DNA from: Candidatus Bathyarchaeia archaeon
GTDB lineage: Archaea; Thermoproteota; Bathyarchaeia; Bathyarchaeales; Bathycorpusculaceae
Direction: 5' to 3'
NCBI GenBank assembly: GCA_038883855.1
Contig: JAVZLH010000001.1
Location: 64,001-128,000 of the forward strand
Length of the DNA stretch: 64,000 nucleotides
Below, piece by piece: positions 1 to 64,000 of the stretch. The position numbers and the translations under genes are program-made. A model generated the notes under the pieces. It worked only from the letters and a program-made list of their open reading frames with translations. It was not told where the DNA came from and ran no database searches. Positions within the stretch are counted from its first letter, which is position 1; each line of letters opens with the position of its first letter.

Positions 1-2
1 TT

Positions 3-203
3 TTTGCTGCTAGGGAGATTACTCCAGAAGTACTTATGGAGTTTCCAACAGTAGAAGCTTTCGTTAACACTGCTTGTCCCAGAATATCGCTTGATGACGC
101 GTCAAAATTCAAAAAACCTGTGCTAACGGTAAGCGAGGCTTTGGTTGTTGCTGGCGAATTGTCTTGGGAAGAGTTATGCAAAAGAGGCTTATTCGAAAAT
201 TAG
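3..203 (+). CDS. dph2: Diphthamide biosynthesis protein Dph2, C-terminal part (truncated by window start)
   Basis: Manually translated frame 3: ...EITPEVLMEFPTVEAFVNTACPRISLDD...KPVLT...*. VNTACPRI is the Dph2 Fe-S cysteine motif. Confidence 0.85.
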   Translation, partial: FAAREITPEVLMEFPTVEAFVNTACPRISLDDASKFKKPVLTVSEALVVAGELSWEELCKRGLFEN

Positions 204-895
204 ACCTTGAACTGGCGCTGTCGCAAATAAAGCCTCACCCTTCTCCAAAACCAAGTCTTGAACAATACACCATCCCCACAGACGTTGCGGCAAAAATGCT
301 TTACATAGCAGCCTACACGTATGATGATATTATTGGGAAGACGGTTTTAGACCTCGGCTGTGGAACTGGGAGGCTGGCTTTGGGAGCAGCTTTCTTAGGC
401 GCAAAAAAGGTTGTAGGCGTGGATATCGACAAAAGCGCGGTGACCACAGCTTTAGAAAATTCAAAGCGAATGGAGTTAAGAAAGAAGGTGCAGTGGGTTG
501 TTGCCGACATAGAGGTTGTAAAAGGAAATTTTGATACCGTCCTACAGAACCCTCCCTTTGGCGTCCAGAAACGTGAAGCAGACCGAAAATTCATTAAGAA
601 AGCTTTGGAGACAGGCAAAGTTGTATATTCGCTTCACAAAAGCCCAAACGCAAAAAGGGATTTGATTAAAAAGTTAAAGGCAAATGGGAAGGGCATCGTA
701 CAGACTTGTCCATCGCCCTTTTTGCAATGGTTTATTGAGAAGCACGGTGGACGGATAAGAGACGTTTACTCAATGGTTATGGCCATTCCATGCATGTTCT
801 CCTTTCACAAAAGGAAAAAACACGAGTTCATAGTTGACTTATACATAATAGAAAAGGAAGACAAATGCACATGGCAACTAAAGCGGAACTTTTAA
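176..895 (+). CDS. METTL5-family SAM-dependent RNA N6-adenine methyltransferase
   Basis: LEQYTIP, VLDLGCGTG motif I, NPPFG catalytic motif, MFSFHKRK C-terminus. Confidence 0.9.
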   Translation: MQKRLIRKLDLELALSQIKPHPSPKPSLEQYTIPTDVAAKMLYIAAYTYDDIIGKTVLDLGCGTGRLALGAAFLGAKKVVGVDIDKSAVTTALENSKRMELRKKVQWVVADIEVVKGNFDTVLQNPPFGVQKREADRKFIKKALETGKVVYSLHKSPNAKRDLIKKLKANGKGIVQTCPSPFLQWFIEKHGGRIRDVYSMVMAIPCMFSFHKRKKHEFIVDLYIIEKEDKCTWQLKRNF

Positions 896-1467
896 AGACA
901 ATTGCAGATGAAGTTACTGCTTGCCGCAAATGCCACCTTTGGAAAACTCGAAAGAACGCAGTTCCGGGCGAAGGCAACCCAGACGCGCTTGTCATGCTTG
1001 TCGGCGAAGCGCCGGGCTACTGGGAAGATGTTAAGGGACAACCTTTTGTTGGCGCCGCCGGCAAATTCCTCGAAAGTTTGCTAGCCATAGTCGGGTTTTC
1101 GAGGGAAAACGTTTTCATCTGTAATATTTTGAAGTGTCGCCCGCCCGGAAACCGCGCCCCTTCACCGCAAGAAATACAGACTTGCACACCTTATTTGGAT
1201 AGGCAAATTGAGGTTATCAAGCCGAAGGTTATTGTCACGCTTGGCAATCATTCTTCTGCTTATATCTTTTCCAAGGCTGGGCTTGAGTTCAAAAGCATAA
1301 CGCAAGCCCGTGGAAAATTTTATGACGCTGCCATTTTGGGTGGAGAGACCATTGTTTTTCCAACATTCCATCCAGCTGCGGCTTTGTATAGCGCAAAATA
1401 CAAGGAACAAATAACCGACGACTTTAAACTGTTGAAGCAAAAGCTTGCAGAAAAGGGAATGATTTAA
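865..1467 (+). CDS. udg: Family 4 uracil-DNA glycosylase (4Fe-4S)
   Basis: CxxC, GEAPG, PFVG, KCRPPGNR, FHPAA motifs. Confidence 0.95.
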   Translation: MHMATKAELLKTIADEVTACRKCHLWKTRKNAVPGEGNPDALVMLVGEAPGYWEDVKGQPFVGAAGKFLESLLAIVGFSRENVFICNILKCRPPGNRAPSPQEIQTCTPYLDRQIEVIKPKVIVTLGNHSSAYIFSKAGLEFKSITQARGKFYDAAILGGETIVFPTFHPAAALYSAKYKEQITDDFKLLKQKLAEKGMI

Positions 1468-2381
1468 CCTTCAAACTTCACGGCTGAATTTAATTCGGCG
1501 ATAAGTTCATCGATGTTCTTGAAAGTTTTAGAAGGTAAATCCTTAAGGACGGTTTCAAGCCTAACTTGTTTACCTTCCTCTAACTCCACAAGCTTCCACC
1601 CAACTCTTTTTACCAAAACGCTTTTCGAAACGGGAAAACGGGTTTTCCCCGCCACTTCCTTAATTGAGGCTAAACCTTTCCCGCTTGTTACTTTTGGAAA
1701 GGCGCCCTTTGACAAGTATTCAGTGAAACGCAGGGCATCATCAAACATTGAGAGGTTGTTGAAAAGAACATAAACAGCCCTCGCCTTTTTCTCGTATGGC
1801 GTAATAAGTTCCTTAAGTTTTTGAAGTTCAGCATCACTGTACTGGTAATAGTACATTTGTTTTCCTAAACCATGAAGTCTAAAATAGGCTATTTCGCCAG
1901 TGTAAGCTGGCAACGTCTTAAACGGGTCAGTAACGTGCGTGATGTCCAACTCCTTTAACACTTTTTCCAGTTTCTCATAAGTTTCAGTTTTTTCCCATTG
2001 TGGTCCGCGTGTTTCCCAAACCAAGGCGAGGTCTTCACATTTTATTTTTCTGAAAAACTTTTCCGCTTCCGCCAATCTGTCTGGTCTAAAAGATGCGGGA
2101 GTTTGGAAAAGAAGGATTCTAGAATTTAAAACTTTGCAGATTTGTTTCATCCGATTAAAGGCTTGAACACTTGCATCTTCCACTTTCATTTTGGATTTGT
2201 GGCTGATGTCTTGATGTGCCTTAACTGTAAATTCAAAATTTTTCGGAGCTTTTTCACGCCAACCCCTAACGGTTTCGATTCGCGGATACTGGTAAAAAGT
2301 GGTGTTCAACTCTACTAGGCTGAGGTTTTCAAAGTATTTTTTCATGGATGTTGGAAAACCGCAACATCCAACCTTAATCAT
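1464..2381 (-). CDS. DUF72-family protein with C-terminal extension
   Basis: IKVGCCGF, VELNTTFY, FTVKA, YFRLHG, VLFNN motifs. Confidence 0.88.
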   Translation of the reverse strand: MIKVGCCGFPTSMKKYFENLSLVELNTTFYQYPRIETVRGWREKAPKNFEFTVKAHQDISHKSKMKVEDASVQAFNRMKQICKVLNSRILLFQTPASFRPDRLAEAEKFFRKIKCEDLALVWETRGPQWEKTETYEKLEKVLKELDITHVTDPFKTLPAYTGEIAYFRLHGLGKQMYYYQYSDAELQKLKELITPYEKKARAVYVLFNNLSMFDDALRFTEYLSKGAFPKVTSGKGLASIKEVAGKTRFPVSKSVLVKRVGWKLVELEEGKQVRLETVLKDLPSKTFKNIDELIAELNSAVKFEG

Positions 2382-2393
2382 TTTCCTTCGCCG

Positions 2394-3161
2394 TTAAGCG
2401 CTTATTTTTGGAGGCGGATGGACTGGCTTGCCGAGTTTTCGGCGTAAGGCAATACGGTATAGTTTTCTTAAAGATTTTACGAGTTGCTCGATGCTTGGCA
2501 AACTGGAGTGGATGAGGGGGATGGAGTCGTACTCGGCGAACTTAATTGAATTTTCATCCGGAAAAGCGTTGTGGAATACGACTACCCGCGGCTTGAGGCT
2601 GCTCATGCGGACAATAAGCATGGGTGAAATTCCATTGTCAACATAGGTAAAAATAAGCGCTCTTTCTGTTGTAGCGCCAAACAGCTGTGAAAACTCGAAA
2701 CCCGAAAAAGTTTCAATAACCCTTTTACTATCCACAACAGTGTAGCCCAAAACCTCCTTCACATGACGGTCCGCGCATGCCACAACCTCTCCTCTAAGGG
2801 CTTTACATAAATATTCCACGCGAACTGGAATAGGGAACTCACGCAGGTCTATGATAGCGTTACTAGGTGAACCCGTGAGCTTTGCAAACTCTCGAACAAA
2901 ACGGCCTCCACGTTCCTCATCAATTTGTAAAAGTGCCCAAACAAACCTACGGACAAACTTTGTGCCTGGACTTTTTCGTCTCCCACTTTCGTAGTCGCTG
3001 ATGACAGATGGCGAAAGAACCATTTTGTCTGAAAGGGTTGTCTGTGAAATGGCGAAAAGCTCGCGCCACTTGCGCATGGTTGCGCCAGGCTTACTTGACA
3101 GTATTATTTCGCCCGCAATTCTTCTAGCCAAAACCTCGCGAATGCTTGGAGACACAGACAT
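2394..3161 (-). CDS. XRE/Cro-type HTH transcriptional regulator (archaeal COG1709-like)
   Basis: RIAGEIILS...MRKWRELF...SVISDYESGRRKSPG HTH; GATTERALIFT C-terminal domain. Confidence 0.85.
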   Translation of the reverse strand: MSVSPSIREVLARRIAGEIILSSKPGATMRKWRELFAISQTTLSDKMVLSPSVISDYESGRRKSPGTKFVRRFVWALLQIDEERGGRFVREFAKLTGSPSNAIIDLREFPIPVRVEYLCKALRGEVVACADRHVKEVLGYTVVDSKRVIETFSGFEFSQLFGATTERALIFTYVDNGISPMLIVRMSSLKPRVVVFHNAFPDENSIKFAEYDSIPLIHSSLPSIEQLVKSLRKLYRIALRRKLGKPVHPPPKISA

Positions 3162-3227
3162 GTAACCGCGTTCCCTTCCTAGCCGCTATTTTCCCTTAAA
3201 ATAGCCCGATATAAAACTGTACCGCTT

Positions 3228-4130
3228 TCAATTTGCGAAGACTAAGAAAATTCCAGCAACAATTAACATGGAACCTAAAACGTTCTGTTTTGTAACTTTT
3301 TCATGTAAAAAAATGATTCCGGACAGCATTGAAAAGAGAGGCGTTATGGAAGATATTGGTACCGCTCGCGATTCTGGAGTTTTAACAGCAAAACTATACG
3401 TTAGGAAGAACCATCCCAGTCCCAAAGATGCAACTCCACCAACGCTAGACGCAAGAAATGTTTCTTTTCGTATCTTTAGAAAACTAAATTCCCTATCTCC
3501 TATAGGAGCCAAGACCAGTAGAAAAACTGCTGTTATCACTACCCTTATGGTGTTAACTGCCAACGCGTGGTCAAAATTGGAGGCTTCTTTTACAGTCATA
3601 TTTACCATCGATATACTTATAGACCATGTTATGGCGGTCAATACGGCTAAAGCAATGCCCTTGACAAGAATTTTTCTAGCCACCTCCACATGCTTTCTCT
3701 GTTTATCTTGACCTAGAAGCCATATTCCCAAAACTATTATAATCACCCCCGTAATTATCTGGAGTGAAATAATTTCTCCTCCTAGCAGCGTTGCCCATAA
3801 AAGACTGAACAGCGGATACGTGCATGTTATTGGAACAGTCTTGACAACTCCTATCATTTTTAAACTTGCTAGATACAATGTGTCACCGAGGCCTAAGCCA
3901 ATTAACCCGCTTATGCACGCAAGAATCAGCGCCTTTGAAGTTAGCACCGCTAAAATTTCAAGTTTGCTGGCTAGCGCAAGAAAAATGAGAAGAATTAGGC
4001 TTGTGGACGTGCATCGCACAATGTTCACAGCGACTGGTTTCACGTTTAACAACGCCTTTTTATACAACACTGCCGATACAGTCCAACATAACGCGGCGCC
4101 TAAAGCCGCCATTTCACCTTCACTGATCAT
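3228..4130 (-). CDS. DMT/EamA-family transporter
   Basis: About 10 hydrophobic segments in two EamA repeats; P-L-F...E-K-V signature. Confidence 0.88.
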   Translation of the reverse strand: MISEGEMAALGAALCWTVSAVLYKKALLNVKPVAVNIVRCTSTSLILLIFLALASKLEILAVLTSKALILACISGLIGLGLGDTLYLASLKMIGVVKTVPITCTYPLFSLLWATLLGGEIISLQIITGVIIIVLGIWLLGQDKQRKHVEVARKILVKGIALAVLTAITWSISISMVNMTVKEASNFDHALAVNTIRVVITAVFLLVLAPIGDREFSFLKIRKETFLASSVGGVASLGLGWFFLTYSFAVKTPESRAVPISSITPLFSMLSGIIFLHEKVTKQNVLGSMLIVAGIFLVFAN

Positions 4131-4227
4131 CTGCCCTCACAACTATTCAATTTTAAAGTAGAGATTTATTTGAAAGAGCTAAATAAATATCTAGCACTTG
4201 AATAAAGTCTTCCGTAAGGTAATATGC

Positions 4228-4923
4228 ATGGAATTTGACATCTTTTGGCGCGCTGAAGTTTGCGCACGTTTCCCAAAGCTTACTGTTGGTTTGGGCTTAA
4301 TTAAAGGTGTGAATATAGAGAAAGAGAACGAACAGATTAAGAAACTTAAAGAAACAGTATACAATGAAGTAAGAAGTAAATATAATGTTGAGACATTAAA
4401 AGACAACCCAATAGTAAGAGCCTATAGGGACTTCTACTGGAAACTCGCCATAGACCCAACAAAAACACGCCCTTCAGGCGAAGCCCTTCTTAGAAGAGTT
4501 TTACATGGGAATGAGCTTCCAAAAATATCCACAGTTGTGGACGCCTACAACTTGGCTTCCATGAAAACAATAATCCCGATAAGCGGCTTTGACTGTGAAA
4601 AGCTGGATCCACCCTTTCATGTGAGATTTGCGAATAACGGAGAAACTTTCCTTGGAATAGGGATGAGCAAACCGATGACTTTAACAGATAAAATGCTTGT
4701 TTTAGCCGACAAAAGCCAAGTTTTATCTGTATACCCGCACAGAGACTCTGACCACACAAGAATTACTGAAAGCACAAAAAACGTGTTAATTGTTGCTTAC
4801 GGCGCACCGGAAATAACAGAGCGACAACTGAAAGAGGCTGTGGAAACAACTCTTTCATATATTAAGCAAGTCTCCAGCGGAGAAATTCAAGCAATAAAAG
4901 TTTTTAGTGCCACCTCCAAATGA
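4228..4923 (+). CDS. B3/B4 domain protein (PheRS-beta-like, putative tRNA editing)
   Basis: AYRDFYWKLAIDPTKTRPSGEALLRR, VVDAYNLAS, YPHRDS motifs. Confidence 0.88.
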   Translation: MEFDIFWRAEVCARFPKLTVGLGLIKGVNIEKENEQIKKLKETVYNEVRSKYNVETLKDNPIVRAYRDFYWKLAIDPTKTRPSGEALLRRVLHGNELPKISTVVDAYNLASMKTIIPISGFDCEKLDPPFHVRFANNGETFLGIGMSKPMTLTDKMLVLADKSQVLSVYPHRDSDHTRITESTKNVLIVAYGAPEITERQLKEAVETTLSYIKQVSSGEIQAIKVFSATSK

Positions 4924-4929
4924 AATGAG

Positions 4930-5703
4930 GTGTTTGATGTGTTATTTCGCGATAGAATAGAGCAAGTAGCCAAAAAGCAAGGGTCAAACATCGTTTTGGC
5001 TTTGGACTTTCCCTTTGAAAAACCGGAAAACCGTTCAAATCTTTTCTCCAAAGCAGAAAAAATCTTGGAGGCGGCATATCCTTATGTTTGCGCAGTGAAG
5101 TTTAATCATCATTTGATTCTTCCCCTAGGCGTGTTTGACGGAATTCAAGAACTCGTCAAAAAGGTTCATGACTATGGGCTAGTGGCGATAATGGACTGCA
5201 AAGCAAACGATATAGGTTCAACAAATGAGGTTATAGCCCAATATTATTATGCTGCTGGCTTCGACGCTTTAATAGCAAACCCCTTCATCGGGTGGGAAGA
5301 GGGCTTAAAACCAATTTTTGATGTTGCGCAGAAACTGGAGCGCGGCGTAATCCTTCTCGTTTACATGAGTCATAAAGGAGCAGTTGAAGGCTATGGACAA
5401 ACGGTTATAGACGCTGAAACTGGTAAGGAAACACCACAGTATCTTTTATTTGCTAAAAAAGCCCGCAAGTATGAAGCAGACGGGGCGGTGGTTGGCGCAA
5501 CATACCCTGAAAAAATAAGAGAAGTTTACGCAATACTCGGCGAAAACGTTCCAATTTATTCGCCTGGCATAGGTGTTCAAGGAGGCGAGGCAAAATCCGC
5601 TTTAAAGGCTGGCGCCCGCTACCTCATTGTAGGGAGGTCGATAACGCAAGCGCAGAATCCTGCAGAGACTGCAAAGCAGATCTGGAAAATTTCCAGACGC
5701 TGA
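4930..5703 (+). CDS. pyrF: Orotidine-5'-phosphate decarboxylase
   Basis: DCKANDIGST (DxKxxDIxxT), VVGATYP, SPGIGVQGG, IVGRSI. Confidence 0.93.
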   Translation: MFDVLFRDRIEQVAKKQGSNIVLALDFPFEKPENRSNLFSKAEKILEAAYPYVCAVKFNHHLILPLGVFDGIQELVKKVHDYGLVAIMDCKANDIGSTNEVIAQYYYAAGFDALIANPFIGWEEGLKPIFDVAQKLERGVILLVYMSHKGAVEGYGQTVIDAETGKETPQYLLFAKKARKYEADGAVVGATYPEKIREVYAILGENVPIYSPGIGVQGGEAKSALKAGARYLIVGRSITQAQNPAETAKQIWKISRR

Positions 5704-5715
5704 TATTTACTGGTT

Positions 5716-7686
5716 TTAGTGAATGAGAGAGGAAGTTGCCAGAGAAGAAGCGTAAAGCAATGCCACTGTTCCGATGAGGTTTATGAAAATATTCAATGAA
5801 GGTCCTGCAGCGTCTTTCAAAGAGTCTCCTACGGTGTCGCCGATAATTGCTGCCGTATGTGCTGGCGTGCCCTTACCTCCCAAGTTGCCTGCTTCTATGA
5901 ATTTTTTGGCGTTATCCCAAGCCGCGCCGCTAATAGACATGAGTAGAGCGAGGGGAAGCATTGTTATGAGGTTTCCAACAATTAAGCCGCCCATGGCTTC
6001 TTTGCCGAGAGTTAAGCCAACAGTTAAGGGAATAGCCACTGACAAAAAGGCTGGGAGTAGCATGCCTCTCAAAGCGGCTCTTGTGCTTATATCTACGCAC
6101 CTAGCGTAATCGGGCTTGGTTTCACCGTTCGCGAGACCGAAGTTTTCACTGAACTGTCTGCGAACTTCTCTAATTAGAGTGTAGGCTGCATTCCCAACAG
6201 CCTTAATTATCATGGAACAAAAGACGAAAGACACCATTCCGCCTATGAGCATCCCCGTAATAACTGTCGGATTCATCGCATCAATGGTCTGAAGTTGGGC
6301 AGCGTTTATGTAAGCGGAAAAGAGGGCAACTTGAGCCAAAGCAGAGGTTCCTATTGCATAAACTTTACAAACAGCCTTCGTCACGTTGCCAACAGCATCC
6401 AATTTATCCATTACCTTCTGTTCTTGCGCGCCCGCACCAGTCATTTCCACCAAACCGCGAGCATTATCCACAATAGGACCATAGGAAGACATTGCGATAA
6501 AAGTAGCTATTATGGAGAGAAAACCAACCGCTACAAGAGTTATCCCATACAACCCCTCAAAATGGTAAGCAGCCATAACAGCCGCTGAAAAAACAATTAT
6601 TGGAGCGGCTGTGCTTTCCAAGCTTGTTGCGAAACCCATCAGTATGGTTGTGGCTGGTCCGGTTCCAGAAGCCATTGCAATCGCCTTTACGGGTTTTTTG
6701 TCTGGTGAAGTGTAATGTTCAGTTAACAAAGCAAATAATATGACAGCCAAAACTCCAGCAAACGTGGCGTAAAAAGCGTTGAAATCATGGAAAATATTCC
6801 ATGAGGCGAAAATTGCGGCGACTGAAACCAGGGCGGCTGAAGCATACATGCTCTTGTTAATCGCTTGTCGGGCGTCACCGTCGTTTGTTTTAATGAAGAA
6901 TGAGCCGAAGATGGATGCAATTATTCCAAATCCGAGAACCACTAAGGGATAGGTTAATCCGCTTCTTCCATACATCGAAAAGCCGAGAATCATGGCGGCG
7001 ACGAGTGTGCAGACATAGGATTGGAAGACGTCAGAGCCTGTGCCTGCTATGTCTCCTACATTGTCTCCTACTTGGTCAGCTATAACTGCTGGGTTTCTTG
7101 CGTCGTCTTCTGAAAGACCCATCTCTACTTTGCCGATTAAATCGGCGCTCATGTCAGCGGCTTTTGTGTATATTCCGCCGCCTACACGTGCAAACAAGCC
7201 TATTAGGCTGGCACCGAAACCAAGTCCTACGAGCATTATTGGGTCGCCGAGTAGCATGTAAAGGGCGCTGACGCTTAACAAACCCAAACCAGCTAAGGAC
7301 AAGCCTATGACTGTGCCGCTGCGGGACGCTATTGCCAGCGCATCTTTAAAGCCATTTTTCGCCGCGTTTGCCGTTCTTGCGTTGGCGCGGATGGCGATAT
7401 GGACGCCAATATATGCTGAGGCTGCGGAGAAAAGCGCGCCGACAACAAAGGTTAGAACTGCAAATGCGCCCGAGATAAACATGAGAAGCACTGCAAGTGA
7501 CGCCCCAAAAATTATGACGGTTTTAAATTGACGGTTCAAGTAGGCTGTGGCGCAAATTTTAATTAAATTAGAAATTTCAGCGATTTTAGTTGTGGCGGTT
7601 GGTTTATTAAGCACACGGTGGGCTAAGTAAACGGCGAAAAGTATTGCTGATAGCCCAGCAACTGGGGCAGCGAGTACAAAGTCCAA
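5716..7686 (-). CDS. hppA: Membrane-bound pyrophosphatase, K+-independent type, with divergent gate residues
   Basis: GGGIYTKAAD, EDDARNPAVIADQVGDNVGD, GNVTKA, GAAWDNAKK, GDTVGD.LKD motifs; many TM helices. Confidence 0.9.
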   Translation of the reverse strand: MDFVLAAPVAGLSAILFAVYLAHRVLNKPTATTKIAEISNLIKICATAYLNRQFKTVIIFGASLAVLLMFISGAFAVLTFVVGALFSAASAYIGVHIAIRANARTANAAKNGFKDALAIASRSGTVIGLSLAGLGLLSVSALYMLLGDPIMLVGLGFGASLIGLFARVGGGIYTKAADMSADLIGKVEMGLSEDDARNPAVIADQVGDNVGDIAGTGSDVFQSYVCTLVAAMILGFSMYGRSGLTYPLVVLGFGIIASIFGSFFIKTNDGDARQAINKSMYASAALVSVAAIFASWNIFHDFNAFYATFAGVLAVILFALLTEHYTSPDKKPVKAIAMASGTGPATTILMGFATSLESTAAPIIVFSAAVMAAYHFEGLYGITLVAVGFLSIIATFIAMSSYGPIVDNARGLVEMTGAGAQEQKVMDKLDAVGNVTKAVCKVYAIGTSALAQVALFSAYINAAQLQTIDAMNPTVITGMLIGGMVSFVFCSMIIKAVGNAAYTLIREVRRQFSENFGLANGETKPDYARCVDISTRAALRGMLLPAFLSVAIPLTVGLTLGKEAMGGLIVGNLITMLPLALLMSISGAAWDNAKKFIEAGNLGGKGTPAHTAAIIGDTVGDSLKDAAGPSLNIFINLIGTVALLYASSLATSSLIH

Positions 7687-7837
7687 ACTAGATCTTTCTC
7701 CGCAATTATTTTTTGGTTAATTGTGCTTGCCCACCTTAACCAATTGCAACACAAAACATTTAGCTTCGGTTTAAACTTTGCGATAAAAGGAGACGCTGGC
7801 AAACAATTGGGATAAAGGAGAAGAGAGTGTAAAAATT

Positions 7838-7990
7838 TTATCGTCCCTTTCTTTCCCAAAGTTCCTTCTTAAGCAAGTCTCGAACCGCCGACCTTATGGC
7901 GGAACTTCTGCTTGGATACATGTTTGCTCTAACAAGCTCGTCTAATCCTTCAAGATACGCTTCGGGTAATAAGACTGTTACGAGTTTCAT
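7838..7990 (-). CDS. Small ribbon-helix-helix (CopG/CdrS-like) regulator, 50 aa, not in ORF track
   Basis: Manual translation MKLVTVLLPEAYLEGLDELVRANMYPSRSSAIRSAVRDLLKKELWERKGR*; GGTGA RBS upstream. Confidence 0.88.
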   Translation of the reverse strand: MKLVTVLLPEAYLEGLDELVRANMYPSRSSAIRSAVRDLLKKELWERKGR

Positions 7991-8051
7991 GGCGCTTCAC
8001 CTGGTATAATATGCTTATAACATGTGCTAATATAAGATTTGAGGGCGAGTT

Positions 8052-8384
8052 TTAAACATGTTCTTTCATAGCCCAAATCTCTTTCATGGTATTGTGGAAT
8101 GTTTTGTAAGCATCGTCAATGTAGATTGTGCGGCGTTTGATTCCTTGCTGCACAGTTCCTGCCGCGATTAGCAACGTGCCAACCAAGTCGCTGATTATTG
8201 GTTCTGGGAAAACAACAAATGCCACGCCAAGCTTTATCAAAAGTGAATTGTTTCCGCCACGCCACAGTTTTTTCGTCATCCGCGTTTCTTGTACAGTTTC
8301 TCTCATGGAGTTCATGAAATCCTTGTAGCTTTCGTTTAACTCGTTAACCACGCTTACCATTGTTTTCAATTCTTCGTTCTTCAT
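8052..8384 (-). CDS. Hypothetical protein with a membrane hairpin
   Basis: 110-aa ORF, GGTGAGGGG RBS, hydrophobic segment with PEPxxSD. Confidence 0.65.
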   Translation of the reverse strand: MKNEELKTMVSVVNELNESYKDFMNSMRETVQETRMTKKLWRGGNNSLLIKLGVAFVVFPEPIISDLVGTLLIAAGTVQQGIKRRTIYIDDAYKTFHNTMKEIWAMKEHV

Positions 8385-8657
8385 ATAAGCCCCTCACCCT
8401 CACCCTAATCCTCTAGATGTTTTCATAAATGAACCGTCAAAGAAAAAAGCTTTAATCCCATAAAACTTTGAGAATTTCTCCCCTTCTTTTGAAAGGTTGC
8501 TCACAATTTTAAATAACCATTTGAATTTTGTTAATGGCAGCTTTTACCGCTTTATGTTGGTTGTGGAAAATGTTATCAAGCAGTTAAGTGGTTCTTCCAT
8601 TAAATTATTATCTTGAAACTCAAATAATCCTTAACTTAGTTTAAGGAAGGTGGTTTC

Positions 8658-9101
8658 ATGTCGGATGAATGTTACGCCTTCATTCTATTGTCCGATGAGA
8701 AATGGTGGAAAAGGCTATGTGAAAGCAATAGGGATAACGGTGAAACACGGATTTTTGTGCGCAGAAACCGTGTGGGTCCAGTTTCTGCAGAAAAACTTCT
8801 GTTTTATGTTAAGCGCCCGTTAATGCAGATTCGCGGAGTTGCGGATTTTGTTGAACGATTGTCTGGAAACTACGAAGAGCTTTGGAGTCTACACGGCAAA
8901 GAAACATGCCTAAGGGACTTTAAGGAGTACGTTAATTTCCTCGGGGGCAGGGAGAACGTAACTTTTATTAGGTTTAAGAATCTCCGCGAGTTTGAAACAC
9001 CTATTTCAATGGATGTTATCAGAAAGGTTCTTGGTGTTCAGAAGATTCCGCGCAACGGCAAATACATAAATCGTGAAACAGCAAATCAACTAATAACCTA
9101 A
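8658..9101 (+). CDS. Hypothetical protein, PUA-like (EVE/ASCH/DUF365-like) domain
   Basis: KLLFYVKRPLMQIRGVADF..LW pattern resembles ASCH/EVE folds; GGTGG RBS. Confidence 0.55.
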   Translation: MSDECYAFILLSDEKWWKRLCESNRDNGETRIFVRRNRVGPVSAEKLLFYVKRPLMQIRGVADFVERLSGNYEELWSLHGKETCLRDFKEYVNFLGGRENVTFIRFKNLREFETPISMDVIRKVLGVQKIPRNGKYINRETANQLIT

Positions 9102-9105
9102 AAAG

Positions 9106-10317
9106 GTGGTTACGTTGGAGACGTTTGACCCAAAAAGCTTTGTTGAAGCAGAAATTGGAAACATAAGAAAAAGCATAGGCAACGAAAGGGCTTTAGTGGC
9201 TGTTTCCGGCGGAGTTGACAGCACAACATGCGCCGTTTTAACACACAAAGCCATAGGTGAAAACCTCGTTTGCGTGATACTTGACGACGCCTTCATGCGG
9301 GAAAATGAGCCTGAGCATGTGGCCAAAACTTTGTCTAAGCCGCCCCTAAACGTTCCAACAAAAGTGGTCAACGTGAGGAACCGCTTTCTGCAAGCGATGA
9401 AAGGCTTAAAAGACGCGGAGGAAAAGCGTAAAATGTTCCGTGAAACCTTCTATCAAGTCCTCGGCGAAACGGTCAAAAAAGAAGACTGCACCATTCTTGT
9501 TCAAGGAACAATACGCGCGGACATCGTTGAAACAGTAGGTGGTGTGAAAACACAGCATAATGTTCTTGAGCAGATGGGCATAAACCCCATGGAACGCTAC
9601 GGCTTCAAAGTTGTTGAACCCCTTAAAACATTGTATAAGGAACAAGTAAGAATGGTTGCGCGGTATCTCGGACTGCCGCCAGAGTGTTCTGAACGCCAAC
9701 CTTTTCCTGGACCAGGCTTGTCTGTTCGTGTGGTGGGCGAGATTTTTCTTGATAAACTGGAAACTCTGAGGAAAGCTACAGCTATCGTTGAACGTGGACT
9801 GGAGCGGCATAAGCCAAGTCAATATTTTGCTGTAATACTTGACAATGAAGAAGTTTCCGGGCAGTCTCTAAAAGCGCATATTCAAGAGATAACAGCGCGT
9901 TTTCTTAATGTTCCGTCACGGAATGTAAGCTTGAAAATTTTCCGTGATAAGGCAACTGGGGTGGAGGGTGGCAAAAGACGTTATGGCTACGTTGTTGGCG
10001 TTAAAGTGCAGACTGCGAACAAGAAAACTCATCAAGCATCCGTGCAGCACCTCGTTTCTCTTCAAAGAAAAATAATCACTGAAAACCCAGCAGTTACGCG
10101 AATTTTCTATGCCATTAAAGATGTGGATGAAAAGAAACAATACGTGATAGGCGTAAGAGCTGTTGAAACAAAAGATTTCTTGACAGCAAAGGTTTCTGAA
10201 ATACCTTGGGCAACGTTAAGCAATGTTGCAGATGCAATAATCACGGAATGCTCAAATATTGCAGCAGTGTACTATGATGTCACACCGAAACCGCCAGCAA
10301 CAATTGAAATGGAATAA
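9106..10317 (+). CDS. guaA: GMP synthase ATP-pyrophosphatase subunit with enlarged C-terminal domain
   Basis: SGGVDS PP-loop, KTQHNV, EPL..LYKEQVR, PFPGPGL, YDVTPKPPATIE. Confidence 0.92.
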   Translation: MVTLETFDPKSFVEAEIGNIRKSIGNERALVAVSGGVDSTTCAVLTHKAIGENLVCVILDDAFMRENEPEHVAKTLSKPPLNVPTKVVNVRNRFLQAMKGLKDAEEKRKMFRETFYQVLGETVKKEDCTILVQGTIRADIVETVGGVKTQHNVLEQMGINPMERYGFKVVEPLKTLYKEQVRMVARYLGLPPECSERQPFPGPGLSVRVVGEIFLDKLETLRKATAIVERGLERHKPSQYFAVILDNEEVSGQSLKAHIQEITARFLNVPSRNVSLKIFRDKATGVEGGKRRYGYVVGVKVQTANKKTHQASVQHLVSLQRKIITENPAVTRIFYAIKDVDEKKQYVIGVRAVETKDFLTAKVSEIPWATLSNVADAIITECSNIAAVYYDVTPKPPATIEME

Positions 10318-10374
10318 ACCTTGGAATACAAAAAGGTAAATAACACAATAAACATATCTTTCTCGTGATTAACC

Positions 10375-10701
10375 ATGTTTCGTGTCCGAGTGAACAAAAT
10401 TGAATCTATTCGAGACTTAGATGGTAACCTCGGGAAGCGCATAGAACTTGTTGAAGAACGGGAAGTTCCCCACTTCATTGTGAGACCCCAAACAGAAGAA
10501 GCGAAGGTGGTGCAAGATGTTTTGCAAGCTCTGCAACAGCAACTGCCAATTTTTCCACCAAGAACTCAGTTTGCAATTCCAAAGATAATTTTGTTTTTAA
10601 CGGAGCAAGAATATGAGAATTTAGGAATAGACTTTGACGTGAACCAAGTTTACGAGATAAAACTGGAAAACCAAGCTATCAAGTTTAGGAAAGCGGCATA
10701 A
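10375..10701 (+). CDS. Arcadin-1 family protein
   Basis: FRVRVNKIESIRDLDGNLGKRIELVEE...PKIILFLTEQEYENLG..FDVNQVYEI resembles arcadin-1 (from recall). Confidence 0.7.
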   Translation: MFRVRVNKIESIRDLDGNLGKRIELVEEREVPHFIVRPQTEEAKVVQDVLQALQQQLPIFPPRTQFAIPKIILFLTEQEYENLGIDFDVNQVYEIKLENQAIKFRKAA

Positions 10702-11023
10702 TTCCTTTCCACATCTGCCTTCTTAGGGCTAAATGCTTCGGGTGAAAAGAAAGTACGAACAGCATGTTCCTTAACACTCCATAAATCTCCTCCACCGCAG
10801 ATTTTTCGCCCCTATCACAGTATAGCGGAACTAGGTCATTGCTGTCATTACTGTAATAGACGTATATTAGCGGAGTTTTTTCCCTGAAAGGCACAACTTC
10901 CACATCTAAATTTAAAGATTCAGCCGCCCTCCTAGCCGCCGCCTTCACAGAATCTACTCGTTTTCCCTGCAACTCCAAATGTGAAGCGTAGACCAACAAT
11001 TTTCCACAACTTTTCTTCAACAT
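10685..11023 (-). CDS. Hypothetical protein
   Basis: 112-aa ORF filling the space between convergent and divergent neighbours. Confidence 0.6.
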   Translation of the reverse strand: MLKKSCGKLLVYASHLELQGKRVDSVKAAARRAAESLNLDVEVVPFREKTPLIYVYYSNDSNDLVPLYCDRGEKSAVEEIYGVLRNMLFVLSFHPKHLALRRQMWKGIMPLS

Positions 11024-11168
11024 GCAACTCGCCGAACTTGCATTTAGAACAGCCGCTTTTTAAAATAAACGATGAAACAACATTTTTATTCCAGGGAGAG
11101 AGACAAGTTAAAGTTAAAATTCACGAAAATTTTAGATTTTGCTATTAGGTTGCTGCGAAGGTGAAAGC

Positions 11169-11453
11169 ATGAACGTTAGGGCTCATGTGTGGGTAAGCGG
11201 CAGAGTTCAAGGGGTCTTTTTTAGGTCAGAAACTCAAGAAGAAGCCAGAAAACGCGGTGTAAAAGGGTGGGTGCGCAACCTCCCAGATGGGAGAGTTGAA
11301 GCCGTTTTCGAGGGTGAAGAAAACGCTGTTAATGAACTTATAGAATTTTGTAAGCGTGGGCCTCCCGGAGCGGTAGTCACGGGTGTAAAAGTTGTTATGG
11401 AGAATTTTACTGGAGAGTTTAAAGATTTTGTAATAAAGTATGAGTATCGTTAA
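11169..11453 (+). CDS. acyP: Acylphosphatase
   Basis: [27 protein letters not shown]. Confidence 0.95.
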
Positions 11454-11851
11454 CTTCTTTTTTTGGGGACTCTGAAATGGGATTCTTTTCCAGCACTTAT
11501 GTATTCTCCGCCTATCCCGCGCACGGTTGAAGCTATTTTAGCAAAGTTTTCGGATCCTAAAAATTGCCGTGGCTTTATTATTACGTAGTCATCTTTCTCC
11601 TCAAAAGTTAGTAAATTTTCCAGATCTTCGGGGAACATCATTTTTATGTCTTCTATTGACTTTTTTCTTTCATAAACTTCTGGTGTAACTGGTGTTGGCG
11701 CTTTGGGCATTGGTTGGGTGATTTGCGAAACCGCTAAAGACTTAAGCGAAGTGGCTACGGTTCTTAAATCTTCTGCAACTCCGTTTAAAACAATTAGGAG
11801 TTCGTCGATTTTTTCCACAAGCTTTTCAATTCTTTCTTTTTCTAAGCTCAT
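11450..11851 (-). CDS. Conserved hypothetical protein (coiled coil, Pro-rich linker, small C-terminal domain)
   Basis: 133-aa ORF; C-terminal [37 protein letters not shown]. Confidence 0.7.
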
Positions 11852-11958
11852 ACGCCCTTATCCCTTCAAACCTTAATATTTAACGCATTTATTAATTGTT
11901 TGTGTTTCTAAATCAACCCTTGAAAACTTTCAATCTGTTGCGGTGGAGCGTGCGTCTG

Positions 11959-12999
11959 TTGATAGAAGTTGATGGAAGCCAAAAAAGCGGGAGCGGCACA
12001 ATCCTTCGCCTTTCAATAGCCTTAGCGGCGATATTAAACCAACCATTACACATCCGTAATATTAGACAGAACAGACCGCAACCAGGTCTCAGACCTCAAC
12101 ATTTGGAAGCGGTTTTAACAGCGACAAAGCTTTGCAATGCGGATTTAGATGGCGCGAAACTTGACTCCCGCGAGCTTTGGTTCAAGCCAAAAGAGGTTAA
12201 GGGAGGATTTTTTGAAGCCGAAATAGGCACGGCTGGGAGCATTTCCATGCTTTTAATGACCATTTTACCCATATGTTTGTTTGCAAAGGAAACTGTTCAG
12301 TTGCATGTTTTTAAGGGCGGAACAGACGTTTCTAACGCTCCAACCATCAATTACATGCGAAATGTTTTTCTCCCAATGTTGAAACGCATGGGCGTAAACG
12401 CCTCCATAACGGTTCATAAATATGGTTATTATCCAAAGGGCATGGGCGAAGTTACCTTAACGGTTGAGCCCTGCAAAGAGCTGCAGCCTATACGCTTGGA
12501 AAGTTTAGGCGAGATAACCGCCATAAAAGGAGTTTCAGTCTGCACATTTTTGGCTGAAAGAAGAGTTGCCGAACGCCAAGCGAAAGCAGCGAAAGAATAT
12601 TTGAGAAAGTTTGGATACGAAGCAGACGTCCAAATAGTAAACGATGCGTCGAATCCCCTTCAAAAGGGCAGCTCTCTCGTTTTGTGGGCGGAGACAAGCA
12701 CTGGAGCACTCATTGGAGCGGATGCTATCGGCGAATTAAAGAAGACCAGTGAGGCTGTGGGGGTGGAGGCAGCTGAAAAACTATATGAGGAACTTAATGT
12801 TAAGGCAACTGTCGACGTTCATATGGCGGACATGCTTATCCCTTACGTGGCTTTAGCAAAAGGCAATTCCGTATATCTTGTGCGCGAGGTTTCTGACCAT
12901 TTGGAAACGAATATTTGGCTTGCTGAAAAACTGTTGGGTGTAAAGTTTAATATTAAAAGAATCGACGGCGGGCTTTACAGAGTGGAAAAGACTGGTTAA
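11959..12999 (+). CDS. rtcA: RNA 3'-terminal phosphate cyclase
   Basis: IEVDGS, RPQPGLRPQHL, GGTDV, GYYPKGMG, VDVHMADML (active-site His), HLETN. Confidence 0.93.
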   Translation: MIEVDGSQKSGSGTILRLSIALAAILNQPLHIRNIRQNRPQPGLRPQHLEAVLTATKLCNADLDGAKLDSRELWFKPKEVKGGFFEAEIGTAGSISMLLMTILPICLFAKETVQLHVFKGGTDVSNAPTINYMRNVFLPMLKRMGVNASITVHKYGYYPKGMGEVTLTVEPCKELQPIRLESLGEITAIKGVSVCTFLAERRVAERQAKAAKEYLRKFGYEADVQIVNDASNPLQKGSSLVLWAETSTGALIGADAIGELKKTSEAVGVEAAEKLYEELNVKATVDVHMADMLIPYVALAKGNSVYLVREVSDHLETNIWLAEKLLGVKFNIKRIDGGLYRVEKTG

Positions 13000-13005
13000 A
13001 GTTAG

Positions 13006-14430
13006 GTGTCCAAATTGTTTAAGGCGAGGGTTAGAGGAATCTATTCAACAGCCCTTACAAAACTGCTTTTAGACAACGGCTTTGAAATAATTCAACCGTC
13101 CGCCACCATAAGGAAACGCTTCAATCTTGAAGAAAACAAGTCGCCGCCAGACCTTAAAATAAAGGATAGATACGATTTGCAAGGCATAAGGGTTCTGGGC
13201 TCGCCAGAAGCTGTAAACGTTTTCCAAGCTCTTTTGCACGATTTCTTAACTGACGTTTTGACTAGAAAATGGAGTGTTCATGTAGATGGGATTTATAAGG
13301 GAAACATTGTGGGCGTGGAGGATGATGCGTTCTATGTTGAACTGGGTAATGGCGTGGTCGGCGTGCTTCCGAAATGCGAATTTACAGAGGGAAATTCCAA
13401 GCAAATCATAGTTCAAGTTGAAAGAAAAAGAATGGGAAGCATGAGTCCAGTTTTAACAACAAAATTGAAGATTGTTGGAAAATACGCCATATTAGTGAAA
13501 AACAGTAAAGTTGGAGTTAGCTTTAAAATCCGCGACTTGAACAAGCGGGCTGAACTTTACGCTTTAGGGAAAAAACTTGCATCAAAAGAATGGGGAATCA
13601 TTTGGCGGGAACCATCAGCAAACCAAACGCAAGAAGTTTTAGAAAACGAAATAGCAACTTTGAAGGCAAAAACCGAAATCCTCAGCGAAAAAGCCCAGAA
13701 GACCGGAGCTCCCTCATTATTAATTGATGGGTTATGCTTTATGAACGTGGAGTTTCCAGCAACTTCAAAAAGCCAACTGGACAAACTAAGGGCATCTTTA
13801 GTTCCCACCCTAAACGGTCATCACTTCTACAAAAGCTGCGGCGGCAAAATTTCAGCCGCCCTAGAAATGGCTGAAAAACTCCTCGAGAAAGGCCAAGACA
13901 TAACAGAAGTTGAAGAACTTTTCAAAAAGCAGGTTGCAGCTGAATTTCCCGAAATCGGCTCAGTCGTAGATGTTATACATGTGAAACCTAGCGGCAAGGT
14001 TCTTTATCTGGGTCAAGCGACAATGGAAAGCCTAGACAACGGGCATATCAAGTATAGCCGAACAATACGCACTAGCGGGCTTTATGACGGTTTGGGTGTT
14101 GCGAAAGAAGCTGGAGATAAAGCGATAAGCGAAACAAAAATTGGAGAATGGTGGATAACCACAAGGTACTTCTCTAAAGGTGGAGAGTTGAAGGGAACCT
14201 ACATTAACCTAAACACGCCGGTTGAAGTTTACCCCAAAGCAATACGTTATGTGGATTTAGAAGTGGATGTATGTGTCTCTCCAGACGGCGCAGTTAAAGT
14301 TTTGGACATGGATAAGCTTGAGAAAGCCTTGGAAAAGGGCATAATAAGCCAAAAAATTTTCAAAACTATCAAAGAAAAGGTGGAGAAAATTTTAGAGAAG
14401 CAAAGAAACGCAGAAGCGGTATTAAATTAA
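13006..14430 (+). CDS. fau-1: FAU-1 AU-rich RNA-binding protein / ribonuclease (RNase E/G-like plus DUF402)
   Basis: ARVRGIYSTALTKLL, GHHFYK, YDGLG, YINLNTPVE, RYVDLEVDV. Confidence 0.9.
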   Translation: MSKLFKARVRGIYSTALTKLLLDNGFEIIQPSATIRKRFNLEENKSPPDLKIKDRYDLQGIRVLGSPEAVNVFQALLHDFLTDVLTRKWSVHVDGIYKGNIVGVEDDAFYVELGNGVVGVLPKCEFTEGNSKQIIVQVERKRMGSMSPVLTTKLKIVGKYAILVKNSKVGVSFKIRDLNKRAELYALGKKLASKEWGIIWREPSANQTQEVLENEIATLKAKTEILSEKAQKTGAPSLLIDGLCFMNVEFPATSKSQLDKLRASLVPTLNGHHFYKSCGGKISAALEMAEKLLEKGQDITEVEELFKKQVAAEFPEIGSVVDVIHVKPSGKVLYLGQATMESLDNGHIKYSRTIRTSGLYDGLGVAKEAGDKAISETKIGEWWITTRYFSKGGELKGTYINLNTPVEVYPKAIRYVDLEVDVCVSPDGAVKVLDMDKLEKALEKGIISQKIFKTIKEKVEKILEKQRNAEAVLN

Positions 14431-14445
14431 AACCGAAGTGTTCCT

Positions 14446-15513
14446 ATGCCTAAAGAATCATTGTGCCTCAAAGTCCCGAAAATTCACGGAGAAAAAGCCA
14501 TCAAATTAGTTAACGCTCTCAAAGTCACCGATAGAGAACTGGAAATTAAGCGAGACTCTGACTTCATTTACATTCCCATAACTCGCCAGCCACAAGAAAA
14601 CGAGCTGGAAACGCTTAAAAAACATCTACCAACTTTTGAAATTTCAAAACACCTTTTTCCTGAAAAAAAGCGTGCAAAAACCTTTATTGAGCTTCTTGAG
14701 GATAGGCTTCCACCTTATTTGTTGGCGAGTTTGCCACGGGCAATGGAGTTTGTCGGAGACATCGCCGTTGTGGAGATTCCGCCGGAACTTGACGCACACA
14801 AAGACATTATTGGCAAAGCAGTTTTGGAAGCGCATAAAAATGTGAAGACTGTGCTTGCCAAAGCTGGAGCAGTTGGTGGCGTCCACCGCGTTAGAGAGTT
14901 CAATGTCATCGCCGGAGAGCCAAAAACAACAACCATCCACAAAGAATATGGTTGCCAATACTACGTTGACCTTGCGAAGGCGTACTTCTCAGCGCGTCTG
15001 GCTTATGAACACAAAAGAGTGGCGTCTCTTGTTAGGGATGGTGAAACTGTCATAGACATGTTCGCCGGAGTAGGCCCCTTCTCCATTCTTATAGCGAGAA
15101 CTCATGAAAGGGTGAAGGTTTACGCCATTGACGTTAACTCTTATGCGGTTGAACTTTTGAGGAATAATATTAAGCTTAACAGAGTTGAAGACAAAGTCCG
15201 CCCATTGTTAGGCGATGCAAGACAGATCATTGAAGAAAGGCTTGTGGGCGTTGCAGACCGCGTGATAATGAATCTCCCAGAAAAAGCCATAGAGTTCGCA
15301 GATGTAGCCTGTAAGGCGCTGAAGCCTGAGGGCGGCGTGGTTCACTTCTACAGTTTCGTTGATGCAAATAATTCTTTGGAAAGTGTGAAGCTTCGTTTTA
15401 TAGAAACCGTCGAGAAATCTGGTCGTAGAGTGGAGAAAATTCTTTTTTCAAGGTTTGTCCGTGAGACAGCACCCTATGAGTGGCAAGTTGTTCTGGACGC
15501 ATTAGTGCACTAA
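14446..15513 (+). CDS. trm5: tRNA (guanine-37 N1) methyltransferase Trm5 family
   Basis: VGDIAVVE, HKEYGC, YFSARL, DMFAGVGPF, DRVIMNLP. Confidence 0.92.
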   Translation: MPKESLCLKVPKIHGEKAIKLVNALKVTDRELEIKRDSDFIYIPITRQPQENELETLKKHLPTFEISKHLFPEKKRAKTFIELLEDRLPPYLLASLPRAMEFVGDIAVVEIPPELDAHKDIIGKAVLEAHKNVKTVLAKAGAVGGVHRVREFNVIAGEPKTTTIHKEYGCQYYVDLAKAYFSARLAYEHKRVASLVRDGETVIDMFAGVGPFSILIARTHERVKVYAIDVNSYAVELLRNNIKLNRVEDKVRPLLGDARQIIEERLVGVADRVIMNLPEKAIEFADVACKALKPEGGVVHFYSFVDANNSLESVKLRFIETVEKSGRRVEKILFSRFVRETAPYEWQVVLDALVH

Positions 15514-15935
15514 ACTTCCGCCATAATCGTGATTTTTACCTCTTGCTTAGGGTTCCTTAGTTTCTCCACAAGTTTCCTAGATAAGTTGCATGCTGCCTTA
15601 TCCGCTTTGATGGCTAGGGTTCGACTGCAAACATAATCACTCTTTCTAACAACAATGTCTGTTGGATGTGTCAAAATTAGTTTTGGACTTCCAAAAGCCT
15701 TTACGACTTCAGCGACTTCTCCAGTTTGGATGCGCATGATGATTTTGGCGTTTTCTTTGCATAAACTTTCTTTAAATTGTGGGTTTAGGTCTGCTAAGGC
15801 TTTGTTTGCTGATACAGCGATGATGCAGTCACCTTTTTTTGAAAGATTTTTCTCTTTTGTGATTTCTAAAGTCGTTTTGTGTGTAGCAAGGATGTTTTTG
15901 TGTCCCCAAGCTTGAATTTCCTCTTTTATTTGCAT
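15510..15935 (-). CDS. DUF371 family protein
   Basis: GHKNILATHKTTLEITKE, GDCIIAV, DIVVRKSDY, ADKAA. Confidence 0.88.
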   Translation of the reverse strand: MQIKEEIQAWGHKNILATHKTTLEITKEKNLSKKGDCIIAVSANKALADLNPQFKESLCKENAKIIMRIQTGEVAEVVKAFGSPKLILTHPTDIVVRKSDYVCSRTLAIKADKAACNLSRKLVEKLRNPKQEVKITIMAEV

Positions 15936-16936
15936 GGATTTTCTCCTTTGCTGACGGATTGGCTGCATTGCTGTTCAAGAATTTCTATCGAGTCAATTTT
16001 TCCATCACCATCTAAGTCGAATCCTTGTATAACAGCCGCAAAAGTGTCTTCGCCCTTATAGTCTTTCAATGTTTTCTTACAAAAGTTGGTTAAAGCGAGA
16101 ACGCATGCCTTTGTGCCCACTGCCTTGTTTCCAGCCAAAACTATAATGCGCTTGTTTTTATCCCATGGATTCACGATTTTTGCCACCAACCCTATGGCAT
16201 CCGCCGTATAAACGTTCTTTGTCTTTTCAGAGACCAAACCGCCGAATAAGAAACCCTGCTCGGAATGTTGCATGTTGAACTTTATCGGCAAATAGTCGTT
16301 AACCTCTTGCGTCAGCAAGTTGGTTCCTGGTCCGCCGACGAGGATAAGGTTGTTCTCTTCCTCTTTTTCAGCCTTAACGTCAACATCAAGCTTTATGGCA
16401 AATTCTTCTGGCGTCTTGGTGAATTGTCCTAAAAAGAATGTTAAGTGAGAGGCGTAATGCCCGTCTCTAGCGCTTGTTTTGAAGGGTCCGTGGGGCATTG
16501 GGCTGCCCACAACAATTTTTCCGTTGAAGGCGCCATTTTCCTTTGTGAATTCCTTGAAGAATGCTTGAATCTGCTCGTCCATTCCTATGGGCGGGAAACC
16601 TTGTATTGGCTTGTATCCTTCTGGTAATTCTATTCCAAAGGCAAGTGAGACTGCCTTGTAATATTTGGCTATGGCGCCTTTCTTTTCCTCTTCTCTCACA
16701 ACTGTTATGGCTCCAGCTTTCGCCAATTTTCTGATGTGGTAATAGACTTTTTGTTCGTGAATCCCTAATTGTTTGGCTATTTCCAGCGGGTACATCTCCT
16801 TTTCAGAGAGCATCGTCAGAATTTTCCATGTAAGTTTGTTCAAAATAGTCTTAAGTGTCTGGGAGTCTGTGAACATTTTGATTTCTTTAACTTTCCCAGC
16901 GGCGCCTTCCTCGAGAAACAGTAGTTTTTTACTCAT
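15926..16936 (-). CDS. ArsR-like winged-HTH regulator with large C-terminal domain
   Basis: EMYPLEIAKQLGIHEQKVYYHIRKL HTH; NLILVGGPGTN; terminal DLDGDG motif. Confidence 0.8.
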   Translation of the reverse strand: MSKKLLFLEEGAAGKVKEIKMFTDSQTLKTILNKLTWKILTMLSEKEMYPLEIAKQLGIHEQKVYYHIRKLAKAGAITVVREEEKKGAIAKYYKAVSLAFGIELPEGYKPIQGFPPIGMDEQIQAFFKEFTKENGAFNGKIVVGSPMPHGPFKTSARDGHYASHLTFFLGQFTKTPEEFAIKLDVDVKAEKEEENNLILVGGPGTNLLTQEVNDYLPIKFNMQHSEQGFLFGGLVSEKTKNVYTADAIGLVAKIVNPWDKNKRIIVLAGNKAVGTKACVLALTNFCKKTLKDYKGEDTFAAVIQGFDLDGDGKIDSIEILEQQCSQSVSKGENPCK

Positions 16937-17011
16937 GGGTTTTCATTAAGCATAAAGGGCGAGTCTATTATTAAAATTTTTATTATAATAAACGGACAAT
17001 TTAGCTAAAGC

Positions 17012-18019
17012 GTGGCGGTTAACAAAATGATTGGCTGCTACATTACAGGCGCGCTTCCAAGACCGAAAGAGCTTATAGAAGTTACAAGAGCCTATGACAG
17101 GGGTAGAGTCGACGATGTGGATTTGGAAAGAGCTTTTGACGAAGCTACAGTTGAAGTTGTAAACGCTCAAGTTTCAGCGGGTCTAACTTACATATGTGAT
17201 GGCATGCTGAAGTGGCAGGATTTACTGCGTCCATTCACGGAAAATTTGGGCGGTGTGACGGTTGGAAGTTTAGCCAGATGGTTCAACAACAACACCTTTT
17301 ACAGAATTCCCGTTGTGACGGATAAAATTGTGTGGAGGAAAAGCATAGTTGACAAGTGGGTTTACGTTAAACACTTGCCAAAAAATCTCCCATGGAAAGC
17401 AATAGTGCCCGCGCCATACACCTTTGCAAAACTCGCAGAAAACCGTTTCTACAAGGACAAAACTGAACTAATGTTCGACTACGCCAAAGCCCTAAGAAGC
17501 GAAATTGAAAGCTTGGCTAAACTAGGCTTCAAATATGTTCAGTTGAGCGAACCAGCACTAGTATACAGTTCAGCCCCATCTCCGATGGCGATGGAAGAGC
17601 TTGAGGCTGTGAGTGAGGCGTTAGAGGTGGCAGTTAAAGGTGTTCCAGTAAAAACTTGTCTCCAAACCTTTTTCGGAGATTTTTCACGCATATTACCAGA
17701 AGCCTTTGATTTTCCAGTAGACCACCTTGGAATCGACTTATACGAAACAAGTCTCGAAGAAGTTAGAAAGTATGTTTTTGAAAAGGGCATTGCTTTAGGT
17801 TTAGTGGACTCACGCAACTCGCTAATCGAAAACTCAGATGAGCTTATGGCGATTGCAAAAAGACTTCTAAAATCGATTAACCCTTCAGACAAGCATGAAG
17901 TTTTCATATGCCCCAACTGTGATTTAGAGTTTCTGCCATGGGAAAGGGCGAAAGAAAAAATGAAGCTGATTGCGACAGTAGCTGAACAACTCAGAAAGGA
18001 GTTCGACAGCGATGAATAA
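17012..18019 (+). CDS. Split cobalamin-independent methionine synthase, non-catalytic (N-terminal-like) subunit
   Basis: DGMLKWQD, RWFNNNTFYR, PAPYTF, QLSEPAL, PNCDLEFLP; no HxC zinc motif. Confidence 0.8.
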   Translation: MAVNKMIGCYITGALPRPKELIEVTRAYDRGRVDDVDLERAFDEATVEVVNAQVSAGLTYICDGMLKWQDLLRPFTENLGGVTVGSLARWFNNNTFYRIPVVTDKIVWRKSIVDKWVYVKHLPKNLPWKAIVPAPYTFAKLAENRFYKDKTELMFDYAKALRSEIESLAKLGFKYVQLSEPALVYSSAPSPMAMEELEAVSEALEVAVKGVPVKTCLQTFFGDFSRILPEAFDFPVDHLGIDLYETSLEEVRKYVFEKGIALGLVDSRNSLIENSDELMAIAKRLLKSINPSDKHEVFICPNCDLEFLPWERAKEKMKLIATVAEQLRKEFDSDE

Positions 18020-19163
18020 ACTCTTTCCAACACAAGAAATAGGAAGCCTCGCAAAACCTGCATGGAGAATCAAAGGGTATAGAGGCGAACCTCTGACAGA
18101 AAGGGATATAGCCGAAGCTGTAAATTGGGGAAGAAAGCTCGGAATTCAAGATTTAGACGCGTTCATAAAATTTTTAAAGGACACAGACTCCCCGACTAAG
18201 CGGAGAACCGTTCTTGAATGGTCGACAAAATATGCCCTTCGCTTTTTTGAAGCGGCTGGTTTAGACGTGTTCTTTAATGGGGAACAGTGGAGGTCTGAAA
18301 TGTATGAGCATGTTGTTAGGAACGTTGCCGGCTTCAAATTTTTGGGGTTTGTGAAATCTTTTGATTATAGGTATTTTAACAAGGCGGCTTGCGTGGATAA
18401 ACCAAAATATGTTAAGCCCTTCTACCTCGACGAATTTTTGTTTGCAAAAGAAAACACGGATAAAATTTTGAAGATACCCTTCACTGGTCCATACACGCTT
18501 GTCAACTGGACATTTAACGAATACTATGAGAAAAGACTTGGTGGAAAACTCGAGAATTTTAAAAACAGAAAATTCGAAGCTAAGAGAGAATTTCTCTTCG
18601 ACCTAATCAAGGAAGTTGTAAAGCCTGAAATAGACAATTTAGTAAAAGCCGGAGCGCAATGGATTCAAATAGACGAGCCCGCCGCAACAACAGACCCAAC
18701 GGACGAGGAAATGAAGTTGTTTGTGGAATCCTTTAATGAAACCGTTAAGGGTTTTAACTGCACCTTCAGCCTCCACAACTGCTACAGCAACTACAAAGTT
18801 TTAGCAAGATACTCCAGTGAACTAAAGAACTGTAGCCAGCTAGCCCTCGAATTCGCCAACAGAGACAGCAGAAAAACAGGAGTTGGAGACGAGCGAACTG
18901 GCTATAAGGAAATAAGACTTTTTGAGGAACATGGTTTCCGTGGGAATTATGGTTTGGGCGTGATAGATGTGCATACTGACTTCATAGAACCACCTGAGCT
19001 TGTTAGAGACAGACTCTTGCATGCTGCAAAGGTAATGGGCAACCCTGAACGAATATACGCGAGTACCGACTGTGGATTAAGAACTAGAACATGGGAAGTA
19101 AGCTTTCAAAAGCTCAAGAACATGGTTTTTGGCGCTGATTTAGCGCGGAAGGCGTTGACCTAA
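18012..19163 (+). CDS. metE: Cobalamin-independent methionine synthase, catalytic zinc subunit
   Basis: TQEIGS, GEQWR.EMY, TGPYTL, IQIDEPA, HNC / LEFA / DCGLRTR zinc ligands. Confidence 0.88.
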   Translation: MNKLFPTQEIGSLAKPAWRIKGYRGEPLTERDIAEAVNWGRKLGIQDLDAFIKFLKDTDSPTKRRTVLEWSTKYALRFFEAAGLDVFFNGEQWRSEMYEHVVRNVAGFKFLGFVKSFDYRYFNKAACVDKPKYVKPFYLDEFLFAKENTDKILKIPFTGPYTLVNWTFNEYYEKRLGGKLENFKNRKFEAKREFLFDLIKEVVKPEIDNLVKAGAQWIQIDEPAATTDPTDEEMKLFVESFNETVKGFNCTFSLHNCYSNYKVLARYSSELKNCSQLALEFANRDSRKTGVGDERTGYKEIRLFEEHGFRGNYGLGVIDVHTDFIEPPELVRDRLLHAAKVMGNPERIYASTDCGLRTRTWEVSFQKLKNMVFGADLARKALT

Positions 19164-19351
19164 AAACCAACGATTAAAAAATTTTTACTAAAGCTTTATG
19201 GAATATTCAAAGTTTTAAAGAATCAAAAGTTGCAGTTCTAGAAAATCATTTGAAAAATCTTTTTTAAAATTGAAATTTATTTCCTAAAAATGCTTATTAA
19301 ACTTGAAGAGCATGAATAAAGCCCATAGAAGCAAACAGAAGTGGCTTGCTA

Positions 19352-21181
19352 ATGTGTGGAATCTTTGGCTGTGTACTGAAAGAAGGAAACGCCGCACCTG
19401 TAATACACGCTGCCCTTAAAAGGCTTGAATACCGCGGCTATGACTCAGTTGGAGAGGCAACTCTCCACGAAGGTAAACTGTACATAAAGAAGGATCAAGG
19501 AAAAATAGACGAAGTCCATGCAATTCACAATTTAGATGATATGCCTGGAAGAATAGGCATTGGGCACACAAGATGGGCTACACACGGCGCACCACTGAAA
19601 GTTAATGCACATCCCCATGTTGATTGTAAAGGACAAATTGCCTTAGTTCACAATGGCATTATAGAGAATTTCAACGAGTTAAAGTTGGAACTGGAGAATC
19701 AAGGGCACATTTTTGTGTCAAAAACCGACACTGAAGTATTGACCCACCTTATTGAAGAAAATTTTAAAGCCAACCCTTCTTTGAGCTTGACCGACGCTGT
19801 TCTCGCGGCCATTAAAAGAGTTGAAGGGTCCTACGCCATTGCTGTTATCTCAACAAAGGAACCCGACAAAATAGTCTGTGCAAGAAACGAAAGCCCCCTT
19901 GTAATTGGGATAGGAGAATCGTCAATTTACTGTGCCTCAGACATTCCAGCTTTTCTTCCCCTAACCAACAGAGCTGTCATAATTGACGATGGGGAACTTG
20001 TCACTCTCACTCAAGAAGGCTTCGAAATCAAGAAAATCCGCGACCAAAGCCTCGTTAAGCGAGAGCCAAAACTCATTGATTGGTCGCCTGAAATGGCCGT
20101 CAAACAAGGCTATCCCCACTTTATGCTTAAAGAAATTCATGAACAGCCCATCTGTCTGCGGAACACCCTTAGACTGCAGGAACATTACCTTGATTTGATG
20201 GCGACATTTCTCGACCGCGCCAAAGAAGTTTTCCTAGTGGCTTGTGGAACATCCTATCACGCATGCTTAGCCGCATCCTACATGTTTTCTAAACTTGCTT
20301 TTTTGGCGACCTATCCCGTAATAGCCTCAGAATTCATCGAGCAACACGGCAAGTCCGTAAACATTGACAGCACAATATTGGCGGTGAGCCAGTCAGGCGA
20401 AACAGCAGACACATTGGCATCTGTTAACGCGGCGCGTCAAAGAGCAGCCACAATTTTAGGGTTGACAAACGTGATCGGCTCAACTCTCACAAGGATTTCC
20501 CGTGTCTACATCAGTCAACAGTCTGGTCCAGAGATTGGAGTGGCTGCAACAAAAACGTTCACTTCGCAACTTTCCGTTTTGGCGCAGCTAGCCCTTAGAC
20601 TGGCTAAGAAGAGAGGTAAGGTTTCACAGGACGAAATGGACTTCTTGGCAGAGAAGCTTGAAAAGCTTCCAGACATTGTTGAAACAATAATTAAAACACA
20701 AGAGGAGAAGGTTAAACAAATAGCTAAAAAGTACAAGGACGCTAAAGTGTTCTTTTTCTTAGGCCGCGGAATCAGCACCGCCACTGCCTATGAGGGCAGA
20801 CTGAAACTCATGGAAATAGCCTACGTGCCAGCCATAGCCTTCCCAGCTGGAGAAAGCAAACATGGTCCAATAAGCCTAATAGAACCTGGTTTCCCCGTGG
20901 TTTTCATCTGCCCCAAAGATGAGACGCATAAAACTTTGATAGGTAACATAATGGAGATGAAAGCCAGAGGGGCCTCAATAATTGCCATAATCGAGGAAGG
21001 AGACGAAGAGATTAAGAGGTTGGCCGATGACTATGTTGAAGTGCCTAAGGGCGTTCCAGAAATATTGTCGCCCATACCCTTCGTGATTCCCTTACAACTT
21101 TTAGCATATTACATGAGTATTGAAAAGGGGTATGACCCAGATACTCCGAGAAATCTAGCGAAGTCAGTTACAGTAAAATGA
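19352..21181 (+). CDS. glmS: Glutamine--fructose-6-phosphate aminotransferase
   Basis: N-terminal MCGI, GHTRWATHG, SQSGETADT, VAATKTF, PRNLAKSVTV. Confidence 0.97.
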   Translation: MCGIFGCVLKEGNAAPVIHAALKRLEYRGYDSVGEATLHEGKLYIKKDQGKIDEVHAIHNLDDMPGRIGIGHTRWATHGAPLKVNAHPHVDCKGQIALVHNGIIENFNELKLELENQGHIFVSKTDTEVLTHLIEENFKANPSLSLTDAVLAAIKRVEGSYAIAVISTKEPDKIVCARNESPLVIGIGESSIYCASDIPAFLPLTNRAVIIDDGELVTLTQEGFEIKKIRDQSLVKREPKLIDWSPEMAVKQGYPHFMLKEIHEQPICLRNTLRLQEHYLDLMATFLDRAKEVFLVACGTSYHACLAASYMFSKLAFLATYPVIASEFIEQHGKSVNIDSTILAVSQSGETADTLASVNAARQRAATILGLTNVIGSTLTRISRVYISQQSGPEIGVAATKTFTSQLSVLAQLALRLAKKRGKVSQDEMDFLAEKLEKLPDIVETIIKTQEEKVKQIAKKYKDAKVFFFLGRGISTATAYEGRLKLMEIAYVPAIAFPAGESKHGPISLIEPGFPVVFICPKDETHKTLIGNIMEMKARGASIIAIIEEGDEEIKRLADDYVEVPKGVPEILSPIPFVIPLQLLAYYMSIEKGYDPDTPRNLAKSVTVK

Positions 21182-21308
21182 AAATAGTTTAGACACAGCC
21201 TCTGTTTTACCTGAAAAGTTCCAAAAGGCAAACCGCACGTTGCTATTTCCTTTTTGAATCAAATACGTTAAAAAGGGCGCTCTGCTTTTATTTGTATGGT
21301 GCGAAGGT

Positions 21309-22017
21309 TTGGAAAAGAAGGAATGGGAAAAACTCATCGAAAACTTAGTAAAAGAAGGCGTGCTTCGCTCGCCAAAAGTTATCAAGGCCATGCGTTCTGT
21401 GCCTCGAGCGAAATTTCTGCCGGAAAACATGCAGTCCTACAGCGCAGTGGACACGCCGCTTCCAATTGGTTTTGGGCAAACAATTTCGGCGCCACATAGC
21501 TTCAGCCTTCCGCTGAGCTAGGCGATACATGGTTGCAATAATGAATGAAGCCCTCCAGTTGGAAGTCGGCCATAAAGTGCTGGAAGTTGGAGCGGGTTCG
21601 GGGTGGCATGCAGCCACGATAGCCGAGATAATCGCGCCAAGCGATGCGCCTAGAAGCGGGTGGGGACATGTATACACTGTTGAGATAATTGAGGGATTAG
21701 CTGAGTTTGCTAGAAGAAACGTTATGAAGGCTGGATATGGCGACCGCGTCACAATAATTTGCGCTGACGGGTCGATGGGCTACCCTGAAAAGGCGCCCTA
21801 CGATAGGATAATTGTGACGGCTGCGGCTCCAGATGTTCCAGCCCCTCTCATTGAACAGTTGAAGCCTGGTGGAATAATGCTTATTCCTGTTGGGAGTGCA
21901 CACTTGTTTCAAAGTCTCATAAAAGTTGTAAAAGAACCTGATGGAAAAATTAAAAAGGAGAATCTTTGTGGTGTTGCTTTTGTGCCGTTAACTGGGCGTT
22001 ATGGTCACAAAATTTAG
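21309..22017 (+). CDS. pcm: Protein-L-isoaspartate O-methyltransferase, interrupted by a candidate 31-nt intron (join 21309..21495, 21527..22017; 225 aa)
   Basis: Upstream part: [22 protein letters not shown]. Downstream part: [38 protein letters not shown]. Removing the insert restores the frame. Confidence 0.92.
21496..21526 (+). other. Candidate bulge-helix-bulge (tRNA-endonuclease-type) mRNA intron in pcm
   Basis: CGCC(21490-93)/GGCG(21521-24) 4-bp helix; 3-nt bulges ACA (21494-96) and ATA (21525-27); intron hairpin TAGC-T-TCAGC/GCTGA-GCTA; canonical cut positions rejoin CCA CAC ATG. Confidence 0.85.
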
Positions 22018-22045
22018 ATGTTGTCTGGAGTTGTTAAAGAGTTTA

Positions 22046-23080
22046 TTATCCAAACCATTTTTCTAGGGTTGTTTTCCCTCTTAGCTTGGTTATTCCCTTT
22101 TGCATTTTTTCCAGCGCCTTTTTTACACGGTCTTCTGAGAAGTCTCTTTCTCTACAGATGAAGTTCACTACCCCTTCCACGTCAGGTTCCTTCCACTCGA
22201 TTTTATAATTGTCCGTTACCTTTGGTCTGAGGAATATCTCCCTAATTCTTTGGGGGTCTACTGGAAAATCCGCGTTTTTGAGATGGGGCAAAGCCTTTTC
22301 GATGCTTCCATGCTCCTTTATCAGTTTCAGGGCAGTTTTGGGTCCCAGTCCCTTTACGCCTTCTGGGTTAAAGTCTGTTCCTATCAGTATACCCACGTCA
22401 ACGAGTTGTTCGTAGGTTATTCCGCATTCTTTCAGAACTTGTTCCAGCTCAACTACTTCTGGTATGACTTCAATATAGACGTTTTTGCCTGGTAGTTTCC
22501 GCCGCCCCGAAATCGTCACGTTTCTTACAAGTCTTGGCGCTCCAAAAAGTAAGCTGTCGTAATCTTGGCTTGCGCAGTAATCGGCGTCTCCACGCTTCAC
22601 CACATGGGCTGCTTGCGCTTCTCCTTCACTTGGAGCTTGTATCCAAGGGATTCCCATTAAATCTAAGAGGCGTTTGCTGTCTTCCGCCATGTAATCCTTT
22701 AAGCGTGAGGTGGCCTGTGCATACATACGGGCTTCTTCAAGCTTGCCTTCCTTAAGGGCTTGCTCATACTTTATTAAGGCTTCTTCTTTCGCCCTCATAC
22801 GCCTTTTAATTTCAACTTCTTTAAGTGCAGGCGGTGTTCCATCAAAAATGTAGATGGGTTTTATGCCTAACTCCACAAGGTTGCTTGTTCTATAAAGGAG
22901 CCCACTTAAGTGACTTGTAATCCTCCCGCTGCTGTCCTTTAGCGGCGTCCCGTCTGGCTGACGGATTATGGCTAAAAACTGGTACAAGGCGTTATAAGCG
23001 TCTATCGCTATGGCTTTTTCACTTAAATCCTCAAGCCTCACAGTCACTTTAGGAACAAGATCTCGGAGGTTTACTCCCAA
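22046..23080 (-). CDS. fen: Flap endonuclease 1
   Basis: Start at TTG (GVNLRDL); IDAYNALYQFL, QAPSEGEAQAA, SQDYDSLLFG, GTDFN, C-terminal PIP-like TTLEKWF. Confidence 0.96.
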   Translation of the reverse strand: MGVNLRDLVPKVTVRLEDLSEKAIAIDAYNALYQFLAIIRQPDGTPLKDSSGRITSHLSGLLYRTSNLVELGIKPIYIFDGTPPALKEVEIKRRMRAKEEALIKYEQALKEGKLEEARMYAQATSRLKDYMAEDSKRLLDLMGIPWIQAPSEGEAQAAHVVKRGDADYCASQDYDSLLFGAPRLVRNVTISGRRKLPGKNVYIEVIPEVVELEQVLKECGITYEQLVDVGILIGTDFNPEGVKGLGPKTALKLIKEHGSIEKALPHLKNADFPVDPQRIREIFLRPKVTDNYKIEWKEPDVEGVVNFICRERDFSEDRVKKALEKMQKGITKLRGKTTLEKWFG

Positions 23081-23189
23081 AACTACCCCACAAAGATAGG
23101 GGCGCAGAACTGCAATAATAAACTTACTAAGCGAAACGGAGAACATATAAGTAAGTCTTACATTTAGAAAACCATCATTTGGGATGCTT

Positions 23190-23384
23190 ATGGCCGCAGA
23201 AAAACCAACAATGGCGTTAACCTTAGGCGCTTGCACTAGCTGTGGCAAACCTATCCCTCCCGGGGCTAAAGCAACAAAGTTCCTTTGTCCAAACTGTGGA
23301 GAAATTCTGATAAGACGCTGTGAGAAATGCAGAAAGTTTGGTCGGCAATATAGGTGTCCAAAGTGTGGCTTTGTGGGCCCTTGA
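23190..23384 (+). CDS. Small zinc-finger protein (DUF1610/HVO_2753-like)
   Basis: Four CxxC pairs, [18 protein letters not shown]; conserved position upstream of aEF-1beta. Confidence 0.88.
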
Positions 23385-23406
23385 AAAATGGAAAGGAGGT
23401 TAGAAC

Positions 23407-23682
23407 GTGGGAAGCGTTGTAATTGCCTATAAAATATTTCCAACAGACATAATCGTCAACCTTGACGATTTGAAGAAGAAAATTGAGAAATGCCTACCTG
23501 AGTTTGCTTCGGTTTACGGTTACGGAGAAGAACCCATAGCCTTCGGCTTAAAGGCTCTACTGGTTCAAATAAAATTTCCAGAGGATAAGACTGGCATGCT
23601 GGAAGAATTCGAAAAGAAACTTGAAGGGATTAGCGAAATAAGCCAAGTTCAGACAATTATGGTACGAAGAATAAGCAGATAA
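23407..23682 (+). CDS. ef1b: Translation elongation factor 1-beta
   Basis: KIFP, EEPIAFGLKAL motif. Confidence 0.92.
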   Translation: MGSVVIAYKIFPTDIIVNLDDLKKKIEKCLPEFASVYGYGEEPIAFGLKALLVQIKFPEDKTGMLEEFEKKLEGISEISQVQTIMVRRISR

Positions 23683-23711
23683 CCTTAAACGAATGTTTAA
23701 CGTTTATATAG

Positions 23712-25937
<2,226 letters not shown>

Positions 25938-25948
25938 GAGCTTTATCA

Positions 25949-26176
25949 ATGCCCGTAAAAACTTGGAAAACCCGTCCAGCCTATTTTGTTCTTTTAGAGA
26001 TTTTAAGTAAGAAGGGCGCTATGACGGATGTTGACCTTTTTGATGCTTTGAAGGAGGAATTTGAGGATTTAGGGTTTAAGGATTTTAACGAACTGCTAAT
26101 GCGCCTAGAGGTTAGCGGAAAAATACGGACGATGTCGATGGCGCGTGGGAAGAGACGAGTTGAACTTGTAACATGA
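25949..26176 (+). CDS. Small hypothetical protein, winged-helix-like
   Basis: 75-aa ORF directly after cdc48; FNELLMRLEVSGKI pattern. Confidence 0.65.
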   Translation: MPVKTWKTRPAYFVLLEILSKKGAMTDVDLFDALKEEFEDLGFKDFNELLMRLEVSGKIRTMSMARGKRRVELVT

Positions 26177-26218
26177 ACAACCATTTCATAGCCAACCATT
26201 AGTAACAGTGTACACTAA

Positions 26219-27448
26219 ATGGAAAATTACGCAGACGTTATAATAGTTGGCGGCGGACCAAGCGGTTCTTTTGCTGCCTTAAACCTAGCAAAACTCGGCG
26301 CTGAAAAAGTGGTTGTGTTTGAAGAGCACAGCGAAATCGGGGTTCCATGCCACTGCGCTGGGCACTTAAGCATAAACGGTCTCAAGAATTTAGGTTTGTA
26401 TCCGCTCCCAAGAAAGATTGTTGAAAACGTTTTTTATGGAGCGAATTTTTATTCCCCTTCAGGCAGAAAGTTTTCAGTTCGTTTCTCTTTTCCGGTAACA
26501 TATGTGGTTAATCGCGTTCTTTTTGATAGATATATTGCTGACTTAGCAAAGGCTGCTGGTGTTCGTTACAGCCTTAATTCGCGGGTTAACTCTTTGATTG
26601 TTGAGGATGACTTCGTAAAAGGCGTGTCCGTCAAACAAAGTGGGCTTTTTGAAGAGAAGTTCTTGTGCAAAGTTGTCGTGGACGCTGAAGGTGTTTCTGC
26701 GCGTATTTTGAGACAAGCGGGTTTGACGGCTTTTAATCGTAAAATGCTTGTTTATGGTGTGCAAGCCGAGGTTGAAGGCGTTAAAGATGTTGAATCTGAT
26801 GTTGTTGAAGTCTATCTTGGCAGAGGCTATGCTCCTGGATTTTTCGCGTGGCTTATTCCAAAGTGTGATGGAAGGGCTAAGGTTGGTTTAGCAATGGAAA
26901 CTGGAAATCCAAAAAGGTTTCTGGAGAAACTTATGTTTAAGCATCCAATGGCTTCGAAAAAGCTGCGAACCGCAAAAATTCTTGAAGTAAATTTTCATCC
27001 TTTAACCCTTGGCGGTCCGATTGAGAAGGCGTATTCAAATGGTTTTTTGGCTGTTGGTGATGCAGCCTCTCAAGTGAAGCCGACAACAGGAGGCGGGGTG
27101 GTGATTGGTTTGGCATGCGCGAGGTTTGCGGCCAATGTTGTTTATGAAGCTTTGAAAAAGGGTGATTTTTCCGCGGATTTTTTAAGCCAGTATCAGAGGA
27201 GTTTTATGAAAATTCTAGGTTTTGATTTTTATGTTATGTCTAGGGTTAGGCATTTGCTCAATAAGTTGTCTGATGAACAATTGGATGAAGCAATTGGTTT
27301 CTGCGCAAAATTTCACATGGAGGAATCCGTAAGAAGCTTTAGAGAAATTGATTTTCAAGGGCGAACTCTGCTAAAAGCTGTGAAGAGCCCTCGATTTTTG
27401 TTGGCTGCCATCTACTTCCTTTATCTATACTTATCTGCAAATCCTTAA
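26219..27448 (+). CDS. Geranylgeranyl reductase-family FAD oxidoreductase
   Basis: VGGGPSG, PCHCAG, GFFAWLIP, VGDAASQVKPTTGGG. Confidence 0.9.
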   Translation: MENYADVIIVGGGPSGSFAALNLAKLGAEKVVVFEEHSEIGVPCHCAGHLSINGLKNLGLYPLPRKIVENVFYGANFYSPSGRKFSVRFSFPVTYVVNRVLFDRYIADLAKAAGVRYSLNSRVNSLIVEDDFVKGVSVKQSGLFEEKFLCKVVVDAEGVSARILRQAGLTAFNRKMLVYGVQAEVEGVKDVESDVVEVYLGRGYAPGFFAWLIPKCDGRAKVGLAMETGNPKRFLEKLMFKHPMASKKLRTAKILEVNFHPLTLGGPIEKAYSNGFLAVGDAASQVKPTTGGGVVIGLACARFAANVVYEALKKGDFSADFLSQYQRSFMKILGFDFYVMSRVRHLLNKLSDEQLDEAIGFCAKFHMEESVRSFREIDFQGRTLLKAVKSPRFLLAAIYFLYLYLSANP

Positions 27449-27485
27449 AATCTGAAAGATACAACAATGAGGCGGTTGACCAAAC

Positions 27486-27848
27486 ATGAGCGGGTTTCGC
27501 TATAAGCAAGTCATAGTTTTTCGTTCCGATTTAAAGTTAAGCAAAGGTAAAATTGCAGCTCAAGCTGGCCACGCAGCGGTCTCCGCGGCTGAAGAAGCAC
27601 GAAAACATAAGAAAAACTGGTGGGAGGCTTGGCTGGATGAAGGGCAATGTAAAATTGCGGTTAAGGTGAAGGGTGAAAAGGAACTGCGGGAACTGGAAAA
27701 ACAAGCAATGGAACTAGGTTTGCCGTATGCGTTAATAGTGGATAGGGGACTTACCGAGGTTCCGCCTGGAACAGTTACTTGTCTGGGGGTCGGTCCAGCT
27801 CCGAGTGAGAAGGTTGATAGGATAACGGGTGGTCTTCCTCTTCTCTGA
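27486..27848 (+). CDS. pth2: Peptidyl-tRNA hydrolase Pth2
   Basis: KQVIVFRSDL, GKIAAQAGHA, DRGLTEVPPGT. Confidence 0.95.
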   Translation: MSGFRYKQVIVFRSDLKLSKGKIAAQAGHAAVSAAEEARKHKKNWWEAWLDEGQCKIAVKVKGEKELRELEKQAMELGLPYALIVDRGLTEVPPGTVTCLGVGPAPSEKVDRITGGLPLL

Positions 27849-27858
27849 TGGTAAGGTT

Positions 27859-29241
27859 ATGGGTTTGCGTGTTCCCAAAATTGAAAAATTGATGGGCATC
27901 GAGGTTTACGCCACACATTCCCTTGGGATTGGCGGAGTAATCCGTGAATTTGTTGAGGATTTTGTTGTGGAGGAGGTGCTGATCGACGACGCCATGGCGA
28001 AGATAAGGCAACAACATGTTGAAGGCCAAGATTTTAAGCCATCCATTAATGAGCGTTACTTGTTGTGTGTTTTGGTTAAGCGAAACTGGGACACTTTTGA
28101 AGCCCTAAAAGCTGTTGCGAGGCAGCTAAACATACGTTTGAGGCAGATGCATATTGCTGGGATAAAAGATGCGAAAGCTGTTACCGCGCAGCACATCACA
28201 ATAGAAGGTGTTTCACCAGAGGATGTCAAAAAAGTCAATGTTAAAGACATCGAAATCCGCCCAGTCGGTTTTTTCCGCCACAAACTTTCCTCATACTATC
28301 TCCTCGGAAACAGTTTTAACATTACAGTAAGAGCAATACAACATTCGAAATCTACAATACAAAGGCGGATAAATGAAACGATAAAGGGGCTCGAAGAGTT
28401 GGGAGGCCTTCCAAACTTTTTTGGTCATCAACGCTTCGGCACAACTAGACCAATAACCCATTTAGTTGGCAAAGCCATAGTTAAAGGAGATTTGAGAAAG
28501 GCTGTTATGCTATTTCTTGCAAAACCAAGCTTGAAAGAAAACCCAGAATCCAGACAAGCCCGCGAACAACTCTGGAAAAGCCAAGACTTCCAGAAGGCGT
28601 TGAAAAACTTTCCAAGACAACTGAGGTATGAGCGTTTAATGCTTAGGCATTTAGCAAAAAAGCCGGATGATTTTGTTGGCGCCTTCAAGACTTTACCAGT
28701 TAAACTGCAAATGCTTTTTCCCCAAGCCTATCAAGCCTACCTTTTCAATAAGTTCCTAAGCCGAAGAATCGCGGGCGGGCTTCCTCTGAATAGGGCTGAA
28801 GTTGGCGATTACGTTGTGCATGTTCAACGTTCCGGACTGCCGCTGTTAACCATGTATAAAATTGTGAAAAGCGAAACACTCACAGAAGTTAATGAGGCTT
28901 TGAGAAATGGGCGGATGTGTTTAGCTCTTCCACTAATAGGCTTTAAACAAAAGCTTTCCCAAGGTTTCCAAGGAGAGGTTGAAAGACAAATTCTAGAAGG
29001 GGAGGGCATAACGCCGGAAAACTTCAAAATCCACTTTATGCCCGCAATAAGCTCAAAAGGGGGGTTACGAACGGCTTTAACCCAGCTAATCAACTTCCAA
29101 TTAACCGATGTCTCTGCTGACTCGGTCAAACCGCGCAAAAACAAAGCAAAACTAAGCTTTATGCTACCTAAAGGTTCTTACGCGACAATACTCCTAAGAG
29201 AATTAATGAAATCACGTAACCCAGCGAAAACTGGATTCTAA
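27859..29241 (+). CDS. truD: tRNA pseudouridine(13) synthase
   Basis: EDFVVEE, AGIKDAKAVTAQ, PNFFGHQRFG, FMLPKGSYATILLRE. Confidence 0.95.
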   Translation: MGLRVPKIEKLMGIEVYATHSLGIGGVIREFVEDFVVEEVLIDDAMAKIRQQHVEGQDFKPSINERYLLCVLVKRNWDTFEALKAVARQLNIRLRQMHIAGIKDAKAVTAQHITIEGVSPEDVKKVNVKDIEIRPVGFFRHKLSSYYLLGNSFNITVRAIQHSKSTIQRRINETIKGLEELGGLPNFFGHQRFGTTRPITHLVGKAIVKGDLRKAVMLFLAKPSLKENPESRQAREQLWKSQDFQKALKNFPRQLRYERLMLRHLAKKPDDFVGAFKTLPVKLQMLFPQAYQAYLFNKFLSRRIAGGLPLNRAEVGDYVVHVQRSGLPLLTMYKIVKSETLTEVNEALRNGRMCLALPLIGFKQKLSQGFQGEVERQILEGEGITPENFKIHFMPAISSKGGLRTALTQLINFQLTDVSADSVKPRKNKAKLSFMLPKGSYATILLRELMKSRNPAKTGF

Positions 29242-29316
29242 TAAATAAAAGTCCTGTTAACCCTAAGGATGACTTCAACTAAACGTAAGATAGAGAGTGG
29301 CTGAATTGTGGAAAGG

Positions 29317-30486
29317 TTATATGACTTTTTCAGCGTTTTCTATCAGTTTTTCCTTTTTATCTAGAGGCACTGTTACGTTGGCGGCGTATTGGTGCCCGTC
29401 AGCCATTCCAAACCCGCTAGACGCCTTTTCCAGTAAATTTACGGCTCCAGGCAGTTCTCCTTTGTCAATGAGCGGTTGCATGGTTTTTGGTACGCGGACA
29501 GAAGCCTTAACAAACTTTTCGCTTAGTTTTCCCCAACCGGGAATTTCTTGAGGAACGTTCACGAATCCAATAATGTACTTGTTAGGCTTTATCAGTCGCA
29601 TTTGAAACGCTAGGAAGGAGCAGAATTGTCCGATCACTTTTGTTCCCATTCCAGCGTACATGTCTTCAGCGTCGAACCATTGGATGTGCGCTGTTTCCTT
29701 CAGTCTTTCGCGGTAGAGCTTAGCTAGGACTCGGCGGTTAGCCTCTTTGCGCCTAGCCTCCAAAACTGCTATTTTTTCTTCCACTTCCGGGCTTGTTCCG
29801 TTTAGGCAAGCGTCTATGCCGATTTCTGGTCCCCCCTCATAATAGCCAACCGCGCCCAAAATCTGAAGCTTAGAAAACAAAGCGTCCACACGAGTTTTGA
29901 ACTTCACTATTTCGAAGTTTTTCCCCTTCTGTTGAACAATACGTTTTTTTACAGCTTCTTCAAGCACCACCTTATTCAACCCGGAAAAACCCTCTGGAAT
30001 TTCGCAGCTTCCAACCAAAGCCAAATAACCCAGATCCAAATTGTTTTCGTTCAGTGTTTTGGCAAACATGTAGCAGCATGCGGCTCCAGAAAAGTCTGTC
30101 TCACCTCTAAAACCGTAGTGTTCAAGGTTTAGGTCAAAAACTTCTGGGTCTTTGGCTGGTTTTGGGTCATGATGGTCTAGTATAATGGTTAAGTTTCTTC
30201 CATTGTTCAGTTCGGATATTAAATCTGCATGCGAGGAGCCGATGTCTGTATAAAAAATTGTCTGTCCAGTCTTTGAATGTAGTTGGGCGATTACTTCAGT
30301 GTAAACTTTTTCGAGGCAAAATGCTTTAACCGTTATTCCTTCTCGCTCCAGCATCATTTTCGTTATTGCGGCTGAACATAAACCGTCAGCGTCGTCATGA
30401 TGAATTATGATGGCTTCTTGTGGGGTTTTAGTCTTCAGCTTTGTGACGGCTTCCTTCGCTTTGTTCTTGAAATCTTCCAGTTGCAT
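29317..30486 (-). CDS. DHH-family phosphoesterase (RecJ-like)
   Basis: HHDDADG, TDIGS, LDHHD, C-terminal GH.AA DHHA1-like motif. Confidence 0.85.
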   Translation of the reverse strand: MQLEDFKNKAKEAVTKLKTKTPQEAIIIHHDDADGLCSAAITKMMLEREGITVKAFCLEKVYTEVIAQLHSKTGQTIFYTDIGSSHADLISELNNGRNLTIILDHHDPKPAKDPEVFDLNLEHYGFRGETDFSGAACCYMFAKTLNENNLDLGYLALVGSCEIPEGFSGLNKVVLEEAVKKRIVQQKGKNFEIVKFKTRVDALFSKLQILGAVGYYEGGPEIGIDACLNGTSPEVEEKIAVLEARRKEANRRVLAKLYRERLKETAHIQWFDAEDMYAGMGTKVIGQFCSFLAFQMRLIKPNKYIIGFVNVPQEIPGWGKLSEKFVKASVRVPKTMQPLIDKGELPGAVNLLEKASSGFGMADGHQYAANVTVPLDKKEKLIENAEKVI

Positions 30487-30500
30487 AGAACTCTCCTTCT

Positions 30501-31037
30501 TCAACTTATGGTTTTAAGAAGGTCTGAACGGGTTATTATCCCCACAATTTCCTTTCCTCTCGCAACCAAAACACCTTGATTTTTCTCTAGGAGAGGGCGA
30601 ATCGCTTCTATACTCGTTTCCTCCTGAACTGTTGGCAGGGGTGGATCCATTACGTTTTTTGCTTTTTCGCCCGCTAGATTTGAACGTAAGTTTCTGATGA
30701 TGGTTTCCTCGGTTATTGTTCCGACCACGCGTTTTCCGCTTATCACTGGAACTTGTGAAATTGCATATCGAACCATGACTTCGCTTATTTTGAATATGGT
30801 GTCGCTTGGTCTTGCAAAAAGAACACCTTTAGTCATTATGTCTTTACATTTTTTCTGTCTCTTTTTGGTTAAAACCTCCAAGATTTTGTTAATCGTTGAC
30901 AGTCTTGGGTCAACTTTCCCCTGCTCCACTTTTGCTATGTGCGCCTGCGAAACGCCGACCAAATCTGCTAGTTTTTTCTGCGTTAATCCTGCTTCTATCC
31001 TCAGTTTTTTAAGCCAGACTCCTGTTATCTGCTCCAA
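30501..31037 (-). CDS. HTH plus CBS-pair transcriptional regulator
   Basis: GLTQKKLADLVGVSQAHIAKVEQGKVDPRLST; two CBS motifs. Confidence 0.9.
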   Translation of the reverse strand: MEQITGVWLKKLRIEAGLTQKKLADLVGVSQAHIAKVEQGKVDPRLSTINKILEVLTKKRQKKCKDIMTKGVLFARPSDTIFKISEVMVRYAISQVPVISGKRVVGTITEETIIRNLRSNLAGEKAKNVMDPPLPTVQEETSIEAIRPLLEKNQGVLVARGKEIVGIITRSDLLKTIS

Positions 31038-31129
31038 AAATAACCACCAGTTATTTTCATATACATTTGATACAGTAAAATATATATTTGTTGCTGCGCA
31101 TAAACCCTAAACTTTGCAGAGGAAAACCA

Positions 31130-32338
31130 ATGCGGAACATAATAATTGAAGATTTGAAGCAAACGCCATTAGAAAAACAACGGATCGAAATCGTTGAAAG
31201 AAAAGGCTTAGGACATCCGGATTATATCTGCGACGCAGTTATGGACAGCATTTCCGTGCGCCTAAGCAAAGAATACTTGGACAAAGCGGGAACAATACTG
31301 CACCACAACTTAGACAAGTCACTTCTTGTAGCCGGTGAAGCAGAACCAAAATTTGGGGGCGGCATCTTAAAACAACCCATGCTTTTCGTGTTCGGCGATA
31401 GGGCAACAACAGAATTTGAAGGAGTAAAAATAGACGTCAATGAAATAGCTATAAACACAGCGAAAGAATGGTTTAAGAAAAACATGCGTTTTATTGACCC
31501 AGAAAAACACATAAGATATCAAGTTGAGCTAAAACCTGGCTCTGCTGGTCTCGTAGACATATTTAAAAGAAAAGGAAAAGTTCTCGGCGCTAACGACACA
31601 TCAGCCGCTGTGGGTTATGCACCGATGACGCGAACCGAAAAGATAGTTTTAGAACTTGAAAGATACCTCAACTCCAAAGAGTTTAAAAACCGTTTTCCCG
31701 AATCAGGCGAAGACATAAAGGTAATGGGATTCAGAAATAGCAATAACCTAAAATTGACGGTTGCTATGGCGTTTGTTGACCGTTTCATAAACAGCGAAGG
31801 AAACTATTTTGAAAAAAAGGCGAAAATTCAAGAGGAAATACAAAAATTTGTCTCATCCAATACAGACTTCGAAAAAATCGACATACAGCTCAACACTCTC
31901 GACGCGCCTGGAAGAGGATTAGGCGGCTTATACTTAACGGTTTTAGGCACAAGCGCAGATAGCGGTGACTCTGGGCAAGTTGGTCGAGGAAACCGTGTAA
32001 ATGGTCTAATATCACTAAATAGACCTTTCTGCTCCGAAGCTGCGGCGGGCAAAAACCCAGTAAGCCACGTTGGGAAGATCTACAATGTTTTAACTTACAA
32101 GATAGCTCAGCACGTTTATGATGAAGTGCCTGAAGTCGAGGAGGTTTACATTTGGCTTCTAAGCAAAATCGGTAGTCCTATAGATCAGCCGGCTGTGGCT
32201 GCAGCCCAAGTTGTGATGCGGGGCGGCAACTCTCTAGAAAAGGTTAGGCGCAAAATAGGCGAGGTTTTGGATTACGAGCTGGAGAACATAGAGAGTTTTT
32301 GCATGGAGTTGGCTCAAGGAAAGATCCAAACATACTAA
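31130..32338 (+). CDS. mat: Archaeal S-adenosylmethionine synthetase
   Basis: EIVERKGLGHPD, HHNLDK, ANDTS, GQVGRGNRVNG, GKNPVSHVGKIY. Confidence 0.96.
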   Translation: MRNIIIEDLKQTPLEKQRIEIVERKGLGHPDYICDAVMDSISVRLSKEYLDKAGTILHHNLDKSLLVAGEAEPKFGGGILKQPMLFVFGDRATTEFEGVKIDVNEIAINTAKEWFKKNMRFIDPEKHIRYQVELKPGSAGLVDIFKRKGKVLGANDTSAAVGYAPMTRTEKIVLELERYLNSKEFKNRFPESGEDIKVMGFRNSNNLKLTVAMAFVDRFINSEGNYFEKKAKIQEEIQKFVSSNTDFEKIDIQLNTLDAPGRGLGGLYLTVLGTSADSGDSGQVGRGNRVNGLISLNRPFCSEAAAGKNPVSHVGKIYNVLTYKIAQHVYDEVPEVEEVYIWLLSKIGSPIDQPAVAAAQVVMRGGNSLEKVRRKIGEVLDYELENIESFCMELAQGKIQTY

Positions 32339-32386
32339 AGACATAAATGAGCAATTGTTATATTCGTAGGGAAAGGCGAAGCTTGA

Positions 32387-32647
32387 ATGTCTGGAACAGA
32401 AGAGAAGCTCCCAATATCAGAATTCTATAAGGTTGTTGATTATGTTACCATTTTTAAAAGTGAAAAATGGTGGGAGGCAATAGTGATTTTTGAATCTTTT
32501 GGAAGGCGGTCAATAGGCTTGTACCTTTGGCAGAAAAGGAATGGCGCTTGGAAAAGGAAACATAAGTTTAACATCAGGAATCTTGAGGAGTGGAATAAAC
32601 TTAAGAACGCGATAGAACAGCTCGCTCCTAAACTGCTGTCAAAGTAG
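32387..32647 (+). CDS. Conserved hypothetical protein
   Basis: 86-aa Trp-rich ORF (YLWQKRNGAWKRKHKF). Confidence 0.7.
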   Translation: MSGTEEKLPISEFYKVVDYVTIFKSEKWWEAIVIFESFGRRSIGLYLWQKRNGAWKRKHKFNIRNLEEWNKLKNAIEQLAPKLLSK

Positions 32648-32743
32648 TTTTTCATATTCTAAATTCTTATTCAAAAAACGAATCTGAAATTGGATAGTCT
32701 TATTAATTCACGCTAACAACAAAAACGCAAGAAGGCGAAGAGC

Positions 32744-33129
32744 ATGGCAACCGAGCAAGAGAATCAAGAAGAGATTCACCTTAAAGAAGGCGAAGAAAAT
32801 ATCCAATACATGGAAGGCGAACAAGAAGCCACAGTGGAAATTGAAGAGCAAGAACAAGCAAAAATAATTGATTTGAGGCGAAACAATCAATGGGCTGTCA
32901 GAAGCAGCTTTGTTCACGGGCTTTCCGTTGGACTCGGGATTGGGTGCTTAGCCACTTTCGTTATAATTTGGATAGCTGTATTTTTCACTCCGCAGCTGCC
33001 GTCTTCAGTGACATATGAGAGCCTGCTATCCATATTCATATATCCAATGGTCTACTACTAACAGTAGGTTTGGTTGCGTTAACAGCTGGAATAGTTAGAG
33101 AATACTATACTCTAAAAGATAAATTATAG
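32744..33129 (+). pseudogene. Two-TM membrane protein with a -1 frameshift near 33055 (pseudogene or sequencing error)
   Basis: ORF stops at PMVYY*; adding one C continues as PMVYLLTVGLVALTAGIVREYYTLKDKL*, completing the second TM helix. Confidence 0.6.
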
Positions 33130-33191
33130 ACGCCAAGGTCTCTTTCCAAAACAGTTTTAATAATTGCTGCTAAAACTATAATTGTGAAACT

Positions 33192-33821
33192 ATGCCTTAC
33201 TTATTCAGAAAACATCTGGAAAATATTGTGGGCGAAAAAGCTCCCGGGCCACCTCCCACATTCTCTGTTCTCCATATTTTGCGGGCATTTGAGCTCATAG
33301 CGGAAAAACCCACCGGACGCAGAAAACTCGCTGAGAACTTAAATGTAGGAGAGGGAGCTATCCGCACGATAATTAGTAGACTAAAAGATGCTGGCTTAGT
33401 TACAACTTCAAATGCTGGCTGCATCCTTACAGACAAAGGTCTAAGGTTGTTTAAGGAGTACCGGTCTTTTTTTAAGAAAAAGATCGAAATTAGAAAAAAT
33501 GAGTTAACCATCGCCAAACATAGTATTGCGGTTTTAATCAAAAATTGCGGGCATAAAGTAAAATCAGGTGTTGAACAGCGGGACGCAGCGATAATGGCTG
33601 GCGCGAAGGGTGCCACGACCATGCTGTTTAAGAAAGGACGTTTAATAATTCCAACTGTAAGCGACGATGTAGCTAAAGATTTTCCTGAAACAGCAAGTCA
33701 AATATTGACCTCTATGAATCCGGAAGAGGGTGATGTAATTGTTGTATCTAGCGCTGACTCTTTGGAAAAAGCTGAATATGGAGCCTTAGCTGCTGCATGG
33801 ATGCTGCTTGATGACTGTTAG
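33192..33821 (+). CDS. wHTH regulator with DUF4443-like C-terminal domain
   Basis: GRRKLAENLNVGEGAIRTII HTH; GVEQRDAAIMAGAKGATT. Confidence 0.82.
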   Translation: MPYLFRKHLENIVGEKAPGPPPTFSVLHILRAFELIAEKPTGRRKLAENLNVGEGAIRTIISRLKDAGLVTTSNAGCILTDKGLRLFKEYRSFFKKKIEIRKNELTIAKHSIAVLIKNCGHKVKSGVEQRDAAIMAGAKGATTMLFKKGRLIIPTVSDDVAKDFPETASQILTSMNPEEGDVIVVSSADSLEKAEYGALAAAWMLLDDC

Positions 33822-33872
33822 AGGAAGCAGATTGATAAAAATGTGTCTTAGACAAGAAGCGAAAAGATGATG

Positions 33873-34634
33873 TTAATACGTGTATTTTTCTCCGCCGGAT
33901 AAAATGCGTTCTAAGGCCATGTTAAAGTTAATCATTCCCTCATTCGTTTTTGCTGAAATTGGAATCAGCAGAAACCTTAAACCTAAGTGGTGAATTGCTC
34001 GCATCATGTTTCTACTTAGCAAACGTTTTGTTCCTTCGAGTTTTTGTTCTATTGCAAACTCTAAGGCTTTGGGGTTAGATGACCACTCTACTATTTTGTC
34101 TACCTCTTCCTTTGGAAGTAAATCGCATTTCGATAGCAAGTGCACTTGAGGTAGGAAAAAACGGTTATAGACAGCAGCGGACAAGAAAAGGTTTGAAACG
34201 TAATTTAACGGGTTAGCTGAAAAAACCGCGTCAAACAAGTAGACTATGACTTTTGGCTCTCTCGTTAATTCATTGGCAATGTATGGCCCAGCAGCCCTAA
34301 AAGCAAACAACTCCATCTGTCCGGGCGTATCTACCAAAACAATATCCGACCTCAAATCTTCAATTTCGTCAGAAATTTTTTCAATTTCGTCTGCAACTAA
34401 GTCGGCAGCCATTATTAAGGCGCCGTTTGGGCCTAAACCATACTTTTCCATCAAATCTGCAATGTTGATGTAATCGCGGACATCTACATCTGGTGAATAC
34501 GGAAGTGTTAAGGCTCCTGGGTCGAGGTTGACAATTGCAACATCTTGCTTATTCATTTTGAGCCATTCTCCAAATGTTGCAGTTAGCAGAGACTTTCCAG
34601 AGCCTGCTGTTCCTATTATAAAGACTATAAACAT
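33873..34634 (-). CDS. GPN-loop GTPase
   Basis: GTAGSGKS, NLDPG, GLGPNGA, DTPGQMELF. Confidence 0.95.
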   Translation of the reverse strand: MFIVFIIGTAGSGKSLLTATFGEWLKMNKQDVAIVNLDPGALTLPYSPDVDVRDYINIADLMEKYGLGPNGALIMAADLVADEIEKISDEIEDLRSDIVLVDTPGQMELFAFRAAGPYIANELTREPKVIVYLFDAVFSANPLNYVSNLFLSAAVYNRFFLPQVHLLSKCDLLPKEEVDKIVEWSSNPKALEFAIEQKLEGTKRLLSRNMMRAIHHLGLRFLLIPISAKTNEGMINFNMALERILSGGEKYTY

Positions 34635-34704
34635 TTGTGATCCCTTTCGATAGAGATGGTTTGTTAAGTATCAATATTTCGCTTAATTAAAGTCTTTATA
34701 GTTA

Positions 34705-35899
34705 TTATGGGATTTCAGGAATCTGCGGTTGCGGTTTAGAGATATCTTGTTTCGTTTGTCTCGTTGTTAAGTAGACGGCTAAACCAATGCAGGCTAAACA
34801 ACACATGCTATTAATAACAAGATGAAGAATGAAGACACTATTGCTACGGTCTGAACTGGGCTGTCTGCCCCTATGTAATCTTCATTTCCAGACCAGCTGG
34901 CCCGAACATAGCATATACCTGCTGCATCTGTGATCCAAACATATGTGAACTTTCCGTTGGAATCCGTGACTGCATTTCCCAAAACAATCCATGGCGAATT
35001 ATTGATTCTTACGTAAATTGTGATGTTTTCGCTTTGGAGTGCTGGCAAAAGCTGTCCTAAAACGTTACTGACCAACCTTGAAAAACTAAAGTTGATGAAA
35101 CCGACAGCGAAATTGTTGAAGTTTCAATGTTTTCGTAGGTTGCGGAGACTTGTCCTGGAGCTTGTTGTTCACAGTTTTCTAGGGTGATTACTTGCACAGG
35201 GACATTTTTTAGGCCGTCGGGTATTTCGCCGACTCTCCAGCCATTTTGAAGGTCTCCACCTGTGCACTCAGCTACATAATACCTAACATGGTTATAAGTT
35301 ACATAGTAGGCTGGTTCACGGGAGTCTTGGGGTGCATGGGAGAGGCTGACACCGACGTTCATGTGAGATGCATTCTCGTAGTATAGTAAGACAGTGTCGA
35401 GACCGCCAGCTTTCATGATTGAGGCAGCAATGTAGGAGAAAAGGTCGCAGTCTCCCTGGTTTTCGACAATGGTCTCCACGGGATATTTAACTGGCAAGGT
35501 TTCCACGTAGGGTATTTGGTGCACAATCATTAACACGCTGTTTGCAAAGTCTTCATTATCGCTGTATTTTTCTCTGAGGCGGTCGGCTATTGGTTTTAAA
35601 GCATCTGGAGTGACAAACTTTGCAAAGTCACTTTCTGAATGTAGTGTATGGCTTTGTCCGCGATAATAGTCATAAAGCGACTGCTGAACAGCGACATTCA
35701 GCCGATAAATAACAGAACCGCCCGGCTCGTTTAGAAGCTGATATGAGATACTGTAGTTTTGCGACTGGCAAAATGGAGCAAAATAGGAAAATGTAAGAGG
35801 AAAAACCGTTATCGCTATGGCTGTTGCTGAAAGTTTATGCCTCATTTTCTTGAAATATGCAAAATTTCTAAAATATGGTTTTTGCGATTTTTTAATCAA
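34705..35899 (-). pseudogene. Secreted, membrane-anchored transglutaminase-like (Cys-His-acid) protein with Ig-like domain; two -1 frameshifts
   Basis: Signal-like N-terminus, YPVETIVENQGDCD, HMNVGV, YYVAECT; one added T at about 35060 and one at about 34797 give a continuous ORF ending in a TM helix and tail. Confidence 0.7.
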
Positions 35900-35935
35900 T
35901 AGCAGAAATAATCTTGAAACAAGCTTCTACTTGAC

Positions 35936-36730
35936 TTAAATTTTCAAAAAGTTTTTTTGTCTGCAGTTAAACAAACAAGTGTGAGTGTAACCCACTTTCT
36001 TGGCTAATTTTATCGCTTCTCTGAAATTTCTGCCTACATCCTCTGGTTGGTGCGCGTCTGAACCGAAAACTATGGGAACGTTGTAACTGTGTAATATTTT
36101 CAAGAATTGTTCGCTTGGATAAATCTCATTACATGGTTTTCTTAATCCAGCGGTATTGATTTCTGCGCAGATGTTTGATTTTGCCATGGCTTCGGCAACT
36201 TCCACAAGCATTTGGGAAAAATCGTTTTTTGGTTTAAATCCGAATATTTTGATAAGGTCTGGATGCGCCAAAACATCAAAAAGACCACTTTTACACAATT
36301 TTTTAACTATGCCAAAATACTCCTCATAAACTTGAAAAGTGTCCCTTTTTGCGTGCTCGTGAATTTGGGTTGGGTGGTCGATAGCCCACCTTCCAATAAA
36401 GTGTACCGCCCCAATAACATAATCAAAAGGATGTCTTTGAATGAATTCCCTAATTTTTTCTTCATCACCAATAATGAAATCTATTTCAACACCTAATTTG
36501 AGTGACGATTCTGCTTGTTCCTTCAAATGTAGGAATTGCCGAAGGTAGGTTGGCATTGACTTAATAGGCATAGATGGCGCATCTTTTATTTCATGAAATG
36601 AAACATGTTCAGAAAAACCTATTTCGTTTAGTGCCTTTTCCTTTGCTTTCCTTACATATTCTTCCATCGACCCCTTTGCATCTGGGGAGTTTTCCGTGTG
36701 AATATGGTAATCAGCAAGCATTTTCTTCAC
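35936..36730 (-). CDS. Histidinol-phosphatase, PHP (HisJ/HisK) family
   Basis: DYHIHT, SEH, GAVH, AHPDL, EINT, GSDAH. Confidence 0.9.
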   Translation of the reverse strand: MKKMLADYHIHTENSPDAKGSMEEYVRKAKEKALNEIGFSEHVSFHEIKDAPSMPIKSMPTYLRQFLHLKEQAESSLKLGVEIDFIIGDEEKIREFIQRHPFDYVIGAVHFIGRWAIDHPTQIHEHAKRDTFQVYEEYFGIVKKLCKSGLFDVLAHPDLIKIFGFKPKNDFSQMLVEVAEAMAKSNICAEINTAGLRKPCNEIYPSEQFLKILHSYNVPIVFGSDAHQPEDVGRNFREAIKLAKKVGYTHTCLFNCRQKNFLKI

Positions 36731-36735
36731 AGAGC

Positions 36736-37554
36736 TTATTTTTTGGGCACTTTGATTTTCCCGCCACTTTTCTGCACGAGTTCTGTCAATTGAGCTATGG
36801 TTTTTCCGAGACGTTCCCGTGCGATTTTAGAATCTTTAGCTGTTGTTGATATGTGAAGTTCAATGTGGGGTTTTTTCTCTACACCCTTGGGATGCGATTT
36901 TATGTAAACATAGGGATTATCGTGCATCGCCTGGTCGATTAAAGGCGCTAACGTGGACTCAGGTATGCCCTCTGTATAAATGCTTGTTTCAAAAAACATG
37001 TTTCCCTCAGCTTCCTTTTTGAGCAAAGGTGAAATAGACTGTTCAAAAATGGCTTCCATTTCCGAGGGCACACCTGGCAAAGCTATCAAAAATGTCTCGT
37101 CAATGATTATTTGTACGCCTGGGGCTGTTCCCACAGGATTTGGCAGTGGTTCTGCTCCTTCCGGAAGCGTTGCCATTTTAACTCTCGCGGACGTAAGTTC
37201 AGCTTTCTCAATTTTTCCTTCTTTTGCGTACGCCTCATACCTTTCTTTAACCATTGCTAAGGCTTTGTCGTTAACTTCCAGTTTGCGGTTTAATGCTTTG
37301 GCGATGCCTTCCAGTGTTTTGTCATCGAACGTTGGACCAAGCCCGCCAGTTGTTATTATGAACTTTGGTTTTCTTTGTAAAGCCTCTTTTACGGCGTTGG
37401 CGATTTCGTCGACATCATCTCCTACAACTGTTATTCGTTTTACCGTTATCCCGAGAGAAGTGGCGCGTTTAGCCATCCAGTGGGCGTTTGTGTTTAATAT
37501 TTTGCCTATTAGCAGTTCGTAGCCGATGCATATTATCTCCATCTGTTGAGTCAT
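36736..37554 (-). CDS. CinA N-terminal (molybdopterin-binding-like) domain protein
   Basis: IGYELLIG..LNTNA, TTGGLGPTFDDKT, NPVGTAPG, LPGVPSEM, YIKSHP. Confidence 0.88.
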   Translation of the reverse strand: MTQQMEIICIGYELLIGKILNTNAHWMAKRATSLGITVKRITVVGDDVDEIANAVKEALQRKPKFIITTGGLGPTFDDKTLEGIAKALNRKLEVNDKALAMVKERYEAYAKEGKIEKAELTSARVKMATLPEGAEPLPNPVGTAPGVQIIIDETFLIALPGVPSEMEAIFEQSISPLLKKEAEGNMFFETSIYTEGIPESTLAPLIDQAMHDNPYVYIKSHPKGVEKKPHIELHISTTAKDSKIARERLGKTIAQLTELVQKSGGKIKVPKK

Positions 37555-37935
37555 TTCCTCGTTCTCCCGCACGAATCCTAGAATTGAAATAAACTGTCTG
37601 TTTTATAAGCTGTCTGTTTTATACGTTTACTACCGTTATATTACACTTTTTCTTTCTTGGGGCTATAAACTGTTTTAAAATCTAATTCTTGCAAAGAACT
37701 AAAGTTAAGTTTTTCTGTTTAGCATTGTTAAATGGCGAGTTTAATAAAAGAGGATATTATGGAAAAGACCGTCTTTAAGTAGCCTATATGGTTGTTGAAG
37801 GATAGACATCTTGGGAAGAAGCGTTTAACTACTGCTGGGTTGTAATTTTGTGGGGGAGGATATACTTTGGTTGGTTTAGGGCTCTCGGGCAAGTTTAAGA
37901 AGTTTCAATGCCAACTAATTGCATAAATGGCTGGT

Positions 37936-38139
37936 TTAAGGTGTTTTTACATGCTTAAGTTTTTCGCTTGCTTGCTCTCCGCCTATTCCCCAATTTTCTT
38001 TTGGAACTTCATGGATTAAGACTTCAACTGCTTCGGCTGGTATACCCATATCAGTAAAAACCTTTGTTACACCCTCTATTACTTTCTTCTTAGCCTCGTT
38101 TGAGAATCCTTTCCAAACATACACGTGAACAGTTGGCAT
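37936..38139 (-). CDS. 4-oxalocrotonate tautomerase-family protein
   Basis: N-terminal Pro; EVPKENWGIGG. Confidence 0.9.
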   Translation of the reverse strand: MPTVHVYVWKGFSNEAKKKVIEGVTKVFTDMGIPAEAVEVLIHEVPKENWGIGGEQASEKLKHVKTP

Positions 38140-38194
38140 AAACTAAGGTTTTACAATAACATTATTTAAAGTTTTACTGTTCTTTCTTGTGCGG

Positions 38195-38401
38195 TTATTT
38201 TTTCTTGCTGAGCCACCACTTTAAGTATTCCTTTTTTCTCTTCTCCCGTTCTTCCCCCTCATTTTCGAATGAGGGTCTTAGTTTTTCTCTTAGTTCTATG
38301 AGTTCTTGCTGTGTTACGGATAAGCCGCAACTTTTACATATATAGTGTTTTGTAGCTATAACATAATGCATTTCTCCACCGCATTCTGGGCAATATGGCA
38401 T
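38195..38401 (-). CDS. Small zinc-ribbon protein
   Basis: CPECGG...CKSCG; C-terminal EYLKWW. Confidence 0.75.
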   Translation of the reverse strand: MPYCPECGGEMHYVIATKHYICKSCGLSVTQQELIELREKLRPSFENEGEEREKRKKEYLKWWLSKKK

Positions 38402-38435
38402 TCTTATTCACTTCTGTCTTTAGATGGCGCATGCT

Positions 38436-39326
38436 TTAAGAAATAGCTTTCGATAACCTATCCGCTTCCTTTATGGCTTCAAGAGCAACTTCAATCATTT
38501 CATCATCAGGTTTCTTCGTTGTAAGATACTGAAGAGCTAAACCTGGTGCAACCAAAGCCTTCATGATTTTTGAGTTTCTATATTTGTCGCTAAACCTTAA
38601 AATTTCGTAGGATATTGCGCCAATTACTGGGATTAGAAGGATTCTGTAGGCGACGTTCATGTAGAATCCTAAGTTTGGCATTAACGATAGTAGGATTATT
38701 GTAATTAATAAGACTGTGAATAGAAAGGAGGTTCCGCATCTCGGGTGGAAACGTGAAAATTTTTTAGCTTCCTGAACGGTTAAATCAATCCCTGCTTCGT
38801 AGGCGTTTATGGCCATATGTTCTGCACCATGATATTGGAGAACTCTTCTAAATTCTTCAATTAAAGAAATGGCCGCTAAATATGCTAGAAAAATTCCAAT
38901 TCGGATTATGCTTTCTACTATGTAAAAGGGTGTTCCGCTGAGGTTTAGGGTTCCAGACAAGAAGGTTGTTATAAAAAACGGTAATAGTGTAAACAGAAAT
39001 ATGGCGAGGGCAAAGGCGAAAACTACTGTTAAAACCGCTTCTTTTGTATTTAGCTTTTCTCCTTCCTCTATGTTTGCGTTTGCAGAAAAAAGCAGCCCTT
39101 TAATGCCTAAATATAAATTTTCAAACAATGCTATGATTCCGCGTAGAAATGGTGCTCTTAAAACTTTATGCCTTTCAGAAATTGATTTTATTTCTTCCAC
39201 TTTTTTCAGTATTTGTTTGTTTGGTTGTTTAATGCAGATTACCATGTGTTTTCTGGAGCGAATCATGACGCCTTCTATTACTGCTTGTCCGCCGAACGCC
39301 ACCGAAGGTTCTTTTTGTTCTTTCAA
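38436..39326 (-). CDS. DUF1385-family membrane protein
   Basis: GGQAVIEGVM, YHGAEH, HPRCGTSF, LQYLTT.PD. Confidence 0.92.
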   Translation of the reverse strand: MKEQKEPSVAFGGQAVIEGVMIRSRKHMVICIKQPNKQILKKVEEIKSISERHKVLRAPFLRGIIALFENLYLGIKGLLFSANANIEEGEKLNTKEAVLTVVFAFALAIFLFTLLPFFITTFLSGTLNLSGTPFYIVESIIRIGIFLAYLAAISLIEEFRRVLQYHGAEHMAINAYEAGIDLTVQEAKKFSRFHPRCGTSFLFTVLLITIILLSLMPNLGFYMNVAYRILLIPVIGAISYEILRFSDKYRNSKIMKALVAPGLALQYLTTKKPDDEMIEVALEAIKEADRLSKAIS

Positions 39327-39379
39327 AGAGTTTTCACACTTTCTTTAAAGATACTCTAATTTTTTGCTGTTCTGCGTGT

Positions 39380-40468
39380 TTAGGTTATGAAGTTTTGTAG
39401 TTTTGCTTCTTTGGCTAAGCTTATGGCTTTTTGCATTTCTTCTCGTGTTAGTCTCCGCCGCAGTTCTGGTATTTCATATGCTCGCCATTCTGGTCTGTAC
39501 TGGAACATGACGTTTACTCTTGTTTCCGTGCCAAGGTTTTCAGCTATCCAGTTTAGGATGGGTCTTGTGCAGCATTCTAAGTGGTTTGGCAAGACGAGCA
39601 CGCGTATTATTAGTTCGCCGTATTTTTTCGCCATTAAGTGGTTTTGGGTGCAGACTTGCCAGTAGTTTGGCGTGTCGGAAATTTTTTCGGCGCATTCACT
39701 GGGGCCGTACTTGAAGTCTAGGAGGTAGACATCAGCGAATCCAGCTAGCAACTGTGCTGTTTCTGGGCTGTAGTAGGTGTTTGAGTTCCAGACTATTGGG
39801 ATGTTTGTGTTTACGTGTTTGAAGGTTTTTAGCCATTGTTGGAGCCATGGTGTTGGTTCTCCGCCGACGAGGTTGGCGTTTCTGCATCCGTTTTGGCGTA
39901 GGGTTTCGACTTCTTTTGCCAGTTCTTTTGGTGTGTAGACTGTTCCGTTTTCTATCCACTGGGAGATTGTCCAGTTTTGGCAGTGGCGGCAGCGCATGGT
40001 GCATCCCATTGTGAAGATTGTTCCTGAAGGCACAAGTTCTGGTTCTTCGCCCATGTGTTCGAAGATGCTTGAAACCACTATGTCTAAGCCGCATCTGCAA
40101 TAGCCCAATTTGCCTTCCAGTCTGTTGACGCTGCATCTGCGGGTGCAGAAGTGGCAGTTACGAAGGATTCTGTTTGCAATTTCGATTTTCAAGTCAAGAT
40201 AAGATTTTTCCGGGTTTTCTTTTGACAACTTTCTTTTTCCAGCGTCAACCTCTCTTTCAACGCTATAAAATTCCCGTGTGAGGTCTGCATGTTTTCTCCA
40301 AAGCTCTTCTGTCGAGTCTTTTTCGCTGAATTCTGCTGGAATTGCCTTGGCTATTTTGAACTTGGCGGGGCGTTTGTCTTTCATAACAGCGAAGTATCTG
40401 TTTAGGCTTTTCTGTGCCATTTTGTCGTTTAACACTGCTATGGCATCTGAACGGAGGAGTCTCCACAT
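39380..40468 (-). CDS. Radical SAM protein, PflX-like
   Basis: CHFCTRRC, HMGEEPEL, CTMRCRHCQNW, VGGEP, MFQYRP. Confidence 0.9.
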   Translation of the reverse strand: MWRLLRSDAIAVLNDKMAQKSLNRYFAVMKDKRPAKFKIAKAIPAEFSEKDSTEELWRKHADLTREFYSVEREVDAGKRKLSKENPEKSYLDLKIEIANRILRNCHFCTRRCSVNRLEGKLGYCRCGLDIVVSSIFEHMGEEPELVPSGTIFTMGCTMRCRHCQNWTISQWIENGTVYTPKELAKEVETLRQNGCRNANLVGGEPTPWLQQWLKTFKHVNTNIPIVWNSNTYYSPETAQLLAGFADVYLLDFKYGPSECAEKISDTPNYWQVCTQNHLMAKKYGELIIRVLVLPNHLECCTRPILNWIAENLGTETRVNVMFQYRPEWRAYEIPELRRRLTREEMQKAISLAKEAKLQNFIT

Positions 40469-40658
40469 AACTCTTCTAATTAGTATGGGTGGAAACGTCA
40501 AAATAAAAGTATAGCTTGAAATTTTTCATCGTTTTGGTGTGTTTTCAAACCAATAGCAGACCTCTCCCTCTAGTTTTTAACAGCCAATTTTGTCTTGCTA
40601 TTTTACCCTAAATTGGGCTAGCCCCCCAGAATTTTGCTAGGCTTAGCTGGTTGCACTG

Positions 40659-41708
40659 TTAGAATAGGGCGTAGGGGTAGGAGTATCCGCTTGGGTGCAG
40701 CTTACCCTTAATTGGGATTTCGTGTCCGCAGACTGGGCAGCGCATGTCCTTTGTCAAATTCCACCTTACTATTTCAAAACTATAGCGTTTAATCACCATT
40801 TCATTGCAGTTTGGGCAGTATGTGTTTTCGTAGGGGTGTCCCGGTACGTTTCCAATATACACGTAATTTAGTCCCGCGTTTTTTGCAGTTAAGCAAGCCT
40901 TTTCCAATGTTTCGATCGGAGTGGAAGGTATTGTGGTCAATTTGTAGTCTGGGTGGAACCGTAAAAGGTGGAAGGGCGTGTCCTTTCCCAGCGCGTCTCT
41001 TATCCATGTTGCAAGCTTCTCTATCCTTTCAAGCGAATCCCCTATCTTCGGAATAACCAAGTTTGTGATTTCAATGTGGATATCATTCCTTTTCATTTCC
41101 TTCAAGGCTTCGTAAATTGGCTCAACAGAAGGAACTGAAGAAAAAGTTTTGTAGAACTCGGGTTCTCCGCCGCCTTTAAAATCCACTGTTGCCGCGTCTA
41201 AGTAAGGTGCTATGGTTTTAACTGCTTCTGGCGTCATGTAACCGTTCGTCACAAAAGTGTTGAAGAACCCGACTTGGTGGGCGAGTTTAGCCGTGTCGTA
41301 AGCGTATTCCATGAAAATTGTTGGTTCAGTGTAAGTGTAGCTTATGCCTTGACAACCATTATCTCTCGTTGCCTTCACAACTTCTTCTGGCGGAAAATGC
41401 TTGCCTGCAATCTCCTTCTCTTGGCTTATCATCCAGTTGTCGCAAAAGCGGCAGCGAAAGTTGCAGCCAACTGTGGCGATGGACATGACAAGCGCTCCAG
41501 GGTGAAAATGCAAAAGTGGCTTTTTCGTTATTGGGTCTACACAGGCGGAGATGGCTTTGGCGTAAACAAGTGAAAAAAGCGTGCCCCCCTCATTTTTTCT
41601 CACTAGGCAGAAGCCTGTTCCACCATCGTTTATGACGCATCTTCTTCCACAAAGGTTGCATCTAACTTTTTTGTTTTCCAGCTTTTCGTAAAGCATGGCT
41701 TCAATCAA
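40659..41708 (-). CDS. amrS: AmmeMemoRadiSam-system radical SAM enzyme
   Basis: CNLCGRRC, DPITKKPL.HF.PG, GCNFRCRFCDNW, YTYTEP, RFHP, YIGNV, CPNC. Confidence 0.9.
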   Translation of the reverse strand: MIEAMLYEKLENKKVRCNLCGRRCVINDGGTGFCLVRKNEGGTLFSLVYAKAISACVDPITKKPLLHFHPGALVMSIATVGCNFRCRFCDNWMISQEKEIAGKHFPPEEVVKATRDNGCQGISYTYTEPTIFMEYAYDTAKLAHQVGFFNTFVTNGYMTPEAVKTIAPYLDAATVDFKGGGEPEFYKTFSSVPSVEPIYEALKEMKRNDIHIEITNLVIPKIGDSLERIEKLATWIRDALGKDTPFHLLRFHPDYKLTTIPSTPIETLEKACLTAKNAGLNYVYIGNVPGHPYENTYCPNCNEMVIKRYSFEIVRWNLTKDMRCPVCGHEIPIKGKLHPSGYSYPYALF

Positions 41709-41800
41709 TTGTTACTCCTACCCTCTTTGTGTGGAAACTTCCACTATTAAAAGCAATGTTTAGCACTATTTTAACGTTAAACATTAAAGTTTAATTTGCG

Positions 41801-42376
41801 TTACTCTCCCTTAATTTCGAAAACGAATGGAGGCGTAGAAGTTTTCACATCCAACTTCTTTCCGAGAAGCCCCTCTAAAAGTCCTGCCCAAACTTCAGTC
41901 TCACCAATAAACGGTGTTTTTATGAGTATGTATTTGTCTTTTAGGTAGAAGTCGCCGAAACCCTGCACTCTCAAGCGTTTAAAAACATATTGCCAGCATT
42001 CGCGAACTTCGGTTTTGATGTCAAGGGTTGCCTCCATGAAGACCTTTAGGGCTTCACCCATTTTTCTCCCAACCTCACGCCATTTCTCTTTCGGAATATT
42101 TTGGAGCATTATGTCGATCAATTCTATGTTTAGGAAGGCTATGCGGCTTATGCCGCAATAATACTCTCCTGGAAAACGCCAGTCGTAAACCATCATGCTT
42201 CTGTAAACGTCAAGCATTTTAGAAATTAGAGGCTTTATGCCTGGTTCTTTTCCTTCGCGGATTAGGGAGTCGATGAATTCTCTTTCTTCTTTTTCAAGGA
42301 TTATTGTGGTTCTTTTGGCTGTTTCGCTGTTTTTTTTGGTGAGTTCTTCGAGTTTTTTCCCTTTTTCCTTCTGCAT
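41801..42376 (-). CDS. Hypothetical protein (possible RHH-like N-terminus plus small ligand-binding domain)
   Basis: KRTTIILEKEEREFIDSLI beta-alpha-alpha pattern; inverted repeat upstream. Confidence 0.65.
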   Translation of the reverse strand: MQKEKGKKLEELTKKNSETAKRTTIILEKEEREFIDSLIREGKEPGIKPLISKMLDVYRSMMVYDWRFPGEYYCGISRIAFLNIELIDIMLQNIPKEKWREVGRKMGEALKVFMEATLDIKTEVRECWQYVFKRLRVQGFGDFYLKDKYILIKTPFIGETEVWAGLLEGLLGKKLDVKTSTPPFVFEIKGE

Positions 42377-42392
42377 AACTAGTATATCCTAT

Positions 42393-42409
42393 AGCATATC
42401 TTATATGCT
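42393..42409. promoter_or_regulatory. Inverted repeat AGCATAT-ctt-ATATGCT, candidate operator
   Basis: Perfect 7-bp inverted repeat 17-33 bp upstream of the 42376 start codon. Confidence 0.4.
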
Positions 42410-42623
42410 TTATGAATTTGTATAAAACACAACCGTATCTTCAAAACAGTTGTGTGCCTTCACTCGCTCCAACTTAATATCCTTCTCCCTTCTTTAACCC
42501 AACCGCTATGGCAAAATAATCTTAGTGAAAATCTCTTCTGGCGCAATATAGCTTTTCTTTTCACTTGGCACTTCCTTCAAACGTAAATTCAGTCGCATTC
42601 TTCTTTAAGCCTTCCAGAAACCG

Positions 42624-43052
42624 TCATTTTTCCTTAGATCTGCTCCATTCTGGAACGCGTGCATCTGGAATAGAATCATGCGATGGAATGTAGGGTTTAA
42701 TGTCAACTAACGGTGAGCCTTCCAAAGCGTCAAGTCCGCTGACAGTCAAAGTGCAACTTTCAACTTTTAGCAACTTTGTTACGCATAAGCCTATGGGGTT
42801 CGGGCGGGACGGACTTCTACACGCAAAGACACCTACTTCAACGTTCACCTTATGCCTCTTAGGAAAAACAAGCAAAGTTCGTCTTTCCTCCTCATTATCC
42901 CGCAAATGAATCCAGTAAAGAACGATTAAATGCGAAAAATCTTCTATGCCTTTCAAGCCAGAACAGTATTCTGGAAAGATGCGTACTCTAGCCTCTTGTT
43001 CCCCAGCCTTTTCAACAACTCCTATAAAACGAAGCCTACCGTTTGCACCCAT
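42624..43052 (-). CDS. tsaA: tRNA m6t6A37 methyltransferase TrmO/TsaA
   Basis: FSHLIVLYWIH, GVFACRSPSRPNPIG, GLDALEGSPLVDIKPY. Confidence 0.93.
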   Translation of the reverse strand: MGANGRLRFIGVVEKAGEQEARVRIFPEYCSGLKGIEDFSHLIVLYWIHLRDNEEERRTLLVFPKRHKVNVEVGVFACRSPSRPNPIGLCVTKLLKVESCTLTVSGLDALEGSPLVDIKPYIPSHDSIPDARVPEWSRSKEK

Positions 43053-43071
43053 GCCTCTTCCCTCCAGCGTT

Positions 43072-43932
43072 TTACCGCGTCTTCAAGTAAGCTTCAACTT
43101 TTCCGGCAATTTCCATAAAAGCTTTCGAAGCAGGAGAATTTGGGTCTTCAACTATGAAAGGCAACCCCTTATCTGAAGCTTGGCTTATTTTCTGGTCTAT
43201 CGGTATGCTACCAAGAAACGGAATACCAAGTTCATCAGCCATGCGCTTTCCGCCTCCAGACTGAAATATGTCAATTTTTGAGCCGCAATGGGGGCAGACG
43301 AACCCACTCATGTTTTCCACAACACCGATAATAGGCATCCCAAGCCTATTCGCGAAACTCACAGCCTTCTTAACAACAACCTGCGAAACCTCAGACGGAA
43401 TCGTAACAATTATCACGCCGTCCATCTCTGGCAAGAGCTGAGCAATACTTAGCGGCTCATCTCCGGTTCCAGGGGGCAAATCAATAAGCAGTATATCCAG
43501 TTCTCCCCAAACAATGTCTGAAAGAAACTGGCGTATCGCCGTCATTTTCAATGGTCCACGCCAAATGACAGGCGCATCTTCATCGGGCAACAAGAAATCC
43601 ATAGAAACAACTTTTATTCCAAGCAACCCGAAAACGGGAAAAACGCCGGGCGGTCCAATTTGAAGCCTTTGACCTGTTAATCCCAATATTTTTGGTATGC
43701 TTGGTCCGTGGATGTCTGCATCTAAAACTCCTACACTGTTTGTGTGCCCGTGCATGGCGAAGGCTATGGCAAGGTTTGCTGTGATTGTGCTTTTTCCAAC
43801 GCCGCCTTTTCCGCTTATCACGGCTATTTTATGTTTGATTTTTCCCATCTTAGCCTTCAGCTTCTCAAATTCCTCAAACATCTGTTTCCTTCTTTCTTCA
43901 ATCGCCTTAACATTCTCCTCTTCTTTACTCAT
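43072..43932 (-). CDS. Mrp/NBP35 Fe-S cluster carrier ATPase
   Basis: SGKGGVGKS, DADIHGPS, WRGP, DLPPGTGD, ENMS..CPHC. Confidence 0.95.
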   Translation of the reverse strand: MSKEEENVKAIEERRKQMFEEFEKLKAKMGKIKHKIAVISGKGGVGKSTITANLAIAFAMHGHTNSVGVLDADIHGPSIPKILGLTGQRLQIGPPGVFPVFGLLGIKVVSMDFLLPDEDAPVIWRGPLKMTAIRQFLSDIVWGELDILLIDLPPGTGDEPLSIAQLLPEMDGVIIVTIPSEVSQVVVKKAVSFANRLGMPIIGVVENMSGFVCPHCGSKIDIFQSGGGKRMADELGIPFLGSIPIDQKISQASDKGLPFIVEDPNSPASKAFMEIAGKVEAYLKTR

Positions 43933-44111
43933 AACAACACCAGAACTAGCGCTTAATGTCTTGCATGGTTGAAGATGGTGAACAACACTAAATAGTTTTT
44001 GTATACACCCTAATTTATTTATTGAAAATGCAGATTTACAGTTTATTTTTTGAATTCATAAGAGTTTTAATGTTTTCAACTCTAAGCAATTAGTTGCAGG
44101 GTGAAAGTTGC

Positions 44112-44330
44112 ATGAGTGAACAAATCCTTCAAGCTTGCAAAGAATTAATCGACGACGCAAAAATTGGCTGCGCCGACCTTGTTTTTAAAGAAATATGCCT
44201 TGAAATTCTTTCAAGAGCGAAGAATATCTTAAATGAAAGACAGTTTAGGCAGCTAGTTTCTTACGCTGCTGAAAAAATGAGGGAAAGAATTCCTTTTGAG
44301 TGTGAGCGCGAAATTACCTTAAACCGATAA
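44112..44330 (+). CDS. Small hypothetical protein
   Basis: 72-aa helical ORF with GGTGA RBS. Confidence 0.65.
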   Translation: MSEQILQACKELIDDAKIGCADLVFKEICLEILSRAKNILNERQFRQLVSYAAEKMRERIPFECEREITLNR

Positions 44331-44430
44331 AGAAATGGGCACCCACTGTAGAATTTGAGCAGCATCTAAGCTGCCGACACCATGAAGCGCCGATTAAAAG
44401 CAGCTTCACCCTGCTCATGTTTTTCTGGTT

Positions 44431-44916
44431 TTAACCAAGCTTATACCCTATTCTCCGCAGAAACTCCTTCCTCGCCTTAATATCCCCTTCTTTCTCTATG
44501 CCTCTGCTCTTTAAACCGTCAACTACGCCGATTATGCCTCTGCCCTGCTCCGTTTCCGCAATAACAACTTCTAAGGGATTCGCTGTGGCCGCGTAAACCG
44601 TGCAGACCTCAGGCACTTTCTTAATCTTGTCTAAAACGTTTATTGGATACGCATTTCTTATGAAGATTATGAAGCTGTGACCGCATGCGAGTTCAAAGGC
44701 TTTTTCAGCCGCCAAACGCCTCAGTTCCTCATCGTTTCCCTCGTGTCTAACCAAGCATGGACCGGAACTTTCGCAGAAGCCGATGCCGAACTTTATGTTT
44801 GGAACAGCGTTAACCAAAGCTTCGTAAAGGTCTTCGACTGTTTTAATGAAATGCGCCATCCCCAAAATCACGTTACAATCCTTCGGCACGTCAATTTTGA
44901 CGGTTTTTAGCTCCAA
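44431..44916 (-). CDS. Adenosine-specific kinase / DUF355 family protein
   Basis: [38 protein letters not shown]. Confidence 0.92.
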
Positions 44917-44964
44917 TACGACTCCTCCAACCTAGGTTTTTGTTGATAGAAATGTAGTGCGCGT

Positions 44965-46255
44965 TTAGGATTTAAATGCTATTTTTACAGCAAAAAGTAA
45001 TGTGCCCAACGCTACTATAATCAAAGAAAGATAGAAAGCGTTAACACATGCTGTTTGTTTTGGCAATCCGAGGACAGTAATTTGAAAATCGGCGAATGGT
45101 CCGCCGATAAGCATTCCTGCTGGTCCCCAGCTTAATGCCATAACTGTGTTATATCGGCTTAGTAGTCGTCCTCTTTTGTGTTCTTGAATTAGGTCTCCAG
45201 CGAGGGCGAAGCCAACTGTTTGAATAATCCAGAATGATGCTCCGTTGAGTCCGTAAACTAACGCCATTAAGAGGACATTTCGAGCAAAGGCATAAGAGAG
45301 CGGCGTAAATGTCGCTAGAATCAGCCCTAATAATATAACTTTGCTTTTCCCAATCTTGTTGGCTAAACCTCCAGAGATTATGCTTGCGATCATTCCGCCA
45401 ATAGTCCAAGAGGCAAGTATAATACTCATTTCGTAGCTTTCTACGCCTAAGCCTTCTGGAAGTTCTAGAAACAGGAGGAAAATCTGATTTATTGAAGCTG
45501 CTCCTAAGACTATTATTGTAAGGGCTACTAGAAACCAATTGTAGGTTTTTCGTCTTCGATACAAATTTTATTCACATGTTCCTCGTGTTTATGAATGAGT
45601 AAGGCGTCTTTGGTTTTTGTTCTTTCACGCCTTGAAACTAAAGCCATTGTTATTGTTCCAATAAAAAGCAAAATAGTTACTATGTAAAAGATTATTCCAC
45701 TTTTGAAGCCTTCTCCGTCAAAGTACAGGTATCCAGCACATAATATGCCTACCATTCTACCAAGGGAAGCGATAAAATTTAATGCTCCGGTAACCTTCCC
45801 TCGTGTTTTTGGAGTTGTAACATCCGTTAGTAGCGCTGCCCATCCAACATCCGACATGGACCAAAAGAACTCCAATATAGATAAACCGAAAATTATTGTT
45901 AAGCCAGCAGCGAAATTGTTTTCAACATCAAAAAAGATCTGTGAATCAGAAAGACTGCTATGTAAGTGAATCCCGCTATGGTTTCGCCTGCTATTATAAG
46001 CGTCGCTTTTATCTTGTAGCGGTCGCTTATCTTACCCCAAATCAGATTTTGACCTAGAGCCGAAGCAAGCATGTTAAGCGTTCCAAGAGCCGCTGTTGAT
46101 GTGACGTTTCCCATCAACATGTAAAGATAGTTTATCATGAACGTGTAGAATATGCCTCTCCTAACAAAAGTTAGAAACTGAAAAAGGCTTAAATTAAAAA
46201 ATATGTCTCTTAAACCAGCAGACGTCAAAGCTTCAGCATCATGAGCCTTCGTCAC
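44965..46255 (-). pseudogene. MFS transporter split by two -1 frameshifts
   Basis: WGKISDRY, RGKVTG, RGRLLSRY MFS motifs spread over three ORFs; one added base in runs at 45930-35 and 45546-50 joins them. Confidence 0.75.
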
Positions 46256-46349
46256 CGTTTCGTCGCCTCAACTTAAGACTGTAATAGTAACAACAGTGAT
46301 ACATAAAACCTTAAAGCCAACAGAGCCACCAAAATATCAAGAAGAGCTT

Positions 46350-46427
46350 GGGCCGGTAGTTCAGTTTGGTACGAACGCCTGACTTGCACTCAGGAGGTCG
46401 GGGGTTCAAATCCCCCCCGGTCCACCA
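46350..46427 (+). tRNA. tRNA-Ala (anticodon UGC), intronless, CCA encoded
   Basis: Acceptor GGGCCGG/CCGGTCC with G3:U70; D stem GTTC/GAAC; anticodon arm CCTGA-CT TGC AC-TCAGG; T arm GGGGG-TTCAAAT-CCCCC. Confidence 0.97.
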
Positions 46428-46538
46428 CCATGCTGACATCTACTCAACCAACTTATGCTTTGAACCTCTATTATTGGAACTTTCAAAATGGCAAAAGGTT
46501 AATTCACTCATGTACATAGGTGATTAGGTGGCAAGCCT

Positions 46539-46943
46539 ATGCCAATAAAGTACATTGAAGCTTCAGATGTGAAAAAACGAGTTGATGAAATCGCTGAAAA
46601 CCTTAACCTTTTCCACATAATTCCGCAATTCGTTTTCTGTGTGAGGAGTAAATGCTCAAAATCCACACGTACAATTGCCCGCATTCACGGTTTAGGCAGG
46701 ATATGGCAGGAAACGCTTAATCTTCCACCATCCTACATTATCGAGGTTATTTCTGAACGTTACGACAAGTTGTCAGAGGAGGAGAAGGAGAAAACCCTAA
46801 TCCACGAGCTTCTACATATCCCGCATGGGTTTTCCGGAGGCTTCCGACCACATAAGGGCTATGTAAGCCGCGAGAAAGTGGAGCAGCTATACAGGAAACT
46901 GAAACAAAACAGGGCTAGGAAAGTTATTAACGAAAATTTTTAA
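46539..46943 (+). CDS. Putative metallopeptidase
   Basis: ARIHGL, YIIEVISE, LIHELLHIP (HExxH). Confidence 0.85.
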   Translation: MPIKYIEASDVKKRVDEIAENLNLFHIIPQFVFCVRSKCSKSTRTIARIHGLGRIWQETLNLPPSYIIEVISERYDKLSEEEKEKTLIHELLHIPHGFSGGFRPHKGYVSREKVEQLYRKLKQNRARKVINENF

Positions 46944-47037
46944 TAAACCTTTCAGCAGCGGTGTTTAATGCTCTTTTCTTGCAAAAGTTTAATTTGCTTT
47001 AAAGGCGAAATAACGGGCGCATGGAAGTGAATGTGAA

Positions 47038-47319
47038 ATGATGTCTCAAATACCGATAAAAATTGAGAAGGTTAGCGAGAAGCTTTTAGACCGCGAAATC
47101 TTGAGGGTGGCAATAATCGCCGAGTTAGACGCCGTAAGCCTCTATGAGCAGCTGGCAGCGGCAACGAAAAACGAAGCTATCAAGAAGGTTCTCTTCGAAG
47201 TGGCTAGGGAAGAGAAAACGCATGTCGGCGAATTTCAAGCGTTGTTGTTGAAGGAAGACGCAGAGCAAGTCACGGAACTGGAAAAGGGCAAAAAAGAAGT
47301 CGAAGAAATAACAGAGTAA
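47038..47319 (+). CDS. Short ferritin-like / rubrerythrin-family protein (encapsulin Flp-like)
   Basis: AELDAVSLYEQ, EEKTHVGEF di-iron motifs. Confidence 0.88.
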   Translation: MMSQIPIKIEKVSEKLLDREILRVAIIAELDAVSLYEQLAAATKNEAIKKVLFEVAREEKTHVGEFQALLLKEDAEQVTELEKGKKEVEEITE

Positions 47320-47470
47320 ACAACGGGCAACTTTCTCTTTTCTTTCTACATTCAACGTATTAACGTTGGTTAACAGCTTGGCATTGTGCCGCTGTTTATT
47401 TGGAAGACAAACCAAAATAGATAAAAGTGTGGAAATTTAAAGAGAGACACCGAAACTTGGAGAAAAAAGT

Positions 47471-47665
47471 ATGCCTACAGAGATCTTTGACGTTGACAAG
47501 TTCATCGAAATAAGCGGACGCGCAGAATACTGCATTGTGAAAAGGTTAAAAGATGTTGTTAAGCTAAAGTTGCGCACATCTAAAAAGCTTATTACACTGA
47601 AGGTGGAGCCGACGAGAGCGGAGGAAATCCTTAAAAAACTTCAGTGCGAAATCCGTGAAATATAA
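47471..47665 (+). CDS. rpl38e: Ribosomal protein eL38
   Basis: MP.EI.D..KFIE...VKLKLRTSK.L.TLKV pattern of the L38e family. Confidence 0.8.
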   Translation: MPTEIFDVDKFIEISGRAEYCIVKRLKDVVKLKLRTSKKLITLKVEPTRAEEILKKLQCEIREI

Positions 47666-47675
47666 GCTATGCCTT

Positions 47676-48719
47676 TTATGGCGTTTTGCTTGCGCCCCTC
47701 TTCTTCTTAGAAAGCTTAGTCAGAAGGTTTAGTGCGTTAGCTTCCTCTTCTGCAGCCTTAACATTTAGGATTCCCGCTTTCTCAGCTTTCGAAAATAGTT
47801 CTTCGCCCCTTTCTGTGCGTATGATTGTGAATGTCCACTTGTCAAGTCCCAAACCACCAGCTGAGATGTCAGCAAGCTCAGAACTGAAGTCATCGCAGAA
47901 ACTGCAACTTCTGCGGGCATACTGCTTTATTTCTGGCAATGGTATTGCTTGAACGCCTTTTTCTGTTGTGACAAGCATTTTCCCCTTAATATTCATCTTC
48001 TTTATGTCACTCAAGTTTATTCCAAGCTTTTCTTGAATGTGCTTTTGCATAAGCCCATCGTAATAGAAACATTCTGAGCACATTAGCCCAATCAAAAACT
48101 TTATGGGCGCCGTGAACCTTTTCAGCCCAACCATCTGCATCTTTCTAACTGCGTGAATTTGGCATGGTGTGCCAACAAAAGCGAGGCTTGACTTTTTCTG
48201 TTTTACGCCTTCTGCAAGGGCTTGGATGTTTGGCGAGTAGGAATATTTTGTTCCAGCGCTTTTCAAAATATCTTCACATGTCAACGCCAGCTTTGGAACT
48301 GGGTGGAAGGTTTTTTCTTGGCTTAAACCAGAAACAACCGCGCCGTCTATAAGCCCGTTTTCTAAAGCAAACAAAAGAAGCGCGGTGACGACGCCCCCGT
48401 CTTGGCATGCCCTTAATACATCATCGTTCTTTACTTGGGCTACGACAAGTTTGCGGTAAACTCCGAAATCCTCCTCTGGCTTTCTTTCTCTTCCAAAAAC
48501 GAAATTCTCCGCTTTAGACCAATCCCAATCATAACGGGGACACGCTTGCGCGCAGATTCCGCATATCTTACATTCCTTAACTACCTTCGGCTTCTCCTCC
48601 ACATATTCAAGGCAGTTAACTGGGCAGATGACAACGCATGTGCTACAACCAACACATTTTCCAGCATCCACAACATTCTTTCCAAGCGAATCTTCAAAAC
48701 CAACCTTCGGAGCACTCAT
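47676..48719 (-). CDS. Coenzyme F420 hydrogenase/dehydrogenase beta-subunit family protein with 2x[4Fe-4S] domain
   Basis: CVGCSTCVVICP, CKICGICAQACP, QDGGVVT, GTKY, GTPCQ, GLMC, ADISAG. Confidence 0.9.
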   Translation of the reverse strand: MSAPKVGFEDSLGKNVVDAGKCVGCSTCVVICPVNCLEYVEEKPKVVKECKICGICAQACPRYDWDWSKAENFVFGRERKPEEDFGVYRKLVVAQVKNDDVLRACQDGGVVTALLLFALENGLIDGAVVSGLSQEKTFHPVPKLALTCEDILKSAGTKYSYSPNIQALAEGVKQKKSSLAFVGTPCQIHAVRKMQMVGLKRFTAPIKFLIGLMCSECFYYDGLMQKHIQEKLGINLSDIKKMNIKGKMLVTTEKGVQAIPLPEIKQYARRSCSFCDDFSSELADISAGGLGLDKWTFTIIRTERGEELFSKAEKAGILNVKAAEEEANALNLLTKLSKKKRGASKTP

Positions 48720-48848
48720 GGATAGCACGCTTTATACACAATAACAAGATGTTCAAGTTTAAAGTTTTTGCAAAAGCATTTTACCTATTATGGCTTGGAA
48801 AGCTGAACTTAAATAGTTGCAGGCTCCCAGTTAAAAGCGGAAGTTTCC

Positions 48849-49607
48849 ATGAACCCCATTCAAATAATAGGAGTTGAAGGCTTGCCAATTATAAAGGCCG
48901 GAGACAACATCGCCCAACTCATCTGCAAAGCCGCTGAAAAACAGGGAACGCCAATCCAAAACGGAGACATAATCGTAATAACACACGTTATTGTTTCTAG
49001 AGCAGAAGGAAAAATTGTAAACCTAGACGAGGTTGAACCCTCCGAGTTTGCGAAGAACGTGGCTAGGCAATATGGGAAAGATCCAGCGATGGTTGAAGTT
49101 GTTCTTCGCGAATCCAAAAACATAAAACGCATGGGAGACGGCAAAATAATAACAGAAACAAAACACGGGTTTATCTGCGCAAACTCAGGTGTTGACAAAT
49201 CCAACGTTCCTAAAGAACGTTTTGTCGCCTTGCTACCCGACAACCCAGACATTTCAGCTCAAAAAATTAGAGGGGAAATAAAGAAGCTGACAGGCTGTGA
49301 TGTTGCAGTTATAATTTCTGACACTCACGGGCGCCCATTAAGGGAGGGCGAAATTAACGTGGCTATTGGTGTAGCGGGAATAAAACCCATTCGAGATCGG
49401 AGAGGCGAGAAAGACTTGTTTGGTTACGTCTTGCAAGTTAAGCAAACAGCGGTTGCTGACGAGTTAGCTTCTGCTGCAGAGTTGGTTATTGGGCAGGCGG
49501 ATGAAGGGGTTCCGGCAGCCATAATCCGCGGATACAAATATCAAAAGTCTGAAAGCGCAAAAGCCACAGAGTTAATAAGACCAGAACATAAGGATTTGTT
49601 CCTATGA
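48849..49607 (+). CDS. cofE: Coenzyme F420-0:L-glutamate ligase
   Basis: IVSRAEG, ANSGVDKSN, ISDTHGRPLR, DLFG, ADELAS. Confidence 0.95.
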   Translation: MNPIQIIGVEGLPIIKAGDNIAQLICKAAEKQGTPIQNGDIIVITHVIVSRAEGKIVNLDEVEPSEFAKNVARQYGKDPAMVEVVLRESKNIKRMGDGKIITETKHGFICANSGVDKSNVPKERFVALLPDNPDISAQKIRGEIKKLTGCDVAVIISDTHGRPLREGEINVAIGVAGIKPIRDRRGEKDLFGYVLQVKQTAVADELASAAELVIGQADEGVPAAIIRGYKYQKSESAKATELIRPEHKDLFL

Positions 49608-49991
49608 TGCTGAAATAAGTTGACAGCGTATAAATGCTAAGCTCATGGAAAACTCCATTGACCTTTTGTCCAAGCTGGCATAATAAACTCCGTTCATTAC
49701 GCAAGGCAAATGACGAGAGTCTCTGAGATTTACGCTGTGACGCGCGGCTTTCTTGCTGGAAAGACTGCGAGACAAGGATAGACAAAATGTTAAAGTACTT
49801 AAACAATTAAACCCAGCGTTAGTTGGGGCGTCTTTGCAATTGCAAAAACAATGCCTAACGCCTTTGTTTGGAACAGGTAGGCAGCCTATACCGCCTATAG
49901 CGAGTTGCGCGCGAGTAAGGCAATTTTGAAAAATAAAAATTTAAAAGACAGTTGGAAAAACATTAATTTTCTAAAAGTGTGGTGTGAAAAA

Positions 49992-51035
49992 GTGATTAAA
50001 GAAAAAAGGGCAACTCCATTCTTTAAAAAGAAGCTTGAGCCTATAGAGGTGAAAGTTCCGAAGAAAATATCGGAGCTTCTGTCTGAGATGGCTAAGACTG
50101 GCTTTCAAGGGAGAAAGCTTGGCGAGGTAGTTGAAGTCTGGGGAGAAATGCTCAAAGATGATTTAACCATATTTTTTGGTTTTGCTGGTTCTATGAGCAC
50201 AACGGGACAATGGAAAATAGTTAACTGGCTTATTGAAAAACGCTTCATCGATGTAATAGTCTCGACTGGCGCAAACATTTCTGAAGACATTTTGGAGGCT
50301 ATGGGCGGCACTTACTGGCAAGGGCACCATCTTGTTGACGATAAAGCTCTCTTAGATGCTAAAATAGACAGGTTCTACGATGTTTTCGCAGATGAATTAG
50401 AATATAGGCAAATGGAAAGTTTAATCGCTACTTTCATGAAAAAACTAAAACCCGACTACAAGTATTCCTCAGCAGAGTTTCTGTATTTGTTTGGAAAAGA
50501 GCTTTCTCAACTTGGAATAAAGAGCATTACGGCGACAGCTTACGAAAACAAAGTGCCAATATTTTGCCCAGCTATAGTTGACAGCGGATACGGAATAGCC
50601 TACTTGCTAAACAGAAAACTTGAAAGCGGCTTCAACATAACTATCGACCAGATGAAGGATTTTGAGCAACTGGTCGATATTAAAGCCAAAACCGCGAACA
50701 GCGGAGTAATATACATAGGCGGCGGAGTTCCAAAAGACGTTATCCAACTGACATCAGTTGGCAGAAGCCTAACCGAATCCAGAAAGTATGAAAGAACTTA
50801 TCCTCACAAATACGCCATACAAATAACCACGGACGCTCCACATTGGGGCGGGCTTTCTGGCTGCACTTTTGAAGAGGCTATAAGTTGGGGAAAAGAGGCT
50901 AAAGAAGGAAGGAATGTGCAGTGCTTCTGTGACGCAACCATAGCCTTGCCGATAGTGGTTCATGCGTTGGCTGAAAAAATTGAAAAACGAGAGAAACGTC
51001 CAGACCTTTCGTGGCTTTTTAAGGACTTAGAATAG
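49992..51035 (+). CDS. dys: Deoxyhypusine synthase family protein
   Basis: TGFQG, STGAN, GGGVPK, QITTD...GGLSGCTFEEAISWGK (active-site Lys), DATIALP. Confidence 0.9.
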   Translation: MIKEKRATPFFKKKLEPIEVKVPKKISELLSEMAKTGFQGRKLGEVVEVWGEMLKDDLTIFFGFAGSMSTTGQWKIVNWLIEKRFIDVIVSTGANISEDILEAMGGTYWQGHHLVDDKALLDAKIDRFYDVFADELEYRQMESLIATFMKKLKPDYKYSSAEFLYLFGKELSQLGIKSITATAYENKVPIFCPAIVDSGYGIAYLLNRKLESGFNITIDQMKDFEQLVDIKAKTANSGVIYIGGGVPKDVIQLTSVGRSLTESRKYERTYPHKYAIQITTDAPHWGGLSGCTFEEAISWGKEAKEGRNVQCFCDATIALPIVVHALAEKIEKREKRPDLSWLFKDLE

Positions 51036-51134
51036 ATGGTTTAACCTGTAATTTCAAGTACGCATCTCAACTCCCCCCTTTTGTGGGAAATCATAAATAA
51101 GTTTGTGATGGTAAGTTAACTGTGAGGAAAATAT

Positions 51135-51914
51135 TTGAAAATCGCTGTTTCAGGCAAAGGCGGTGTAGGCAAAACCCTAATCGCTGGTAGTCTAGCTTAT
51201 TTTTTCGCGAAAAACGGCTTAAAAACCATAGCAATTGACGCTGACCCTTCGCCGAATCTCGCTTTAACAATGGGGTTGTCGCCTGAGGAAGCCCGCAAAA
51301 TATTGCCTATATCCGAAAATAAGGAGTTGCTTGACTCGAAAACTAGCACGGGTTATTCTGGAGTTTTTAGGCTGTCCTTCACCGTTGATGACATTGTACG
51401 CGACTATTCTGTGGAGACCCCTTTAGGCGTGAACCTTATTGTCATGGGTACTGTGCGTTCAATGGGTTCGGGATGCACTTGTCCAGCAAATGCTGTTATA
51501 CGTGCTCTTCTTAGGCATTTGGTTGTCGAGCGCGATGAGGCCGTGGTTGTTGACATGGAAGCAGGCATAGAACATATTGGGAGAGGAACGGCGCAGCATG
51601 TGGATGTTATGCTCATAGTCGTAGATGCTAGTTTGAAGGCTCTTGAAACCGCCAAAAACATTTATGACTTAAGTGCTAAAGCGGGCTTAAAGAAAATTTT
51701 TCTCGTCGGTAACAAAGTTGGAGACGAGGTTCAAAAGAAAGTTATAGAAGGGTTTGCAGAAAAAAACGGTTTAAAGGTTCTTGGTCTTGTGCCTTTCGAC
51801 CCAAAAATTGTGGAGGCCGAGATGCGCGGGGAAACACCGCTTAAGCATGAGAAGTCTGAGGCTATAAGAGCCATAGAAAACATTTGTAATAGGCTTATGG
51901 CTAAAAACGTCTAA
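51135..51914 (+). CDS. cooC: CO dehydrogenase nickel-insertion ATPase CooC
   Basis: SGKGGVGKT, DADP, GCTC, DMEAGIEH. Confidence 0.92.
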   Translation: MKIAVSGKGGVGKTLIAGSLAYFFAKNGLKTIAIDADPSPNLALTMGLSPEEARKILPISENKELLDSKTSTGYSGVFRLSFTVDDIVRDYSVETPLGVNLIVMGTVRSMGSGCTCPANAVIRALLRHLVVERDEAVVVDMEAGIEHIGRGTAQHVDVMLIVVDASLKALETAKNIYDLSAKAGLKKIFLVGNKVGDEVQKKVIEGFAEKNGLKVLGLVPFDPKIVEAEMRGETPLKHEKSEAIRAIENICNRLMAKNV

Positions 51915-51952
51915 AATACTTGAACGTATTTTAATTTGATGGGGCGAGATTT

Positions 51953-52723
51953 ATGAAAATGCTTGTAACGATAGGCCGCGGCGGAACAGGAAAAACAAGC
52001 TTTGTCGCTTTAATGACTAAATACTTTGTCGAGGCAGGAGAAACCCCGTTATTGCTTGTGGACGCAGACCCTGACCAGAACCTCAGCGAAATGGTCGGAG
52101 TCGACTTGAAAGAGGCTGGGAAAAAGACAATTTCAGAATTGCTTGTAGAAACTTTTATCGAAGGTGGAGGAACAACAGTAGGTATTCCGCCGACTGAAAG
52201 AATTGAAAGTAGAATTTGGATGTATGGGATGTATGAAAGCGACGCTTTCGACTTTATTTCTCTTGGGACAAAGTGGGTTGAGGGCTGTTACTGCTTGCCC
52301 AACTCTGCCTTAAAAGGTGCGTTGGAGTCCTTAACCAAAAATTACAAGTATGTTTTGATTGACTCGCCTGCTGGTTTAGAGCATTTAAACCGTAGGATCA
52401 CGTCTAGGGTTGATGACATTTTCGACGTTCTTGACCCATCCAAAAAGTCCTTTGACCATGTGGAAAGGGCTTACCGCATAGCAAGGGAGGTTAAGATTGA
52501 CTTCAAAAACTTCTACGTTGTAGGAGGTTTCCGTTTTCCTGAAAACCTAAGCGAGAAGGCTGAAAAAATGTTGAAGCATAAGTTTCTGGGGAAAATCGCC
52601 TACGACGAGAGTGTTGAGGAGCATGTTCTCGCTGGAAAATCTTTGCTGGAGTTACCCGAGGATTCTCCTGCTTATGTTTCTGTCGTGAAGATTCTGGAAA
52701 AAGCTGGTTACTTGCAAAGATAA
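51953..52723 (+). CDS. Second CooC/AcsF-type nickel-insertion ATPase
   Basis: GRGGTGKT, DADP, GCYC, DSPAGLEH. Confidence 0.9.
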   Translation: MKMLVTIGRGGTGKTSFVALMTKYFVEAGETPLLLVDADPDQNLSEMVGVDLKEAGKKTISELLVETFIEGGGTTVGIPPTERIESRIWMYGMYESDAFDFISLGTKWVEGCYCLPNSALKGALESLTKNYKYVLIDSPAGLEHLNRRITSRVDDIFDVLDPSKKSFDHVERAYRIAREVKIDFKNFYVVGGFRFPENLSEKAEKMLKHKFLGKIAYDESVEEHVLAGKSLLELPEDSPAYVSVVKILEKAGYLQR

Positions 52724-52820
52724 ATGGCAGCGTTTTCTTTTCATTCTTATCATGAAAATATTTCTAGAAAAGTTTAAAACACTGTGTTGTTAAGGATAAA
52801 TCTTCTGAACCATTTAGGTT

Positions 52821-55178
52821 GTGTTATTGGTGAATAGGAAGAATATTAACATAAAAATTGACGAGCTTAAAACTGACATTGGGATTTTCAAGAATCTTCA
52901 ACTTTCCATAGGCAAACTCGCTGAAGAAAAATGGACGGAGCCTATGGGACCAACACCATTTCCGTCGTTGACGGCGCTGAGAGATTGGGATATGAAACTT
53001 CTTCAACGCTACAAACCCTTTTACCTACCTTTCTGCGACGTTTGTTGCCTCTGCACATTCGGCAAATGTGACTTAACTGGAAACAAACGTGGAGCATGCG
53101 GAATAAACATGCCAGCTCAACAATCGCGGATAGTGCTTTTAGCTTGCTGCATAGGCGCAGCAACACACATTGGGCATGCCCGTCACTTAGTTGAACATTT
53201 AATTGAGAAGTTCGGGCGAAACATGCCTCTAGATGTTGGTGGACTGAATGTTCAGGTTGAGGCGCCTGTAACCCGTCTTGTTTGTGGAGTAAAACCCGAG
53301 ACTTTAGGTGATTTGGAAGAAGTTTTGGATTATGTTGAAACTCAACTCACCCACTTGGTGTCTGTTACACATACTGGACAAGAGGGAGGCAACCTCGACT
53401 TTGAGTCCAAGGTTTTTCACGCTGGTATGATAGACCAAGTTGGGATGGAAGTCGCAGATATCGCTCAAATAGCAGCTTATGGACTTCCAAAGGCAGACCC
53501 TGAAGCTCCGCTGGTTGACCTGGGTTATGGAACCATAAACATAGAAAAACCCGTAATCCTATGCATAGGTCACAATGTTGTTCCTTCAGTTGGGATAATA
53601 GATTACATGAAGGAGAACGGGTTTGACGGCGAAATTGAAGTTTGTGGACTTTGCTGCACAGCCCACGACATAACAAGATATTATAACCGCGGTAAAATCA
53701 TTGGGCCGATTTCTTGGCAACTTCGTTTTATAAGAAGCGGCGTCCCAGACGTTGTTGTCTTGGATGAACAGTGCATAAGGGCTGATGCGTTCTATGAAGC
53801 TCAAAAGATTAAGGCGCCAGTGATAGTTACATCAGAAAAGAACTGCATGGGCTTGCCGAACCGTACAAACGACCCAGCAGACGCCGTAGTGGAAGACTTA
53901 GTAAGCGGAAAAGCGCCTGGAGCATTAATTCTCGACCCAGAAAAAGTCGGAGAAGTAGCCGTAAAAGTCGCTTTGAAAGTTGCGCCTTTAAGGAAGAAGT
54001 TTAAGGTAATCCCTGAAGTTGAAGAGGTTCTTCAAAGAGCAAAGGACTGCAGACAATGTGGCGACTGCAGAAGGGCATGTCCGCAAGACTTGCAGATTCC
54101 AGAGGCTGTGAAGGCAGCCGCGCAAGGGTCATTAGCAAAACTTGCCGACTTATACGAACCATGCGTTGGCTGTGGCCGTTGCGAACAAGCTTGTCCCGTT
54201 GGCTTGCCAGTTCACAGTTTCATCGTGAAGGCTGGAGAAAAACAGCTTAAATCGGAAACCTACAAAGTTAGGGCTGGAAGAGGCGCAATTCAAGACATCG
54301 AAATTAGGAACGTCGGCAGTCCAATTGTGCTCGGTGAAATTCCAGGCGTAGTTGCTGTCGTAGGCTGTTCCAACTATCCAAGTGGCGGAAAAGATGTCGC
54401 GGAAATCTGTATGGAATTCGCTAACAGACGCTACATAGTTGTGACATCTGGCTGCTCAGCCATGTCAGCCGCTATGTACAAGAATGAGGAGGGCAAAACA
54501 CCATACGAGTACTTCACTGGAGAATTTACTGCTGGCTGTCTTGTGAATGTTGGTTCGTGCGTTTCAAACTCCCACATTGCAGGGGCCGCGATAAAAATTG
54601 CCAATATCTTTGCAAAGCGCAATTTGAGAGCTAACTACGAAGAAATAGCTGATTACATCCTGAACCGTGTAGGCGCAGTTGGACTTGCATGGGGCGCTTA
54701 CTCGCAGAAGGCTGTAGCAATTGCCAGCGGATTCTGGCGTTTAGGTGTTCCAGTAATTGTTGGTCCTCATGGAATTAAGTATAGGCGTATGCTTTTGGGA
54801 AGGGCTGACCGCGAAGAGAACTGGTATGTTTATGATGCACGAACAGGCGAGAAAGTTTACGTTGGACCAGCACCGGAACATCTCTTCTACGCTGCTGAAA
54901 CCAAAGAAGAAGCCATGGTCATGATAGCCAAGCTTTGTATGCGACCCAACGACACCACGAAGGGCAGAGCCATAAAACTCACACACTACATAGACTTGCA
55001 TAAGAGATTGTATGGCACAATGCCCGAAGACATACACCTATTCGTGCGCACAATTGCAGACATTCCAGTGACAATGAAAGATGAAATTGTCAAGATTCTG
55101 GACGAGAAAGGGTGGAAGGAAACAGTGATTCCAGACCCGACGCTTCTTCCACGGATGATTAGAAAACATAAGGAGTGA
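52821..55178 (+). CDS. cdhA: CO dehydrogenase/acetyl-CoA synthase complex alpha subunit
   Basis: CDVCCLCTFGKCDL, GHN, CCTAHD, two ferredoxin motifs, GSCVSNSH. Confidence 0.97.
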   Translation: MLLVNRKNINIKIDELKTDIGIFKNLQLSIGKLAEEKWTEPMGPTPFPSLTALRDWDMKLLQRYKPFYLPFCDVCCLCTFGKCDLTGNKRGACGINMPAQQSRIVLLACCIGAATHIGHARHLVEHLIEKFGRNMPLDVGGLNVQVEAPVTRLVCGVKPETLGDLEEVLDYVETQLTHLVSVTHTGQEGGNLDFESKVFHAGMIDQVGMEVADIAQIAAYGLPKADPEAPLVDLGYGTINIEKPVILCIGHNVVPSVGIIDYMKENGFDGEIEVCGLCCTAHDITRYYNRGKIIGPISWQLRFIRSGVPDVVVLDEQCIRADAFYEAQKIKAPVIVTSEKNCMGLPNRTNDPADAVVEDLVSGKAPGALILDPEKVGEVAVKVALKVAPLRKKFKVIPEVEEVLQRAKDCRQCGDCRRACPQDLQIPEAVKAAAQGSLAKLADLYEPCVGCGRCEQACPVGLPVHSFIVKAGEKQLKSETYKVRAGRGAIQDIEIRNVGSPIVLGEIPGVVAVVGCSNYPSGGKDVAEICMEFANRRYIVVTSGCSAMSAAMYKNEEGKTPYEYFTGEFTAGCLVNVGSCVSNSHIAGAAIKIANIFAKRNLRANYEEIADYILNRVGAVGLAWGAYSQKAVAIASGFWRLGVPVIVGPHGIKYRRMLLGRADREENWYVYDARTGEKVYVGPAPEHLFYAAETKEEAMVMIAKLCMRPNDTTKGRAIKLTHYIDLHKRLYGTMPEDIHLFVRTIADIPVTMKDEIVKILDEKGWKETVIPDPTLLPRMIRKHKE

Positions 55179-55185
55179 ATGAACC

Positions 55186-55737
55186 ATGGCAGCAGTAACT
55201 GAACCTTGGCAAACGGCAGAAATCCCAGGACCCAAAAAAGCTTTAGTCATAACAAAGGCTGATGTCGTTGCCGCCATGATTAAACGGGCGAAACACCCAA
55301 TACTAGTCGTGGGACATAAGACTGTCGAAACAGAGCTTGAAGGACGGAAACTAATCGACTACATGATTGACCTTGCGAAAAAAGCCAATATCCCAGTAGT
55401 AGCCACAGCCCACATAGTCAGCGATTTCACAAAAAGAGGCTATAAACCCGCTGGCTTCATGCCCGCTGTAGACATTGGAAACAGGCTTGTTGACGCCTCA
55501 TGGAATGGGATCGACGGCAAAGGACCGCATGACCTAGCTTTGTTCGTCGGTCTTCCATACTACATGGAATGGACAATCCTTTCTGGTCTAAAGCACTTCG
55601 CCCCCAACCTGAAAACAATAACCCTGGACAACGTGTATCAACCACACGCAAGCTGGTCGTTTCCAAATATTTCTGTTAAAGATTGGATAGAAAACCTCAA
55701 GTTAATAATAGGAAAATTTGAAGGAGGAAGTGAATGA
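55186..55737 (+). CDS. cdhB: ACDS epsilon subunit
   Basis: MIKRAKHP, W.G.DGKG.HDL, PHASWSF; operon position. Confidence 0.94.
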   Translation: MAAVTEPWQTAEIPGPKKALVITKADVVAAMIKRAKHPILVVGHKTVETELEGRKLIDYMIDLAKKANIPVVATAHIVSDFTKRGYKPAGFMPAVDIGNRLVDASWNGIDGKGPHDLALFVGLPYYMEWTILSGLKHFAPNLKTITLDNVYQPHASWSFPNISVKDWIENLKLIIGKFEGGSE

Positions 55738-55738
55738 A

Positions 55739-57148
55739 ATGTCAATGTTTAAAGACATACCGGTAGATGTGGGTGTAATCTATGAAGGCGAAAGGATCCG
55801 TAGAAAAGACATGTATGTGGAGCTGGGCGGACCAGACGTCAAAGAAAAATTCGAACTGGCAAGAGTCAGAAAACCCGAGGAAGTCGAAGATGGAAAAGTA
55901 ACAATTATAGGGCCGGACATAAAGGATATGGCGGAAGGGAAAACCTACCCTCTGGGCATCCTCATAGAGGTTGCTGGCGCAAAACTTGAGCCAGAACTTG
56001 AAGGTGTCATAGAAAGACGTATACACGCCTACTGCAACTACATCGAAGGCTTCATGCACCTAAACCAGCGCTACGACATATGGCTTAGGCTAAGCAAAAA
56101 ATCCTTTGAAAAAGGGTTAAACTCCTTCCAACTCATCGGAAAAGTCTTACATAGACTTTTCAAAAGCGAACTGCCAATAATCGAAAAAATGCAAGTAACC
56201 TTCATAACAGACCCAGAGAAAATAAAGCCGCTCTACAACGAGGCTCTGCAAATTTATGATGCCAGAGACGCCAGAGCAAGAGGGCTCAAAGACGAAGAAG
56301 TAGACAAATTTTACGGCTGCATCCTATGCCAGTCTTTCGCTCCAACCCACTGCTGCGTAATAACCCCGCAGCGATATTCGAACTGTGGAGCCATAAGCTG
56401 GTTTGATGGAAGAGCCGCAGCAAGCATAGACCCGAAAGGTCCGGTGTTCACAATTGAAAAAGGCGAGCTGCTCGACCCTGTTAAGGGCGAATACTCTGGC
56501 GTAAATGAGGCTGTAAAGAAACGTACTCTAGGCGAAATTACTAGGGTTTGGCTTTACACAGCCTTTGGCTACCCGCACACTTCATGCGGCTGCTTTGAAG
56601 GCGTTGCCTTCTACATTCCAGAAGTCGACGGCTTCGGCATTGTGCACAGAGGCTACAAAGATGTCACTGTTAACGGACTGCCCTTCTCAACACTTGCAGA
56701 CTCAACTGCTGGCGGAAGACAAGTGGACGGATTCCACGGCATATCAATAGAATACATGCGCTCAAAGAAGTTCCTGCAAGCTGACGGCGGATGGAACCGA
56801 GTTGTTTGGATGCCAAAGGAAGTAAAGGAAAGAGTGAAAGACTTCATACCAGCCGAACTGGTTGACAAAATTGCAACAGAAGAAGACGCCAAAACAATCG
56901 ATGAACTGAAGGCTTTCCTGAAAACGCAGAACCACCCGGTTTTAACGCGGTGGAAAGAGGAAGCCGTGGCAGTTGCAGAAGCGGCGCCAACCGAAGCTGC
57001 AGAAGAAGCGCCAATTGTGCCTGTGGCGACAGCCGCAACCCTGCCAATAACAGCGGGAGGCTTCAAAATAATCTTAAAAGACGCAAAAATCTACGCAAAA
57101 AGAGTCATCATCCGCTCCATGAGAGGCGAAAAAACAGAGAAAAGGTGA
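55739..57148 (+). CDS. cdhC: ACDS beta subunit (acetyl-CoA synthase)
   Basis: YEGERIR, CILCQSFAP, PHTSCGCFE, GGWNRVVW. Confidence 0.97.
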   Translation: MSMFKDIPVDVGVIYEGERIRRKDMYVELGGPDVKEKFELARVRKPEEVEDGKVTIIGPDIKDMAEGKTYPLGILIEVAGAKLEPELEGVIERRIHAYCNYIEGFMHLNQRYDIWLRLSKKSFEKGLNSFQLIGKVLHRLFKSELPIIEKMQVTFITDPEKIKPLYNEALQIYDARDARARGLKDEEVDKFYGCILCQSFAPTHCCVITPQRYSNCGAISWFDGRAAASIDPKGPVFTIEKGELLDPVKGEYSGVNEAVKKRTLGEITRVWLYTAFGYPHTSCGCFEGVAFYIPEVDGFGIVHRGYKDVTVNGLPFSTLADSTAGGRQVDGFHGISIEYMRSKKFLQADGGWNRVVWMPKEVKERVKDFIPAELVDKIATEEDAKTIDELKAFLKTQNHPVLTRWKEEAVAVAEAAPTEAAEEAPIVPVATAATLPITAGGFKIILKDAKIYAKRVIIRSMRGEKTEKR

Positions 57149-57154
57149 AAACAC

Positions 57155-58366
57155 TTGGCTGAAAAAGAGAAGGCTTTAGGGCTGAAACTCAGCCCGCGCC
57201 TTATGGAACTTCTCGCAAAACTTCAGGAGATTGAGCTTGAAGACTTTGAAATGAATGTTGGAGATTTGGAAATTTGGCTTCAACCCGGAGCCGTTTCCGC
57301 TCCTGTTGTTGCGCCGCCAAAAGTTGTTCCGCCAGTGAAAGCTAAACCAACGGCTATTCTCGAGGCAGAGTTTATCCCCCCGGTTGAAACATACCCTGGT
57401 AAAATTGTGGAAGTGAAGCTTGGAGCCACGAGAAGCGAAGGTGGTACTCGTGGAAAAACTGTTACAATTGGAGGCGAAACCACCCCGGCCTTCTACACTT
57501 TTGAGCGTCCCACACCACACCCTCCAGTTGTAACGCTTGATGTTTTTGATATCGAAGTTCCCCTCGCAAAGGCTGTGAAGATGCATGTGAAAGATGTTTT
57601 GGGAGATCCTGCCGCTTGGGCTAAGCTCGCAGTTGAAAAGTTCGGTGCGGACCTCGTGACAATCCACCTAATCAGCATTGACCCTCTTGTGAAGGACGCC
57701 ACGCCAAAAGAGGCTGTGAAAACGGTGGAGGAAGTGGCGCAAGCAGTTGACGTGCCCCTTGTAATCGGAGGATGCGGCGACCCAGTGAAAGACGCTGACG
57801 TTTTTGAAGCGATTGCAGAAACATTCAAAGGTGAACGTTTCTTGATAAGCTCGCTTACGCGGGACATGGATATTGAAAGATGCGGCAAATTTGTAAAGAA
57901 AAACGGGCATGTCGCGCTTTCATTCACACCCATGGACTTGAACTTAGCTCGGGAACTTAACCGTAAACTCTACGATTACCTATCTAAAGAAGACATAATT
58001 ATGGATTTGACAACCGCCGCGCTCGGCTACGGTCTCGACTACGCTTTTACAAACATGGAAAGAGCTAGGCTCGCAGGTTTAATGGGCGACCCAGAACTGG
58101 CGCATCCCATGTCCTCTGGAACAACAAACGCTTGGGCGGCAAGGGAAGCGTGGCTTAAAATGGCTCCAGAATGGGAACCCCGCGAACTGAGAGGACCCTT
58201 ATGGGAGGTTGTGACGGCTTTGACTCTGCTGCTTGCTGGTGTAGACCTGTTTATGATGATGCATCCGGCTGCCGTAAAAACTCTGAAAGAGGTTGTTAAA
58301 CAGTTGACTGGTGAGGGCATCGGGAACGCTAACAAACTCGTGGAATGGGTTTCCATGAAAGTTTAG
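57155..58366 (+). CDS. cdhD: ACDS delta subunit (corrinoid Fe-S protein small subunit)
   Basis: TAALGYGLDY, ER.RLAGL.GD, NAWAAREAW, MMHP. Confidence 0.96.
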   Translation: MAEKEKALGLKLSPRLMELLAKLQEIELEDFEMNVGDLEIWLQPGAVSAPVVAPPKVVPPVKAKPTAILEAEFIPPVETYPGKIVEVKLGATRSEGGTRGKTVTIGGETTPAFYTFERPTPHPPVVTLDVFDIEVPLAKAVKMHVKDVLGDPAAWAKLAVEKFGADLVTIHLISIDPLVKDATPKEAVKTVEEVAQAVDVPLVIGGCGDPVKDADVFEAIAETFKGERFLISSLTRDMDIERCGKFVKKNGHVALSFTPMDLNLARELNRKLYDYLSKEDIIMDLTTAALGYGLDYAFTNMERARLAGLMGDPELAHPMSSGTTNAWAAREAWLKMAPEWEPRELRGPLWEVVTALTLLLAGVDLFMMMHPAAVKTLKEVVKQLTGEGIGNANKLVEWVSMKV

Positions 58367-58399
58367 ATTGAGGGGTGTTTTGGAGAGAGAGTGTTTGGT

Positions 58400-59833
58400 A
58401 TGAGTGGAAAAGAAGGTAAAGTTGGCGTGAAAGAGCTAAGCCCAATAGATGTTTACAAGCTTCTACCCAAAACAAACTGCAAGGAATGCGGCGAAGAAAA
58501 CTGCATGGCTTTCGCAACAAAAGTTGTTAACCGCGAAGTCACCATCGAAAAATGCCCGCCACTACTGAAGAAAGAACATGAAAAAGCCTACGCTCAGTTG
58601 AAAGAGATGCTGAAACCCGCCATAAAAGAAGTCATCGTAGGCGCCGGAGACAAAGCCGTGAAAATCGGCGGAAAACTAGTTATGTACCGCCACGAACTCA
58701 CATACTTTAACCCAACGGCAATCGCAATAGACGTAACGGACGAGATGTCTGATGAAGAAATTCTTGACAGGGTGAAGCGCACAGAAAAGTTCAGCTTTGA
58801 ATATATCGGGCAAACGCTGAAACTGGACATGATTGCAGTTCGCTCCACATCAAACGACCCTGAAAAGTTTAAGGCAACGGTAAAGAAAGTTGCAGAAAAC
58901 ACAACCTTGCCACTAATTCTCTGCTCGCTAAACCCAAACGTTCTGGAAGCGGGATTAATTGCAGTGCCAAAAGCGAGACCACTACTGTACGCGGCGACGA
59001 AAGACAACTGGAAAGACATGGCTGAACTTGCATTGATGTATAACTGTCCGTTAACGGTGTTTGCGCCAAACAACCTTAAACTGTTAAAGTCTTTGGCAAA
59101 AACCCTAATTGAATACGGTGTTGAAGACCTTGTGCTTGACCCCGGCACTTTTCCAAGCGAAGGCTTAACTGACACGCTGAACAATTTCACAATGATTCGA
59201 AGAGCAGCTTGCAAAGGAGGAGACGAACTTTTAGGCTTCCCGTTAATGGGTGTGCCCATGACGGTTTGGATGGAGAAAGGCGAAGCCCCCGCGGAAATTG
59301 CAAAGTGGAAAGAGGCTTACTTGGCATCTATGCTTATCGTCCGTTTTGCAGATGTTGTGATAATGCACAGCGTTGACGGTTGGTCTCTTCTTCCAACGGT
59401 TATATTGCGGCAAAACATTTACACAGACCCACGCAAACCCGTAGCTGTAGAGCCAGGTTTGAGAGTTTTCGGGACACCAGACGAAAACTCGCCAGTAATG
59501 TTCACAACTAACTTCGCTCTCACATACTACACGGTAGCTTCCGACATAGAATCCGCAAAAATAAATGCTTACCTGCTGGTTGTTGACACCGAAGGCATAG
59601 CCGTAGACAGTGCAGTGGCTGGAAGAAAATTGACAGCAGAAAAAGTTGCAGACGCCTTAAAAGCTTGTGGACTGGAAAACAAAGTTAAGCATAGAAAACT
59701 AATAATTCCAGGAAAAGCAGCGCGGCTAAGCGGAGAAATTGAAGAACTCAGCGGTTGGCAAGTGATGGTTGGTCCAAGGGACTCGTCTGACATACCGAAG
59801 TTTCTACAGGAAAAATGGGCAACACAAGTTTAA
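58400..59833 (+). CDS. cdhE: ACDS gamma subunit (corrinoid Fe-S protein large subunit)
   Basis: LPKTNCKECGEENCMAFA, RQNIYTDP, TTNFALTY, VGPRDS. Confidence 0.97.
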   Translation: MSGKEGKVGVKELSPIDVYKLLPKTNCKECGEENCMAFATKVVNREVTIEKCPPLLKKEHEKAYAQLKEMLKPAIKEVIVGAGDKAVKIGGKLVMYRHELTYFNPTAIAIDVTDEMSDEEILDRVKRTEKFSFEYIGQTLKLDMIAVRSTSNDPEKFKATVKKVAENTTLPLILCSLNPNVLEAGLIAVPKARPLLYAATKDNWKDMAELALMYNCPLTVFAPNNLKLLKSLAKTLIEYGVEDLVLDPGTFPSEGLTDTLNNFTMIRRAACKGGDELLGFPLMGVPMTVWMEKGEAPAEIAKWKEAYLASMLIVRFADVVIMHSVDGWSLLPTVILRQNIYTDPRKPVAVEPGLRVFGTPDENSPVMFTTNFALTYYTVASDIESAKINAYLLVVDTEGIAVDSAVAGRKLTAEKVADALKACGLENKVKHRKLIIPGKAARLSGEIEELSGWQVMVGPRDSSDIPKFLQEKWATQV

Positions 59834-59844
59834 TACTTCTTATT

Positions 59845-59873
59845 TTATCCCTTTTTGGGTAAAAAAGGAATAA
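59845..59873. terminator. Imperfect inverted repeat with T/A tracts between convergent cdhE and thermosome genes
   Basis: TTATCCCTTTTT-GGGT-AAAAAAGGAATAA; oligo-T on both strands. Confidence 0.45.
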
Positions 59874-59882
59874 GGTTTTGTT

Positions 59883-61529
59883 TTAGTACTCTTCTCCACC
59901 GAGTTCTTCTTTAGGCTTTTTCTCCTTCTCTTTCTCCTTCTCCATGCCTTTCGCTGCAATCAAATCGTCGATCTTTAGTATCATGTTTGCTGCTTCTGTT
60001 GCTGATTTGATGACTTGTTGCTTAACTCGTAATGGTTCCACAACTTTTAGTTCAAGCATGTCTCTGACTTTGCCAGAGAAGACATCAACTCCATAAGATG
60101 GTGTAGCTGCGCTTTCGTGTTTAGCTCTTAAAGCAACCATAATGTCAATAGGGTCTAAACCAGCGTTTTCAGCCAAAATAAGCGGAATCGACTCGACAGC
60201 ATCCGCGAAAGCTTCGATTGCCAGCTGCTCGCGTCCACCGACCTTAACAGCGTAATCCCTTAACTGCTTTGCAACTTCCGCTTCTGGTGCACCACCGCCT
60301 GGAACTATTTTTCCATCTTCTATGGCGTTTCTGACAACGCATAATGCGTCATGTAAGGAGCGCTCTGCTTCGTCGACGACATGTTCTGTTCCACCTCTGA
60401 TGACGATGGTTACTGCTTTGGGGTTCTTGCACTCCTTTACATAGATAAGTTTGTCCTCGCCTATCTTGACTTCTTCGACAATTTTTGCTTCTCCAAGCAC
60501 GTCTGGCGTTAAGTCTTTGACACTGGCTATAATTTTGCCTCCAGTTGCCCTTGCAAGTTTCTCCATATCACTTCTGGTGAGGTTTTTAGCCGCTAAAATG
60601 CCTCTTTTAGCCAAGAAATGCAGCGCCACATCGTCTATGCCTTTCTCGCATAAGACAACGTTTGCGCCGACCTCTGCAATCTTGTCAACCATTTCTTTAA
60701 GCATGCGTTCCTCTTCATCCAAGAAAAGTTTCATCTGCTCCGGGGTTTCAATGTTAATTTTTGCGTCAAATTCCGTTTTCTCGATCTCCAATTTGGCATT
60801 TAAAAGCGCAATCTTCGCGTCTTTGACAAGTTTTGGCATCTGCGGATGAGCAACTTCCTTGTCAATGACCACGCCTTTGACAAGCTCTGTTTCGTCTAGA
60901 CTTTTGCCGTGTTTCTTCAAAATTTTAATTAAATCAATGTCAGCCTTGAACTTTCCATCTTTCTCCTCTGCAACTTGTTTTACGGCTTCAACAGCTAGTT
61001 TGGCAAAATGCTCTTTAGCCACTGTTATGCCTTTGCTGCCCATAGAAGTAACCGCTATGTCGATAAGCCTTTCATCGTCATTTATGCTTATTGGTAACGC
61101 CATTTTCTCCAAGACTTCTTGGGCTTTTTCGCTGGCTTTCTTAAAACCTTCAATAATAACTGTTGGATGAATGTTCTGGTCTAAAAGTGTTTCAGCCTTT
61201 GCCAGAAGTTCCCCAGCTAAAACTGCTGCTGTCGTTGTTCCATCGCCCACCTCGTTGTCTTGAGCTTTTGCGACTTCCACGAGCATTTTTGCTGCTGGAT
61301 GCTGTACATCAAGCTCCTTCAAGATTGTTGCGCCATCGTTTGTTATTGAAACATCTCCAAAACTGTTTACGAGCATTTTATCCATGCCTTTCGGGCCTAA
61401 GGTTGTTTTCACAGTTTCCGCTATTATTTTTGCGGCCATTATATTGTTTCTCTGCGCTTCTCTTCCTGTCGTTCTGCTTGTTCCTTCCTTTAATATCAAT
61501 ACTGGAACAGTTCCAGAAGGTACGGACAT
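59883..61529 (-). CDS. Thermosome (group II chaperonin) subunit
   Basis: [29 protein letters not shown]. Confidence 0.97.
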
Positions 61530-61620
61530 TAGACATCACCTCCACACATGTTTTCTCATGTGAAAGATTAATTTGTTATGACAAAATTCTACACGAAAAG
61601 ACACTTCTATATAAGCATTT

Positions 61621-62688
61621 CTAATCTTCGTCAGCCTTAACAATCTTGTATCCGGAAGCCTTACGAAGTCTATTCATAACCGCCAAGCCAAGCCCCTCCA
61701 TGGGTATGCCCTCCGCCACTATAACATCAACATTCTCAGCATCGAATTCTCTGAGAAGCCTAAACAAATTCCTAGCGATAGACGTCGTGTCGCTTCTACT
61801 TCCCAGAGATTTAACAACGCCAACCCCGTAGCCTGCAACAGTTTCATCGGTGGCAAGAACCCCAACCCTTTTGCCTTCTCGCGCGTAGATTTCAGCTAAC
61901 TCCCTCGCTTTGTTAAACACTGCCGGCAGTTTTCCCTCAACAACAACCAAGTCTGCACGTGGAGCATAATGCTTATGTTTTACGCCGGGCGAACGTGCCT
62001 TCTCAACATCTACTTCCCTATCTGCAACAGCGACAAGACTAAGTCTCACATCCTTAATAAACTGCTTTAACACTTCAAATGGAGTTCCTCCAGGACGAAG
62101 AACTTGCGGAGGGCTAGCTGTCAAATCCAGAACGGTTGATTCCACCCCAATGTAAGTGGGTCCAGCATCCAAAACCGCATCTACCTTTCCATCCAGATCC
62201 TCCAAAACGTGCTCTGCCGATGTGGGACTTGGTCTTCCAGCCAAATTTGCACTTGGTCCTATTATTGGGCGTTGGCTTTCCCTTATCAAGGCTAATGCAA
62301 CTTCATGTCTTGGCATCCTAATAGCTATCGTGTCCAAACCAGACACGGTCACGCTGGGAACAATGCTTGAACGTTTAAAAATAAGTGTTAATGGGCCTGG
62401 CCAAAGCTTTTTCATGAGATTTTCAGCTTCGGAGGGGACATTTTCGGCGAGTTTGTAAACTTCTTTTACGTCTGCCACGTGAATTATTGGAGGGTTGTCA
62501 AGGGGACGTTTTTTAGCTTCAAAAGCAGCTAAAACAGCCTTTGGATTTAGTGCATCTGCTCCCAAACCATAAACAGTTTCCGTTGGGAAAGCCACCAAGC
62601 CTCCCTTCTTTATCAAGTCTGCTGCCGTCTGGATTTTTTCTTTCTCCGGTTTTTGAGGGTTAACCTTTAACACTATGGTTTTTTTCAT
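61621..62688 (-). CDS. sua5: Threonylcarbamoyl-AMP synthase Sua5
   Basis: AFPTETVYGLGA, KKRP.DNP, PSAN, SPG.KHKHYAP, AVMNRL.KA. Confidence 0.96.
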   Translation of the reverse strand: MKKTIVLKVNPQKPEKEKIQTAADLIKKGGLVAFPTETVYGLGADALNPKAVLAAFEAKKRPLDNPPIIHVADVKEVYKLAENVPSEAENLMKKLWPGPLTLIFKRSSIVPSVTVSGLDTIAIRMPRHEVALALIRESQRPIIGPSANLAGRPSPTSAEHVLEDLDGKVDAVLDAGPTYIGVESTVLDLTASPPQVLRPGGTPFEVLKQFIKDVRLSLVAVADREVDVEKARSPGVKHKHYAPRADLVVVEGKLPAVFNKARELAEIYAREGKRVGVLATDETVAGYGVGVVKSLGSRSDTTSIARNLFRLLREFDAENVDVIVAEGIPMEGLGLAVMNRLRKASGYKIVKADED

Positions 62689-62816
62689 TGGGTGTCTTGT
62701 CCTTACTGTTTACTTCTAGATAAAACGAATGTGTGAGTTTCTTTATCTTTTTCCTTTCCATGACAACTTGCTGAACTATTATTTTAATAATTGGTCATAT
62801 AACGGGGTAGGTCTTC

Positions 62817-63305
62817 TCAGACAACATAGTAATCTATGACTTTTTTCATGCTTTTTGGCGCAACATGTTTTGCAGCAAGCTGTTTAAGTATTTTTATCAT
62901 TTGAGGCTGGAAACGAGCTATGTCTGTGAGGCTTACCAAACCTACGAGGCGTTTTCCATCTACTACTGGCAGCTTTTTAATTTTCATCTGAAACATTAAC
63001 CGTACGGCTTCCTCTAAATCGGTGCTTGGTTCAACGACGACAAGCGGACTTGACATAACGTCTTTCACCTTCGTTTTATTTGCATCCCTAGCCTCTGCGA
63101 CAACCCTCTTCAAAAGGTCCCTTTCGGTTATTATGCCGATGGCTTTCCCTTTTCTGACGGCGATTAAACATCCTATCTCAAACTTGTTCATGACTTCTGC
63201 TGCCTCTTTAACTGTTAGGTTCTCATCTATTGTTATTACTTCCCTAACCATAACATCCTCAACTTTCAGCGTTAAGCCGCTTTCTTCTTCGTCAGACGAC
63301 AACAA
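62817..63305 (-). CDS. CBS-pair domain protein
   Basis: GIITERDL, KKLPVV..LVGLVS.TDI. Confidence 0.9.
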   Translation of the reverse strand: MLSSDEEESGLTLKVEDVMVREVITIDENLTVKEAAEVMNKFEIGCLIAVRKGKAIGIITERDLLKRVVAEARDANKTKVKDVMSSPLVVVEPSTDLEEAVRLMFQMKIKKLPVVDGKRLVGLVSLTDIARFQPQMIKILKQLAAKHVAPKSMKKVIDYYVV

Positions 63306-63344
63306 ATCACCGTCCTTTATCTCTCTTAAAATCCCATATATAAG

Positions 63345-63998
63345 TTAGTGTGCGGAAAATTTCTTCTTTAAAGCGCTTAAATTGCGGATAACCTCTTTGA
63401 CATGTTCGCTGGCGGGAATTTCGGCGTGTTCAAACTTATCCTTGGGTTTAGTGAACGGTCTGGTGGCGTCTAAGCCAACTTTGGTAGTTAAGCCTGTTTC
63501 TTGGTCTGCTGAAGAGTCTAGGGATGAGCCTCTCGCATTTTCTATTACAATTAGGTCTTCGCTCGCCTGAAAGCGTGTTGCGATAGCCCACTCCACATCG
63601 GAAACGCTAAAAACGTCGATGTCTGAGTCCACGACAACAGCATGTTTTAGGCTGGGATGCGCAGCAAAAGCCGCTAGCAAAGCGTTTTTTCCATCTCCGT
63701 CAAGTTGTTTATCTATTGAGATTATTGCGTGAAGCCATCCGCATCCACCTTCTGAAAGGTTGACAGCATGAACTTTCGGCACAACCTTTGAAACAGAATC
63801 CCAAATCAACACTTCATGAGGCAACCCCATCAAAAGCCTATGCTCTGCTCCAGAAGGCAAAAGCGCCTGATAAACATAGTCTCTGCGATGCATGACGCCG
63901 ACTATTTCCACAACAGGCTGTTTTCGCACAATGTCGTAGGTTCCAGTTACATCCACAAAGGGGCCCTCGTCAACTTCCTTTTTCGCAGATATTTTGCC
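63345..63998 (-). CDS. UbiD-family decarboxylase, C-terminal part (possibly anhydromevalonate-phosphate decarboxylase); truncated by window end
   Basis: [47 protein letters not shown]. Confidence 0.88.
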
Positions 63999-64000
63999 CT

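Follow-up and report, generated by a model that had tools for sequence, protein, structure and literature searches.

The window, by which is meant the whole 64,000-nucleotide stretch of Candidatus Bathyarchaeia archaeon DNA that was analysed, raises the question of whether a pcm gene that is broken in two can still give rise to a whole protein and, if so, how. In the ORF list the gene appears as one frame of 70 amino acids (21309–21521), closed by an in-frame TAG at 21519–21521, and a second of 162 amino acids (21529–22017), and a 31-nt insert (21496–21526) interrupts the coding sequence within the SAPH|M motif. The two halves tile the PIMT profile NF010549, matching positions 3–64 and then 65–214 with neither gap nor overlap, and they also tile NF001453 and TIGR00080, which places the gene in the PIMT (Pcm) family; the Pcm of an intronless relative (L008) matches the solved PIMTs 1jg1 and 2yxe. 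Deletion of the insert generates a 225-residue ORF containing TISAPHMV. The gene is the single pcm-grade match in the source genome (85% complete) and is flanked by glmS on one side and by a convergent fen1 on the other.

The first-pass annotation of this locus had proposed that the insert is removed as a bulge-helix-bulge (BHB) intron. Its coordinates for the helix (21490–93 with 21521–24), the bulges (21494–96 and 21525–27) and the TAG are all correct, the normal 225-aa Pcm with its restored motif was reproduced, and the exon-side helix is indeed as weak as it was said to be, consisting of only one pair, G21489–C21528. The insert is, with high probability, a genuine intron of the archaeal splicing endonuclease within the pcm mRNA, and at the level of sequence the helix, bulges, register and enzymes belonging to such an intron are all present. 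The predicted features, all on the forward strand, are as follows.

21309..21495, + strand: pcm exon 1, codons 1–62 and the first base of the His codon, with a probable TTG start; PIMT profile positions 3–64
21496..21526, + strand: putative intron of 31 nt, interrupting the His codon of S-A-P-H-M in phase 1, placed by the register test and by same-site inserts in relatives
21527..22017, + strand: pcm exon 2, the last two bases of the His codon and M-V onwards to the stop, including the SAM-binding motif; profile positions 65–214
21490..21493, + strand: central helix, exon strand, helix position 2 being the wobble base of the Ala codon
21494..21496, + strand: 5' bulge of 3 nt, predicted cut after its second base (21495/21496)
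21497..21520, + strand: intron-side stem-loop (h'), the 3' end of which overlaps the in-frame TAG at 21519–21521
21521..21524, + strand: central helix, intron strand, pairing with 21490–21493
21525..21527, + strand: 3' bulge of 3 nt, predicted cut after its second base (21526/21527)
21489..21528, + strand: exon-side closing pair G21489–C21528, a single pair, so that the outer helix is minimal and the BHB relaxed

The relaxed BHB into which the pre-mRNA is predicted to fold has a 4-bp helix, two 3-nt bulges, a long intron-side stem and a 1-bp exon-side closure. In each bulge an (alpha-beta)2 EndA would cut between the second and third bases; RtcB would then join the exons, the His codon being built from both, after which translation of the spliced mRNA would yield a normal 225-aa PIMT. 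The released 31-nt intron may be circularised, and any unspliced RNA would run into an early stop, at codon 71 in the source genome.

Taken alone, the window is a poor guide to these details. Four neighbouring 31-nt deletions (starting at 21496–21499) each restore the motif in the source genome, so that the cut register is provable from the relatives and not from the window. The 81-nt junction folds with a z-score of -1.22, and 21 of 200 shuffled sequences fold as well; the pair G21489–C21528, which is the sole closure of the 3' bulge, is absent from the minimum-energy fold. The argument that geometry, register and restored motif would hardly coincide by chance consequently loses force for the window by itself, where four deletions fit and the fold is ordinary, but it stands once relatives are brought in.

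An unbiased set of relatives was obtained by a protein search of 61 genomes, a procedure carrying no bias toward the insert, which returned 58 pcm loci in 57 genomes. An insert lies at the same nucleotide in 45 of these loci (44 of the 57 related genomes) and the other 13 loci are uninterrupted. Both genomes of the same genus carry it as well, in agreement with the claim that the insert is no sequencing indel. The 45 inserts are 28–46 nt long, are divided 21, 15 and 9 between the three frames, and all differ in their interiors. When all sources are taken together there are 158 distinct same-site inserts of 25–48 nt. Such a series bears directly on the idea of an assembly error or a pseudogene, which can draw on the unremarkable folding of the single genome: the finding of 158 different inserts that covary, all at a single nucleotide and spread over two phyla, argues against it, as do the long spliced frames and low dN/dS values described below, and its probability is negligible.

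The 4-bp central helix is fully paired in 45/45 inserts of the unbiased set and in all 158 distinct inserts, three of its pairs and the His bases being forced by the search pattern for the 116 loci that entered the larger set through a pattern scan. Among the 158, GGCG is found with CGCC in 138, GGTG with CACC in 16 and GGTG with CGCC in 4, and a compensatory change between exon and intron, from G-C to A-U, is seen in 16. Alignment A1 comprises 43 aligned inserts, L033 and L049 (40 and 46 nt) being excluded, and the exon strand of the helix occupies its columns 11–14. Here three of the four central-helix pairs are invariant, whilst two-sided changes occur at all five terminal pairs of the intron stem and at one helix pair. 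In this alignment 99.5% of the cells are paired, and the 55 two-sided changes compare with 14.0 after shuffling, with 0 of 500 shuffles as high, in a test that is inflated by the relatedness of the sequences; control structures slid along the alignment pair in only 17–38%. The pairs of the intron stem take several forms each (the first, for example, UA, CG or GC), and over the 45 inserts the unbroken stem averages 7.2 bp, whereas none of 500 shuffles takes this mean above 1.2. It had been anticipated that inserts in Bathyarchaeia pcm genes would vary and that the 4-bp helix and 3-nt bulges would be kept with covariation, and this is what the alignment displays.

The two bulges are closed differently. 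The 5' bulge is closed by the covarying stem, which has at least 3 bp in 156 of the 158 inserts, and the 3' bulge by one pair, G-C in 154 and G-U in 4, which corresponds to a relaxed form; as the exon-side G and C are also fixed by the protein, this closing pair is no independent evidence. The exon nonetheless bears a mark of the pairing at its Ala codon, which is GCG in 42 of the 45 intron-bearing loci; the other 3 have GCA together with the matching change in the intron strand. Of the 13 intronless loci, only 2 have GCG. Judged by this difference, the Ala codon is adapted to the pairing of the intron.

The bulges also reveal where the cuts are likely to fall. In the 5' bulge, positions 1–2 are coding and nearly fixed and position 3, which belongs to the intron, varies between A, T and G (n=158), and in the 3' bulge positions 1–2 vary and position 3 is A in 158/158. 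Fixed bases are therefore the ones that would remain in the mRNA after EndA cleavage, and variable bases the ones that would be lost. The EndA register, which cuts each bulge behind its second base, restores A-P-H-M in 45/45 and 158/158 inserts. Registers shifted by +1, +2, +3 and -1 restore A-P-H-M-V in 42, 40, 28 and 3 of the 45, and A-P-H-M in 121, 110, 77 and 15 of the 158 (next best 121), the His bases being pattern-forced for the pattern-found loci in the counts over 158. This uniqueness of register is the strongest evidence that the sequences offer, and it suggests selection on EndA chemistry beyond the hairpin alone.

The same observations weigh on two ways in which the insert might be accommodated without splicing. 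Translational recoding, by ribosome bypass or frameshifting across the hairpin, would be in keeping with the stop codon within the hairpin, a feature of known bypass sites such as that of T4 gene 60. The His codon, however, needs one base from exon 1 and two from exon 2, there are no matched take-off and landing codons, and the insert lengths fall in all three frames (24/45 are not +1) and range over 25–48 nt. Because the His codon is formed only by joining the exons, ribosomal bypass is excluded, and recoding in general is extremely improbable. A permanently split gene, in which the hairpin is kept and the halves are made as separate polypeptides that assemble into PIMT, is very unlikely. The second half would start from ATG 21529, which lies directly after the insert, with GGTG/GGCG as its ribosome-binding site, and the GGTG variants do resemble the Shine-Dalgarno consensus. 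Databases, moreover, hold the 162-aa half as a PIMT. Yet 138/158 inserts have GGCG, and the choice of G or T tracks the exon Ala codon, which fits pairing and not a Shine-Dalgarno role. Without splicing, several species would have Leu, Gln or Arg in place of the conserved His, and the first half ends in a tail that is conserved neither in length nor in sequence.

Removal of the insert as an intron also agrees with how the protein has evolved. dN/dS lies at 0.02–0.16 in both exons over ten pairs from Bathyarchaeia and Asgard, one value being saturated; in the comparisons that involve the window gene it is 0.04–0.16 for exon 1 and 0.04–0.08 for exon 2 where not saturated. Values so far below 1 in both exons indicate that pcm is alive and under purifying selection. 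The spliced ORF reaches at least 215 aa in 146 of 185 intron loci, the remainder being cut by locus or contig ends where individually checked. Introns with a length of 3n contain an in-frame stop in 31/31 cases, against 88/127 for other lengths, although one and the same stop position accounts for 25 of the 31, and related introns are not independent cases. These stops suggest selection against read-through into a Pcm with an insertion in its motif.

A further possibility is that EndA cleavage serves mainly to destroy or regulate pcm mRNA, ligation being rare and little protein being made. Yeast TSEN is reported to cleave mRNAs for decay (PMC10485636), and pcm is dispensable at least in genus g17 of family f1, where no match to the gene is present in 6/6 genomes of 90–100% completeness and where it seems to have been lost, as far as these assemblies tell. 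Purifying selection on both exons and a His codon restored in 158/158 inserts, on the other hand, need an mRNA that is ligated and translated, and destruction as the main outcome is highly improbable. A regulatory layer may lie on top of pcm splicing.

The enzymes for splicing are encoded in the source genome, which has an intact RtcB and two EndA paralogues, encoded on contigs C10 and C2. Crenarchaeal catalytic subunits (2cv8, E 3e-45) are the nearest match to the first paralogue, which has their lineage loop together with the Tyr/His/Lys positions; the second is without the catalytic-type His. Two-subunit EndA with such features is reported to cut relaxed motifs (PMC5829648, PMC12397907, PMC2738675), which fits the 1-bp outer helix of the pcm BHB. 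As the exon-side helix is a single pair, the predicted cleavage at the 3' bulge would hinge on an enzyme of relaxed specificity. All of ten Asgard genomes, five with the intron and five without, contain two EndA paralogues of the same two kinds, so that the type of enzyme does not explain the distribution of the intron. Covariation, the register across species, purifying selection on both exons and the presence of EndA and RtcB thus all speak for the BHB intron that was first proposed.

How widely is the intron distributed? A pattern scan of one genome per species gave at least 120 matches, from which 4 bacterial chance matches were dropped; the remaining 116, among the matches listed, are pcm with an insert from Bathyarchaeota (111), Thermoproteota (2), an uncultured archaeon (1), Jordarchaeia (1) and Wukongarchaeia (1). 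The Jordarchaeia pcm (L108) is 54% identical to the window pcm and the pcm-fen1 arrangement is kept. The phylum of this record, presumably Asgard, provided 50 loci, of which 17 have the intron, 31 are intronless, 1 is unresolved and 1 was set aside. The 17 are of the non-Bathyarchaeia type of pcm; the set-aside locus, a second copy in its genome, is of the Bathyarchaeia type. When 400 genomes of the phylum were searched with the pattern, the same 17 came up again, along with that second copy and 4 chance matches in intronless genes (4 of 22, dropped). Of the Asgard groups searched, only a few small ones hence have the intron. L284 and L156 were left out of the Asgard count as their intron equals that of Bathyarchaeia locus L128. 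L284 (G360:C126) is the second pcm in an Asgard-phylum genome and L156 is labelled Wukongarchaeum; both were probably misbinned or transferred recently.

The surroundings of the gene were compared as well. The Jordarchaeia pcm is flanked upstream by a methyltransferase, which we take to resemble Trm5, and by a small conserved ORF. Counterparts of these two and of fen1 are also near the window pcm, with other genes between them, the shared regions being window 14446–15968 and L191:54–3053 (methyltransferase and small ORF upstream, fen1 downstream). The neighbourhood common to the two loci is old and conserved.

In a sample of 301 genomes of the window's own phylum, the best 30 loci by score are all uninterrupted. 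Among the low-scoring families, f25 and f36 carry an intron equal or close to Bathyarchaeota introns and f33 is uninterrupted, and the pcm loci of f22 and f16 are ended by contig ends. Trees of pcm were built from thinned sets of 198 and 120 of the 228 distinct proteins. In the 120-protein tree the main Bathyarchaeia pcm clade has 97% SH-aLRT; its basal genes bear the intron, intronless ones are nested within it at about seven points, and the intron-bearing Asgard pcm forms four groups outside. The intronless families f13 and f14 of the same class lie outside the main clade or sister to it. At least 12 changes of intron state are required on this tree and the 198-protein tree is similar. The nesting of intronless alleles among intron-bearing ones points to repeated precise loss, which is well supported on these trees. 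The main Bathyarchaeia pcm clade would thus have started out with the intron and lost it precisely several times; several Asgard groups have it at the same nucleotide. Joining the Asgard intron-bearers with Bathyarchaeia pcm is not rejected by an AU test (p 0.47), the deep branches being weak, and the trees consequently do not discriminate between vertical descent, an old transfer and recurrent gain at a favourable site.

One tentative scenario, which we hold to be possible and on balance rather doubtful, is that a single ancient insertion into pcm predates the split between Bathyarchaeia and Asgard and was lost precisely many times, that some Asgard splice mRNA, and that the intron may switch repair through EndA/RtcB. 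If this is true, some Asgard archaea splice protein-coding mRNA with the tRNA machinery, and the intron may tie protein repair to EndA/RtcB activity as a prokaryotic counterpart of IRE1/RtcB. The hosts are an abundant sediment lineage and the Asgard archaea, the group closest to eukaryotes, and the locus bears on two questions, mRNA splicing in Asgard and precise intron loss in prokaryotes. Natural variation among the pcm inserts is unusually rich and amounts to a mutational series from which the splice register can be fixed. There is a practical side too, as public collections call pcm as a truncated 162-aa protein, and work on the gene content of these lineages can therefore miss such genes.

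Introns of this kind are already known but form a very thinly populated class; the mechanism is a known one, and the position is shared with Asgard archaea. Watanabe 2002 and Yoshinari 2006 are reportedly the sources for the cbf5 pre-mRNA intron. That intron is found in Desulfurococcales and Sulfolobales (Yokobori 2009, PMC2738675). It resembles the pcm intron in being short, in lying within coding sequence, in its relaxed BHB with cuts (predicted ones in pcm) between bulge positions 2 and 3, in its hetero-oligomeric EndA, in combining a variable interior with conserved borders and in its lineage-specific loss (PMC2738675). The cbf5 case has support from cDNA and in vitro splicing (PMC2738675), whereas the pcm intron is known here from its sequence. 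It also differs in that the pcm host gene serves protein repair and not RNA modification, its lineages are Bathyarchaeia and Asgard, its site is the same nucleotide in two phyla and its losses appear more numerous. Membership of the cbf5 intron family by homology was rejected, since the host gene is pcm and the likeness is one of mechanism only.

The first-pass annotation had regarded cbf5 as the only well-established archaeal mRNA case. It is the sole coding-sequence case found, and is named as the only earlier mRNA BHB intron in PMC7714728 (2020); a spliced BHB intron is, however, also reported for the 5' UTR of Haloferax HVO_1309 (PMC7714728, PMC10485636), and PMC10485636 (2023) counts two archaeal genes, cbf5 and HVO_1309. 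HVO_1309 of Haloferax volcanii has an mRNA BHB that is processed by EndA, as is predicted for pcm, and its splicing is reported in RNA-seq; its intron, however, lies in the 5' UTR and leaves the reading frame unbroken, and its EndA is homodimeric (PMC7714728, PMC10485636). Non-canonical archaeal tRNA introns (HBh' or relaxed BHB) share the motif, size range and enzymes (bioRxiv 10.64898/2026.10.13.758758), and differ in that the host of the pcm intron is an mRNA; the main text of this Asgard tRNA intron census contains neither 'mRNA' nor 'cbf5'. No report of the pcm intron was found in the literature searched, which leaves aside most subscription journals. Within that literature, and if the sequence is read correctly, pcm is the second archaeal case of an intron in coding sequence after cbf5, alongside one 5' UTR case.

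The IRE1/RtcB system carries out non-spliceosomal splicing of HAC1/XBP1 mRNA, removing a short frameshifting intron. It combines an endonuclease with a tRNA ligase, as the pcm system is predicted to do, and its product acts in protein quality control, a likeness that is one of analogy only. The nuclease and motif are different, and regulation of pcm splicing is suggested only by the analogy. Ligation of XBP1 by tRNA ligase is reported in PMC13586215.

Spliced RNA was sought in public reads and metagenomes, and none was seen; no RNA run was indexed for this stretch, and the two runs that were indexed are probably DNA. Exact skips of 21496–21526 in these two runs, at 80% likeness (one contig in X1 and three in X2), were not taken as spliced RNA; the contigs are about 83% identical to the window in the two records listed in full, and intronless relatives explain them. 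In the same way, 22 metagenome matches to the intronless junction with intron-type codons were rejected as cDNA, since none of them exceeds 82% identity to the intron-bearing genes compared and they so come from other species. These negatives weigh neither for nor against splicing. Soil metatranscriptomes accompanied by near-complete Bathyarchaeia genomes are listed in PMC12918454.

Other classes of intron fit poorly. A group I or group II intron, or an Rfam family, was rejected in view of the 31-nt length and of a search of 21000–22200 against Rfam that gave no match at E <= 1. Nor does the insert behave as a mobile intron with a homing endonuclease: the largest insert is 48 nt, in scans whose patterns cover inserts to about 50 nt, and a simple regular expression detected no LAGLIDADG-like motif in 725 ORFs from 101 loci (47 with the intron), about 1.5 kb being covered on each side.

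The further mRNA introns that the first-pass annotation inferred for this lineage did not emerge from the source genome. A scan that covers strict BHB motifs beyond the first 20 codons of genes, and that is blind to relaxed ones, ranks pcm first among 393 passing of 10,339 folded candidates and first of 747 coding-joined candidates, and nothing else is convincing; the other candidates inspected were rejected as they resemble gene-gene junctions, by appearance and not by family comparison. Neither rnhB nor carB has an insert here, and cbf5 was not found above the family cut-off in the genome, which is 85% complete. A strong 53-nt BHB-like hairpin (-21.4 kcal/mol) lies at window 55507–55559 (+); it is not a coding join on both sides and has no Rfam match at the gathering score.

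Some individual genomes deserve mention. L252 (G130:C9) is a second, divergent pcm paralogue with a 21-codon insert of tandem-duplication type that contains two stops and is not a BHB. L015 and L058 (G017) are near-identical intron-bearing copies of pcm, one intron base apart, and probably reflect a strain mixture in the assembly. In the source genome, G000, ARAGORN reports several tRNA genes in which the intron position or the anticodon is unusual, at C8:17055–17168(-), C2:40407–40504(-), C14:16335–16457(-), C15:8350–8440(-) and C2:30916–31008(+). Several of these look as though they may contain non-canonical introns, which would be consistent with an EndA of relaxed specificity.
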